Source: Gallionella sp. | GTDB taxonomy: Bacteria > Pseudomonadota > Gammaproteobacteria > Burkholderiales > Gallionellaceae | Direction of reading: 5' to 3' | NCBI GenBank assembly: GCA_039923775.1 | Contig: JBDTCC010000022.1 | Location: forward strand, 5,649-69,648 | Length of the DNA: 64,000 nucleotides | Shown here: positions 1 to 64,000 of the stretch, piece by piece | How the letters are laid out: every line of letters starts with the position of its first letter | Position numbering within the stretch: position 1 is the stretch's first letter | Notes under the pieces: generated by a model | The model's input: the letters and a program-made list of their open reading frames with translations, nothing else | Databases searched by the model: none | What the model was told of the DNA's origin: nothing | Translations under genes and position numbers: made by a program

Positions 1-34
1 TCGCAACATTCGTTAGGCACCTGAATCCCACCCT

Positions 35-3701
<3,667 letters not shown>

Positions 3702-3726
3702 TTAATTCTTTCTTTTTTAACCTTAA

Positions 3727-3742
3727 TGTTTCACGTGAAACA
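3727..3742. promoter_or_regulatory. parS centromere site (ParB binding)
   Basis: Perfect TGTTTCACGTGAAACA, the canonical parS consensus, inside a 24-bp perfect palindrome (3723-3746) between dnaN and gyrB. Confidence 0.93.
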
Positions 3743-3755
3743 TTAAATAGAATTG

Positions 3756-4862
3756 TTATATGCGCATTGGCATAACGACATAACGGAATTCCTGGTTTTC
3801 AGCTGTGGTGATTAAAATACTGCTATTGGGGTCCCCGAACGAAAATACTACCGTTTCACTACTGATATTATTCAAACCATCCATCAGGTAATTAACGTTA
3901 AAGCCTATATCTAAAGCCTCGCCGTGATATTCGGTTTCAATTTCTTCCTGAGCCTCTTCGTGTTCACTGTTGCTGCTGATGATACTAAGATTTTTCTCGG
4001 TCAGGATGAAACGTACACCCCTGAATTTTTCATTGGACAAAATCGCGGCTCGTTGTAGCGCTTGCTGAACCAGAACGCGATTCATATTAAGATGATTACT
4101 GTATTTAGGAATAACCCGATCATAGTCAGGAAATTTTCCATCAATTACTTTGCTTATCAAATAAATTCCGGAAAAAGATACTTTAGCTTGTTGTGCCGTA
4201 AATTCAACTTGAACCGTTTCATCAGTATCAGAAAGTAGCTTGCATAGTTCCGATACCGCTTTGCGTGGAAGAATGATTTCCTGTTTTTCATGATTTCCTT
4301 CAATGATGTTTGCATTGAAGGCTAAACGGTGACCGTCTGTTGCTACAGCTTTTATTTTATTTCCTTCAATAATTAATAAAACGCCATTTAGATAGTACCG
4401 CACATCCTGTTGTGCCATAGCATATTGTACTGATAATAATAACTTTTTAAGTACTGATTGAGCTAGGACAATTTTATTTGCATTTACTAATTGATCGTTT
4501 AATTTCGGAAAATCTTGTGATGGTAATGTTTGCAGTGTAAAACGGCTCTTATTGGTTTTTATCTGAGCTTTATTTTCTTTGGTTTCAATTGATATTTTAC
4601 TTTGATCGGGAAGAATACGAAGGATTTCCTGAAGTTTCTTTCCTCCTACAGTGATACTGGATATTTCTTCCCCATTATTTTTTGCTTCTATTGTGGTCGT
4701 TATTTGTATTTCAAGATCTGTGGCAGTAAAACGAATTCTATCTATTTCTTTTTCAATCAATACATTGGATAAAATCGGCAAGGTTTGTTTACGCTCTACA
4801 ATTCCAATAACTAACTGCAGCGGTTTCAGTATGGTTTCTTTTTCTGTTTTATCAATAAACAT
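3756..4862 (-). CDS. dnaN: DNA polymerase III beta sliding clamp
   Basis: 368 aa: TLPILSN, ATDLE, ATDGHRLA, GKFPDYDRVIP, IGFNVNYL, C-terminal VVMPMRI; sits between dnaA and gyrB. Confidence 0.99.
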   Translation of the reverse strand: MFIDKTEKETILKPLQLVIGIVERKQTLPILSNVLIEKEIDRIRFTATDLEIQITTTIEAKNNGEEISSITVGGKKLQEILRILPDQSKISIETKENKAQIKTNKSRFTLQTLPSQDFPKLNDQLVNANKIVLAQSVLKKLLLSVQYAMAQQDVRYYLNGVLLIIEGNKIKAVATDGHRLAFNANIIEGNHEKQEIILPRKAVSELCKLLSDTDETVQVEFTAQQAKVSFSGIYLISKVIDGKFPDYDRVIPKYSNHLNMNRVLVQQALQRAAILSNEKFRGVRFILTEKNLSIISSNSEHEEAQEEIETEYHGEALDIGFNVNYLMDGLNNISSETVVFSFGDPNSSILITTAENQEFRYVVMPMRI

Positions 4863-5068
4863 ATATATAAATTCCTAATAACACTAATAATGATCGGTAA
4901 TTTTGTTAATAAGTCTTATAAAGACAATTAAAACAATAATATATAAAATTAAAATCTTGCTGATTTGTTGTTGATTAAAAAGAAGATCAATGTTTATAAC
5001 TTTATTTAACTGCCGGTTGTGCTTTTTATGAACATATTATCAACAGCATTTTCACTGTTTTATCCACG
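4863..5068. other. Probable chromosomal replication origin (oriC)
   Basis: Very AT-rich dnaA-dnaN spacer. Four one-mismatch DnaA boxes: 4991-4999 (reverse, TTATAAACA), 5026-5034 TTATGAACA, 5037-5045 TTATCAACA, 5060-5068 TTATCCACG. A 13-mer-like GATCTTCTTTTTA lies on the minus strand at about 4976-4988. Flanked by parS sites. Confidence 0.7.
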
Positions 5069-6415
5069 CAATGTCTGTAATAAAATTTTGTAGTCTGCAT
5101 CTATCGTTGTATCAGATATCCTTAGTAAAGATACCGTTTTACATGCATGAATGACTGTTGAATGATCTTTGCCGCCAAATGAATTTCCAATTTCCGGCAA
5201 ACTTAAAGTAGTCAGCTCCCTGGCTATAGACATGGCTATTTGTCTTGGGCGAGTGAGGTTTCTAGTACGCTTTTTAGATAACAACTCTGCCATTTTAATT
5301 CTGTAATAATCCGCAACTGTCTTTTGGATGTTATCTATAGAAACTAGGCGACTTTGTGCCACCAAAATGTCTTTTAATGATTCTCTCGCTGTATCAACGG
5401 AAATAATACGTTTGTGAAACTTGGCATAAGCTTCAACCCGCTTTAATGCACCCTCGAGTTCACGGACATTTGAATTAACATGCTTTGCTATAAAAAAGGC
5501 GACAGCATCGTTAAGAGAATAGCCGCTAATGGCCGCCTTTTTCAACAAGATCGCAACCCGCATTTCCAGTTCTGGGGGCTCTATTGCTACTGTTAACCCC
5601 CAACCAAAGCGGGATACCAAACGGCTCTCTAACCCTGATATTTCTTTAGGAAATGTATCACTAGTCAGAATAACCTGCTTGTGTGAGTCAACTAATGTAT
5701 TGAATGCGTAAAAGAACTCTTCTTGTGTTTTGGCTTTGCCAGCGAAAAATTGAATATCATCGATCAGCAGCACGTCAAGAGAGTGATAAAACTGCTTGAA
5801 TTCCTCAAACTTATTTGTCTGATAGGCCCGAACAACGTCTGCAACATACCTTTCAGCATGCATGTAAGAAATTTTTGATTGCGGGTTGTTAAGCCGAATT
5901 TGATTACCAATGGCTTGTAATAAGTGAGTTTTACCCAAGCCAACACCACCGTAAACAAACAAAGGGTTGTACGATACCCCTGGTAACCCGGCTACTTGCG
6001 TTGCTGCAGCGAAAGCCAATTGGTTGGCTTTGCCTATTACAAAATTTTCAAATGTCAGGCTGGGGTTCAGCTTACCATAACCCCTAAAGGTTGTTTCGAT
6101 CTTGGGTTTGCTTTCAACCGGAGCAATAGTTTTTTGTGCTTGTGGGGTCTTTGGTGATTTATTTGTTGCGGTGGATTCAAGTATACGAAATTCAAAAGGT
6201 GGGACTGATTTGAATGCCAATCCTGCCTGTCTGCTTATTTCAGGTAAAAAACGTTCCTGAACCAATTTGAGCGTAAAACTATTTGGTGCTGTAAGCACCA
6301 AAGCTCCATTTTCGCTTTTAAGATGCAGCGGCCTTATCCATGAGTTGTATTGTTGTGGCGGCAGGCTCTTTTCAAATGAGCTGAGGCATGAATCCCAAAA
6401 AGAAATGTCCTGCAT
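5060..6415 (-). CDS. dnaA: Chromosomal replication initiator DnaA
   Basis: NPLFVYGGVGLGKTHLL Walker A, LLIDDIQF, SNVRELEGAL, GGKDHSTVIHA. Start placed at ATG 6415 (MQDISFW) rather than 6472 because a promoter -10 lies at 6464-6459. Confidence 0.98.
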   Translation of the reverse strand: MQDISFWDSCLSSFEKSLPPQQYNSWIRPLHLKSENGALVLTAPNSFTLKLVQERFLPEISRQAGLAFKSVPPFEFRILESTATNKSPKTPQAQKTIAPVESKPKIETTFRGYGKLNPSLTFENFVIGKANQLAFAAATQVAGLPGVSYNPLFVYGGVGLGKTHLLQAIGNQIRLNNPQSKISYMHAERYVADVVRAYQTNKFEEFKQFYHSLDVLLIDDIQFFAGKAKTQEEFFYAFNTLVDSHKQVILTSDTFPKEISGLESRLVSRFGWGLTVAIEPPELEMRVAILLKKAAISGYSLNDAVAFFIAKHVNSNVRELEGALKRVEAYAKFHKRIISVDTARESLKDILVAQSRLVSIDNIQKTVADYYRIKMAELLSKKRTRNLTRPRQIAMSIARELTTLSLPEIGNSFGGKDHSTVIHACKTVSLLRISDTTIDADYKILLQTLRG

Positions 6416-6458
6416 AGTTGAACTCGGGGATATTTTTAGCAAGTTTGAATGATTTAGC

Positions 6459-6489
6459 ATTCTACAGGTCATGCCTAAACTTATCCACA
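6459..6489 (-). promoter_or_regulatory. dnaA promoter with overlapping perfect DnaA box
   Basis: Minus strand: -35 TGGATA (6487-6482), 17-bp spacer, -10 TAGAAT (6464-6459). Perfect DnaA box TTATCCACA at 6481-6489 covers the -35. Confidence 0.7.
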
Positions 6490-6510
6490 GGCATTAAAGT
6501 AAAAATTGAC

Positions 6511-6539
6511 TTGACACATATGGTGTAAGGCTTTGTAAT
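6511..6539 (+). promoter_or_regulatory. sigma70 promoter of rpmH operon
   Basis: TTGACA (6511-6516), 17-bp spacer, TGTAAT (6534-6539), 33 bp upstream of the rpmH ATG. Confidence 0.8.
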
Positions 6540-6572
6540 AGTGCGCTTTACGATTTGCCTGAGGAAGAAAAC

Positions 6573-6707
6573 ATGAAACGTACATACCAACCATCAGTAA
6601 TAAAGAGGAAGCGCACCCATGGTTTTTTAGTGCGCATGAAGACACGTGGAGGAAGAGCCGTTATCAGGGCGCGTCGCGCCAAGGGCCGTGCCAGACTCGC
6701 GGTCTAG
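6573..6707 (+). CDS. rpmH: 50S ribosomal protein L34 (44 aa; below the ORF-track cutoff)
   Basis: Manual translation: [44 protein letters not shown]; GAGG SD upstream. Confidence 0.98.
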
Positions 6708-7056
6708 TTTCACTGCCCAACTCTCTGCCGTTTGTAGATTATTACGTGCGGACGGTTTTGATCATGTTATACACGCTGAGAATATCGCGGATAAACATTT
6801 CAAAATATTTTTTGCTCGTAATCGCCTGAACAATGCTCGACTTGGGATAGTTGCCAGCAAAAAAACTTTACCCAAAGCAATAGATCGAAACCGCGCCAAA
6901 AGATTGATTCGGGAAGTTTTTCGACATCACGGCATCAAACTTTGTAGCCTGGACTTGGTTGTAATGGTGCGAGGCGATTATTCACGGGAAGTCAATTCGC
7001 GGGTCGAAAGTTTGGATAAATTATTTAGCCAAGTAAAAAAACGATGCGCAGAATAG
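6688..7056 (+). CDS. rnpA: Ribonuclease P protein component
   Basis: RLGIVASKK and [16 protein letters not shown] (RNR motif). Start uncertain; the nearest in-frame start is GTG 6688, overlapping rpmH. Confidence 0.93.
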
Positions 7057-7253
7057 TAATTACACTGATACGCGGCTATCAATATCTAATTAGCCCGCTT
7101 TTTACTCCGACCTGCAGGTTTACTCCCAGTTGCTCAAATTATGCCCGTGATGTTGTAACAAAACACGGTGTATTGAAGGGGGGTTGGCTCAGCATTAGAC
7201 GCTTGTTGCGTTGCAATCCCTGGAACCCCGGCGGATACGACCCCGCGCCCTAA
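7044..7253 (+). CDS. yidD: Membrane protein insertion efficiency factor
   Basis: [30 protein letters not shown]. Confidence 0.96.
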
Positions 7254-7267
7254 CATTAGGCTAAATC

Positions 7268-8941
7268 ATGGATCTTCAAAGAATATTTTTGTTTTTAATT
7301 TTTGCTTTTTCATTGATGCTTGTTTGGGATGGTTGGCAGCGCCATCAACATCCTCAACTGGTTCAAAGCAACACGGCTGCAAACAATGAATTGCCATCAC
7401 AGTCAGCTATCCCTTCAGTATCACCATCACAGCAAGGTGCTTTGTCGGGAAAGAGCACAAGCTCCGCAAGCATAGTTCAGCAATTGGCTCAGCAGGAACC
7501 TGGAAAAATTATCAAGGTAAAAACTGATTTTCTGGAAGCGGAAATTAGTACAATTGGTGGTGATATCAGCTACTTAGAATTGCTGAAACAAGCTGATACT
7601 ATTGATAAGAGCAAGCCGCTGGTGCTATTCGACCGCGGAACTGGAACTCACAATTATTTTGCAGAAAGTGGATTGATCGGGGCTGGTCTTCCTAATCACA
7701 ATACCCTGTTTGATTCTGAACAAGATCATTATGAACTTTCCGGCAATGCGGAACAGCTTCAGGTCAGACTGAAAGCAGAGGGAAATTCCAAGCTTAAAGT
7801 GACGAAGGTAATCACCTTTCACAAAGGCAGTTATGTGATTGATGTTGCCTATGAAATGGAAAATTCAGGTCAGCAACCAATTACGGCTAGCAGCTATTTT
7901 CAATTGATTAGGGATAGTGTGGCACCAGCCGGTAGCCTTAGATTTTTGCCAACTTACACAGGCGTGGAAGTCTATACAGACAAGGAAAAGCTTAAAAAGG
8001 TTAAATTCACTGATATCGACAAGGGAACGTTGGACTATCCAAAGCAGGCAAACAACGGATGGATAGGAATTTTACAACATTACTTTGTTTCAGCCTGGTT
8101 GCCCAAGGAAAACACTGACCGCGAGTATTACACGCATAAACTTGATGGTGGGTTGTATGCTGTTGGGATAGTTTTACCTAGCCTGGTTATTGACCCGGGA
8201 CAGAAGGTGAGCGAGAGCACCAGGCTTTATGCGGGCCCAACCGAGGCAACTCTCGATAAGATCGCACCTGGTTTTGGTCTTACGGTGGACTATGGATGGC
8301 TGACTATCATAGCTGTTCCGATATTCTGGGTCATGTCATGGTTTCACTCCTGGATAGGAAATTGGGGTGTTTCAATCATTTTGCTCACCTTTTTGATCAA
8401 GTTAATATTTTTCCCTCTTTCGGCTGCCAGTTATCGTTCTATGGCTAAGATGAGATTGGTTGCCCCAAAACTGGAAAAAATCAAGAAACAATATGCTGAT
8501 GACCGCGAACAGTTGAATCGCGCCATGATGGAATTGTATAAAACCGAAAAAATTAACCCATTAGGGGGGTGTTTGCCGGTTGTAATCCAAATACCTGTCT
8601 TTATTGCTTTATATTGGTCTATTTTGGGGAGCGTCGAGATGCGCAACGCTCCATTTTTCGGCTGGATAACAGATTTGTCATCCCCGGACCCATATTACAT
8701 TTTGCCGCTGATTATGGGCGCGAGCATGATTATTCAAATGCGACTTAACCCCAAGCCGGCTGACCCCATGCAGGCCAAAGTAATGCAATTCATGCCTATT
8801 GCATTCAGCGTGATGTTCTTCTTTTTCCCGGCAGGTTTGGTGTTGTATTCCATCGTGAATAACGTGCTATCCATTACTCAGCAATGGTTCATTACCCGTC
8901 GAGCTGAAGCTGAGAGCAAAGGTGCTGTCGCCAAACGCTGA
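7268..8941 (+). CDS. yidC: Membrane protein insertase YidC
   Basis: 557 aa: VDYGWL, GNWGVSII, INPLGGCLP, DLSSPDPYYILP, GLVLY. Confidence 0.98.
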   Translation: MDLQRIFLFLIFAFSLMLVWDGWQRHQHPQLVQSNTAANNELPSQSAIPSVSPSQQGALSGKSTSSASIVQQLAQQEPGKIIKVKTDFLEAEISTIGGDISYLELLKQADTIDKSKPLVLFDRGTGTHNYFAESGLIGAGLPNHNTLFDSEQDHYELSGNAEQLQVRLKAEGNSKLKVTKVITFHKGSYVIDVAYEMENSGQQPITASSYFQLIRDSVAPAGSLRFLPTYTGVEVYTDKEKLKKVKFTDIDKGTLDYPKQANNGWIGILQHYFVSAWLPKENTDREYYTHKLDGGLYAVGIVLPSLVIDPGQKVSESTRLYAGPTEATLDKIAPGFGLTVDYGWLTIIAVPIFWVMSWFHSWIGNWGVSIILLTFLIKLIFFPLSAASYRSMAKMRLVAPKLEKIKKQYADDREQLNRAMMELYKTEKINPLGGCLPVVIQIPVFIALYWSILGSVEMRNAPFFGWITDLSSPDPYYILPLIMGASMIIQMRLNPKPADPMQAKVMQFMPIAFSVMFFFFPAGLVLYSIVNNVLSITQQWFITRRAEAESKGAVAKR

Positions 8942-10265
8942 TACTATCGCCGCAGTTGCGACTGCTCAGGGGCGGGGCGGGGTTGGGATAGTCCGTATAT
9001 CTGGTAGCAGCCTGCGAGCGCTAGCCAACGGCATCCTGGGGAGTCTACCTAAACCCCGGCATGCAACATACGGTAACTTTCTGGATGACAAAGGCGATGT
9101 TCTGGATCAGGGCATCGCTTTGTATTTTCCCGCACCTCATTCATACACAGGCGAAGAAGTCATGGAATTGCAAGGCCATGGCGGCCCTGCTGTATTGCAA
9201 TTGTTATTGCAGCGCTGCCTTGATCTGGGAGCGCGCTTAGCACAACCGGGTGAGTTTACGCTTCGCGCCTACCTGAATGACAAGCTCGACCTTGCTCAGG
9301 CAGAAAGTGTAGCCGACCTGATCGATGCCAATACCGAAGAAGCTGCAAAAAGCGCGATGCGCTCACTGCGCGGCGAGTTTTCCGCCGCCATTCATGGGTT
9401 GGTTGCGGATCTCATCAATTTGCGCATGATGGTGGAAGCAATGCTGGATTTTCCTGAAGAAGAAGTGGAAATGACGGATATCGAGCATCGTGATGCGATG
9501 TTGAGTAGCATCCGGTTGAAGTTAAAGGCCACACTGGAAAGTGCCAAGCAGGGTAGTTTGCTGCGGGAAGGAGCTCATGTTGTTATAGCCGGACAGCCAA
9601 ATGTTGGAAAGTCCAGCCTGCTGAATCTGTTGTCAGGTGAGGAGTTGGCTTTGGTCAGCGATACTCCCGGCACGACCCGAGATGTAATCCGTCAGGTCAT
9701 CCAGGTTCGCGGCGTGCCGTTGCACATTATGGATACGGCGGGACTACGACAATCTCAAGACGAAGTCGAAAACATGGGTATTGCCCGCACTCATCAGACT
9801 TTATCACGTGCCGATCTGATACTGCTGCTGCTGGATGCGAAACAGGGTATGACGGCAGGTGATGAGGAAATACTTGCAATGCTTCCTGCAGAGATACCTC
9901 GATTGCTGGTGTATAACAAGGCTGATTTATTGGCGAGCAAAGCAACCGCTAATCCGCAAATTCATGGATCCATCCTTGTTTCGGCAAAAACCGGAGAAGG
10001 ACTGGAAGATCTGCTCTCCAAGTTGCTGGATGCAGTGGGATGGCGTGATCAGGAAAGTGGTGTATTTATGGCGCGCGAGCGCCACTTGCGAGCCTTGCAA
10101 TTGGCACAAGCCCACCTTAGTCAAGCGCAAATTGTACTGACTCGCGCGGAGTTATTTGCCGAGGAGTTGCGGCTGACACAAAATGCCCTGAATGAAATTA
10201 CCGGGGAATTCACTTCAGATGATTTGCTGGGAGAGATTTTCAGCCGCTTCTGCATTGGAAAATAG
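8922..10265 (+). CDS. mnmE: tRNA modification GTPase MnmE
   Basis: TIAAVAT, SYTGEEVMELQGHGG, GQPNVGKSS, DTAG, NKAD, C-terminal FCIGK. Confidence 0.98.
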   Translation: MLSPNADTIAAVATAQGRGGVGIVRISGSSLRALANGILGSLPKPRHATYGNFLDDKGDVLDQGIALYFPAPHSYTGEEVMELQGHGGPAVLQLLLQRCLDLGARLAQPGEFTLRAYLNDKLDLAQAESVADLIDANTEEAAKSAMRSLRGEFSAAIHGLVADLINLRMMVEAMLDFPEEEVEMTDIEHRDAMLSSIRLKLKATLESAKQGSLLREGAHVVIAGQPNVGKSSLLNLLSGEELALVSDTPGTTRDVIRQVIQVRGVPLHIMDTAGLRQSQDEVENMGIARTHQTLSRADLILLLLDAKQGMTAGDEEILAMLPAEIPRLLVYNKADLLASKATANPQIHGSILVSAKTGEGLEDLLSKLLDAVGWRDQESGVFMARERHLRALQLAQAHLSQAQIVLTRAELFAEELRLTQNALNEITGEFTSDDLLGEIFSRFCIGK

Positions 10266-10272
10266 GCGATAT

Positions 10273-10288
10273 TGTTTCACGTGAAACA
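10273..10288. promoter_or_regulatory. parS centromere site (second copy)
   Basis: Perfect TGTTTCACGTGAAACA in the mnmE-mnmG spacer. Confidence 0.93.
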
Positions 10289-10350
10289 CAATGTTTGGGA
10301 TTGCGGCCCGGCTGTTGTATGATGCGCGTCCTTTTCAAAGCTATAGCGAC

Positions 10351-12252
10351 ATGGAATTTCCTGACATATTCGATGTAATTGTGGTGGGTGGCGGACACGC
10401 AGGAACAGAGGCGGCCTTGGTCAGCGCGCGCGCTGGCTGCAAAACCTTGTTGCTGAGCCATAATATTGAAACTTTGGGGCAGATGTCATGTAATCCGTCC
10501 ATTGGTGGCATAGGCAAGGGGCATTTGGTCAGAGAGGTAGATGCGCTCGGTGGAGCAATGGCTGCTGCTACAGACGAAGGTGGCATCCAGTTTCGCATCT
10601 TGAATTCGAGCAAAGGTCCAGCAGTTCGAGCGACGCGTGCTCAGGCTGACCGCCTGTTGTACAAACAAGCGATCCGTACCCGTATTGAAAATCAATCCAA
10701 TCTTTGGCTGTTTCAACAGGCGGTGGATGATCTGCTGGTTGAGCAAGATCGAGTCTGTGGGGTAATTACGCAAATTGGCTTGCGTTTTCGTTCGAAAAGT
10801 GTGGTATTAACAACAGGCACATTCTTGTCCGGCCTGGTTCATGTTGGCCAATCAAACTACCAGGCGGGGCGTGCCGGAGATCCGCCCTCCGTCAGTCTGG
10901 CACACCGTCTGCGGGAGTTGAAATTACCGATGGGACGGTTAAAAACTGGCACACCTCCACGTATCGATGGTCGAACCATTGATTATTCGGTCATGCAGGA
11001 GCAGCAGGGCGATAATCCGATACCGGTGTTTTCTTTTATGGGGCGCGCGTCCCAGCATCCAAAACAGTTGTCCTGCTGGATTACCGAAACCAACCTGCGC
11101 ACGCATGACATTATTCGTGGCGGACTGGATCGTTCTCCAATGTTTACCGGGGTGATCGAGGGTGTGGGCCCACGTTACTGCCCATCCATCGAAGATAAAA
11201 TCACACGCTTTGCGGATAAATCCTCGCATCAGATTTTTCTTGAGCCGGAGGGTTTGACAACGCATGAAGTCTACCCAAACGGCATTTCCACAAGTTTGCC
11301 TTTTGATGTGCAATTGGATTTGGTGCGTTCTATCAAGGGGTTGCAAAATTCCCATATCTTGCGTCCCGGCTATGCGATCGAATACGATTATTTTGATCCA
11401 TGCGGCTTGAAAAATTCTCTGGAGACCAAGGCAATTCATGGGTTGTTTTTCGCGGGGCAAATAAACGGTACTACAGGTTACGAGGAAGCCGCAGCGCAGG
11501 GGTTGTTGGCGGGACTTAATGCGGCATTGCAAACAAGGGAGCAGGATGCGTGGTGTCCGCGCAGAGATGAGGCCTATCTGGGTGTACTGGTGGATGATTT
11601 AATTACGCGTGGAGTTTCCGAGCCATATCGCATGTTTACCAGTCGGGCAGAGTATCGGTTGCAATTGCGCGAGGATAACGCGGATTTGAGGCTGACCGAA
11701 ATCGGCCGTAAGTTGGGCATCGTGGATGACATACGCTGGCAGGCTTTCGAGCGCAAACGGGAATCGATCTCGCGTGAGCAGGAACGGTTGCGCAACACTT
11801 GGGTTAACCCGCGGAATTTGCCCACCGAAGACGCAATCAGGGTGCTGGGCAAGCCGATAGAGCGCGAGTATGCATTGCATGAATTGTTGCGTAGACCGGA
11901 TGTCACTTATGCCAGCCTGTTAACCCTGCCCGGCGCGGGTATTGGGGTGGAAGATGAAAAAGTCGCTGAACAGGTGGAAACCCAGGCGAAATATCACGGC
12001 TATATTGAACGCCAGCACGACGAAATCGGACGTAATGTACAAAATGAAACGTTAACGCTGCCAAGTGCATTTGACTATCGTGAGGTGCGCGGGCTGTCTA
12101 TTGAGGTGCAGCAAAAACTCAATTTGCACAAGCCCGAAACAATAGGGCAGGCTGCACGGATTTCCGGTATTACTCCCGCGGCAATTTCATTGCTGTTGGT
12201 GCACCTGAAACGTGGTTTTCGAGATACTCGTACAGCGCAAAAGCTTGCATGA
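10351..12252 (+). CDS. mnmG: tRNA uridine-5-carboxymethylaminomethyl modification enzyme MnmG (GidA)
   Basis: [50 protein letters not shown]. Start set at ATG 10351. Confidence 0.98.
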
Positions 12253-12884
12253 ACTTGGCCGAAGAATTGCAAAGCGGTATCGAGCAAATGGGCATTGCGC
12301 TAAGCATGAAGACGCAGAACAAGCTGCTAGATTATTTGGCCTTGCTGCACAAGTGGAACAAAGTCTATAACCTCACCGCAATTCGCAATCCGCAACAAAT
12401 GGTAAGTAATCACTTGCTTGATAGCCTTTCTGTACTGCGGCATTTGTGGCCGGGCCGGTGGCTGGATGTGGGGTGTGGTGCAGGTTTGCCTGGAGTGGTT
12501 CTGGCGATAGCACAGCCGGATTGGAGTTTTACCATGCTGGATAGCAACAGCAAAAAAACCAGTTTTGTGCAGCAGGCAATTATCGATTTGGAATTGCGCA
12601 ACACAAGCGTAGTCTGCGCGCGCGTAGAAGAATGGCAACCTGCAGAACGATATGACGGAATCATTTCTCGGGCATATACGGAATTGGGCGGCTTTTTACG
12701 CAGTACCCGACATCTTGCAGCGGAGCACGGACGTTGGGCGGCGATGAAAGGATCGCCGGAACAAGAGTTGGCGGTGATACCGGGCGAATGCAGGGTAGAT
12801 CGTGTCATACCATTACAGGTGCCAGGTTTGCATGCGACACGGAGCCTGATAATTGCAACATGCAACTGGAGCGAGGCAACATGA
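12249..12884 (+). CDS. rsmG: 16S rRNA m7G527 methyltransferase (GidB)
   Basis: [31 protein letters not shown]; follows mnmG. Confidence 0.96.
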
Positions 12885-13663
12885 CGAAGATATTAGCTGT
12901 AACCAATCAGAAAGGCGGAGTTGGAAAAACCACGACCACCGTAAATCTGGCAGCCAGCCTGGCAGCCGCCAAGCAGCGTGTATTGTTGATAGATCTTGAT
13001 CCACAGGGCAATGCTACTATGGGCAGCGGCATAGACAAGCGTGATTTGCGGGCCAGCATCTATGAAGTATTGTTGGGCAGCAAAACCATAGCCGAAGCTC
13101 GGACATATTCCGAAGCCGGGAAATACGATGTGCTACCCGCCAATCGAGATTTGGCAGGTGCGGAAATCGAATTGGTGGGCATTACTGAACGCGAGATGCG
13201 GCTGCGAGATGCGGTGCAATTGATAGCCGCAGAATATGATTTCGTACTTATCGATTGTCCGCCCGCACTTAATTTATTGACCCTGAACGGATTATGCGCG
13301 GCGAAATCGGTGATGATCCCGATGCAATGTGAATACTATGCGCTCGAGGGTTTGAGCGATCTCGTGAACACGATCCGAAAAGTACGCGCCAACCTGAACC
13401 CGGATTTGGAAATTGAGGGATTGTTGCGCACCATGTTTGATCCGCGAAATGCACTGGCGCAGCAAGTTTCGGATCAGTTGGAAGAACATTTTGGCAGCAA
13501 AGTATATCGTACCGTCATTCCGCGCAATGTGCGCCTGGCGGAAGCGCCCAGCTTTGGTGTGCCGGTGTTGTATCACGACAAATTGTCCAAAGGCACACAA
13601 GCATATCTGGCTTTGGCCGGTGAACTATTGAATAACGCAGCGCAACCTGCTGCAACGGTATAA
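12881..13663 (+). CDS. parA: Chromosome partitioning ATPase ParA/Soj
   Basis: NQKGGVGKTTT, DLDPQGNAT, IDCPPAL, PMQCEYYALEGL, VRLAEAPSFG. ATG 12881 overlaps the rsmG stop. Confidence 0.97.
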   Translation: MTKILAVTNQKGGVGKTTTTVNLAASLAAAKQRVLLIDLDPQGNATMGSGIDKRDLRASIYEVLLGSKTIAEARTYSEAGKYDVLPANRDLAGAEIELVGITEREMRLRDAVQLIAAEYDFVLIDCPPALNLLTLNGLCAAKSVMIPMQCEYYALEGLSDLVNTIRKVRANLNPDLEIEGLLRTMFDPRNALAQQVSDQLEEHFGSKVYRTVIPRNVRLAEAPSFGVPVLYHDKLSKGTQAYLALAGELLNNAAQPAATV

Positions 13664-13674
13664 AGGGATTTATT

Positions 13675-14532
13675 ATGGCAAAGCTGCACAAGGGATTGGG
13701 TCGCGGACTGGATGCATTGTTGTCGGGCGGTAACAGTGAAAAAGATGAAGTAATGCGTGATTTGAATGTCACGCTACTCAGGCCGGGAAAATATCAGCCC
13801 AGAACGCACATGGACGAAGCATCGCTGAATGACCTGGCGGCATCGATCAAGGCACAGGGAATCATGCAGCCTATTTTAGTGAGGCAAGTGGCCGATAACA
13901 GTTATGAAATCATAGCGGGCGAACGGCGCTGGCGTGCAGCCCAATTGGCCGGATTGACGCATGTCCCTGTACTGGTGCGCAGCGTTCCCGACAATGCGGC
14001 ACTTGCGATGGCGTTGATTGAAAATATCCAGCGCGAAAACCTGAATCCGCTGGAGGAGGCAATAGGTATTCAGCGATTGATCGACGAGTTCAAAATGACA
14101 CATCATGTGGCCGCGGAAGCAGTCGGGCGCTCACGCAGTGCAGCCAGTAATCTGTTGCGACTGTTAAAGTTGCCTGCAGCAGTACAGGCCATGCTTATGG
14201 AAAACAAGCTGGATATGGGGCACGCCCGCGCATTATTGTCACTGGAAAGTGCTCAACAGGTATTGTTGGCGAATAAAATCGTGATGGAACAACTGTCTGT
14301 TCGCGAAGCGGAAAAACTTGTACAAAAGCAAACTGGCGAGCCGGAAAAGGAAAAGCACAAGAAGGCAGCCAAAATCAACCGCGACACACAGCGTTTGCAG
14401 GAAGAAATGAGCGCTCAACTTGGCGTGCGCGTGGAAATCAAACCGGGCAACAATGGCACAGGAAAATTGATTGTCGAATACGCGAACCATGAACAGTTGG
14501 AAGAATTCATGAGCAAGCTTAAAAAGAGCTAA
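13675..14532 (+). CDS. parB: Chromosome partitioning protein ParB
   Basis: KGLGRGLDALL, YQPR, IIAGERRWRAA, ALIENIQRENLNPLEEA, HTH region. Confidence 0.97.
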   Translation: MAKLHKGLGRGLDALLSGGNSEKDEVMRDLNVTLLRPGKYQPRTHMDEASLNDLAASIKAQGIMQPILVRQVADNSYEIIAGERRWRAAQLAGLTHVPVLVRSVPDNAALAMALIENIQRENLNPLEEAIGIQRLIDEFKMTHHVAAEAVGRSRSAASNLLRLLKLPAAVQAMLMENKLDMGHARALLSLESAQQVLLANKIVMEQLSVREAEKLVQKQTGEPEKEKHKKAAKINRDTQRLQEEMSAQLGVRVEIKPGNNGTGKLIVEYANHEQLEEFMSKLKKS

Positions 14533-14536
14533 GAAC

Positions 14537-15007
14537 TTGAGCAAAGAGTTAGGTGATTTACAGCAACAATGTTTGACACCCTTGGAAAACGCCGCTATCA
14601 TCCCCGCGCTTTTGGATGTTGAAGCCAAAGAGAGAAAAGTAACACGCCAAGTGATCTTGATGCAGGTGGTGTTTACGCTGTTTGGCGCAAGCATTGCTTA
14701 CAGCATAAAAGGCACGCCGCAATATGCGATAGCAGTGTTGGGCGGTGGTGGAATATCCGTAGTCAACGCGGCATTGTTGGCATGGAGGATGGTTCGAACC
14801 GCTACACATCCTGCCCATGAAGCACATCATCAATTACGGCTCATGTATTTTTACGCCGCCGAGAGGTTTCTGGTGGTCGTAGCGCTGCTTTGCATATGCA
14901 TAGTTGTGATGAAATTGTCGCCACTAGCATTGCTGGGTGGCTTTGTAATGGGCCAAGCGGTATTTGTAGCGGGCCGATTTGTTTTGAGTGGTTTTAGACT
15001 TAAATAG
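14537..15007 (+). CDS. atpI: ATP synthase protein I
   Basis: Four hydrophobic segments; lies between parB and atpB. TTG start uncertain. Confidence 0.8.
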   Translation: MSKELGDLQQQCLTPLENAAIIPALLDVEAKERKVTRQVILMQVVFTLFGASIAYSIKGTPQYAIAVLGGGGISVVNAALLAWRMVRTATHPAHEAHHQLRLMYFYAAERFLVVVALLCICIVVMKLSPLALLGGFVMGQAVFVAGRFVLSGFRLK

Positions 15008-15010
15008 TGA

Positions 15011-15880
<870 letters not shown>

Positions 15881-15919
15881 TCGATTTTATCAACTTTACT
15901 TTTTTAACAGGAGAAATAA

Positions 15920-16159
<240 letters not shown>

Positions 16160-16201
16160 GCGTCCCAAGCGAAAACGTATAACTAAAGAAAGGTAGCTTG
16201 C

Positions 16202-16672
16202 ATGAATATCAATGCGACTCTTTTAGCTCAGACGATCATGTTCGCGCTGTTTGTGTGGTTTTGTATGAAGTTTATATGGACCCCCATCATGGCTGCACTT
16301 GAGGAACGCAAGAAGCAAATCGCCGATGGTTTGGCGGATGCCGAAAGAGCGAAACTCGATCTGGAGTTGGCGGCAAAGCGTTCAGCAGAAATTCTGCGTG
16401 AAGCCAAGGAACAGGTCAGCGAAATAGTGGCAAATGGTGAAAAACGTGCCAGCGAGATAGTTGAAGCAGCCAAGGAACAAGCAAAGGCGGAGGGTGACCG
16501 CATCATTTCCGGTGCAAAGGCCGAGATCGATCAGGAAGTTTTTCGCGCCAAAGAACAATTGCGTACCCAGGTGTCGTCGATTGCATTGGCTGGTGCGAGC
16601 AAGATTCTCGGTCGTGAAATAGATGCGAAGACTCACAACCAATTGCTCGATAAACTGGTTTCGGAAATCTAA
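16202..16672 (+). CDS. atpF: ATP synthase F0 subunit b
   Basis: [11 protein letters not shown]-terminal [12 protein letters not shown], coiled coil. Confidence 0.97.
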
Positions 16673-16677
16673 ATACC

Positions 16678-17211
16678 ATGTCTGAAGCCATTACCATTGC
16701 AAGACCATACGCTCAGGCGGCATTTGAAGAAGCACAAAAGCTGGCGGATTTGAAAGGCTGGTCCGAAACGCTGGTTTCTCTTGCGGAGACGATCTGCCAT
16801 CCTGAAGTCAGCTCGGTAATAACCAGTCCGCGCGTTGCCCAGTCGCAGCTCGAAAGTCTGATGGAAGCGCTGATGGGCAACCAGGCAACGACTCAACAGC
16901 GCAACTTTGTCCGAATACTGGTGGACAATCAGCGTCTGCTCCTGCTTCCGGAAATTGTCGCCATCTTTGAGGCACTGCGTGCGGAAGCGGAAAAAACCGT
17001 TAATGCGCTGGTTGAATCAGCGTTCGAATTATCTGCCGAGCAACAGGAAAAAATCAAAACCTCGCTGAAGGCGAGAATGGGCCGGGAAATAAAGCTGGTC
17101 TGTAAAGTAAACAAGGAATTGTTGGGCGGCGTGGTCATTCGCGCCGGAGATAAAGTGATCGACGGTTCTGCCCGCACCCGCCTAAGCGAAATGGCAAACG
17201 CGCTGGCCTGA
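16678..17211 (+). CDS. atpH: ATP synthase F1 subunit delta
   Basis: [27 protein letters not shown]. Confidence 0.97.
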
Positions 17212-17239
17212 TAATAGATATATCAACGAGGAAATACAG

Positions 17240-18781
17240 ATGAAGCTCAACCCATCCGAAATTAGCAATTTAATACGCAGCCGTATCGACAACTTCGAGG
17301 CGCTGACTGAAGCGCGCACCGAAGGAACGGTCGTCAGCGTCACCGATGGTATCGTCCGGGTACACGGACTTTCCGACGTGATGCAGGGTGAAATGCTGGA
17401 GTTCCCCGGTAACACTTTCGGACTCGCGCTTAACCTTGAGCGTGATTCGGTCGGCGCCGTGATTCTGGGTGAATACGAGCATATAACCGAAGGTGACACA
17501 GTCAAATGTACCGGCCGTATTCTGGAAGTGCCTGTGGGCCCCGAGTTGTGCGGTCGTGTCGTGAATGCGCTGGGCCAGCCCATCGATGGCAAGGGTCCGA
17601 TCAACACCAAGATGACCGACAAGATTGAAAAAGTCGCTCCGGGTGTGATTGCGCGTAAATCGGTCGACCAACCCGTGCAAACAGGCTTGAAGTCCATCGA
17701 TTCAATGGTGCCGGTGGGTCGCGGACAACGCGAATTGATCATTGGCGACCGTCAAACGGGTAAAACGGCCGTTGCCGTGGATGCGATCATCAATCAAAAG
17801 GGTCAGAACATGACCTGTGTGTATGTCGCGGTCGGTCAAAAGGCATCCACCGTAGTCAACGTGGTGCGCAAGCTGGAAGAACACGGTGCTCTTGAATATA
17901 CGATCGTGGTTGTTGCAACGGCATCTGATTCGGCGGCGATGCAATTCCTCGCGCCTTATGCTGGTTGTACCATGGGTGAATATTTCCGCGATCGCGGCGA
18001 AGACGCGCTGATCGTTTACGATGACTTGACCAAGCAAGCCTGGGCGTACCGTCAGATATCCTTGCTGTTGCGTCGTCCACCGGGTCGTGAAGCATACCCC
18101 GGTGACGTATTTTACCTGCACTCGCGCCTGCTGGAGCGTGCAGCGCGTGTGAATGCCGACTACGTGGAAGCATTCACCAAGGGCGCAGTAAAAGGAAAGA
18201 CAGGTTCGCTGACCGCTTTACCCATTATTGAGACACAGGCAGGCGACGTTTCTGCTTTCGTCCCTACCAATGTGATTTCCATCACCGACGGACAAATATT
18301 TTTGGAAGCAGATTTGTTCAACGCAGGTATCCGCCCCGCGATCAACGCAGGTATCTCGGTGTCCCGCGTGGGTGGTGCAGCACAGACTAAAGTCATCAAG
18401 AAGCTGGGTGGCGGTGTTCGTCTCGCGCTGGCGCAATACCGCGAGCTGGCTGCTTTCGCACAATTCGCTTCAGATCTGGACGAGGCAACTCGCAAGCAAC
18501 TGGAACGGGGCCGCATGGTTACCGAATTGATGAAGCAGCTGCAATATGCACCTTTGTCTGTAGCTGAAATGGCGGTCACGCTGTTTGCTGTCAATAAAGG
18601 CTACTTCGATGACGTGCCAGTTCCTAAAGCGCTTGCTTTCGAGGCTGTGTTGCACGCTCATCTGAAATCCAGCAACAAGGGCCTGTTGGATACGATTGAA
18701 TCCAGCAAGGACCTGTCAGCTGACAATGAGAAATTGCTGTCTGCAGCGATCGAAAAATTCAAAGCGACAGCTGTTTACTGA
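17240..18781 (+). CDS. atpA: ATP synthase F1 subunit alpha
   Basis: 513 aa: [30 protein letters not shown]. Confidence 0.99.
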
Positions 18782-18789
18782 TAGAACAA

Positions 18790-18898
18790 CTAACCATCTG
18801 ACTAAGCTGCAAAAAACGCAGCAAGTCATTGGTTATGATAAAAAAACTAGCCATCCCACTAAGCAACCAAAAGACGGTTGCCAAGTGGCTGGTTATGA
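18790..18898 (+). repeat. Tandem pair of imperfect palindromic ~50-nt repeats (REP-like hairpins)
   Basis: Copy 1, 18790-18838: CTAACCATCTGACTAAGCTGC-AAAAAAC-GCAGCAAGTCATTGGTTATGA. Copy 2, 18847-18898: CTAGCCATCCCACTAAGCAACC-AAAAGAC-GGTTGCCAAGTGGCTGGTTATGA. The differences between copies preserve base pairing. Confidence 0.88.
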
Positions 18899-18911
18899 GA
18901 CGGGGTGAAAA

Positions 18912-19778
18912 ATGGCCGGCAGTAAAGAGATACGCACCAAGATCAAGAGTGTAGAAAATACACGCAAGATCACGCGCGCCATGGAAATGGTGGCAGCTGC
19001 AAAGATGCGTAAAGCACAGGAACGTATGCACGCGGCCCGCCCTTACGCTGAAAAAATTCGCGCCGTCGCCGCGCATCTATCGCGGGCGAATCCGGAATAC
19101 AAGCATCCATTTCTGGTGAAGCGAGAAGGAATCAAGAATGTCGGCTTGATCGTGGTGACTTCGGATAAAGGATTATGTGGTGGATTAAACACCAACGTAT
19201 TGCGTCTCGCAGTGAGTCGCATGAAATCCTGGGAGAGTGAAGGAAAGGGTCTTCTGATTTGCCCGATTGGCAACAAAGGACTGGGATTTATGAACCGTGT
19301 CGGGGCCAAGGTCAAATCACATCTGACAGGTTTGGGAGACACACCGCATATAGAGAAACTGATCGGTGCGATAAAAGTGATGCTGGATGCTTACATAGCC
19401 GGCGAGATTGATGCGATCCATATCAGCTACAACCATTTCGTCAACACGATGAAACAGGAGCCGTGTGTGGAGCAATTACTGCCGCTAACCGGCGAGCAGA
19501 TGGGAACCGCGGAAGGTAACTGGGACTATATCTACGAGCCGGACGCCAAACAGGTGATTGATGCATTGCTGGTGCGCTATATAGAGTCTCTGGTTTACCA
19601 ATCGGTGGTCGAGAACATGGCCTCCGAACAAAGCTCGCGGATGGTGGCGATGAAAGCCGCATCTGATAATGCGAGAGACGTGATTGCGGATCTCAAGCTG
19701 GTATACAACAAGGCGCGCCAGGCGGCCATTACCCGTGAAATTTCGGAGATAGTCAGCGGCGCAGCGGCAGTTGGTTGA
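18912..19778 (+). CDS. atpG: ATP synthase F1 subunit gamma
   Basis: [42 protein letters not shown]. Confidence 0.99.
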
Positions 19779-19807
19779 TATAAATAATTTGCAGCAACAA
19801 ATATTAA

Positions 19808-21265
<1,458 letters not shown>

Positions 21266-21279
21266 AAACGGGGGCAACC

Positions 21280-21708
21280 ATGGCAATGACCGTACATGTC
21301 GACGTAGTTAGCGCGGAAGCGTCAATTTTCTCAGGACTGGCCGAAATGGTCGTGGTTCCGGGAGAGATGGGTGAACTGGGTATATATCCCGGCCACACCG
21401 CGCTGATGACACGCATCAAACCGGGTTCGGTCAGGATCAAACGACCGGACCAGGAACAGCAAGAACTTATCTATGTGTCTGGCGGCATGCTTGAAATACA
21501 GCCCGGTGTCGTAACTGTACTGGCCGATACCGCGATACGCGGCGGCGACCTAGATGAAGCACGCGCATTACAGGCAAAGCAAGACGCAGAGGAAGCGATG
21601 AAGAATCGCACTTCCGACATCGACTATGCCCAAGCCCAGGCCGAACTGGCTGAAGCGATTGCACAGCTGACGACAATCAAACATTTGCGTAACCGTAGCG
21701 GACATTAA
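21280..21708 (+). CDS. atpC: ATP synthase F1 subunit epsilon
   Basis: [30 protein letters not shown]-terminal helices. Confidence 0.98.
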
Positions 21709-21726
21709 GATCCGTGCTCGGGGAGG

Positions 21727-21756
21727 ACAAGAAAGCAGCTTCGGCTGCTTTCTTGT
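21727..21756. terminator. Intrinsic, probably bidirectional, terminator after the atp operon
   Basis: ACAAGAAAGCAGC-TTCG-GCTGCTTTCTTGT, a 13-bp stem between convergent atpC and the DUF938 gene. Confidence 0.85.
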
Positions 21757-21774
21757 TTGGCTGGTGCGGAATTG

Positions 21775-22368
21775 CTATTCATGCGCTTGCCAGACCAGCA
21801 TGCGGTTGTTGGACGGCATGGCTATATCGCGCAATAAATTCAAGCCATGCAATGCGGCAAGCTGATTCACTGATTCAAAATCACGCACGCCGCTGTTCGG
21901 GTCGCGCGACTTGAGCCATGCATCGAAGCGCGCATTACTTTCGGAAGTAAACTTTCCACCGTAGTTGTATGGCCCATAGAGGCATACATATCCGCCCGGG
22001 GCAATACGGCGGCCGATGTTAGCGAACATTCGTTCGACGTCGGGCCACGAAATGATGTGCACGGTGTTGGCATTGAAAATTGCGTCAACCTGTGAAATCG
22101 GCCAATCCGCATCACCCACGTCGATGGCCAGCGGGCTTAACACATTGGATAGCTGTGCTTCATCCAGCCATGCCTGTATGCCGGCAAGGTTATGCGCCAA
22201 TTCGGAAGGTTGCCAGATCAAATGAGGAAGTTCCCGGCCAAAATAAACGGCGTGCTGGCCGGTGCCGCTGGCAATCTCAAGCACCCGCTTGCGCTCGGCG
22301 AAAAATTCCTTGAGCACGGCCAGGATAGGTATTTTGTTATTCTCACTGGATTCGGCGTAAGGCTTCAT
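21775..22368 (-). CDS. DUF938-family SAM-dependent methyltransferase
   Basis: KPYAESSENNK, VLEIASGTGQHA, WQPSE, LYGPY, SNARFDAWLK, MPSNN. Start set at ATG 22368 (197 aa). Confidence 0.88.
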   Translation of the reverse strand: MKPYAESSENNKIPILAVLKEFFAERKRVLEIASGTGQHAVYFGRELPHLIWQPSELAHNLAGIQAWLDEAQLSNVLSPLAIDVGDADWPISQVDAIFNANTVHIISWPDVERMFANIGRRIAPGGYVCLYGPYNYGGKFTSESNARFDAWLKSRDPNSGVRDFESVNQLAALHGLNLLRDIAMPSNNRMLVWQAHE

Positions 22369-22431
22369 GGGTATATTCCGGTAAATTAGTGACCCATTGT
22401 AGAATATGTCATCACAGCTTATAACCTCTCC

Positions 22432-23574
22432 ATGAATGCACCCGCCCTGAAGATCATCGACAACCTTGCGGATATAGACGTTTCCGATTGGGATGCCTTG
22501 GCAGGGAAAGATCCGTTTGTTTCGCACGCGTATTTGTCCGCGCTGCAAGGAAGCGGGTGTGCATCGGCGCAGTTCGGGTGGCAGCCGCAATATATTACCC
22601 TTTGGCAGAACGCGCGATTGCTGGCAGCAATGCCGCTTTATCTGAAGATGAATTCATACGGTGAGCATGTGTTCGATTTTGCCTGGGCCGACGCATATCA
22701 CCGGCACGGACTACACTATTATCCCAAGCTGGTGTGCACGGTGCCATTCACACCGGTAACCGGCAAACGTCTGTTGGTGGTACCGGGTGCCGATGAAAAC
22801 AAATTGCGCGCATTATTGCTCGGTTTCGCGCTGCAGTTTGCAAAAGAATCCGGGGTGTCTTCGCTACATTGCCTGTTTCCTGATGAAGCCGATGCGCAGT
22901 TGATGCAGCAACAGGGGATGATGCTGCGCCAGGATGTGCAGTTCCACTGGCAGAATCCGGGCTATCGTGACTTTGATGAATTTCTGGCCACACTGAGCCG
23001 TGACAAGCGCAAGCGGATCAGACAGGAGCGGCGCAAAGTGAACCAGGCGGGGATAACTTTACAGTGTATTACCGGTGATAACGCCACCGCAGATCAGTGG
23101 GATTTCTTTGCATCATGCTATGCACATACCCGGCAGATACACCATTCACCGCCAGCCTTGAATGATGAATTCTTCCGGCGCATCGGTGCTGATTTTCCTC
23201 AAAATACCCTGTTGGTAATTGCGACACGCGAGGGGCGGATGATTGCAAGTGCGCTGAATATAGTTACCAAAGAGGTGCTATACGGGCGCTCATGGGGAAC
23301 GTTCGAATTTCACTCCGGTCTCCATTTTGAAGCTTGCTATTATCAGGCAATCGAGTTCTGCATCGCGCGCAACATCAAGACCTTTGAAGGCGGGGCACAG
23401 GGGGAACACAAGTTGGCACGAGGGTTTTTGCCGGTGACCACACACTCGGCGCATTGGCTGGCGCATGCCGAGTTTTCGCGTGCGGTGGAAAACTATTTGC
23501 AGCGGGAGACCAGTGCCATATCGGAGTATGTGGACGAACTGAATGACAGAAGCCCGTTCAAGCACTCATCCTGA
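22432..23574 (+). CDS. GNAT/FemAB-like acyltransferase (DUF482 family)
   Basis: PLYLKMNSYGEHVFDFAWADAY, YYPKL, PFTPVTG, YGRSWG, LHFEACYYQAIEFCI, FEGGAQGEHKLARGF. Confidence 0.88.
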   Translation: MNAPALKIIDNLADIDVSDWDALAGKDPFVSHAYLSALQGSGCASAQFGWQPQYITLWQNARLLAAMPLYLKMNSYGEHVFDFAWADAYHRHGLHYYPKLVCTVPFTPVTGKRLLVVPGADENKLRALLLGFALQFAKESGVSSLHCLFPDEADAQLMQQQGMMLRQDVQFHWQNPGYRDFDEFLATLSRDKRKRIRQERRKVNQAGITLQCITGDNATADQWDFFASCYAHTRQIHHSPPALNDEFFRRIGADFPQNTLLVIATREGRMIASALNIVTKEVLYGRSWGTFEFHSGLHFEACYYQAIEFCIARNIKTFEGGAQGEHKLARGFLPVTTHSAHWLAHAEFSRAVENYLQRETSAISEYVDELNDRSPFKHSS

Positions 23575-23633
23575 TAGGCGGTCAATATTCCCGAAAAGTG
23601 AATTAAAAGCAGGAGTGTCAGGATTTTGGAACA

Positions 23634-24140
23634 CTACTTGGCTAGCAATATTCCCGCAAGACGTCCGATCAACATCCAGACAGCGAGGAACACCAGCCAG
23701 AGGGCAACCCCGACAACAATGGCAAATACGACACTCTGGGGGGTCAAATTAAAGGCGGGTGAAAATAGCTCCCAGGTCGCACGGGCAATAAGCGGATCGG
23801 CTTTGGTCAGCATATATGTCAGTTGATGAAACAAATCGGTGTTGAGCGCCTGGAGTGTTTGCCTTAATTGTCCGGCAGAATCAACCATTCCCTGCAACGC
23901 TGCACCTTCGTCATGAAAAGTCTGATCTGGACTTACCAGATGATATTGGATCAATTCCAGCAGGCTGCCATGATGAAACTGATTGGCGATCGCCTGAAAG
24001 GGCGCTATATCATGCAGTACCTGATCGAGCTGGCCGCCGACGCGCTGACGATACTGGGCGATAAAACTCGGGATGCAGCCGGCAGCAACAACACCGATCA
24101 CCAGAATGATACGATCCAGAATTCCTCGCAAGAAATCCAT
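23634..24140 (-). CDS. DUF2937-family membrane protein
   Basis: TM at both ends with PSFIAQYRQRVGGQLDQ in the DUF2937 style. Start set at M7 of the ORF. Confidence 0.7.
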   Translation of the reverse strand: MDFLRGILDRIILVIGVVAAGCIPSFIAQYRQRVGGQLDQVLHDIAPFQAIANQFHHGSLLELIQYHLVSPDQTFHDEGAALQGMVDSAGQLRQTLQALNTDLFHQLTYMLTKADPLIARATWELFSPAFNLTPQSVVFAIVVGVALWLVFLAVWMLIGRLAGILLAK

Positions 24141-24326
24141 CGTGGTCTGACTATGCAAAAATTGTTTTCATACGCGAATCGTGACGCGAACCGGGTCAAA
24201 TAGCAAGGTTCAACTGCAACTCGGCATTGCGAAATGGTTGTGGTGAAGTCGCCTCACCACTAACAGCAAGTTAAGCGCGCCGAATGGCCGGTTTTGTTTA
24301 TAATCTGGCATCTACAGAAAGCTGAC

Positions 24327-25691
24327 ATGAACCTGTTGAACATTGTTGTCCTTGCTGCCGGAAAAGGCACGCGTATGTACTCCGACAAGCCCAAGGTGCT
24401 GCACGCACTGGCGGGTAGGCCGCTGCTGCAACATGTGCTGGATAGTGCCACTGCGCTCCAGCCACAGAAGGTTTGCGTAGTGTACGGGCACGGCGGCGAT
24501 GCAGTGCCCAAAGCAATGGCGCATTACAAGGCCAGCTTTGTGATCCAGGAGCCGCAACTGGGGACAGGACATGCGGTGCAACAGGCGATGCCGCACCTAG
24601 ATGATGATGGCAAGACACTGGTACTGTATGGCGATGTGCCGCTGATTCAGCAAAGCACGTTGCACCAGATGCGACTAGCGGGTGACGGACTGGTGTTGTT
24701 GACCGTGAATCTGCCCAATCCGACTGGTTACGGACGGATTGTGCGCGATGCGCAGGGCGATGCCCAGAGCATCGTCGAGGAAAAAGATGCCACACCCGAG
24801 CAGCGCGAGATCCGTGAAGTGAATACCGGCATCCTGCTGGCACCGACGAAGTTGTTGCGTGGCTGGTTGGAAAAACTGCAGAATAAAAATTCCCAGGGTG
24901 AGTACTACCTTACTGACATCGTCAGCATGGCCGTCCAACAAAGTATTGCCGTGCATACCGTGCAGCCCGCACACGAGTGGGAGGTACACGGCATAAACAG
25001 CAAATCGCAGTTGATGGTGCTGGAACGTACCTGGCAATTGGTCGAGGCTTCGCGTTTGCTGGTGCAGGGCGTGACACTGGCAGACGCCGCGCGCATCGAT
25101 ATACGCGGAAAACTGGATTGCGGTCGCGATGTCGAGATTGATGTCGGCTGTATCTTTGAGGGTAACGTGACTCTGGGCAACAACGTACGGGTGGGCGCTT
25201 ACAGTGTGATCAGGGATGCCAGCATCGCTACAGGGACGGACATCGCACCCTACAGCCACATTGACAGCAGCGAGGTGGGCGCTAACTGCCACATCGGTCC
25301 CTACGCGCGCTTGCGCCCCGGAACCAAACTACATGATGAAGTGCATATCGGCAATTTTGTTGAAGTGAAAAACAGCGAAATCGCGGCAAACAGCAAGGCC
25401 AATCATCTCAGCTACATTGGCGACAGCACGGTCGGGAGCCGCGTCAACATCGGCGCAGGTACCATCACATGCAATTATGACGGTGCGAACAAGCATCGCA
25501 CCGTCATAGACGATGATGTATTGATCGGTTCGGATACTCAGCTGATCGCCCCAGTGACGGTGGGCAAGGGCGCAACGATAGCCGCCGGCACCACGGTGTG
25601 GAAAGACGCCCCTGCCGGGGAATTGACACTGAATGGCAAAACACAAACGACCAAGCCGGGCTGGAAGCGTCCCCAAAAGGCAAAAAAATAA
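24327..25691 (+). CDS. glmU: Bifunctional UDP-GlcNAc pyrophosphorylase / glucosamine-1-phosphate N-acetyltransferase
   Basis: [23 protein letters not shown], hexapeptide repeats, [17 protein letters not shown] -10 lies at 24299-24304. Confidence 0.98.
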
Positions 25692-25709
25692 TGAAAGTGA
25701 AGAAATAAC

Positions 25710-27536
25710 ATGTGCGGAATCGTAGGCGCAGTAGCACAACGCAATGTAGTACCAATTTTGCTGGAAGGTCTGCTACGGCTGGAATATCGCGGCTATGACT
25801 CGGCCGGTCTGGTCGTGGAACACAATGGACAGCTGGAACGAATGCGTAGTACCGGACGCGTTCCCGACCTTGCCAAAAAAAGCGCGGCCATCGAAGGTTT
25901 GATCGGCATCGCGCATACACGTTGGGCGACGCACGGCGTACCCAGCGAGCGTAACGCACACCCGCATGTCAGCAAAAATCTCATTGCTGTAGTGCATAAC
26001 GGAATCATCGAAAACTACGAGACATTGCGCACCCGCCTGACAGGCGCTGGCTATGAATTCACATCGGATACCGATACCGAAGTCATCGCACATTTGATAC
26101 ATAGCCACTACATACTTGGCAATTCGCTGTTGGCCGCAACACAGGCATCACTTGCCGAGTTGGTGGGCGCTTACGCGATAGGCGTCATCGCGGCGGACAA
26201 TCCCGACCAACTCATTTGTGCGCGACGCGGCAGCCCACTCTTGCTGGGTGTGGGTATCGGAGAACATTTCATTGCCTCGGACGTCTCCGCGCTGTTGGCG
26301 GTGACCCGCAATATCGTCTATCTCGATGAGGGTGATGTGGTTGAACTGGGGCGACTCGATTATCATATCTACAATGCGCAGGGCAAACGCGTGGAGCGCG
26401 CGGTGCAAATCAGCGAGATGAGCAACGAAAGCGTACAGTTGGGTCAGTATCGCCACTACATGCAGAAGGAGATCCACGAACAACCTCAGGCATTGGCGGA
26501 TACGCTCGAATCGGTTTGCAACAGCCAGTCGCTGGTGCCCGGTATTTTTGGTGCAGAAGCAGCGGATACGTTTGCCGGTATCGACAGTGTATTGATTTTG
26601 GCATGCGGCACCAGTTATCACGCCGGGCTGGTGGCCCGCTATTGGCTGGAAGAGATTTCCGGCATCCGCTGTACTGTGGAAGTGGCCAGCGAGTATCGCT
26701 ATCGCGTCAGCGTTGCAAACCCGAATACACTGGTGGTGGTCATCTCGCAATCCGGGGAGACCGCCGACACTCAGGCCGCGCTGAACCATGCCAAGGCGCA
26801 AGGCCAAATCCATACGCTCGCGATCTGCAACGTTGCGGAAAGTGCACTGGTCAGATTGTGCAAGCTGCGCCTGCTGACACGTGCCGGGCCGGAAATCGGC
26901 GTGGCTTCAACCAAGGCGTTCACCACGCAGCTTGCCGCGCTGTTCCTGCTAACACTGGTGCTAGCCAAACAACGCGGACGATTGACCGAAGAGCAGGAGC
27001 AAAAACATCTGCACGAATTGCGCCACTTGCCCACGGCGGTGCAAAGGGTGCTGGATATGGAACCGCAAATCGCCAAGCTCGCCGAGCAGTTTGCAAGCAA
27101 ACATCACGCACTGTTCCTGGGGCGCGGCCTTCACTACCCTATTGCACTGGAAGGTGCACTCAAACTCAAGGAGATTTCCTATATACATGCTGAAGCCTAT
27201 CCCGCAGGCGAGTTGAAACACGGTCCGCTGGCGCTGGTGGACAAGGACATGCCGGTGATCTCGGTTGCGCCGAACGATGCGCTGCTGGAAAAACTGAAAT
27301 CCAATTTGCAGGAAGTTCGTGCACGCGGTGGGGAACTGTATGTGTTCGCCGATGCGAATACTCATATAAGCGAGGCGGACGGCATCCATATCATTCAGAT
27401 GCCTGAACACGCGGGATATTTAAGCCCGATTTTGCACACCATTCCGCTGCAATTGCTGGCCTATTATGTTGCGCTGCAAAAGGGCACCGATGTGGACAAG
27501 CCGCGCAATCTTGCCAAGTCGGTCACGGTCGAGTGA
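25710..27536 (+). CDS. glmS: Glutamine-fructose-6-phosphate aminotransferase
   Basis: [34 protein letters not shown]-terminal [11 protein letters not shown]. Confidence 0.99.
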
Positions 27537-27687
27537 CGCGCTTGGCGCAAGGCCATTGAAGCAAAAATAGATGGATATTTACACCTATCAGTGGCTGGAA
27601 GCACGGGATAAACGCTGTCTCAAAGCAGGATAATTTTCTCCCTGCAGTTTAGAATTACAACCTCGAAAAATTTCTGGAAATCGCATT

Positions 27688-29538
27688 ATGCCCCAATACC
27701 GTTCCCGTACTTCCACTCATGGTCGCAACATGGCCGGTGCGCGTTCGCTCTGGCGTGCCACAGGCATGACTGACGGTGATTTCGGCAAGCCCATCATCGC
27801 CATCGCCAACTCGTTCACCCAGTTCGTACCCGGACATGTCCACCTTAAAGACATGGGGCAACTGGTCGCGCGCGAGATCGAGAAGGCGGGTGGTATCGCC
27901 AAAGAATTCAATACCATTGCGGTGGATGATGGCATCGCCATGGGGCACGACGGTATGTTGTATTCGCTGCCCAGCCGCGATTTGATCGCCGACTCGGTGG
28001 AATATATGGTCAATGCACACTGCGCCGATGCGCTGGTATGCATTTCAAATTGCGACAAGATCACGCCGGGCATGTTGATGGCGGCGATGAGATTGAATAT
28101 CCCCGTTGTGTTTGTTTCCGGCGGGCCGATGGAAGCGGGCAAGGTGAACTGGCAAGGCAAGGTCAAAGGCCTGGATCTGGTGGATGCGATGGTCGCGGCT
28201 GCTGACAGCCGCGTGAGCGATGACGAGCTGGACGCCATCGAACGTTCCGCTTGTCCCACCTGCGGTTCCTGCTCGGGCATGTTTACCGCAAACTCGATGA
28301 ATTGTCTGACGGAAGCACTGGGATTGTCCTTGCCCGGCAATGGTTCGCTGGTTGCAACACACGCCGAGCGTAAACAGTTGTTCCTGAGCGCCGGCCGTAC
28401 CATTGTTGAATTGTGTAAACGATATTACGTGCAGGACGATGCCGGAGTATTGCCGCGCAGCATCGCCAACTTCGATGCATTCGAGAACGCGATGACACTG
28501 GACATCGCCATGGGCGGTTCGACAAACACGGTGTTGCATCTGCTGGCCATCGCGCGCGAGGCGGAAGTGGATTTCACCATGAAGGACATGGATCGCCTGT
28601 CGCGCCATGTGCCGACGTTGTGCAAAGTGGCACCCTCGTCCGAATATCACCTGGAGGACGTGCATCGTGCCGGTGGAGTCCCTTCAATTTTGGGTGAACT
28701 GGATCGCGCCGGATTGCTGCATGGCGAGGTTGGCACAGTACATAGCAAGACTTTGCGCGAGGGGCTCAGGCAGTGGGATATCATGCAAACCGGCAATGCG
28801 GCAGTGAAGGAATTCTTCCGTTCTGCACCCGGCGGCATCAGCACCACCATCGCGTTCTTGCAGTCGGCGCAATATCCCGAACTTGATGCCGACCGCGTCC
28901 AAGGCTGCATCCGCGACAAAGCGCATGCTTATTCCAAAGACGGTGGATTGGCGGTGTTGCACGGCAACATTGCGCTGGATGGCTGTATCGTGAAGACCGC
29001 GGGCGTGGATGACAGCATTCTCAAATTTAGCGGACGTGCACGGGTGTTTGAAAGTCAGGATGCCGCAACCGCAGGCATACTCGCAGACCAGATCGTCGCA
29101 GGCGATGTGGTGGTCATTCGGTACGAAGGCCCGAAAGGGGGTCCGGGTATGCAGGAGATGCTGTATCCGACTTCTTATCTGAAATCAAAAGGACTGGGCA
29201 AGGCGTGTGCGCTGCTCACCGACGGACGCTTCTCCGGCGGCACATCCGGCTTGAGCATCGGCCACGTCTCGCCGGAAGCGGCCAGCGGCGGTGCCATCGG
29301 TTTGGTGCAGGAAGGCGATCGCGTCGAGATCGACATTCCGAACCGAACGATCAATCTGGCAATCTCCAATGCCGAGATGGCAACGCGCCGCGCGGCAATG
29401 GAAGCAAAAGGCAAGCAGGCATGGAAGCCTGTTGCCGACCGGCCGCGTAAAATATCGGCTGCTTTGCGTGCCTATGCAGCCATGGTGACCAGTGCCGATA
29501 AAGGCGCGGTTCGTGATGTGTCGCAAGTGGAAAATTGA
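27688..29538 (+). CDS. ilvD: Dihydroxy-acid dehydratase
   Basis: [60 protein letters not shown]. Confidence 0.98.
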
Positions 29539-29576
29539 TTCTGGATTCAACTATGAAACTTTGGAGATGCTGATCC

Positions 29577-31103
29577 TCAGGCTATGTAGTAATGAAAAAT
29601 TATCCAGGAAATAACACACAGCAACACCAGACTGATCAAAGTCAGCAAAATATTGTAGCGATGTTGCTGCTCAAGTATCTTTTGTAGCATTGCATCGTTG
29701 CGGAAGTTGCCATCGCTGCTCAAGTATCGATGCAACAGGCGCGGTAACTGTGGCAATACGGTAGCGTAGTTCGGCGCTTCGGTATGCAACGATTTGATCA
29801 AGCCGCGCCAGCCCACCTGTTCGCTCATCCAGCGTTCCAGCCACGGTTTGGCGGTTTTCCACAGATCCAGTTCCGGGTCGAGTTGCAGCCCCAGTCCCTC
29901 GATATTGAGCAGCGTCTTTTGCAGCAAAACCAATTGCGGTTGTACTTCGATGCCGAAACGGCGCGAAGTCTGGAACAGGCGCAACAGCACGCGTCCGAAT
30001 GAAACCTCGCGCAGCGGCTTGTCAAAGATGGGTTCGCATACCGCGCGTATGGCCGCTTCCAGCTCATCTACGCGAGTCTCCAACGGCGCCCAGCCCGATT
30101 CAATGTGCACCTCGGCGACACGCTTGTAGTCACGGCGAAAAAACGCAATGAAATTTTGCGCGAGATAATGTTTGTCGATATCGGTCAGCGTGCCCATGAT
30201 GCCGAAATCCAGCGCGATGTACTGGCCGTTGGCCGCAACCTGGACATTACCGGGATGCATGTCGGCGTGAAAAAATCCATCACGGAAAACCTGCGTATAA
30301 AATATCTCGACACCGATTCTGGCCAGCTTGGGAATGTCCACGCCGGCCTTGCGCAATTCATCCACCTGGCTGACAGGTATGCCATACATGCGCTCCATCA
30401 CCATGACTCCGGTACTGCAATAATCCCAATACATCTCGGGAACCAGAAGCAGTGGTGAATTGGCAAAATTCCGCCTGAGCTGGCTGCCATTGGATGCCTC
30501 GCGCATCAGATCAAGTTCATCTTCGAGATGCTTTTCGAATTCGGAAATCACCTGGCGCGGTTTGAGGCGACGGCCGTCCGCCCAAAGCCATTCGATCAAA
30601 TCGGCCGCCACTTTCATCAGTGCGACATCGTGGGCGATGATGTTGGTTATGCCTGGCCGCAAAATCTTGACCGCGACATCCCGGCCATCCGGAAGTATTG
30701 CAAAATGCACCTGTGCCACCGATGCACTGGCGACGGGGATGTTCTCAAAACATTGGAATACTTCCCGCAAAGGTTTGCCGTAGGCGGCTTCGAGCAATGC
30801 GATGGCCTGCACGGAGGGGAAGGGCGGTACCTGATCCTGAAGCTTGGCGAGTTCGTCGGCAATGTCAGCAGGCATCAGGTCGCGCCGCGTGGACAGCATT
30901 TGCCCGAATTTTACGAAGATAGGCCCGAGCTTTTCCAGCGCCAGACGCAACCGCACTGCACGCGGTTTGGACGTGTTGCGCAGGAACAGCATCAAGTTCA
31001 ACGGCACACGCATCCAGCGCACCCGTTCATGCGCCAGCAAAAACTCATCCAGCCCGAAACGCAGCACAACGACAATGATTTTGAGCAAACGGAAAATGCG
31101 CAT
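29577..31103 (-). CDS. ubiB: Ubiquinone biosynthesis regulatory kinase UbiB
   Basis: [51 protein letters not shown]. Confidence 0.97.
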
Positions 31104-31105
31104 TT

Positions 31106-31687
31106 TCAGATTTTTTCGGTAACAGACAGGCGATCGATACGTTGCTCCAGCCGCGCCAGATCATCACGCAAAGTATCGACCTGCTGCAGGAACCCCGATA
31201 CCTGCAGCGGCTTGGCGATTAGCGGGCGCTCCTCGGTCAGGTATTCTGCTGTAGCCCGGGACAGATTGACGGCAGCGTCGAGCATCTGTTGCCGCCCACT
31301 GTGGAAGGCTTGCACCAGTCGTTCAGCCATGATGTCGCCGGTGAAGCTGCTCAGGTCTTCCGCAGCATCCCAGCGCAAATTTCGCGACAGAAAAAAGATT
31401 TCCGTTAGCAGCGCCGTATCTCCTTCGGCGCGGATCTCGGTATGCGCCTTTTCGTCATGTGCAGCCAGACGCGGTAACAGGGAAGGCGGGATCACACACA
31501 CCGCATCAACGCTGGTTGAGGAAGCAACACTCTGTAACGAACCGTCCGCCAATATTGTGCAGGCAAATGAAAATGGTGCAATGTCGAACCGCGCGGTTTT
31601 GCCGGGGAAGTTTGCGAGCCGCTGCAATGCCCAGTTGTTCCGGGCAAGCAGGTGATTCAATACCATGACGGAAGGATGTGTGAGCAC
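31106..31687 (-). CDS. ubiJ: Ubiquinone biosynthesis accessory factor UbiJ (SCP2 domain)
   Basis: SCP2-like N-terminus, [26 protein letters not shown]; directly upstream of ubiB. Confidence 0.9.
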
Positions 31688-32138
31688 AATGACTTAAGAC
31701 AAAAAAGACGGATGGACGCGTATCGTCAACGACATCAAAAAAAATTGATTCATGTATATCTCTTCGTGTGGGCAAAGTCACGCGGAGTGAAGTATAACAC
31801 CGGTGGTTTAAACCTGCGGCTACGCCTGAATTTCAGTCATTTTCGTGAAGCAAATTATCAGATATGAGCATCTCCGGATAACTCATTACATTTTGGAAGG
31901 CATGCAGATTAATTCACCCTCTTTCGCAAATAAGCTTTTGCCCGATGGTGGATAGTCCGCGGGTTTTGCTGTACGGGGACTACCCACGCCTTGAGCGCTT
32001 CAAGCACAAAAAAATTGTATTTGTTCCCCATCTTCATGTCAGCAACCCTGCATTCCAGGTTGGCAAAACATTACTCAATCAGCGGCAATTGTAAGCAGGA
32101 GGCTGTGGTGGAACAGTATCTACCCCCTGCGGGGATTG

Positions 32139-32852
32139 TCAAAACGGCGGTTCACTGGACAGGGTTAACAGATTTTCGCGTAATGGGTGGACGAAACTCA
32201 ATTCCCGCGCGTGAAGCAGCAGCCGTTCCGCGATATTGCCGGCGTTTTCTCCGTAAAGTTCATCGCCGAGTACCGGATGCCCGATGGCCGCCATATGCAA
32301 TCGCAATTGGTGGGTGCGTCCGGTTGCGGGCTCCAGATCGACGCGGCTGGCAAGCAAGCCACACTCGCCATGATGCATCGAATCGCGGGCGGGATATTCC
32401 AAATATTCCAGCAGGACATAGCGCGTGAGTGACGGTTTGCCGATGTAGAAATCAACCTTTTGGCGCGGTCGATTCGGCCAGTCGGAAGCCAGCGGCAGGT
32501 CCACCTCTCCCGTGCTGGTCCCGACCCTGCCTGATACGATTGCGACATAGGATTTTTTTATCGCGCGCTCACGAAACAGGCATGAAAGCCGCTGGTGCAT
32601 TACAGCGCCACGTGCAAACACCAGCAAGCCTGAAGTGCTCATGTCCAGGCGGTGTACGCTGCGGGCATCCGGGAATTCCTTCTGTACTCGGACCGCCAGG
32701 CTGTCAGCTTTGTCCAGCCCGCGTCCCGGCACGGAAAGCAGTCCGGCAGGTTTGTTCACCACCAATAGCGATTCGTCACAATAGACAATGTCGAGACCGT
32801 AGTCGGGAGGCGGGTTGTATGTTGACTGTGACTGGGGCACTAGCGTTTCCAA
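32139..32852 (-). CDS. rluA: RluA-family RNA pseudouridine synthase
   Basis: VVNKPAGLLSVPGRG, HRLDMSTSG (catalytic Asp), TGRTHQLRLH, GHPVLGDELY, LLLHA. Start codon uncertain. Confidence 0.88.
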   Translation of the reverse strand: METLVPQSQSTYNPPPDYGLDIVYCDESLLVVNKPAGLLSVPGRGLDKADSLAVRVQKEFPDARSVHRLDMSTSGLLVFARGAVMHQRLSCLFRERAIKKSYVAIVSGRVGTSTGEVDLPLASDWPNRPRQKVDFYIGKPSLTRYVLLEYLEYPARDSMHHGECGLLASRVDLEPATGRTHQLRLHMAAIGHPVLGDELYGENAGNIAERLLLHARELSFVHPLRENLLTLSSEPPF

Positions 32853-32947
32853 TCAATGGCGTGCACGTTGCTCAGGCAAAACCGGTCTGCATTGATTTTC
32901 TTGATACATCCAGTCCGCAGCCGGCGCTGCGGAGGGCAAAGGCAAGG

Positions 32948-33874
32948 TTACCGCGCATACTCGTGTTTGAAATGAGCTGACGAGATTTCAAACTCGATAA
33001 TATCAGCACGGTTCTCGGCAAATGATTCCCCGAGGCTGATCGAGCCATTTCCCTGCAGGAAAATTTCATCGCGGATGATATGGGCCACATTGCCGTCGCT
33101 GTAACGAACGTAGGTTCCATTGGTGCTTTGGTCAATGATGATAAACCTGCCGAAACGCAATTCGATATGAATATGCAAGCGTGATGCGAGCTCATTCTGC
33201 ACAACCAGATCGCATGTATCGTCTCGTCCCAATACCACGCTTCTGCACTCTTTGTTGACCTTGATAGTGAGGCCGCGATAGCGCAAAATCATTTCATCGA
33301 TATTGTCCTTGGACTTGCGGAATGCAGGCATGCCGATGCGTGTGGATTGCACATCTTCCTGCTCAAGGATAATCTGGTAAAGGACGAATTGGTCCTGTTT
33401 GCCTTTAAGCTCGGCACGCAGAATTTGGCGCATTTTGCTTCGCAAATCACCCGGCAGGGCGTCGAATACCGCCTGGGTCGCCATGATCTGGCCCGCACGC
33501 GTTTTAGCGGTGACGCGCGAGGCGACGTTAACAGTGTTGCCGAATACATCATTCGATTCCTTGATTACAGGGCCAAAGTTGAAGCCAATGCGAATGTGCA
33601 ACGGTACACCATTCAGGGGCTGGGAATTTTCCACCGCGTGTCGGATGGAACAGGCGGCATGAAAGGCAGTTTCAGCGCTCGGGAAAGTGGCCATGACCTC
33701 GTCGCCTATGGTCTTTATCAGCGTACCCTGGCAGGCAAAAATCTTGTCGCTCATGGTGGTGATGCATTGAAAAATCAATTTTCGCGCCAGGTCGTCCCCA
33801 AGATTTTCATATAGCGATGTGCTGCCGCAAATATCTGCAAACAGGACCGCAAGTTTATCTACACTTTGTGGCAT
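32948..33874 (-). CDS. Class III adenylate cyclase with C-terminal FHA domain
   Basis: VLFADICGST, IKTIGDEVM, DVFGNTVNVASR (cyclase). LGR, SRLH and STNGT motifs (FHA). Confidence 0.9.
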   Translation of the reverse strand: MPQSVDKLAVLFADICGSTSLYENLGDDLARKLIFQCITTMSDKIFACQGTLIKTIGDEVMATFPSAETAFHAACSIRHAVENSQPLNGVPLHIRIGFNFGPVIKESNDVFGNTVNVASRVTAKTRAGQIMATQAVFDALPGDLRSKMRQILRAELKGKQDQFVLYQIILEQEDVQSTRIGMPAFRKSKDNIDEMILRYRGLTIKVNKECRSVVLGRDDTCDLVVQNELASRLHIHIELRFGRFIIIDQSTNGTYVRYSDGNVAHIIRDEIFLQGNGSISLGESFAENRADIIEFEISSAHFKHEYAR

Positions 33875-34187
33875 ATGGAATCGTTAGGGGCGCCGTAAAT
33901 TTTTCCCAGGAGCCTGGATGCTTTCAAAATTACCTGACAATCAGGTGGCAACACGGCGTAAGGTATGCTCTGTATCCAGCGCAGCGCGGGCACGATTGCA
34001 AATTTATGGAGCCCCCGAGTTGCACTGCAAATGTGTGCACATCATCGCTGATGTGAGTGGGGGATGCAAGAGGCAGGAGCCAAGTGAGTTTAGGCAGCGA
34101 ATTGGACTTCAACACTGCAATAATCGCGAGAAATCGCCAGGGTGCAGCAAAACCGGACAGGTTGATTTTTGTATTACCGATGCAGCC

Positions 34188-34529
34188 CTAGGCCTTTCTG
34201 ACGTACTCGGACTTCAGCGACATTGCCCCGATACCGTCAATCCTGCAGTCGATGTCATGGTCACCCCCGACAATTCGGATGTTCTTCACCTTGGTTCCCA
34301 CCTTGACCACTGATGAAGAACCCTTGACCTTCAGGTCTTTGATCACCGTGATGCTGTCGCCGTCATTCAGCACATTTCCGGAAGCATCACGCACCACGCG
34401 CTTTTCGTCCAAACTCTCTACCACGGAGTCCTTGCTCCATTCATGTGCGCATTCTGGGCATGCATATATGTTGCCGTGCTCGTAGGTGTACTCGGAACTG
34501 CAGTTCGGACATTTGGGAAAATTACTCAT
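34188..34529 (-). CDS. phnA: Zinc-ribbon protein YjdM/PhnA family
   Basis: [54 protein letters not shown]. Confidence 0.93.
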
Positions 34530-34588
34530 GAACAAGTTTCATCTTCAAATTCTCGCCAGTCACTTTTATGGCAGGAAGTGACGGCAGG

Positions 34589-35323
34589 CTAAAGTTTGTA
34601 TCCACGATGCACCGCCACCACGCCGCCAGTCAGGTTGAAATATTCGACACGTTCCAGTCCGGCTTCTTCCATCATGCGTTTAAGCTCTTTCTGTCCGGGG
34701 TGCATGCGAATGGATTCGGCAAGATATCGGTAGCTGTCCGCGTCGCCGGCGATGAGTTGCCCCATCTTGGGCAACAGCTTGAAGGAATAAAGGTCGTAGG
34801 CTTTTTCCAGCGGTTTTGCGACCTTGGAGAATTCCAGAACGATCACACGGCCGCCGGGCTTCAGCACGCGTTGCATCTCGCGCAGGGCGGCGTCCTTGTG
34901 GGTGACGTTGCGCAAGCCGAATGCGATGCTGACACAATCGAAGTGGTTATCGGGGAAAGGTAGGTGTTCGGCATCGCATTGTGTGACTGGCGTTGCGATC
35001 CCCTCGTCAAGCAGGCGGTTACGCCCCACGCGCAGCATGGCGTTGTTGATATCGGTGAGAACGACCTGTCCGGTGCTGCCGACTTCCTTGAGGAACAGCC
35101 GCGACAGATCGGCCGAACCGCCCGCGACGTCCAGTACGCGCTGTCCGGGGCGCACCCCGCTGACACTGATTGCATAGCGTTTCCACAGGCGATGCAGGCC
35201 GGCGGACATCAGGTCGTTCATCACGTCATATTTCCCCGCAACCGAGGTGAACACGCCTGCAACGCGTTTCGCCTTTTCGGTTTCGTCTACCGTTTCAAAA
35301 CCGAAATCGGTGGTTTTATTCAT
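34589..35323 (-). CDS. ubiE: Ubiquinone/menaquinone C-methyltransferase
   Basis: [43 protein letters not shown]. Start set at ATG 35323. Confidence 0.97.
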
Positions 35324-35340
35324 GGCGGATATTCCATTGT

Positions 35341-35742
35341 CTAGTGACCGCAGCCCTTGGGAGCGGGGGCGGGGGACTGATTGACGGAAGGCTTGCGGCT
35401 TGCGCCGGCATTGTCCAGTTTTTGCAGATATGCCTGCCAAAGTTCGTCGCGCCTGCCGCCCAGATGTCGCAGGTATTCCCAGGAATACAGGCCACTGTCG
35501 TGGCCGTCGTCGAATGAGATCTGCATTGCATAGCTGCCGACCGGTTCTACGCCGAGGACTTTCACGTCTTGCTTGCCAACTTGCAGTACTTCCTGTCCGG
35601 GACCGTGTCCGCGTACCTCGGCAGAAGGGGAATGCACGCGCAAAAACTCATAGGGCAGACGATAGCTGGGGCTGTCGGCAAAGGCGATCTCGAGTTCGCG
35701 TGCTTGCTGGTGCAGAATGATTTCGGTAGGTTGTTCTGTCAT
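35341..35742 (-). CDS. DUF971 / gamma-butyrobetaine hydroxylase-like N-terminal domain protein
   Basis: [45 protein letters not shown]; usual position upstream of ubiE. Confidence 0.92.
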
Positions 35743-35745
35743 GAT

Positions 35746-36231
35746 TTATAAGGAGCGGATCTTCTTCAATAGCGCGGTAGTGGAACGTTCATGTAAAAAA
35801 GGGATGCTGTGCACCGTGCCGCCCCAGCTTTGCATTTCGTGGGCACCGACAATTTTTTCCGGGCGCCAGTCACCGCCTTTCACCAGCACCTCGGGTTTGC
35901 AGGCCAGGATCAAATCCAGCGGTGTATCCTGGTCGAATCTTACCACCATGTTGACCGATTCCAGCGCGGCGAGCACCATCATGCGATCCTGCTCAGGATT
36001 GATCGGCCGGTCATCGCCCTTGCCTTGCCGTTTCACCGATACATCGCTGTTCACACCGATGATCAGTGATGCACCCAGTGCGCGGGCCTGCGCGAGATAA
36101 GTCACGTGACCGCGATGCAGAACGTCAAAACATCCGTTGGTGAAAACCAGCGGGCGGGGCAAGGCGGCTATACGTTCAGCCAGTTCCCCGACCGGGCATA
36201 TTTTGTGTTCGAAAGCGGGTGCGGGATACAT
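35746..36231 (-). CDS. hldC: D-glycero-beta-D-manno-heptose 1-phosphate adenylyltransferase (HldC/RfaE2)
   Basis: VFTNGCFDVLHRGHVTYL, GVNSD, LVKGGDW, STTALL. Confidence 0.92.
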   Translation of the reverse strand: MYPAPAFEHKICPVGELAERIAALPRPLVFTNGCFDVLHRGHVTYLAQARALGASLIIGVNSDVSVKRQGKGDDRPINPEQDRMMVLAALESVNMVVRFDQDTPLDLILACKPEVLVKGGDWRPEKIVGAHEMQSWGGTVHSIPFLHERSTTALLKKIRSL

Positions 36232-36305
36232 TCAGTCAGGGCGTTCAAACAGTACGGGCATGCAATGTGCCGTTTTTACAAGCAACGGTGAGATGATCCA
36301 TGCGG

Positions 36306-36926
<621 letters not shown>

Positions 36927-36935
36927 TTAACCGAA

Positions 36936-37280
36936 TCAGGCATCAAACGCATTCTTGAGCCATTGCATGTTGTGCTCTTCCACACCGTCCAGCAGCACAA
37001 CATCGAAGCGGCATGCCGGGATACGGGCAAGACTGGCAAGATATTGTTGCGCGGTACGGATGATGCGCTGTTGCTTGTGTGCATCGATGCTGGCCGCTGC
37101 ACCGCCGAAGCCGACATTGCGCCGCAAGCGCACCTCGATGAATACCAGCGTTGTTCCATCCCGCATGATCAAATCGATTTCGCCAAAACGACCTCGATAA
37201 TTTTGCGCGATCAATTTCAAGCCCTGCTGCTGCAGATATTGCACAGCCAGTTTTTCGGCCTGTGCACCCTGTGTAATCAT
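36936..37280 (-). CDS. yraN: YraN-family (UPF0102) endonuclease-like protein
   Basis: GEIDLIM, LVFIEVRLR, CRFDVV. Confidence 0.93.
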   Translation of the reverse strand: MITQGAQAEKLAVQYLQQQGLKLIAQNYRGRFGEIDLIMRDGTTLVFIEVRLRRNVGFGGAAASIDAHKQQRIIRTAQQYLASLARIPACRFDVVLLDGVEEHNMQWLKNAFDA

Positions 37281-38497
37281 GGCCGGGTGGTTGGCTGGCC
37301 GGGAAACATTTGTGGAGCGGGTGTGGCAGCGGCTGGTGCATCAGACAATTGCGCGCGTCCCTGGGCAAATACGGCCGGAATCGCAATGCGTTCGAAGTTG
37401 TGGCCGTTGAGCTGGATTTGGCCACTTACGCCATCCAGCGGCAAATCGGTATTTAGATTGCCCACCAGCATCAATTCAATCAAGCGGAACGAGTCTATAC
37501 CCAATGCGTATAGTCGGTCACGGCTGGCCGAAAGGGGCGGATTGGGTTGCGGATAAATCATCACGGCGGGGTGGTCGGGTTGCAAAAGCCATGGCATATC
37601 GACAAAGTGGACACCACTCAGATCGTAATTGGCCAGTACGTTATCGTTTCCGGTAAAGACCTGTGAAGTGGCATAAACCGGTATCTTGCTGGGCAGGTAA
37701 GGGCGAATTAGACGCGAATTCTCGGCGTCGGTAGCGAGAAATACCATGGTGTCAGTTATGTCGGCAATATCGGCAAACACCGAGGGGTCGCCGTTGTATT
37801 CGATCTCGCGCAAAATGCCCCTGTCTGCACCCTGTGCCGAATTTGTCCATGCTTCCTCAAAGGCTGACTGCACACGCTGGGACAGCGGCAAGTGGGAGGT
37901 AATGATGATGGCCTGATGCAGCCCCTGCTGTTTGGCTATTTGTGCAACTTGCCGCGCTTCGGCTTCTACTGCCATGCCGAAAAAATACAATTGCGGGGCA
38001 AATTGACCGTCCACGATGTTCAATGCAAGCGTCGGAACCGGAATGTCCCGGTCGGCCGCCAGCGCGCTGACGCCGTTACGCGTTAACGGTCCCACCACAG
38101 CGCGTGCCCCGTTGGCGATGGCTTGGCGATAAGCGGTAACGACGCTGGAGTTTTCGTCAAAGTCACTGTAAACGCGTATCGGCATCATCAATCTTTTGCT
38201 GTTTGAATTGGCCGCCGCAAAAAATCCCTGCTCGACAGCATTTGCTGCGGGGCCGAATATGTCCGATTTCACCGGCAGCAGAAGCGCGATGTGCGGAAAG
38301 GGCGTCACATTAGGGAGTACGACAGGGGCGGGAATTGTTACGACAGCTTCAGGGATTGCGGGCGTTGCAACAACGCCGGAAATGGCAGCTGGTTGTTCCG
38401 TGATAGCTGGCGGGGACACGGGCTGCATCTGCGGTACAGTGCTGGTACAGGCGTATAGTGAGAACAAAATTGAAAGTAAGAGGAGTACACGTTGCAT
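37277..38497 (-). CDS. Penicillin-binding protein activator LpoA/LppC-family lipoprotein
   Basis: Lipobox LYAC, HIALLLP, AVVGPL, PTLALN, YATSQ, DMPWLL, RLYALGIDS. Confidence 0.9.
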   Translation of the reverse strand: MQRVLLLLSILFSLYACTSTVPQMQPVSPPAITEQPAAISGVVATPAIPEAVVTIPAPVVLPNVTPFPHIALLLPVKSDIFGPAANAVEQGFFAAANSNSKRLMMPIRVYSDFDENSSVVTAYRQAIANGARAVVGPLTRNGVSALAADRDIPVPTLALNIVDGQFAPQLYFFGMAVEAEARQVAQIAKQQGLHQAIIITSHLPLSQRVQSAFEEAWTNSAQGADRGILREIEYNGDPSVFADIADITDTMVFLATDAENSRLIRPYLPSKIPVYATSQVFTGNDNVLANYDLSGVHFVDMPWLLQPDHPAVMIYPQPNPPLSASRDRLYALGIDSFRLIELMLVGNLNTDLPLDGVSGQIQLNGHNFERIAIPAVFAQGRAQLSDAPAAATPAPQMFPGQPTTRP

Positions 38498-39355
38498 AGC
38501 AAACATCCGCAAAAGTTGGAACCCGCATTATATGTAGTTGCCACCCCGATAGGAAATTTGCGTGATATCACCCTGCGCGCGCTCGAGGTGCTGGCCGCCG
38601 CAGACGTGCTGGCCGCCGAGGATACGCGCAACACCGCACATTTGTTGACCCACCATGCTATCAGCGCGAATAAACTGATTGCGTTGCATCAGCATAACGA
38701 ACGGGGTGCTGCGGAAAAAATAATCGCATTCCTGGAGGGCGGGCAAAGCGTGGCATTTGTCAGCGATGCGGGAACGCCGGCCATCAGCGATCCGGGCGCA
38801 TTGCTGGTACAGGCAGTGCGTGCTGCGGGTCTGCGCGTTGTGCCGATACCCGGTCCGAGTGCGGCGATAGCAGCCTTGTCCGCGTCCGGCTTGAACGAGC
38901 CGCATTTCATGTTCTGCGGATTTTTACCCAACAAATCTGCAGCAAGGTGTACCGTGCTGCAAACGTTGATCAGCTACACCGGCACGCTGGTGTTTTACGA
39001 AGCGCCGCACCGGATCGTCGAATGTGTCGCAGATTTGTGCGCGGTTTTGGGGGGCAAGCGGCAGATCGTGCTGGCCCGCGAAATCACCAAACTGTTCGAG
39101 ACAATACACTCCTGCGCATTGTCCGATGCCGAAGCCTGGTTACAATCCGACAGCAATCAGCAACGCGGCGAATTTGTCGTGATGGTTTCCGGTGCGATAC
39201 CGGAACCGGGTTTGTCTGTTGAGACTCTCGGCGTACTTTCCACACTGCTCGACGAATTACCGCTCAAGCAGGCGGTACAACTCGCCGCAAAAATTACCGG
39301 AGCAAGCCGTAACGAGCTGTACCAACGGGCCCTGCAAATCAAAAACCCTGCTTGA
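38492..39355 (+). CDS. rsmI: 16S rRNA C1402 2'-O-methyltransferase
   Basis: LYVVATPIGNLRDIT, AEDTR, VSDAGTPAISDPG, YEAPHR, REITKLFE. TTG start (38492 with AGGAG SD, or 38516). Confidence 0.97.
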   Translation: MHSKHPQKLEPALYVVATPIGNLRDITLRALEVLAAADVLAAEDTRNTAHLLTHHAISANKLIALHQHNERGAAEKIIAFLEGGQSVAFVSDAGTPAISDPGALLVQAVRAAGLRVVPIPGPSAAIAALSASGLNEPHFMFCGFLPNKSAARCTVLQTLISYTGTLVFYEAPHRIVECVADLCAVLGGKRQIVLAREITKLFETIHSCALSDAEAWLQSDSNQQRGEFVVMVSGAIPEPGLSVETLGVLSTLLDELPLKQAVQLAAKITGASRNELYQRALQIKNPA

Positions 39356-39379
39356 GCCGGGGGAATAGACACGTCTCGT

Positions 39380-39408
39380 TTTACTTTCAAACAACTGTTT
39401 GATAGAGT
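39380..39408 (+). promoter_or_regulatory. Efflux-operon promoter with palindromic operator in the spacer
   Basis: -35 TTTACT (39380-39385), 17-bp spacer, -10 TAGAGT (39403-39408). The spacer holds the inverted repeat TCAAACA-AC-TGTTTGA (39387-39402). Confidence 0.7.
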
Positions 39409-39461
39409 GGCGGGGTTAAAATTTGCATCACCCGGGTGATATTTTAAAGAACGGTTGAACC

Positions 39462-40955
39462 ATGGAGAAACAAATAAAAAAAATAACGGTTGCTCTTTCA
39501 CTCGCCATGCTGATGACGGGATGTGCCGTGGGCCCCGATTTCAAGCGGCCGGCGCCCCCTACCGTTAAAGGTTATACCGCTGAACCATTGCCTGCCCATC
39601 CTTCTTCAACGGATGCCGGACAGCAGTTCGTGGAGGGCCGTGACATTCCTGCGCAATGGTGGACGCTGTTCCATTCGCCGGCGCTTAACCAGCTGGTCGA
39701 GCGGTCGCTGAAGGCAAATCCCAATCTGCAGGCGGCACAGGCTACTTTGCGGCAGGCACAGGAAAATGTGTATGCAGCGGAAGGCACGCTGTTTCCCAGC
39801 GTCAATGCCAACGGGTCAGTCATGCGGCAAAAGACCAGCGGTGCCCAGAACGGACAGAAATTCCCGGGCTCGTTGTTTACACTCTATAACGCTTCAGTCA
39901 GCGTTTCCTATGGCATAGACCTGTTCGGGATAGCCCGCAGGGGTCTGGAGACGGTCGAGGCGCAACAGGAGTTCGAGCGCTTTCAGCTCGAAAGCGCCTA
40001 CCTGACCCTGACCGCGAACGTGGTGACTACGGCAGTGCAGGAAGCTTCGTTGCGTGCCCAGATTTCGGCAACCAGGGAGATCATCGATGCCGAAGCCCAG
40101 CAACTGGACATGTTGCAGAAGCAATACGATGTAGGCGCGCTTTCCAAATCCAGCGTGCTGGCCCAGCAAACTGCGCTTGCGCAAACCCGCGCCGGCTTGC
40201 CGCAACTGGAAAAGCAGCTGGCCCAGATACGCAATCAACTTGCCGCACTTGCAGGCTATTTCCCGAGCGAAAATGGCGCCGCAGCATTTGATCTCGAGAT
40301 GTTGCAACTTCCGCATGAACTGCCGGTAAGTTTGCCTTCAAAACTGGTTGAGCAGCGTCCCGATATTCGTGCCGCGGAATCGCAGTTACATGCTGCCAGC
40401 GCCGAGATCGGTGTAGCCACGGCCAGCATGTTCCCGCAACTTACGCTCAGCGCCGGAGCGGGATCGGTTGCCAACAGTGCCGGCAGCTTGTTTTCAGCAG
40501 GAAGCGGGATATGGAATGTTGGTGCAGGGCTGATACAGCCGATTTTCCGCGGTGGCACGCTACTGCACCAAAAACGTGCCGCGGTCGCCGCCTACGATGC
40601 CGCTGCTGCACAATATCGCAGCGTTGTGTTGTCGGCTTTCAAGGACGTAGCCAATGTGCTGGATGCGCTGCAGTCCGATAACAGCATCTTTGAAGCGCAG
40701 ACGGTAGCTGCGCAATCGGCAACCGACAGTCTCGACATTACGCGCAAACAGTACCAGGTTGGGGCGGCAAGTTATCTGTCATTGCTCAACGCCCAGCAGG
40801 CATATCAGCAAACCCGGATCGCGCTGGCACAGGCGCGTGCCACACGTTATGCCGATACGGCCGCGCTGTTCCAGTCGCTGGGCGGAGGCTGGTGGAATCG
40901 TGACGATGGATCAGACCAGACCAGTCACAAAATATCAGAGGTAGACAAACAATGA
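39462..40955 (+). CDS. RND efflux outer-membrane lipoprotein (NodT/OprM family)
   Basis: Lipobox LMTGC, AVGPDFKRP, WWTLF, RRPD-like EQRPDI, C-terminal SLGGGWW. Confidence 0.95.
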   Translation: MEKQIKKITVALSLAMLMTGCAVGPDFKRPAPPTVKGYTAEPLPAHPSSTDAGQQFVEGRDIPAQWWTLFHSPALNQLVERSLKANPNLQAAQATLRQAQENVYAAEGTLFPSVNANGSVMRQKTSGAQNGQKFPGSLFTLYNASVSVSYGIDLFGIARRGLETVEAQQEFERFQLESAYLTLTANVVTTAVQEASLRAQISATREIIDAEAQQLDMLQKQYDVGALSKSSVLAQQTALAQTRAGLPQLEKQLAQIRNQLAALAGYFPSENGAAAFDLEMLQLPHELPVSLPSKLVEQRPDIRAAESQLHAASAEIGVATASMFPQLTLSAGAGSVANSAGSLFSAGSGIWNVGAGLIQPIFRGGTLLHQKRAAVAAYDAAAAQYRSVVLSAFKDVANVLDALQSDNSIFEAQTVAAQSATDSLDITRKQYQVGAASYLSLLNAQQAYQQTRIALAQARATRYADTAALFQSLGGGWWNRDDGSDQTSHKISEVDKQ

Positions 40956-40998
40956 GTATCGTAACCATACAGCAGAATTTAAAACGGAGACAGCAACA

Positions 40999-42129
40999 AT
41001 GACAAAACGAATGGTGATCATGCTCGTTTTGGCCGGGTTGGTATTTGGCGGCATATTCGGCTTCCAGGCGTTCAAGGGGCGCATGATGAAAAAATACATG
41101 TCTTCCATGGGCAATACGCCACAAACGGTTTCAACCATCACAGCCGGCTATCAGGAATGGTTGCCGCAATTGGAGGCGGTCGGCAGCCTGCGCGCAATCA
41201 ATGGTGTCGAGGTCAGCCCTGAAGTGTCAGGCACCGTTGCCGCGCTCAATTTCATGCAGGGTCAGGATGTCAAGAAAGGAACGGTACTGGTGGAACTGGT
41301 TGCAGATAGCGACGTCGCCAGGCTGCATTCGCTTCAGGCTGCTTCCGCACTGGCCAAGAGCACTTACGCGCGCGACAGACAGCAATTCGAATTCAAGGCG
41401 GTCAGTCAGCAGGCGCTGGACATCGACAAGGCGAATTTGTCGCAGGCTGACGCTGCCGTGGCGGAACAGCAGGCAATGGTGAACAAGAAGTACATCCATG
41501 CGCTATTTTCGGGTCGCGTTGGCATACGTCAGGTAAGCGTGGGGCAATATTTGAATGCAGGTACGCCGGTGGTTTCGCTGCAGGCACTGGATCCGATCTT
41601 TCTGGACTTTTCGGTACCACAACAAAACATCAGCATGATTCAACATGGGCAGAAGGTGACCGCGACTTCCGATGCTTACCCGGAGGAAAAATTTACCGGG
41701 AGAATCATTGTGGTTAATCCGGAAGTTGATACGACTACACTGAACGTCAAGGTGAGGGCGGAACTAAAAAACCCGCACCATCGATTGCTGCCGGGCATGT
41801 ACGCGACCGTGGATATCTCTACCGGCAAGCCGCAACGCTATATCACGCTCCCGCAAACGGCGGTTACCTATAACCCGTACGGGAATATCGTGTTCGTGAC
41901 CGAGCAGCAGGGCACGGACGACAAAGGCAAGCCGAAACTCATCGTCAAGCAGGAGTTTGTCACCACCGGCAACACGCGCGGCGACCAGGTGGCCATACTC
42001 AAGGGGATCAAGGAAGGAGATGTCGTTGTTACTACGGGCCAGGTCAAACTGCACAACGGCTCGCTCGTTACTATCAACAACGATATCCAGCCGAGCAATC
42101 AGCCCAATCCCGAGCCCAAGGATGAATAA
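40999..42129 (+). CDS. RND efflux periplasmic adaptor (MexH-like)
   Basis: N-terminal TM, AVGSLRAINGV, lipoyl/hairpin region, LLPGMYA, GDQVAILKG. Confidence 0.95.
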   Translation: MTKRMVIMLVLAGLVFGGIFGFQAFKGRMMKKYMSSMGNTPQTVSTITAGYQEWLPQLEAVGSLRAINGVEVSPEVSGTVAALNFMQGQDVKKGTVLVELVADSDVARLHSLQAASALAKSTYARDRQQFEFKAVSQQALDIDKANLSQADAAVAEQQAMVNKKYIHALFSGRVGIRQVSVGQYLNAGTPVVSLQALDPIFLDFSVPQQNISMIQHGQKVTATSDAYPEEKFTGRIIVVNPEVDTTTLNVKVRAELKNPHHRLLPGMYATVDISTGKPQRYITLPQTAVTYNPYGNIVFVTEQQGTDDKGKPKLIVKQEFVTTGNTRGDQVAILKGIKEGDVVVTTGQVKLHNGSLVTINNDIQPSNQPNPEPKDE

Positions 42130-42144
42130 CACGGAACTGCCGCA

Positions 42145-45100
42145 ATGAAATTTACCGATCTATTCATCCGGCGGCCGGTATTGGCCATTGTTGTCAGTCT
42201 GGTGCTGCTGGTGCTTGGGCTGCGCTCGTTCGGCGTTCTGCCGGTACTTCAATTTCCGCGCACGCAGAACGCGGTGATCACCGTGAGCACAGTCTATGCG
42301 GGCGCAGCCCCCGATCTGGTTGCAGGCTTCATCACCACACCGCTGGAAAATGCCATTGCCCAGGTCGATGGCATCGATTACATGTCCTCGACCAGTACCA
42401 ACAGCAGCAGCGTGATTACTGTAACCCTGAAGCTGAATTACGATTCGGATAAGGCGCTGACCGAGATGAATGCACAGATCAGTTCGGTGCTTAATCAGTT
42501 GCCTCCCCAGACGCAAAAGCCGGTCATGAAAATCAGCGTCGGTGCGACCCTTGATGCGATGTATATCGGTTTTTCCAGCAAAGTGTTGCCGTCCAACAAC
42601 ATTACCGATTACCTGCTGCGCGTGGTGCAACCGAAGCTGCAGGCGGTGGATGGTGTGCAGACTGCGGAACTGATAGGCGCGAAGAATTTTGCGCTACGCG
42701 CATGGCTGGATCCCAAGAAGTTGGCCGCCTACGGCTTGACTGCGACTGATATCAGTACCGCGCTGGCACAAAATGACTTTCTCTCGGGTGTTGGTAATAC
42801 CAAGGGATTGATGGTTCAGGTCAATCTCAATGCGACAACGAATCTGCACTCTGAGGACGAATTTCGCAACCTGGTGATCAAGCAGTCGAATAATGCCATC
42901 GTGCGCTTGAAGGATGTCGCCAATGTTACGCTGGGGGCAGAAGACTATGAATCGGAGGTGGCGTTCGACGGTAACAGCGCGGTGTATATCGGCATCCAGG
43001 TGGCGCCCACGGCCAACTTGCTCGACGTGATCAAACGGGTTCGTGATGTGATGCCGGAGCTTCAGGCTCAGCTGCCTCAGGGCATCGAAGGCAAGGTCAT
43101 CTACGATTCCACCAAGTTCGTGAACAGTTCCATACACGAGGTGATCAAGACCCTGTCCGAAGCTTTGATCGTGATTATTCTTGTGGTATTCGCCTTCCTT
43201 GGCTCGCCCCGTTCGGTGCTGATTCCAGTGATTGCGATTCCACTGTCGTTGATCAGCACCTTTGCCATCATGCTGGCATTTGGCTTCTCGATCAATTTGT
43301 TGACTCTGCTTGCCTTTGTGCTTGCCATCGGACTGGTGGTGGACGATACCATCATCGTGGTGGAAAACGTCAGCCGTCATATCGAGGAAGGCATCGCACC
43401 GATGCAGGCGGCAATCTATGGGGCGCGCGAACTGGCAGGCCCGATCATCGCCATGACCATCGTGCTGATCTCGGTGTATGTGCCGATCGGATTTCAGGGC
43501 GGACTGACCGGCGCCCTGTTCACCGAATTCGCGTTTACACTGGTCGGCACCGTCACTGTTTCTGCAATCATCGCACTGACCCTGTCGCCGATGATGTGTT
43601 CGCGATTACTCAGGCCGCATCTTGCAACGGATACCAGTCTGGAATCCCGCGTTGTGCATTTCATCGATGCAAGCTTCGAAAAATTACACCACCGCTATGA
43701 GCGCATACTGCACGGTTCGCTCGATTATTTACCGGTGACAGCGGTTTTTGCGCTGATCGTGCTGGGCAGCATCTATTTCCTGTATGCCTCCGCCAAACAC
43801 GAACTGGCCCCGCAGGAAGATCAGGGCGTAATCATTGCCTCATTGACTGCCGCCCCAAACTCGACCCTGCAGCAACGCGAGCCCTATGCGAAGCAGAATT
43901 ACCAGATCTACGCCGGGCATCCTGAAACTGACCACGTTTTCCAGATTGATATGCCCGGCCGGATGATTGCCGGTATGGTGTTGAAACCGTGGGATGAGCG
44001 CAGCAAGACGGCGAGTCAGCTGCAACCGGGTATCCAGCACCAATTGAGCCAGATCGCCGGCGTACAGGCAGTGGCATTCCAGCCACCTTCGCTACCGGGC
44101 AGCCGGGGCCTGCCGATACAGTTCGTGATTGGCACCACCGAGCCGTTCGAACGTTTGAACGACGTGGTGCAGGAATTTTTGCAGAAGGCACAAAAGAGCG
44201 GCATGTTCATGTTCATCAATACGGACCTGCGTATTGATCTGCCGCAATCCACCGTGGTGATTGACCGCAACAAGGCGGCACTGCTGGGCCTGTCCATGCA
44301 GGACATCGGCAATTCGCTTTCGGCCATGCTGGGTGGTGGTTATGTCAACTACTTCAGTCTTGCGGGCCGTTCTTACAAGGTGATCCCACAGGTGCAACAG
44401 CGCTATCGCCTCAATACTGCACAGTTGCTCAACTATTATGTTCGCACCGCCAGTGGAGTATCTGTGCCGTTGTCCAGCGTCGTGCACATCACTTCTAAAA
44501 CGACTCCTGAGTCGCTGAACCATTTTCAGCAGCTCAACGCGGCAACGGTACAGGGCGTCGCGTCGCCGGGTGTGACGACCGGTGAAGCGCTGAGTTATCT
44601 CAAGGGCCTCGCCGACAAAACCCTGCCACAGGGCTATTCGGTGGATTACGGCGGGCAGTCCCGACAGTTCATGCAGGAATCCAGCGGATTTATCGCGATG
44701 TTCTCGTTCGCGCTGGTCATTATTTTCCTGGCGCTCTCAGCCCAATTCGAAAGTTTCCGTGACCCGCTCATCATCCTGGTCTCGGTGCCGATGTCGATCG
44801 CCGGGGCGATGATTTTCATCAGCCTCGGGGTTGGCGGCTCCAGCCTGAATATTTACACTCAGGTAGGGCTGGTGACCTTGATGGGTCTGATCAGCAAGCA
44901 TGGCATTCTGATTGTACAGTTTGCCAACAACCTGCGTCAGGAAGGCAAGACCAAGCGCGAGGCAATTGAAGAAGCTGCCGGCATCCGGTTGAGGCCTATT
45001 CTGATGACGACCGCTGCGATGGTGCTGGGGGTAATCCCTTTGATCATTGCCAGTGGCGCAGGCGCGGAATCGCGTTTCAACATGGGGCTGGTGATCGCGA

Positions 45101-45207
45101 GCGGACTCGCCATCGGTACCCTGTTCACGCTGCTCGTGGTGCCAGCGGTGTACATGCTGATTTCCAGCAATCATGTGAAACAAATTGAATCTGTCGATGC
45201 AGTCTAA
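42145..45207 (+). CDS. RND efflux permease (AcrB family, MexI/MexW-like)
   Basis: 1020 aa: FIRRPVLA; proton-relay motifs GLVVDDTIIVVEN, GLISKHGILIV and RLRPILMTT are intact. Confidence 0.96.
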   Translation: MKFTDLFIRRPVLAIVVSLVLLVLGLRSFGVLPVLQFPRTQNAVITVSTVYAGAAPDLVAGFITTPLENAIAQVDGIDYMSSTSTNSSSVITVTLKLNYDSDKALTEMNAQISSVLNQLPPQTQKPVMKISVGATLDAMYIGFSSKVLPSNNITDYLLRVVQPKLQAVDGVQTAELIGAKNFALRAWLDPKKLAAYGLTATDISTALAQNDFLSGVGNTKGLMVQVNLNATTNLHSEDEFRNLVIKQSNNAIVRLKDVANVTLGAEDYESEVAFDGNSAVYIGIQVAPTANLLDVIKRVRDVMPELQAQLPQGIEGKVIYDSTKFVNSSIHEVIKTLSEALIVIILVVFAFLGSPRSVLIPVIAIPLSLISTFAIMLAFGFSINLLTLLAFVLAIGLVVDDTIIVVENVSRHIEEGIAPMQAAIYGARELAGPIIAMTIVLISVYVPIGFQGGLTGALFTEFAFTLVGTVTVSAIIALTLSPMMCSRLLRPHLATDTSLESRVVHFIDASFEKLHHRYERILHGSLDYLPVTAVFALIVLGSIYFLYASAKHELAPQEDQGVIIASLTAAPNSTLQQREPYAKQNYQIYAGHPETDHVFQIDMPGRMIAGMVLKPWDERSKTASQLQPGIQHQLSQIAGVQAVAFQPPSLPGSRGLPIQFVIGTTEPFERLNDVVQEFLQKAQKSGMFMFINTDLRIDLPQSTVVIDRNKAALLGLSMQDIGNSLSAMLGGGYVNYFSLAGRSYKVIPQVQQRYRLNTAQLLNYYVRTASGVSVPLSSVVHITSKTTPESLNHFQQLNAATVQGVASPGVTTGEALSYLKGLADKTLPQGYSVDYGGQSRQFMQESSGFIAMFSFALVIIFLALSAQFESFRDPLIILVSVPMSIAGAMIFISLGVGGSSLNIYTQVGLVTLMGLISKHGILIVQFANNLRQEGKTKREAIEEAAGIRLRPILMTTAAMVLGVIPLIIASGAGAESRFNMGLVIASGLAIGTLFTLLVVPAVYMLISSNHVKQIESVDAV

Positions 45208-45323
45208 ACATGAAGAATATACAAGGCTCGCGTGGCTCAGCCCTGCAACGCAACTTTCTACCTGGAAATAGTAGGTGAAAGCCACTTTTCGGCAGGCAGT
45301 ACATCGCGGGAGACCGCTAGAAA

Positions 45324-45968
45324 ATGATGACTGAGGCGGAAATAAAAAGCGCAAGTGAACAAACCCGTTTGCGTTTGCTTGATGCGGCACGCGAGGTGTT
45401 CTCGGAGCACAGTTTTCAGGGTGCGACAGTGCGCGAGATTTGTCGCCGTGCAGATGCGAACGTTGCGGCGGTTAACTACCATTTTGGCAGCAAGGACGAA
45501 CTGCTTGCAGAAGCCCTTAACTTCGCGCCGCTTGCTGCATTGCAGAAAGCCAACCTCAATTTGGCAGAATGTCCCAGGGTACGGTTGCGCTTGTTTCTGC
45601 GCGATTTCATGGTGATGTTACTGGATGAGAAAAATTCTTCATCACAATGCCGAATCATGGTGCGCGAGCTGGCTGACCCGACTCCCGCGCTGGACAAGAT
45701 CGTACGTGAAGCCATTGCGCCGCTGCACAAGTTTTTGGGCCGGTTGGTGCGCGAGATCGTCGGAGATAAGGTCAGCGAGGCTGAGCTGCACCGCTGTGTG
45801 CACAGTATCATCGGCCAGTGCCTGTTCTATCGCCATTCACACCCGGTGTTGCAGCGTCTGCATCCCAGATTGCGCTATGACCGCAAGGAAATCGAGGCGA
45901 TAGGGGAGCATATCGCGGGATTTTCCCTGGCCGGGATAAGCTATCTTGATCAAGCCGGTCGAACTTGA
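45324..45968 (+). CDS. TetR-family regulator with CerR/CecR-type C-terminal domain
   Basis: RLLDAAREVF, ATVREIC, NVAAVNYHFGSKDEL HTH; IMVRELADPT, SIIGQCLFY. Confidence 0.9.
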   Translation: MMTEAEIKSASEQTRLRLLDAAREVFSEHSFQGATVREICRRADANVAAVNYHFGSKDELLAEALNFAPLAALQKANLNLAECPRVRLRLFLRDFMVMLLDEKNSSSQCRIMVRELADPTPALDKIVREAIAPLHKFLGRLVREIVGDKVSEAELHRCVHSIIGQCLFYRHSHPVLQRLHPRLRYDRKEIEAIGEHIAGFSLAGISYLDQAGRT

Positions 45969-46029
45969 TTCAATTATCTGATTCGACACATGCTGACGGT
46001 TGGGCTGTTCTCAAAATCCCGATCCAAAA

Positions 46030-46689
46030 ATGAAAATCATGAGTACCTTGCCTGCACAGCGTGAGCAGTCACGGAGCGAAGAAATCGCCAACAGCGTCAG
46101 CCACGGTATCGGGTTGATCGCGGCGCTGGCGGCAACCCCGTCTCTGATCATGGAAGCGATAAGTCGCGGCTCCCCGGGTTATATTGTCGGCGTGAGCGTT
46201 TTCGCCACTACCATGGTGTTGCTTTACCTTGCGTCAACCCTCTATCACGCGCTCCCTGTGGGCAAAACCAAAGGCGTGTTCCGCATCATTGAACATTCGG
46301 CGATCTTTCTGCTGATCGCCGGTACCTATACTCCGTTTACATTAGGCGTGCTTCGCGGTGCGTGGGGCTGGACCCTGTTCGGGCTGGTCTGGGGTATTGC
46401 ACTGGCCGGCGTGGCATTTAAGGTATTTCAGAAAATTCCTCACCCCGGAATTTCGACCGGACTCTACCTCTTCATGGGCTGGCTCATTCTGATCGCAGCC
46501 TATCCGATGTATGAGCGCGTACCCCTGTCAGGCCTGCTATGGCTGGTAGCGGGAGGGATGGCATACACGGCCGGCGTGGCTTTCTTCGTGACGGATTCGC
46601 GCTTGCGCTATGGCCACTTTATCTGGCATCTGTTTGTGATGGCGGGTACCGCATGTCATTACTGGGCAGTGTTCAGGTATGCGGCCTGA
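46030..46689 (+). CDS. Hemolysin III / PAQR family membrane homeostasis protein (TrhA-like)
   Basis: EEIANSVSHG, STLYHA, HSAIFLLIAGTYTPF, HFIWHLFV; seven TM segments. Confidence 0.93.
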   Translation: MKIMSTLPAQREQSRSEEIANSVSHGIGLIAALAATPSLIMEAISRGSPGYIVGVSVFATTMVLLYLASTLYHALPVGKTKGVFRIIEHSAIFLLIAGTYTPFTLGVLRGAWGWTLFGLVWGIALAGVAFKVFQKIPHPGISTGLYLFMGWLILIAAYPMYERVPLSGLLWLVAGGMAYTAGVAFFVTDSRLRYGHFIWHLFVMAGTACHYWAVFRYAA

Positions 46690-46744
46690 CTCCTGGATAG
46701 TCCACGGCCAACCCATGGGATCAGGATACGGGTAGAATCATGCC

Positions 46745-47209
46745 ATGAAAACAAATCGGCTCGCCCAGGTTGCCCTGCTGTTGTGGGTTGTCACGATTGC
46801 CGTACTGGCATGGTTCTTCCTGCGCGGGAGTACTACCGCGGGTACGGACCACAGAATCGCGATCATGTTGCCTCCCGCCGAGCGTGAGTTGGTACTGTCC
46901 GAAATGCGCGGTCTGTTGGTCGCGACACAGGGAATTCTGGAGGGTGCCAACCAGGGTGATATACCGCATATCATCAAGGCTGCACGTTCAGGAGGCATGG
47001 CCGGTACGGCGGAGGTCAATCCGGCGTTGATGGCAAAATTGCCCCTGGAGTTCAAAGCGCTGGGGATGAGCGTACACCACGACATGGATGCAATCGCCCA
47101 AGCAGCGGGTGACGGTCGACCGACGGCGGAACTGTTGAAAATGACATCGGACACTTTGGCGAAATGCGTTGCCTGCCATGCAGCGTGGCAGCTCAAGACG
47201 GTTAAATAA
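46745..47209 (+). CDS. Membrane-anchored class II (four-helix) c-type cytochrome
   Basis: N-terminal TM, helical body, single C-terminal heme-binding motif CVACH. Confidence 0.72.
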   Translation: MKTNRLAQVALLLWVVTIAVLAWFFLRGSTTAGTDHRIAIMLPPAERELVLSEMRGLLVATQGILEGANQGDIPHIIKAARSGGMAGTAEVNPALMAKLPLEFKALGMSVHHDMDAIAQAAGDGRPTAELLKMTSDTLAKCVACHAAWQLKTVK

Positions 47210-47244
47210 CGCGGGTATGCTGAGGGCTTGCTTTAAAGCTAAGC

Positions 47245-49896
47245 TTAGGCAACCTTTTTAACAGCGGTCTTCTTGGTGGCCGGCTTCGTCACTTTTCCGG
47301 CTGCAACTTTCTTGGCGGCAGGTTTGGCTGATTTTGTTGCAGTCTTTGTCTTGGTGGCCGCAGTCTTGGCAGCTTTCGTCTTCGGCTTGGCCGTCTTGGC
47401 TTTTGTCGCCTTGGGTGCAGCTTTGGCTTTAGCGGTTCTGGCCGATGGTTTTTTGCTACCTGGTCCCTTGGCTGCTTTGGCCGCGATCAATTCCAGCGCT
47501 TCTTCCAAAGTGATGTCATCAGGTGACACGCCCTTGGGCAGTGTCGCGTTGATCTTTCCGTGGCGGGCGTAAGGGCCGTAGCGACCGCTGCAAATTTCCA
47601 CGCTGGCTTTATCGTCGGGGTGATCGCCCAGTACGCGCAATACAGTGTTGCCATCCCGGGCCTGTGATAATAATTCCACCGCACGTTCCAGGCTGATGTC
47701 AAAGATGCTGTCAGTACGCGGAATGGATTTGAACTTGCCATCGTGACCGATGTAGGGACCAAAGCGCCCGATATTGACGATGACTTTTTTGTTGGTTTCG
47801 GGGTGCAAGCCAATTTCGCGCGGCAGGGACAACAACTTCAACGCACTGGCCAGGTCGGCCTGTTCCAGCGGCATTTCTTTCGGCCATGACACGCGCTTGG
47901 GTTTTACCTTTTCCTCCTTGACGGCTTCGCCCAGCTGGACGTAGTGACCATAAGGTCCGCGTAGCAATAGCACGGCTTGCTGGGTGTCCGGATGCATGCC
48001 CAGTTCCACCCGTGCCGATGCATCGTCCTGCGATTCGCCGCTGAGACTGCGCTTGTATTTGCATTCGGGATAGTTGGTGCAACTGATGAAGCTGCCGTAA
48101 CGGCTGAGCTTTTTGGCGAGCGGTTTTCCGCATTCCGGACAAGCTTCGTCGATCAACTCGACCGGACGTTCGATGTCGGCCTTTTCCTTGATCAGTTTGG
48201 AGAAGCCTTTCCAGAACTCGTCCATCACGCCTATCCAGTCGCGCTTGCCTTCGGAAACTTCATCGAGTTCGTCTTCGAGGTGGGCGGTGAAACCATAATC
48301 CACATAGCGGGTGAAATGGTCGGTCAGGAAGCGCGTCACGACACGGCCGACATCGGTTGGCATGAAGCGCTTCTTGTCCAGAATGGCATATTCGCGGGCT
48401 TGCAGCGTGGAGATGATGGTCGCATAAGTCGAGGGCCTGCCTATGCCGTATTCTTCCAGCGACTTGACCAGACTCGCTTCGGAGTAGCGCGGGGGCGGCT
48501 GGGTAAAGTGTTGTTCGCCATAAAGCTTGTCAATCGGCAACACATCGCCTTCGGCCAGCGGGGGGAGTTTGCCGCTCTCCTCCTCGGTCGCATCGTCCAC
48601 GTCTTCCCTGTATACGCCGATGAATCCGGGAAATACCAGTACCTGGCCGTTGGCGCGGAACAGCGTATTGTCGCCGCCCAGTCGTATGTCCAGGCTGACT
48701 GTGTCGAAGCGTGCCGGCGCCATCTGGCAGGCCAGCGTGCGCTTCCAGATCATCTCGTAGAGGCGCGCCTGATCTGCGGTCAGGTAGCTGCGCATGCTGT
48801 CCGGGGTGCGCTCAATCGAAGTCGGGCGGATCGCCTCGTGGGATTCCTGGGCATTCTTGGTTTTGCTCTTGAAGGTCGGCTGGGTCCCCGGCAGGTATTC
48901 AGGCGAGAAATTGTTGCCGATGTAATCGCGAATCTCCTGCACGGCTTCTTTCGCCAGCGATACCGAGTCGGTACGCATATAGGAGATCAGGCCGACGGTC
49001 TGTCCGCCGATGTCCACGCCTTCATACAGCGATTGCGCGGTGCGCATGGTGCGATCGGCGGTCATACCGAGTTTCCGTACTGCCTCCTGTTGCAGCGTGG
49101 AGGTGGTGAACGGTGCGGCTGCATAACGCTGTTTGGCCTTTTTTTCCACGCGCACCACCTTGGGTGGCAGCTTCGCATCGTTAAGTTTGGCCTGGATTGC
49201 ATCATATTCGGACTGACTGCCGATGCTTAACTGTTCCAGCTTCTTGCCCTGGTACTGGAACAGCTTGGCCGAGAATGGCTGCTGATCCTTGTTGGTATCA
49301 AGATGCACCGTCCAGTATTCCTGGCTCTTGAACGCCTCGATTTCCAGTTCGCGTTCGACGATCATGCGCAGCGCGGGGCTTTGCACGCGTCCCGCTGAAA
49401 GCCCCGGACGGATCTTGCGCCACAGCAACGGCGACAGATTGAAACCGACCAGGTAGTCCAGCGCGCGTCGCGCCTGCTGTGCATTTACCAGTGGTTGCGC
49501 GATCTCGCGGGGGTGAGCGACCGCTTCGCGCACCGCAGACTGGGTGATCTCGTAAAACACCACGCGCTGCATGCTTTTGCCTTTCATGCCGCGTTTGGCT
49601 TTGAGCAATTCCGAAATGTGCCAGGCGATCGCTTCACCCTCGCGATCCGGATCGGGTGCCAGAAAGATGTGATCTGCAGCAACAGCAGCTTTGGCAATTG
49701 CATCCATGTGTTTGCTGTTGCGCGCGATGGTTTCGTATTTCATCGCAAAACCGTTTTCAGTATCGACCGCGCCGGTCTTGGGAATGAGGTCGCGCACATG
49801 TCCGTAAGAGGCAAGTATTTCGAAATCCTTGCCCAGATATTTTTGCAGTGTTTTAGCCTTGGCCGGGGATTCGACGATCAGTAGATTGGTTGCCAT
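47245..49896 (-). CDS. topA: DNA topoisomerase I with Lys/Ala-rich C-terminal tail
   Basis: IVESPAKAKT, DPDREGEAI, SAGRVQS, LISYMRTDS (catalytic Tyr), GIGRPSTYA, one C4 zinc ribbon, GRYGPY/GRFGPY repeats. Confidence 0.98.
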   Translation of the reverse strand: MATNLLIVESPAKAKTLQKYLGKDFEILASYGHVRDLIPKTGAVDTENGFAMKYETIARNSKHMDAIAKAAVAADHIFLAPDPDREGEAIAWHISELLKAKRGMKGKSMQRVVFYEITQSAVREAVAHPREIAQPLVNAQQARRALDYLVGFNLSPLLWRKIRPGLSAGRVQSPALRMIVERELEIEAFKSQEYWTVHLDTNKDQQPFSAKLFQYQGKKLEQLSIGSQSEYDAIQAKLNDAKLPPKVVRVEKKAKQRYAAAPFTTSTLQQEAVRKLGMTADRTMRTAQSLYEGVDIGGQTVGLISYMRTDSVSLAKEAVQEIRDYIGNNFSPEYLPGTQPTFKSKTKNAQESHEAIRPTSIERTPDSMRSYLTADQARLYEMIWKRTLACQMAPARFDTVSLDIRLGGDNTLFRANGQVLVFPGFIGVYREDVDDATEEESGKLPPLAEGDVLPIDKLYGEQHFTQPPPRYSEASLVKSLEEYGIGRPSTYATIISTLQAREYAILDKKRFMPTDVGRVVTRFLTDHFTRYVDYGFTAHLEDELDEVSEGKRDWIGVMDEFWKGFSKLIKEKADIERPVELIDEACPECGKPLAKKLSRYGSFISCTNYPECKYKRSLSGESQDDASARVELGMHPDTQQAVLLLRGPYGHYVQLGEAVKEEKVKPKRVSWPKEMPLEQADLASALKLLSLPREIGLHPETNKKVIVNIGRFGPYIGHDGKFKSIPRTDSIFDISLERAVELLSQARDGNTVLRVLGDHPDDKASVEICSGRYGPYARHGKINATLPKGVSPDDITLEEALELIAAKAAKGPGSKKPSARTAKAKAAPKATKAKTAKPKTKAAKTAATKTKTATKSAKPAAKKVAAGKVTKPATKKTAVKKVA

Positions 49897-49924
49897 GCGA
49901 GTGTGTGTTTTCTGGATCCTGGGA

Positions 49925-50380
49925 TCAATGCAGTTGAGCGGAATGTAATGGTGTAAGCAATTCTTCTATCAAAAGCGGATCAAGATCATGATGGCGATTC
50001 CACAACACCATCAACATGATCAGCTTGAGTTTATCGAGTGCCAGGTTTTCCTGCTTCAGTGCGACGGAACGGTCGATGATCATCTCGCGTTCGACGGCGG
50101 AAATCAGGTGCTGCTGCTCGGAAAACACCAGGAACTGGCGCGCTTCATCGCTGATCAATTGCAATTCCAGTTCGGCGAAATGACGCTGTCCCGCGTGTTC
50201 AAGGCTGTCGGGATAGCTGTCGGGGTTCTGTTCATGCAATGCCGATAACCATGTCAGTGCCTCGCTGATTTCGTCGCCCTCAAAACCGGCTGCGGAGAGC
50301 TTCCGTGACAATTTGTCCGGTTCTGGATAGCTGCCTGCATCAAAATAACTTTCAAACAGGTACATCAGGATTTCAAACAT
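49925..50380 (-). CDS. smg: Smg / DUF494 family protein
   Basis: MFEILMYLFE, LSAAGF, EREMIIDR, LKLIMLMVLW; lies between dprA and topA. Confidence 0.93.
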   Translation of the reverse strand: MFEILMYLFESYFDAGSYPEPDKLSRKLSAAGFEGDEISEALTWLSALHEQNPDSYPDSLEHAGQRHFAELELQLISDEARQFLVFSEQQHLISAVEREMIIDRSVALKQENLALDKLKLIMLMVLWNRHHDLDPLLIEELLTPLHSAQLH

Positions 50381-50395
50381 GGTTTGCGCAGTGAG

Positions 50396-51484
50396 TTAAT
50401 GGATTCTTTGATATAAACCACCGGGTAGGACGCTGATGCGGCCGTCCAGTTCAAGTGTCAACAGCATGGCGGATAGCTCGGCTACCGTCAAGCCGCAGCG
50501 CTCCTTCAGTGTATCCGCATCCACCGGATCGAAGCCGAGATGATCAAGCAGCGAGCAGTCCGGGCCTTGCGGATCTGGCTGTTGAGCGGGTGAAACACGC
50601 TGCCCGCCCAGTTCTTCCAGAATATCCTGGGCGGTCTCAACCAGTTTGGCGCCCTGTTTGAGCAATGCGTGACAGCCTTTGCTTTGTGGCGCATGTATTG
50701 AACCGGGAATCGCAAACACTTCCCGGCCCTGTTCCAGGGCCAGCCGTGCGGTGATCAACGAACCGCTTTGCAAAGAGGCCTCCACCACCAGGCAACCGAG
50801 ACCCATGCCGCTGATCAGACGGTTGCGGCGTGGAAAGTTGGCCGCCAGCGGGGGAGTGCCAAGCGGGAATTCGGAGATCAGCGTGCCGTGTTGCGCAAGG
50901 GCATGAGCGAGATCACGGTTGGAGGCGGGATAGACCTTGTCCAGACCGGTGCCGACCACGGCGATGCTGCTGCCCTGGCCGTTGCCTGAGCCGCGCAATG
51001 CGCCGCGATGGGCGGCCGCATCGATACCGTGCGCCAGGCCGCTGATGATGCACAGTCCGGCATCGCTCAATGATCCGGCAAATGCCTCGGCGTTATTAAT
51101 TCCCTGTGGCGTGGCGTTGCGGCTGCCAACGATGGCCAGCGCGGCATGATTGAGCAAATCCACCCGACCTTTCACATAAAGCAACAGCGGCGGATCGGGG
51201 ATGTTCAGTAGTGCCTGCGGATAGTCGCTATCCGCAAGGGTGACGACATGATTGTTGTTGTCTTCCAGCCAGGCCAGTACAAGGTTGAGCGCGTCGTCGG
51301 CGATTCCCTTTTTGATTTCGGCGGCGACATCAGGTTTGACGAAGGATTTGAGTAAACTCAATGAAGCGGCGAGAACCGCGTCCGGTGAACCGAATTCCTT
51401 TAACAGGCGACGCGCACCCTCACCGCCCAGACCGCGCGTCAGGCTGAGTGCAAGCCAAGCTTTGAGTGAAGGATCAAAATTCAC
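50396..51484 (-). CDS. dprA: DNA-processing protein DprA
   Basis: AIVGSRNAT, ISGLAHGIDAAAH, NFPRRNRLISG, SGSLITA, EVFAIPGSI. Confidence 0.97.
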   Translation of the reverse strand: MNFDPSLKAWLALSLTRGLGGEGARRLLKEFGSPDAVLAASLSLLKSFVKPDVAAEIKKGIADDALNLVLAWLEDNNNHVVTLADSDYPQALLNIPDPPLLLYVKGRVDLLNHAALAIVGSRNATPQGINNAEAFAGSLSDAGLCIISGLAHGIDAAAHRGALRGSGNGQGSSIAVVGTGLDKVYPASNRDLAHALAQHGTLISEFPLGTPPLAANFPRRNRLISGMGLGCLVVEASLQSGSLITARLALEQGREVFAIPGSIHAPQSKGCHALLKQGAKLVETAQDILEELGGQRVSPAQQPDPQGPDCSLLDHLGFDPVDADTLKERCGLTVAELSAMLLTLELDGRISVLPGGLYQRIH

Positions 51485-51631
51485 CTGGAGCCTCTTAAGG
51501 AATATTGAAACTTTGTTTTGTCGCGTCGCAAAAGGGATTAACTCAGAAAATCCTTGTGCAATACGGCATAGTCATCCACTTGGTTGCTGAAAGTCGGAAC
51601 GATAGCCAAATATTGGGGTATGCCCGTGGAG

Positions 51632-52714
51632 CTAGGGATTTTTGGCGCTGTCCAGCAACTGTACCGGGAGGCGGGTCTCCATGACCAGTGCGTAGGACAC
51701 CTTGTCGAATACGCGGAAAACGAACACCAAACCATAACGCTCATCGGGCAGGGTGTAATTTTCACCATCGCTCTTGACCACTTCGCCTTTGTGGTGCAGC
51801 GCAAGGACATGGCCCTTTTTCAGCCCGTCGCGCGCACCTTTGTTCAGTGTGATGACGGTATTTTGCCCGCCCTGGGATACGCCGCCATAGATGGAAATCA
51901 CGGTTGCGGAAATCTTGCTTTCCGGTGCGCGCGGTAAATAATTGCTGGCCTCGTCTTCGGAGTGCAGGATCAGGCGATCGCCCGCATTGATTTCCTCGAC
52001 AGCATGGGTGATTGTGACGGTGCTGACATTGCCAAAGTGTGTGACCTGGGCGTTACCCAGATAGATGGCTTCGATGCCCAGAATTTCATTGGTGACCGGG
52101 TCGACAAAAGTTTTGCCCGGGCGGTAGATCTGCCACTGGTCACCCTTGCCGGCAGGCAGGTTTTTGGCATAGGCGGTATCATCGTTGCCAAGTATCACGC
52201 GCCCTTCGCGGGCACCGATCAGCGTCGGGGCATTTTTCAGCTCATCTTTTCCAACGATCAGCGGCCGAGTCAGGAATGGAGCAATAACACTGGCCGGTAT
52301 GCTCGAAATCGCATCGTGAGAGCTTTGCTCTATACGTACCTTGGGATAAAGTACCACGGTATTGCCCGTTTCGCCCACACTGCTCGCCGCGCCCACGCCG
52401 CTCGCGGCAGTGATTGCACCCGGCTCGCCGAAACTCAGAGTACCGTTTTTGCGATCGAGGTAAATTACGTCGCCGGGATAGATCCAGTGCGGATCCTTGA
52501 TGGTATCCTTGTTCAGCCCCCAGAGATGAGGCCATCTCCAGGGGTCTTTGAAGAATGTGCCGGAAATGTCCCACAGGGTGTCGCCCTTGACCACGATGTG
52601 CCGATCAGGCGCATCGCTGCGAATGTTCAGGCCGATATCGGATGGACTCCCGGATCCGGCAGCAAAGGCCAAAACAGGCAATAAAAAGAAAATCAGCGAT
52701 ATAATCTTGCGCAT
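51632..52714 (-). CDS. LysM peptidoglycan-binding protein
   Basis: Signal peptide, HIVVKGDTLWDISGTFFKDPWRWPHLW, PHWIYPGD; divergent from def. Confidence 0.93.
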   Translation of the reverse strand: MRKIISLIFFLLPVLAFAAGSGSPSDIGLNIRSDAPDRHIVVKGDTLWDISGTFFKDPWRWPHLWGLNKDTIKDPHWIYPGDVIYLDRKNGTLSFGEPGAITAASGVGAASSVGETGNTVVLYPKVRIEQSSHDAISSIPASVIAPFLTRPLIVGKDELKNAPTLIGAREGRVILGNDDTAYAKNLPAGKGDQWQIYRPGKTFVDPVTNEILGIEAIYLGNAQVTHFGNVSTVTITHAVEEINAGDRLILHSEDEASNYLPRAPESKISATVISIYGGVSQGGQNTVITLNKGARDGLKKGHVLALHHKGEVVKSDGENYTLPDERYGLVFVFRVFDKVSYALVMETRLPVQLLDSAKNP

Positions 52715-52816
52715 GGGAACTCCGGCAGAGTCGATAATAAACGGCGCGCAAAGTTACTGCGCTTCGTTAAATTCTGCCTCTAGTCTACTAAATTAGCAAG
52801 CATTTATAGGTCACGT

Positions 52817-53320
52817 ATGGCAATTCTGAAAATTTTGCAGTATCCAGATGAGCGTCTGCATAAAGTCGCGAAGAAAGTTGCTCGGATCAACGAAGACACC
52901 CGCAAGCTGGTGCGCAATATGGCACAGACCATGTATGCAGCGCCCGGAGTCGGCCTTGCGGCGACGCAGGTGGACGTGCATGAGCGTGTCATCGTGGTCG
53001 ATATTTCCGAGACGCACGATCAATTAAGGGTGTTCATTAATCCCGAAATCATCGCCAGCAGCGGCACCAGCGATTGCGAGGAAGGCTGTCTGTCGGTGCC
53101 GGGCATTTATGAAACGGTGAGCCGCGCGGAAACAATCACCGTGCGCGCCTTTGATGAAAAGGGTGAAACCTTTACGCTGGATGCCGGGGGATTATTGTCA
53201 GTCTGTATCCAGCATGAAATGGATCACTTGCTTGGCAAGGTGTTTGTCGAATATTTATCCCAGCTCAAGCAGACCCGGATTCGCGCCAAACTTAAGAAGC
53301 GTCTGCGCGAAACCATGTAA
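52817..53320 (+). CDS. def: Peptide deformylase
   Basis: [20 protein letters not shown]. Confidence 0.98.
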
Positions 53321-53442
53321 TTCCAATTCCATTTCATCGGTGAAACTGCGTTGGCTTCCTCGCTCACTCCTTGCCGTGCTATAGCACTGTCTTCGTCATT
53401 CGCTCGTCGCCGCCTTGCTTCACCTTCGAAATGAAATTGGAA
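53321..53442. repeat. ERIC-like palindromic non-autonomous element (~122 bp)
   Basis: Terminal inverted repeats TTCCAATTCCATTTC / GAAATGAAATTGGAA (14 of 15), inner GGTGAA/TTCAC, and ERIC-type subterminal motifs TGCGTTGGCT..TCGCTCA and ATTCGCTCGT.GCCGCCTT around a central GTGCTATAGCAC palindrome. Confidence 0.75.
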
Positions 53443-53451
53443 AAATAACTA

Positions 53452-54381
53452 ATGAAAATTATCTTTGCCGGCACACCACAGTTCGCGGCCAGCGCGCTGG
53501 CCGCGCTGCACAAGGAGCACCACATCGTTGCAGTGCTGACCCAGCCGGACCGTCCCGCGGGAAGAGGCATGCAACTGACGGCCAGTCCGGTGAAGCGGTA
53601 TGCGCTGCAGCACGGGTTGACGGTATTGCAACCCGCCACCTTGAAGACCGGGGAGATACAACAACTGATCGCCGGCCTGGATGCCGATGTGATGGTGGTA
53701 GCCGCTTACGGCTTGATCCTGCCGAAAGCCGTGCTGCAGTTGCCGCGCCATGGTTGCCTGAACATCCATGCATCACTGTTGCCGCGCTGGCGCGGAGCTG
53801 CACCGATACAGCGTGCAATCCTGGCGGGTGACAAAGAAACCGGCATTACCATCATGCAGATGGACGAAGGGCTGGATACCGGCGATATGCTGTTGCGCAA
53901 AACCTGTCCCATCGGGCAAAGCGACACAGCCGAAACCCTGCATGACAAACTGGCCGGACTGGGCGCGGACTGCATACTTGAAGCGTTGCGTCTGCTCAAG
54001 GACAACCAGTTGACGCCGGTCAAACAGGACAATGAGGCCGCGTGTTATGCGGCCAAGTTGCTCAAGGGGGAAGCACAGATCGACTGGGAGCAGGGTGCCC
54101 GCCAGATCGAACGGGCGGTGCGCGCATACAATCCGTTTCCGGTATGCCAAACCATGCTGGATGGCGTAACGATAAAAATCTGGCAGGCCGGTATATTTGC
54201 CGACACGTCCGGTGAACCCGGGAAAGTATTGGCGGCAGACAAGCTTGGCATCACCGTCGCCTGTGGCAAGGGCGCGCTGCGGCTGGAAATACTGCAGCGT
54301 CCCGGGGGCAAGGCGCAACCCGCCGCGCAATTTTTGCAGGCAATGCCGATCGGAATCGGCGATCAATTTTCAAGAAAATAA
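53452..54381 (+). CDS. fmt: Methionyl-tRNA formyltransferase
   Basis: IIFAGTPQFA, TQPDRPAGRG, NIHASLLPRWRGAAPIQRA, LDTGDM. Confidence 0.98.
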   Translation: MKIIFAGTPQFAASALAALHKEHHIVAVLTQPDRPAGRGMQLTASPVKRYALQHGLTVLQPATLKTGEIQQLIAGLDADVMVVAAYGLILPKAVLQLPRHGCLNIHASLLPRWRGAAPIQRAILAGDKETGITIMQMDEGLDTGDMLLRKTCPIGQSDTAETLHDKLAGLGADCILEALRLLKDNQLTPVKQDNEAACYAAKLLKGEAQIDWEQGARQIERAVRAYNPFPVCQTMLDGVTIKIWQAGIFADTSGEPGKVLAADKLGITVACGKGALRLEILQRPGGKAQPAAQFLQAMPIGIGDQFSRK

Positions 54382-55656
54382 ATGCACAACATACAAATCG
54401 CCGCCGGGCAAATCGTTCAGCAGGTACTGGCGGACGGTCGTAACCTCAACCAGCTGCTGGAGGAGTCGCTACGCAAAAAATCGGTATGGACCCCGGCACA
54501 GCGTGCCGCCTTGCAGGATCTGAGCTATGGCACGCTGCGCTTTTATGGCCAGTTGCGCGCAATATTGGCCCTGTTGTTGCACAAGCCGATGTTGGATCAG
54601 CGTATCTACTACGTGCTGCTGGTGGCGCTGTACCAACTGCAATACAGCAAGGCCGCGCATCATGCCGTGGTCGATCATGCGGTGCGTTCCGCGCAAATGT
54701 TGAACGTGAAAGTGAGCGGTCTGGTAAACGCGATTTTGCGCAATTTCCTGCGCAGCCGGGATACTTTGCTGGTTCAGGCAGCCCAAAATCCGGAGGGTAA
54801 ATACAGCTATCCGCAATGGTGGATCGATGAACTAAATGAGCAGTATGGCGAACGTGCAGCGGCGATACTTGAAGCGGGCAACCGGCATCCGCCGATGACT
54901 TTGCGCGTCAATCAGCGCCGCAACACAACTGCGGACTACCTGATGCAACTGACACAGCAGAATTTATCCTCACGCTTGATTGCGCCGGATGCGCTGCAAC
55001 TGGACAAGCCGGTACCGGTGGACAGGCTCCCGGGATTTTTTGAAGGGATGGTTTCGGTACAGGATGCAGGTGCGCAATATGCCGCAAATTTGCTGGATGT
55101 CCGGGGCGGGATGCGGGTGCTGGACGCCTGTGCCGCGCCCGGAGGCAAGACAGCGCACATCCTGGAACAGGCAGCGGTGGAAATGGTGGCGGTGGATAAG
55201 GATGCAAACCGGTTGCAGCGGGTCGCGGATAATCTGCAGCGGCTGCAACTGAACGCACAACTGGTGGTAGGGGATGCCGCAGAGCCGGATGCGTGGTGGG
55301 ACGGCAAACCCTTCCAGCGCATACTTGCCGATGTGCCGTGCTCGGCTTCCGGTGTGGTGCGCCGTCACCCCGATATCAAATGGCTGCGGCGCAGAACGGA
55401 TATTGCCGGTTTTGCCGCACAGCAACTTGATATCCTGAGTGCATTGTGGCGGCTGCTGGCTCAAGATGGTAAATTGCTCTACGCCACCTGCTCGGTGTTT
55501 AGCCAGGAGAACGAACAGGTTGTCGTCGCGTTTCTGGCGCGCCATCCGGATGCACGGCGTTTAGCGGTTGCCTTGCCAGACAATTTGGGGGGCCGGTTGT
55601 TGCCCGATGATCAGCATGACGGATTTTTTTATGCACTGTTGCAAAAAATCGCTTAG
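54382..55656 (+). CDS. rsmB: 16S rRNA m5C967 methyltransferase
   Basis: NusB-like N-terminus, SVQDAGAQ, DACAAPGGKT, DVPCSASG, YATCS, HDGFFYA. Confidence 0.97.
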   Translation: MHNIQIAAGQIVQQVLADGRNLNQLLEESLRKKSVWTPAQRAALQDLSYGTLRFYGQLRAILALLLHKPMLDQRIYYVLLVALYQLQYSKAAHHAVVDHAVRSAQMLNVKVSGLVNAILRNFLRSRDTLLVQAAQNPEGKYSYPQWWIDELNEQYGERAAAILEAGNRHPPMTLRVNQRRNTTADYLMQLTQQNLSSRLIAPDALQLDKPVPVDRLPGFFEGMVSVQDAGAQYAANLLDVRGGMRVLDACAAPGGKTAHILEQAAVEMVAVDKDANRLQRVADNLQRLQLNAQLVVGDAAEPDAWWDGKPFQRILADVPCSASGVVRRHPDIKWLRRRTDIAGFAAQQLDILSALWRLLAQDGKLLYATCSVFSQENEQVVVAFLARHPDARRLAVALPDNLGGRLLPDDQHDGFFYALLQKIA

Positions 55657-56308
55657 GGCATTGCTATGTGGCGTGCTGCTTGCCGGCATGTTCACGGCAA
55701 CGGCACAAGCCGAGGGTATTACCATCAGCAAGGCAGAAATCCGCCTGGGGGAAGACGGCTACCAGTTTTCCGCCAACTATTACATCAACCTGAATTTTGT
55801 CGTCAAACAGGCATTGTCGCGCGGCATCCCGATTTATTTTGTGGGTGAGTTCTCGCTGACACATGCCCGCTGGGGCTGGCTGGATTCCGCGCAAAAGTCC
55901 ATGGTGCGCCATCTTCCTCACTTTATCGTGGGCGATACGCCGTTGACGCGCTGGTCGTGGCTGGACAAGGAAGTATTCAAAAGCGAACAGACCATCAAGA
56001 TCTCTTACAGCGTACTGACCGGCCGATACCGCATTTCGCGCGGCGCACTATTCCAGAATTTTGCCAGCCTTGAAGATGCGTTAAATATAGTGGCCAGGCA
56101 GAGCTCCACCGTTATTCCCGCCAAATTGCTTGATAAGGACGGCAACTATCTCGCGACAGCGCGCCTGAGCCTGGATATTGAGGAACTGCCCAAACCGTTG
56201 CAGGTGAATGCGCTGACCGACAGTGACTGGAAACTTGATTCAGGCTGGTATCGCTGGACTACCACTGCGGCAGAAATCGCCGCTGACGACGGCAGCAAAG
56301 CGGATTGA
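55616..56308 (+). CDS. DUF4390 periplasmic protein
   Basis: MTDFFMHCCKK start overlapping the rsmB end, signal peptide, ALSRGIPIYF, LPKPLQVNAL; conserved position between rsmB and the sensor kinase. Confidence 0.88.
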   Translation: MTDFFMHCCKKSLRALLCGVLLAGMFTATAQAEGITISKAEIRLGEDGYQFSANYYINLNFVVKQALSRGIPIYFVGEFSLTHARWGWLDSAQKSMVRHLPHFIVGDTPLTRWSWLDKEVFKSEQTIKISYSVLTGRYRISRGALFQNFASLEDALNIVARQSSTVIPAKLLDKDGNYLATARLSLDIEELPKPLQVNALTDSDWKLDSGWYRWTTTAAEIAADDGSKAD

Positions 56309-56315
56309 CGGCGCG

Positions 56316-58436
56316 ATGACTTATCTTATCTTCATCAGTGTCGCCCTGAGCGGAGCGTTGCTGTATTTGTTATCCAGCAACAGTGCCAATAATGAAGGTT
56401 TTTCCATCGATTATTACAGCCTGCTCGGATTGACCGGCCTGCTTGCATCGGCCTTGATGGGCCTGGTCGGCTATCAGCTGTGGCGGTTGCGCAACAAGCT
56501 CAAGAACAAGGTGTTCGGGGCCAAGTTGACGCTGAGATTGGTATTGTTTTTCACGTTGATCGGGGTGCTACCGGGCGTTTTAATCTATGTGGTGTCTGTG
56601 CAATTCCTGGACAAGAGTATCGAGTCGTGGTTTGACGTGCGCGTCGAGAAGGCTTTGGAGGGGGGGCTCAACCTCGGCAGAAGCGGCCTCGACAACAGCT
56701 TGAAGGAGCTTGCCAAAAAAGCGGAATTTACCGCAACGATGCTGGCGGGGAAACATACCCGACAATACCGGAGCGCACTGGATCAACTGGTGGACCCAGA
56801 TGTGGCGCAGCAAGCGGCCGTTTTCACCGTCAATGGAAAATTGATAGCGTCTTCCCCTGCCAATAATGCGCGACCGCCGGAAAAACCGGATGATGACCTG
56901 CTGCGCCGGGCGATGGACAAGGGCGAATATGCGGTGATCGATACCTTCCCCGACAAAGGGCTGACGCTGCTTGCGCTGGTGATGGTGAATTCCGGGACGA
57001 CAGAGGGCACACAATACGTGCTGCAATTTACCCAGCCGGTGCCCAAGCAGATTGAAGCGGATGCCGAGACCGTGCAAACGGTATACCGTGACTATCAGGA
57101 GCTGACACTCTCCCGTCTCGGATTGAAACGGTTGTATGCAATCACCCTGACGCTGTCTCTGCTGGTGGTGGTGCTGACGGCGGTATCCGCCGCATTCTAT
57201 CTCAGCGAAAGATTCGGGTCGTCGCTGGAAGCATTGGCGGAAGGTACGCGCGCAGTGGCGCAGGGGGATTTCACCGAGCAATATCCGATTCGCAGCAGCG
57301 ATGAGCTGGGCGCATTGACCGGCCTGTTTAACCAGATGACGCGCCAGTTGTTCGACGCCAGCCAGGCCAGCGAACAGCAGCAGCGCGTGGTGGAAAGTGC
57401 CAAGGCCCATCTGGAAACCGTGTTGACCCACTTGTCCTCCGGCGTGCTGGCGCTGGATCATGAATTGCGCCTGCGCTCGGTGAACACCAGCGCGGCGCAT
57501 ATCCTGGCGGCGCCTTTGCACGAAATGCAGCGCATGTCTTTGCTCCAGATTGCCGGGAAATATCCCCTGCTCAGAACTTTCTGCCAGACTGTCATGGAAG
57601 CCTTCGGTGAAACCGGGAGTGTCGAATGGGAAAGGCAGATAGAGCGGCTGAGCAGAAATGGCAATCAAATTCTGCTGATGCGCGGGACGCGGTTGCCGGA
57701 GGGCGGTGAAGCGGGTTTCGTGGTGGTGTTCGATGATATCAGCCACCTGTTGCAGGCGGAGCGACAGGCCGCATGGGGTGAGGTGGCACGACGGCTTGCG
57801 CACGAAATCAAAAATCCGCTTACACCGATACAGCTTTCGGCGGAGCGCTTGCAGCATAAACTCAGTGACAAACTTGATGAAGGCGACGCGCAACTGCTGC
57901 TGCGCGCGACGCGAACCATCGTCAGCCAGGTTTCCGCCATGAAAAACATGGTGAGCGACTTTGCAAATTATGCGCGCGGCCCGGCATTAAAGCTGTCGCA
58001 TCTGGATGTGCACAAATTGATCATGGAAGTGCTGGGTTTGTATGAAACGAGTGCCATTCATATCGTGTTGAAACTGGAAGCGTCGCAAAGCGTGGTCAAC
58101 GGAGATGCGACGCGTTTGCGGCAGGTCATCCATAACCTGCTGCAGAATGCGCAGGATGCGTTGCAGGGTGTCGCGCATCCGCAAATAACACTGCAGACCA
58201 GAACACAGGATGAAGAAATTCATCTGCGGGTCGAGGACAACGGTGCGGGCTTTCCGGCAAGCGTACTGAAGCGGGCCTTTGAACCCTACATGACGACCAA
58301 GGCCAAGGGCACCGGATTGGGGCTGGCCATTGTGAAAAAGATAGTGGAAGAACATGGCGGACACATCTCCATTGAAAATAACATAAGCGGTGGCGGGAAA
58401 GTAAGTATCAGCCTGCCGCTGGTTGAGGAGGCGTAA
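56316..58436 (+). CDS. NtrY-like HAMP-PAS sensor histidine kinase
   Basis: TM segments, SIESWFD, HAMP (DELGALTGLFNQMT), H-box ARRLAHEIKNPLTPIQLSAERL, DNGAGF, GTGLGL. Confidence 0.92.
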   Translation: MTYLIFISVALSGALLYLLSSNSANNEGFSIDYYSLLGLTGLLASALMGLVGYQLWRLRNKLKNKVFGAKLTLRLVLFFTLIGVLPGVLIYVVSVQFLDKSIESWFDVRVEKALEGGLNLGRSGLDNSLKELAKKAEFTATMLAGKHTRQYRSALDQLVDPDVAQQAAVFTVNGKLIASSPANNARPPEKPDDDLLRRAMDKGEYAVIDTFPDKGLTLLALVMVNSGTTEGTQYVLQFTQPVPKQIEADAETVQTVYRDYQELTLSRLGLKRLYAITLTLSLLVVVLTAVSAAFYLSERFGSSLEALAEGTRAVAQGDFTEQYPIRSSDELGALTGLFNQMTRQLFDASQASEQQQRVVESAKAHLETVLTHLSSGVLALDHELRLRSVNTSAAHILAAPLHEMQRMSLLQIAGKYPLLRTFCQTVMEAFGETGSVEWERQIERLSRNGNQILLMRGTRLPEGGEAGFVVVFDDISHLLQAERQAAWGEVARRLAHEIKNPLTPIQLSAERLQHKLSDKLDEGDAQLLLRATRTIVSQVSAMKNMVSDFANYARGPALKLSHLDVHKLIMEVLGLYETSAIHIVLKLEASQSVVNGDATRLRQVIHNLLQNAQDALQGVAHPQITLQTRTQDEEIHLRVEDNGAGFPASVLKRAFEPYMTTKAKGTGLGLAIVKKIVEEHGGHISIENNISGGGKVSISLPLVEEA

Positions 58437-59077
58437 TGGAAAGCAGGAATATTTTGGTGGTGGACGACGAGATCGGTATTCGCGAGTTGTTGTCGGAAAT
58501 CCTCTACGACGAGGGATATCAGGTTTATCTGGCCGAAAATGCCGAGCAGGCGCGCGCCTATCGGATCGAGCATGAACCGAGTCTGGTGTTGCTCGACATC
58601 TGGATGCCGGACACAGACGGGATTACCCTGCTCAGGGAGTGGGTCGAGCAGGATTTGCTGACCATGCCGGTCGTGATGATGTCGGGGCACGGCACGATAG
58701 AAACGGCGGTCGAGGCGACACGTATCGGCGCGGTGGATTTCCTGGAGAAACCCATTGCGCTGCAAAAGCTGCTCAGCACCATTGCCAAGGCGATCAGGGA
58801 TGATGTACCCAAACGGGAAAAGCAAACGCTTGCGGCGCAAGACCCAAAAGACACCCGGAGAATCGGCGGACGAGCGCACCAGATTTCGCTGCCCATGGAC
58901 TTGCCCCTGCGTGAGGCGCGCGACCATTTTGACGCGATTTATTTTGACTATCATCTGCAAAAAGAGGAGGGGAATGTCTCGCGAGTGGCTGAAATCATCG
59001 GGCTGGAGCGAACCCACCTTTATCGTAAACTCAAGCAACTGGGCATAAAATTCGTCAAGAAGGGCGCTGTCGAGTAA
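58436..59077 (+). CDS. NtrX-like response regulator (REC plus Fis-type HTH, no AAA+ domain)
   Basis: LVVDDE, LLDIWMPD, MSGHG, FLEKP; C-terminal LERTHLYRKLKQLGI. Confidence 0.9.
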   Translation: MESRNILVVDDEIGIRELLSEILYDEGYQVYLAENAEQARAYRIEHEPSLVLLDIWMPDTDGITLLREWVEQDLLTMPVVMMSGHGTIETAVEATRIGAVDFLEKPIALQKLLSTIAKAIRDDVPKREKQTLAAQDPKDTRRIGGRAHQISLPMDLPLREARDHFDAIYFDYHLQKEEGNVSRVAEIIGLERTHLYRKLKQLGIKFVKKGAVE

Positions 59078-59109
59078 ACCCTGCCGGGAAACCATATACA
59101 GCATGGCGG

Positions 59110-59138
59110 TTGCCCTAATCGGGGGGGTACGGCATAAT
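59110..59138 (+). promoter_or_regulatory. Putative sigma70 promoter of tkt-gap-pgk-pyk
   Basis: TTGCCC (59110-59115), 17-bp spacer, CATAAT (59133-59138). Confidence 0.55.
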
Positions 59139-59249
59139 TGCGAGCCCGAATCCGCACAGGGCACTCCTGATAAACTGCTGCAATGTTTATAGGGGTGCTT
59201 TTTACATACATAACCAATCCCGCAGGGATGATTTAAGAGGTAATAGTAA

Positions 59250-61268
59250 ATGGCTGCAACACGAAGCGTCACCCAACCAAAATTCAATGACATTACCGGC
59301 GCGATCCGTGCCTTGGCCATGGATGCTGTGCAAAAGGCCGGTTCCGGACACCCTGGCGCCCCAATGGGCATGGCAGAAATCGCCGACGTGCTATGGAACC
59401 ATCATCTTCGCCATAATCCGGCCAACCCGCACTGGGCTGACCGTGACCGCTTCGTGCTGTCCAACGGTCACGGCTCGATGCTGATTTATGCGCTGCTGCA
59501 TCTGTCCGGCTACGATTTGCCGATTGAGGAATTGAAACGTTTCCGTCAATTACATTCCAGGACCCCCGGTCACCCGGAATATGGTTATACCCCCGGTGTG
59601 GAAACCACTACCGGTCCGCTGGGTCAGGGCATCACCAATGCGGTGGGCATGGCGATGTCAGAGAAGCTGCTGGCCAACGAATTCAACAAGCCCGGCCATG
59701 AAATCGTCAACCACCACACTTACGTGTTCATGGGCGATGGTTGCATGATGGAAGGGATATCACACGAGTCGTGCGCGCTGGCCGGTACCTGGGGTCTGGG
59801 CAAGCTGACCGCGTTCTGGGACGATAATGACATTTCCATCGACGGCCATGTCGGCGCCTGGTTCACCGACAATACCGCCAAGCGTTTCGAGGCTTACGGC
59901 TGGCATGTGATTGCAGACGTCCAGGGCCACGATCCTGAAGCGCTCAATGCCGCCATTGAAGCAGCCAAGGCAGTCACCGACAAGCCCACGCTGATCTGTT
60001 GCAAGACCATCATTGGCGCCGGTTCGCCGAACAAGGAAGGCACGCACGACGTGCACGGCGCGGCACTGGGAGATGCGGAGATTGCCGCCACCCGCGCGCA
60101 CATCGGCTGGAAGTACCCGCCGTTCGAGATACCCAAGCATGTTTACGAGGCATGGGATGCACGCACCAAGGGCGCCGGGCTGGAAAACCTGTGGAACAAC
60201 AAATTCGCCGAATACAAAAAGGCGTTCCCGAAAGAAGCCGCCGAATTTGAGCGGCGTACCAAGGGTGAGCTACCCGCCAATTGGGCCGATCACGCTGCCA
60301 AGGCGATTGCGCAAATCAACGAAAAAGGCGAGACGATTGCCACGCGCAAGGCATCGCAGAACGCCATCAATGCGCTGGTTCCGGCATTGCCCGAGTTTCT
60401 CGGCGGCTCAGCCGACCTGACCGGCTCGAACCTGACCAACTGGACCGGAGCGCATCACGTAAACGGCGCCAAGCCGGGCAATTACATCAGCTACGGCGTG
60501 CGCGAATTCGGCATGTCCGCCATCATGAACGGCATGGCGCTGCACGGTGGTCTGTTGCCGTTCGGCGGCACCTTCCTGATGTTCTCCGAATATGCGCGCA
60601 ATGCACTGCGCATGGCCGCGTTGATGAAGCAGCGTGTGATATTTGTCTATACCCATGACTCCATTGGTCTGGGTGAAGACGGTCCGACACACCAGCCCGT
60701 TGAACAAACCGCCACGCTGCGCTATATCCCGAACATGGAAGTTTGGCGTCCGTGTGACACGGTCGAATCCGTTGTGTCCTGGGTTGCGGCCGTGGAACGC
60801 AAGGACGGGCCGAGCAGCCTGATATTCAGCCGCCAGAATCTGGTATTCCAGAAGCGCGACGCTGCTCAGATCGCCAATATTCGCAAGGGCGCGTATATCT
60901 TGTCCGAAGCGGCCGGCGGCAAGCCGCAAGCCGTGATCATTGCGACCGGCTCGGAAGTAAATCTCGCCATGGAAGCGCAAAAATCTCTGGCTACAGAAGG
61001 CGTGAATGTACGCGTGGTCTCGATGCCATCGACCAATGTGTTCGACAAGCAAGACCAGGCCTACAAGGACAAAGTGTTGCCCAACGGTATCAAGCGCGTG
61101 GCAGTCGAGGCCGGCGTGACCAGCGGCTGGTACAAGTATGTCGGTCTGGATGGCGCGGTCGTCGGCATGGACTGTTTCGGCGAATCCGCACCTGCCCCGG
61201 AACTGTTCAAGCACTTCGGGTTTACCACAGACAATGTGGTTGCCGCGGTGAAAAAAGTTATAGGCTGA
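59250..61268 (+). CDS. tkt: Transketolase
   Basis: [32 protein letters not shown] (TPP motif), [15 protein letters not shown]. Confidence 0.99.
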
Positions 61269-61389
61269 ATGCTCGCAACCGCCGTTGCGGCGGGACTTGC
61301 ATGAGTGTGGCGATATTAAGGTGCGCGGTCACGGCCAACGCCGCAATGGGGTAAAGGCCGTGGGGTGCGTGCTGTAGGTTTTTACATAG

Positions 61390-62403
<1,014 letters not shown>

Positions 62404-62419
62404 TCGGGTGATATGAGGC

Positions 62420-62457
62420 AGACACAGGATGCGGGATGGTTTCTGCATCCTGTGTCT
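62420..62457 (+). terminator. Strong hairpin after gap (terminator or mRNA stabiliser)
   Basis: AGACACAGGATGC / GCATCCTGTGTCT, a perfect 13-bp stem. No clean U-tract follows. Confidence 0.55.
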
Positions 62458-62543
62458 TGACCCCCGGTTTTTCACATTGCTTGAGTTGTAAGGTTTGGTT
62501 GCGAACCAATCCTTACCGCTTACTTAAATTCTGGAGATAGATA

Positions 62544-63740
62544 ATGTCCGTAATCAAAATGACCGATCTGGATCTCAAGGGCAAACGCGTCCTGATTCGC
62601 GCCGATCTTAATGTCCCCGTCAAGGATGGCAAGGTGACATCCGATGCGCGTATCTCCGCCTCGATGGCGACCATCAACTTTGCACTGGAAGCCGGGGCAC
62701 GCGTCATGGTGACCTCGCACCTGGGTCGTCCAGAAGAAGGTGTGTACTCGGAAGAAAACTCGCTCATGCCGGTTGCCAACGTCATCGCAAACAAGCTGGG
62801 TAAACCGGTACGTCTGATCAGGGATTGGGTGAACGGCGGGTTCAGCGTCGCCGAAGGTGAACTGGTATTGCTGGAAAATTGCCGCTTCAATACGGGCGAA
62901 AAAAAGAGTCTGGAAGAAACCGCAAGGAAATATGCCGCGCTGTGCGATGTCTTCGTGATGGATGCGTTTGGCACCGCACACCGGGCCGAAGCCTCGACCC
63001 ATGGCGTGGCCAAATACGCACCGGTTGCTGCCGCAGGCATCCTGCTTACCCGGGAACTGGAAGCGCTCACCAAAGCCCTGCTCGACCCTGCGCGTCCGAT
63101 GGTGGCAATCGTCGGCGGTTCCAAGGTATCCACCAAGCTGACCGTTCTGGAAAGCCTGTCGGAAAAAGTCGACCAATTGGTGGTTGGCGGCGGTATTGCC
63201 AACACCTTTCTGAAGGCGACCGGTCATCCGGTCGGCAAATCGTTGTGTGAAAATGATCTGGTACCCACCGCACAGGCATTGCTGGAAAAAATGACCGCGC
63301 GCAGTGCCAGCATTCCGATTGCCACCGATGTGGTGGTTGGCAAGGAGGCACCCTTTGTCGCGGGCAATGAAAATACCCCGGCGATCCTGAAATCGGCGAA
63401 TGACGTAACCGATGATGAAATGATTTTCGATATCGGCCCGCAGTCCGCACAGGAAATAGCCGACATCATCATGAAAGCCGGCACCGTGGTATGGAACGGA
63501 CCGGTGGGCGTGTTTGAATTCGACCAATTTGGTGAAGGTACCAAAAAGATCGCGATGGCAATTGCAGAAACAAATGCTTTCACATTGGCAGGTGGTGGCG
63601 ACACCATAGCCGCAATCCAGAAGTACGACATTTTTGACAAGGTGTCTTACATCTCCACAGCTGGCGGGGCGTTTCTGGAATTTCTCGAAGGCAAAACATT
63701 GCCCGCTGTTGAAATTCTTGAACAACGCGCCAGTCAATAA
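62544..63740 (+). CDS. pgk: Phosphoglycerate kinase
   Basis: [51 protein letters not shown]. Confidence 0.99.
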
Positions 63741-63754
63741 ACCTCTAGGAAAAC

Positions 63755-64000
63755 ATGCTGCGTAGAACCAAGATAGTTGCAACGCTGGGGCCGGCCTCCA
63801 GTGATCCCAAAGTGCTGGAACAAATGATAATGGCCGGTGTTGATCTGGTGCGGATGAATTTCTCCCACGGCTCCGCCCAGGACCACATGAAACGCGCTGA
63901 AACGGTGCGTGCAGTAGCCAAGATCTGCGGTCGTACCGTGGGCATACTGGCCGATTTGCAGGGCCCGAAAATCCGTATTGGCAAATTCGAGAATGACAAG
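63755..64000 (+). CDS. pyk: Pyruvate kinase (5' part, truncated by the window end)
   Basis: Manual translation: MLRRTKIVATLGPASS...RMNFSHG...ILADLQGPKIRIG. Confidence 0.96.
   Translation, partial: MLRRTKIVATLGPASSDPKVLEQMIMAGVDLVRMNFSHGSAQDHMKRAETVRAVAKICGRTVGILADLQGPKIRIGKFENDK

Follow-up and report, generated by a model that had tools for sequence, protein, structure and literature searches.

Two copies of an apparently mobile, REP/RPE-like hairpin element between atpA and atpG in Gallionella sp.

Small palindromic repeats are abundant in bacteria, and the movement of most of them is unexplained. The Rickettsia palindromic elements (RPEs), reportedly described by Ogata et al. 2000, are a long-standing case because of their presence within Rickettsia proteins. 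RPE-4 and RPE-6 are CGTC elements according to the classification of PMC3733652. The E. coli RAYT, when bound to REP, cleaves single-stranded DNA at C^T (the caret marking the junction), with TGCC^TGAT and CC^TAC as preferred sites, and also cuts at C^T in the linker (PMC3333891).

The 64,000-nucleotide stretch of Gallionella sp. DNA analyzed here, referred to as the window, carries two tandem hairpins between atpA and atpG. They belong to a family that makes the question of movement tractable, since its unit is sharply defined and public metagenomes contain many precise filled and empty sites. The C^T target of the family fits the published RAYT cleavage chemistry, copies nest at predictable junctions, and those found in frame in NifN, MurE, and PolA of free-living, cultivable iron oxidizers are tractable material. 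Judging from sequence comparisons, the element is a small mobile DNA hairpin, dispersed in the Gallionellaceae, that inserts precisely at C^T without target duplication. The best explanation of the observations as a whole, and one we consider quite probable, is that the atp operon has received two independent insertions of a small non-autonomous mobile element common in this family of bacteria.

Two hairpin units in the atp operon

Pfam matches give the gene order parB-atpI-B-E-F-H-A-G-D-C. The spacer between atpA and atpG and its borders contain the following features.

17240..18781, + strand: atpA, ATP synthase alpha, 513 aa (Pfam ATP-synt_ab, ATP-synt_ab_C, and ATP-synt_ab_N; sequence)
18779-18781, + strand: TGA stop codon of atpA, which is the first three bases of the copy 1 arm (sequence)
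18779..18790, + strand: 5' arm of copy 1, TGATAGAACAAC, where the family consensus is TGRTGRAACWAC (family alignment, flank profile)
18791..18835, + strand: hairpin of copy 1, TAACCA/TGGTTA - TGACT/AGTCA - GCTGC/GCAGC with loop AAAAAAC, "TGACT" subtype (fold)
18836..18847, + strand: 5' arm of copy 2, TGATAAAAAAAC (covariance-model hit, family alignment)
18848..18895, + strand: hairpin of copy 2, TAGCCA/TGGTTA (with a G.U pair) - CCACT/AGTGG - GCAACC/GGTTGC with loop AAAAGAC, "CCACT" subtype (fold, alignment)
18896..18898, + strand: TGA, the putative displaced ancestral stop codon of atpA, on the T side of the C^T target (relatives' contigs)
18912..19778, + strand: atpG, ATP synthase gamma, 288 aa (Pfam ATP-synt, 2.4e-105)

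The whole units span 18779-18835 (copy 1, 57 nt) and 18836-18895 (copy 2, 60 nt). The 130-nt spacer (18782-18911) is predicted to fold as RNA into exactly two three-helix hairpins at -41.7 kcal/mol (z = -4.8), and none of 200 shuffled sequences was equally stable. Folded by itself, each copy is also more stable than shuffled sequence (-19.4 kcal/mol and z = -6.1 for copy 1, -22.3 kcal/mol and z = -4.8 for copy 2). The original prediction had described two three-helix hairpins with their loops, compensatory pairs, and 57-nt period, and all of these are present in the sequence and in the RNA folds. It located the hairpins correctly but not the starts of the units, which lie 12 nt further upstream, at the arms TGATAGAACAAC and TGATAAAAAAAC. 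The "constant TATGA tail" that it reported falls outside the element, its "TA" being the final two bases of the outer helix TGGTTA and its "TGA" being the start of the copy 2 arm behind copy 1 and the displaced atpA stop (18896-18898) behind copy 2.

A covariance model hit copy 1 at 18778-18834 (46.7 bits) and copy 2 at 18835-18896 (81.3 bits). Half-motif searches and the covariance model found no third copy in the window, the next hit having 10.8 bits. Rfam gave no hits in the whole window at gathering thresholds, and with permissive settings its best match to the spacer (14.6 bits, E = 5.6) was nowhere near the family threshold. No promoter-like or terminator-like site was matched on the + strand of the spacer.

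Two other parts of the window deserve mention. A different, larger inverted-repeat element with arms of ~25 nt (TTCCAATTCCATTTCATCGGTGAAAC ... CTTCACCTTCGAAATGAAATTGGAA) lies at 53290-53460 and is also found in loci L002, L080, and L057; the L002 copy carries two arms and two hairpins of the family described here, and the window copy is unoccupied. At 4001-6000, upstream of parB and the atp operon, the GC content is down to 36% and the cumulative GC skew reaches its lowest point, with positive skew from ~6 kb. This region may be a replication origin region or a foreign island.

Close relatives, with flanks about 85-95% identical, have an empty spacer of ~13 nt. Their DNA and RNA contigs skip 18780-18898 or 18780-18900, with contig joints at 18779>18899 with "AG" and at 18779>18901 with "AAGG", and read TTTAC-TAG-GACGGGG or TTTACTAAGGCGGGG. 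Deletion of 18779-18895 in silico leaves TTTAC|TGAGACGGGG (TTTAC-TGA-GACGGGG). Because this deletion restores collinearity with the relatives' empty sites, the two units lie precisely between the final sense codon of atpA and the stop codon that formerly followed it, and the stop codon of atpA is now provided by the copy 1 arm. The two copies have different middle-helix subtypes, and each is closer to copies in other genomes than to the other. This difference in subtype argues for two separate insertions rather than a duplication. The two-copy arrangement recurs in another relative, where a predicted protein of 66 aa (P0001, 85% identical) is read across it.

The history of the site was probably as follows. 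An ancestral ...TAC^TGA took up one copy, whose left end formed a new C^TGAT junction, and the other copy most likely entered there, in what we infer to be this order. Since the unit begins with TGA, a copy inserted just before a stop codon takes over that codon. Both the C^TGAT junction and the arm|hairpin junction WAC^TAG serve again as targets, giving rise to tandem and nested arrays. The supply of stop codons was rejected as a general rule for the family, as ORFs ending at the arm TGA (11 copies) are not enriched relative to the other frames (19 and 8).

In some relatives with flanks ~95% identical to the window, the tip of the orthologous copy 1 (window positions 18804-18822) is replaced by a longer inner helix with its loop, GCTGTCGC-CCAAAA-GCGACAGC. 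This suggests that the tip turns over quickly or that another copy has taken the place of this one.

The original prediction had offered, as one of its two readings, a structured RNA controlling atpA versus atpG stoichiometry. Such an RNA, selected at this locus, would set the ratio from within the atp mRNA through processing, stability, or translational coupling. The hairpins are indeed very stable, and they start 9 nt past the stop codon of atpA, with 16 nt between their end and the start of atpG, so that the ribosome-binding region is clear of them. With no terminator, co-transcription is expected, and hairpin-bearing contigs occur in metatranscriptomes, a record of presence only as these contigs carry no strand information. 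In E. coli, REP hairpins within about 15 nt of a stop codon can stabilize upstream mRNA or lower upstream translation. The empty spacers of the close relatives, however, speak against a dedicated function at this locus, as do the occurrence of the hairpin at more than 100 unrelated sites, in both orientations to genes and also inside coding sequences, and the lack of a matching Rfam family. We regard a dedicated regulatory RNA as highly improbable, and the proposal finds no support in the relatives or in the orientation of the copies. Under the preferred reading of two insertions, the atp copies would be co-transcribed passengers whose arrival extended a 13-nt spacer to 130 nt. Expression of atpA or atpG might be affected, for instance if the hairpin protects a 3' end or if the terminating ribosome stalls 9 nt ahead of it, and such an effect would be a by-product.

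A dispersed family with filled and empty sites

We scanned public genomes, one per species, with the half-degenerate pattern CCATNNNACTAAGCN{8,30}AAGTNNNTGGTTA. It matched at least 119 loci, nearly all in Gallionellaceae assemblies; the labels among the matches listed are Gallionella, Gallionellaceae, Sideroxydans, Ferrigenium, and broader names containing them, with two Thiobacillus. These loci hold 128 pattern copies, and all family statistics given below refer to copies picked with this pattern, which was derived from the two window copies. The covariance-model search that had been suggested with the original prediction, using a model built from family copies, gave 134 hits (E<1e-3) in the first 100 loci (706 kb), with only two copies within the window. 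Many contigs from soil and sediment metagenomes align to the hairpins and then diverge into unrelated flanks. Word depth among these contigs also climbs sharply over the spacer, but since it climbs over the conserved start of atpG as well, the unlike flanks are the stronger evidence for dispersal. The repeat-bearing flanks of the window match Gallionella assemblies at up to 97% identity.

The possibility that the two hairpins are a local tandem duplication or a chance palindrome belonging to no family would agree with the finding of just two copies in 64 kb. It is refuted by the loci and covariance-model hits elsewhere, and the two copies are of different subtypes with nearer relatives in other genomes; we give it practically no weight. 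The other reading in the original prediction, a dispersed REP/RPE-like family of mobile palindromes, is borne out by the same counts and by the precise filled and empty sites described below. The prediction could name no family for it, and we too found nothing in Rfam or in the REP literature searched.

When the 42-aa translation of both window copies was used as a peptide query, 47 representatives were found at E<=1e-3, most of them ORFs of 50-240 aa. The two short hits examined (P0001 and P0003) come from translation across element arrays, and the two long ones (P0032 and P0038) are low-complexity proteins with no relation to the element. Public Gallionellaceae assemblies therefore probably contain spurious gene calls that stem from the family. 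For annotation, this means that copies give spurious small ORFs and lengthen or fuse gene calls.

The unit consists of a 12-nt 5' arm (TGRTGRAACWAC) followed by an imperfect hairpin of 42-48 nt (TAGCCA...TGGTTA), for a total of 54, 57, or 60 nt. The consensus of the 128 pattern copies, which share sequence to the left of the hairpin, is (C)TGATGRAACWAC, TAGCCA-TY-NNACT-AA-GC...GC-(C)A-AGTNN-Y-TGGTTA, then T. The arm is present in 111 of these copies. The 5' TAG occurs in 119 of them, although the search pattern left it free; it gives a G.T wobble where the other strand would have a C.A mismatch. Unpaired bases are conserved, and the helix cores are variable yet complementary. The middle helix falls into discrete complementary subtypes (CGACT/AGTCG, TGACT/AGTCA, CCACT/AGTGG, and TCACT/AGTGA), and the inner helix is hypervariable, complementary, and of two size classes.

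Among 54 gapless copies, pairing is kept in 98.5% of cells, against at most 44% in slid controls. Double changes occupy 101 cells, compared with 32.5 in shuffled alignments, a number reached in none of 500 shuffles. The invariance of the outer helix and of ACT/AGT is set by the search pattern and carries no weight in this covariation. The expectation that structure is conserved while sequence varies thus holds across the family, but the covariation is no proof of structural selection, because intrastrand template switching can yield compensatory changes in DNA palindromes. The unpaired pyrimidines that flank the middle helix also co-vary, as T..C or C..T according to subtype, and cannot pair (alignment columns 21 and 55, corresponding to window positions 18798/18829 in copy 1 and 18855/18889 in copy 2, which has C..C). 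This could be a subfamily linkage or a recognition feature.

To find orthologous empty sites, the flanks of each copy were compared with the other loci by BLAST. Locus L074 is filled and reads gaggaC[TGGTGAAAC...TGGTTA]TGtttgag, and L029 and L054 are empty at gaggaCTGtctgag (gaggaC^TGtctgag). Loci L042 and L100 are filled, reading ...C[TGATGG...TGGTTA]TCtccc, and L038 is empty at caatccTCtccc (caatcC^TCtcccgc). At a third orthologous site, L036 is empty (cccaaC^TGctgcg), L103 has an arm and a hairpin, and L118 has the order arm-arm-hairpin-hairpin, the second unit having gone in at the WAC^TAG junction of the first. Because filled and empty sites differ by just the arm and hairpin, these together are the inserted unit. 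None of the four filled/empty comparisons contains a target-site duplication, and the unit is asymmetric, with the arm at one end only.

Insertion is oriented and takes place between a pyrimidine, mostly C, and T. Of the 111 armed copies, 85% have C and 14% have T immediately to the left of the unit, and 93% have T immediately to its right; since many copies lie in a few host-repeat families, some of these junctions are not independent of each other. A left junction of the form Y^TGATG is seen in 99% of copies, and the right junction is A^T. Arrays are head-to-tail and not inverted pairs.

A classical MITE with terminal inverted repeats (TIRs), derived from a DDE insertion sequence such as IS630 or from a Correia-like element, would have the hairpin halves as its TIRs and would duplicate TA. 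TA does bound the hairpin on both sides (TA-GCCA...TGGT-TA), and the size and copy number are those of a MITE. The empty sites, however, are missing both the 12-nt arm and the hairpin, making the mobile unit asymmetric; no inverted match to the arm exists at the 3' end, insertion is at C^T rather than TA, and nothing is duplicated. A MITE origin is therefore very unlikely. Two further identities were rejected. The left-end CTGATGA recalls a hammerhead ribozyme or a box C/D k-turn, yet there is no stem II, GAAA, or box D partner, Rfam gives nothing, and the apparent "closing stem" in the flanks is a host palindrome that had received the element. The ends also do not fit the RYYYAAC or GTTRRRY of an integron attC.

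Many copies are associated with other palindromic repeats, in whose loops or at whose foot they sit, and copies also nest in each other. The host repeats are CGTC-tagged ATTCCCGC..GCGGGAAT, GTTCGTCCTGAGC..GTCGAAGGATGAAC, CCCTCTCCCC..GGGGAGAGGG, and GTAG-tagged GATGGGT..ACCCATC. Di Nocera et al. list the CGTC-tagged repeat class for Sideroxydans ES-1 (PMC3733652). A second repeat family that opens with the same TGATGAAAC motif as the element, reading CCCCTGATGATGAAACYCGCCATGCCCGTTTCCCTCTCCCCAACC^TCTCCCGCAAGCGGGAGAGGGGGCAAACGAATCGCTACGCGAG, is a favored host of the hairpin. It was seen in L024, L036, L042, L052, L100 (for example at L100:4935-5100), and L103, with an empty copy at L038:657-737, and it also lies in frame in NifN, MoeA-like, and RnfC-like proteins, where it encodes PLPNP...LPxxGEGAN.

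The orientation of the element is unrelated to that of neighboring genes: 25 copies are co-directional, 19 are anti-directional, and 29 lie between convergent or divergent genes. A test for replication-strand bias by GC skew gave 62:52, which is not significant (p = 0.40). Copies occur on either strand of coding sequences, and by a strict criterion 14 of 88 testable copies (about 16%) are inside continuous long ORFs. The unit has two stop-free frames on the + strand and one on the - strand, and all three are in use within long ORFs. Frame-preserving lengths had been foreseen from the two window copies, and the hairpin length is in fact divisible by three in 110 of 128 copies. Lengths are 3n in 13 of the 14 copies in long ORFs and in 62 of the 74 others. 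Since copies outside long ORFs are mostly 3n too, this is a property of the family and not only of survivors in genes.

In-frame insertion into proteins, also part of the original prediction, can be seen as extra residues when the hosts are aligned to solved homologues. The NifN carries 33 residues (query 187-219) against 3 in Azotobacter vinelandii NifN (160-162). In MurE there are ~50 extra residues between well-aligned halves, whose matches to E. coli MurE end at 254 and resume at 252. An epimerase has ~40 extra residues in a looser comparison with its solved homologue. For PolA, the basis is continuity of the ORF and not an alignment gap: a 1027-aa ORF continues through a reverse-orientation copy (element aa 376-390), with a Klenow match downstream of it whose best stretch is aa 624-1027.

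Candidates for the mobilizing enzyme

Clustering of 2744 ORFs from 119 loci identified no recurrent neighbor gene or adjacent transposase, and no IS200-type tnpA adjoins the copies in these loci. The original prediction had proposed looking for a linked RAYT. One locus, L104, encodes a RAYT homologue (ORF 3797-4339, minus strand; phmmer E = 8.5e-49 to E. coli RayT) bracketed (3596-4440) by two direct repeats of ~125 bp, in each of which the hairpin occupies the loop of a GTAG repeat. The locus has one more GTAG repeat (3765-3795), which is empty, so two of the three flanking repeats bear hairpins. The ~125-bp direct repeats also duplicate the first seven codons of the RAYT.

If the element were the cognate REP or REPIN of a RAYT, it would be an ordinary member of the REP/RAYT systems. 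Its imperfect palindrome with conserved mismatches and bulges is of that kind, its C^TGATG left junction equals the 3' side of the preferred E. coli RAYT site TGCC^TGAT, GTAG can be read on the opposite strand of about half of the arms, and L104 offers a RAYT flanked by hairpin-bearing repeats. In L104, however, the hairpin sits within the loop of the GTAG repeat and is a guest. Among 80 metagenome RAYT loci, the covariance model found the hairpin in just one, 1 kb from the RAYT, whereas GTAGGATGGGT-like matches (up to 2 mismatches) occur in all 80; in the eight RAYT loci inspected, palindromes of the form GTAGGATGGGT..ACCCATC flank the gene in inverted orientation. The element has no conserved GTAG or CGTC tag 5' of its stem, and its copies are head-to-tail and not inverted pairs. 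Because one locus in 80 carries the hairpin while the GTAG palindrome flanks the gene, the hairpin is not the cognate repeat of the RAYT sampled. The proposed partner has thus not materialized, and we consider a cognate relationship with a RAYT unlikely in general.

A relationship of mechanism is a different matter. The element may move as single-stranded DNA, of which only the + strand would make the full hairpin (by its G.T wobble), and an HUH/Y1-type enzyme, RAYT-like or IS200/IS605-like and supplied in trans, could cut and rejoin it. This reading is based on the absence of duplication, the fixed orientation, the strand asymmetry, the conserved unpaired bases, and the literature on RAYT cleavage at C^T, which can be compared with the left junction C^TGATG and the nested target WAC^TAG. 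It is weakened by the A^T right junction, by the absence of strand bias, and by the low number of strict GTAG repeats, of which the hairpin loci contain 3 in 0.9 Mb. We propose a single-strand HUH/Y1 mechanism in trans only tentatively, as a possibility well short of an even chance. On its other strand, the GTAG repeat cognate to RAYT is often preceded by T, giving TGATGGG (83 of 132).

At least one other Gallionellaceae repeat, CCCTCTCCCC...GGGGAGAGGG, which encodes PLPNP...GEGAN in proteins, starts with the same TGRTGRAAC motif as the arm. A more speculative idea, which we think doubtful, is that TGRTGRAAC could be a third terminal "tag" beside GTAG and CGTC, marking a superfamily of elements with one hairpin that a putative C^T-cutting enzyme would move as single-stranded DNA and that would be selected for 3n lengths and two stop-free frames. 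If this were true, these lengths and frames would let elements colonize the coding sequence of free-living bacteria.

Comparison with described repeat systems

Correia elements (NEMIS) of Neisseria and other TIR-type MITEs resemble the Gallionellaceae element in being short, abundant, co-transcribed with neighbors, and present in Betaproteobacteria. Correia elements, however, carry terminal inverted repeats of 26 bp and generate a duplication of their TA target, whereas the element described here is asymmetric and duplicates nothing.

The IS200/IS605 elements and PATEs share with it the lack of duplication, fixed orientation, a short conserved adjoining sequence, an imperfect hairpin with conserved unpaired bases, and strand asymmetry. 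Like them, it undergoes oriented, duplication-free insertion beside a short conserved target. They have a hairpin at each end and encode TnpA or derive from TnpA-encoding elements, whereas here there is one hairpin and no linked tnpA. The Gallionellaceae element also differs from IS200/IS605 in having no detectable replication-strand bias.

REP and BIME sequences with their RAYTs show imperfect hairpins with conserved mismatches, high copy number, G.T pairs in the stem, and subfamilies with complementary stems (PMC3333891, PMC2817692, PMC3733652), all features of the element, whose C^T(GAT) junction resembles the cleavage sites of E. coli RAYT. The tag of a REP, GTAG or CGTC immediately 5' of the stem, is absent: the 5' foot of the hairpin is [C/A/T]TAG within the stem, with WAC before it, and the only GTAG is one that about half of the copies carry 3' of the hairpin on the opposite strand. 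RAYT genes are not flanked by inverted copies of the hairpin, which occurs in just 1 of 80 RAYT loci and forms head-to-tail arrays. At three helices and 42-48 nt plus a 12-nt arm, the element is longer than the 20-40-nt REP palindrome, and unlike REPs it is often inside coding sequences and inside the loops of true GTAG and CGTC repeats.

The RPEs are similar in being small palindromes with frame-preserving lengths and no known transposase, found both between genes and in frame within functional protein genes. In-frame insertion into otherwise intact protein genes, the hallmark of RPEs, is equally a feature of the Gallionellaceae element. RPEs are about 100-150 bp long and belong to obligate intracellular Alphaproteobacteria, whereas the present element has 54-60 nt and belongs to free-living Betaproteobacteria. 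By its description it further differs from RPEs in its asymmetric structure of arm and hairpin and in its defined C^T site without duplication. It is apparently a REP/RPE-like mobile hairpin of an architecture undescribed in Rfam and the papers searched, and one set apart from the RPEs by description.
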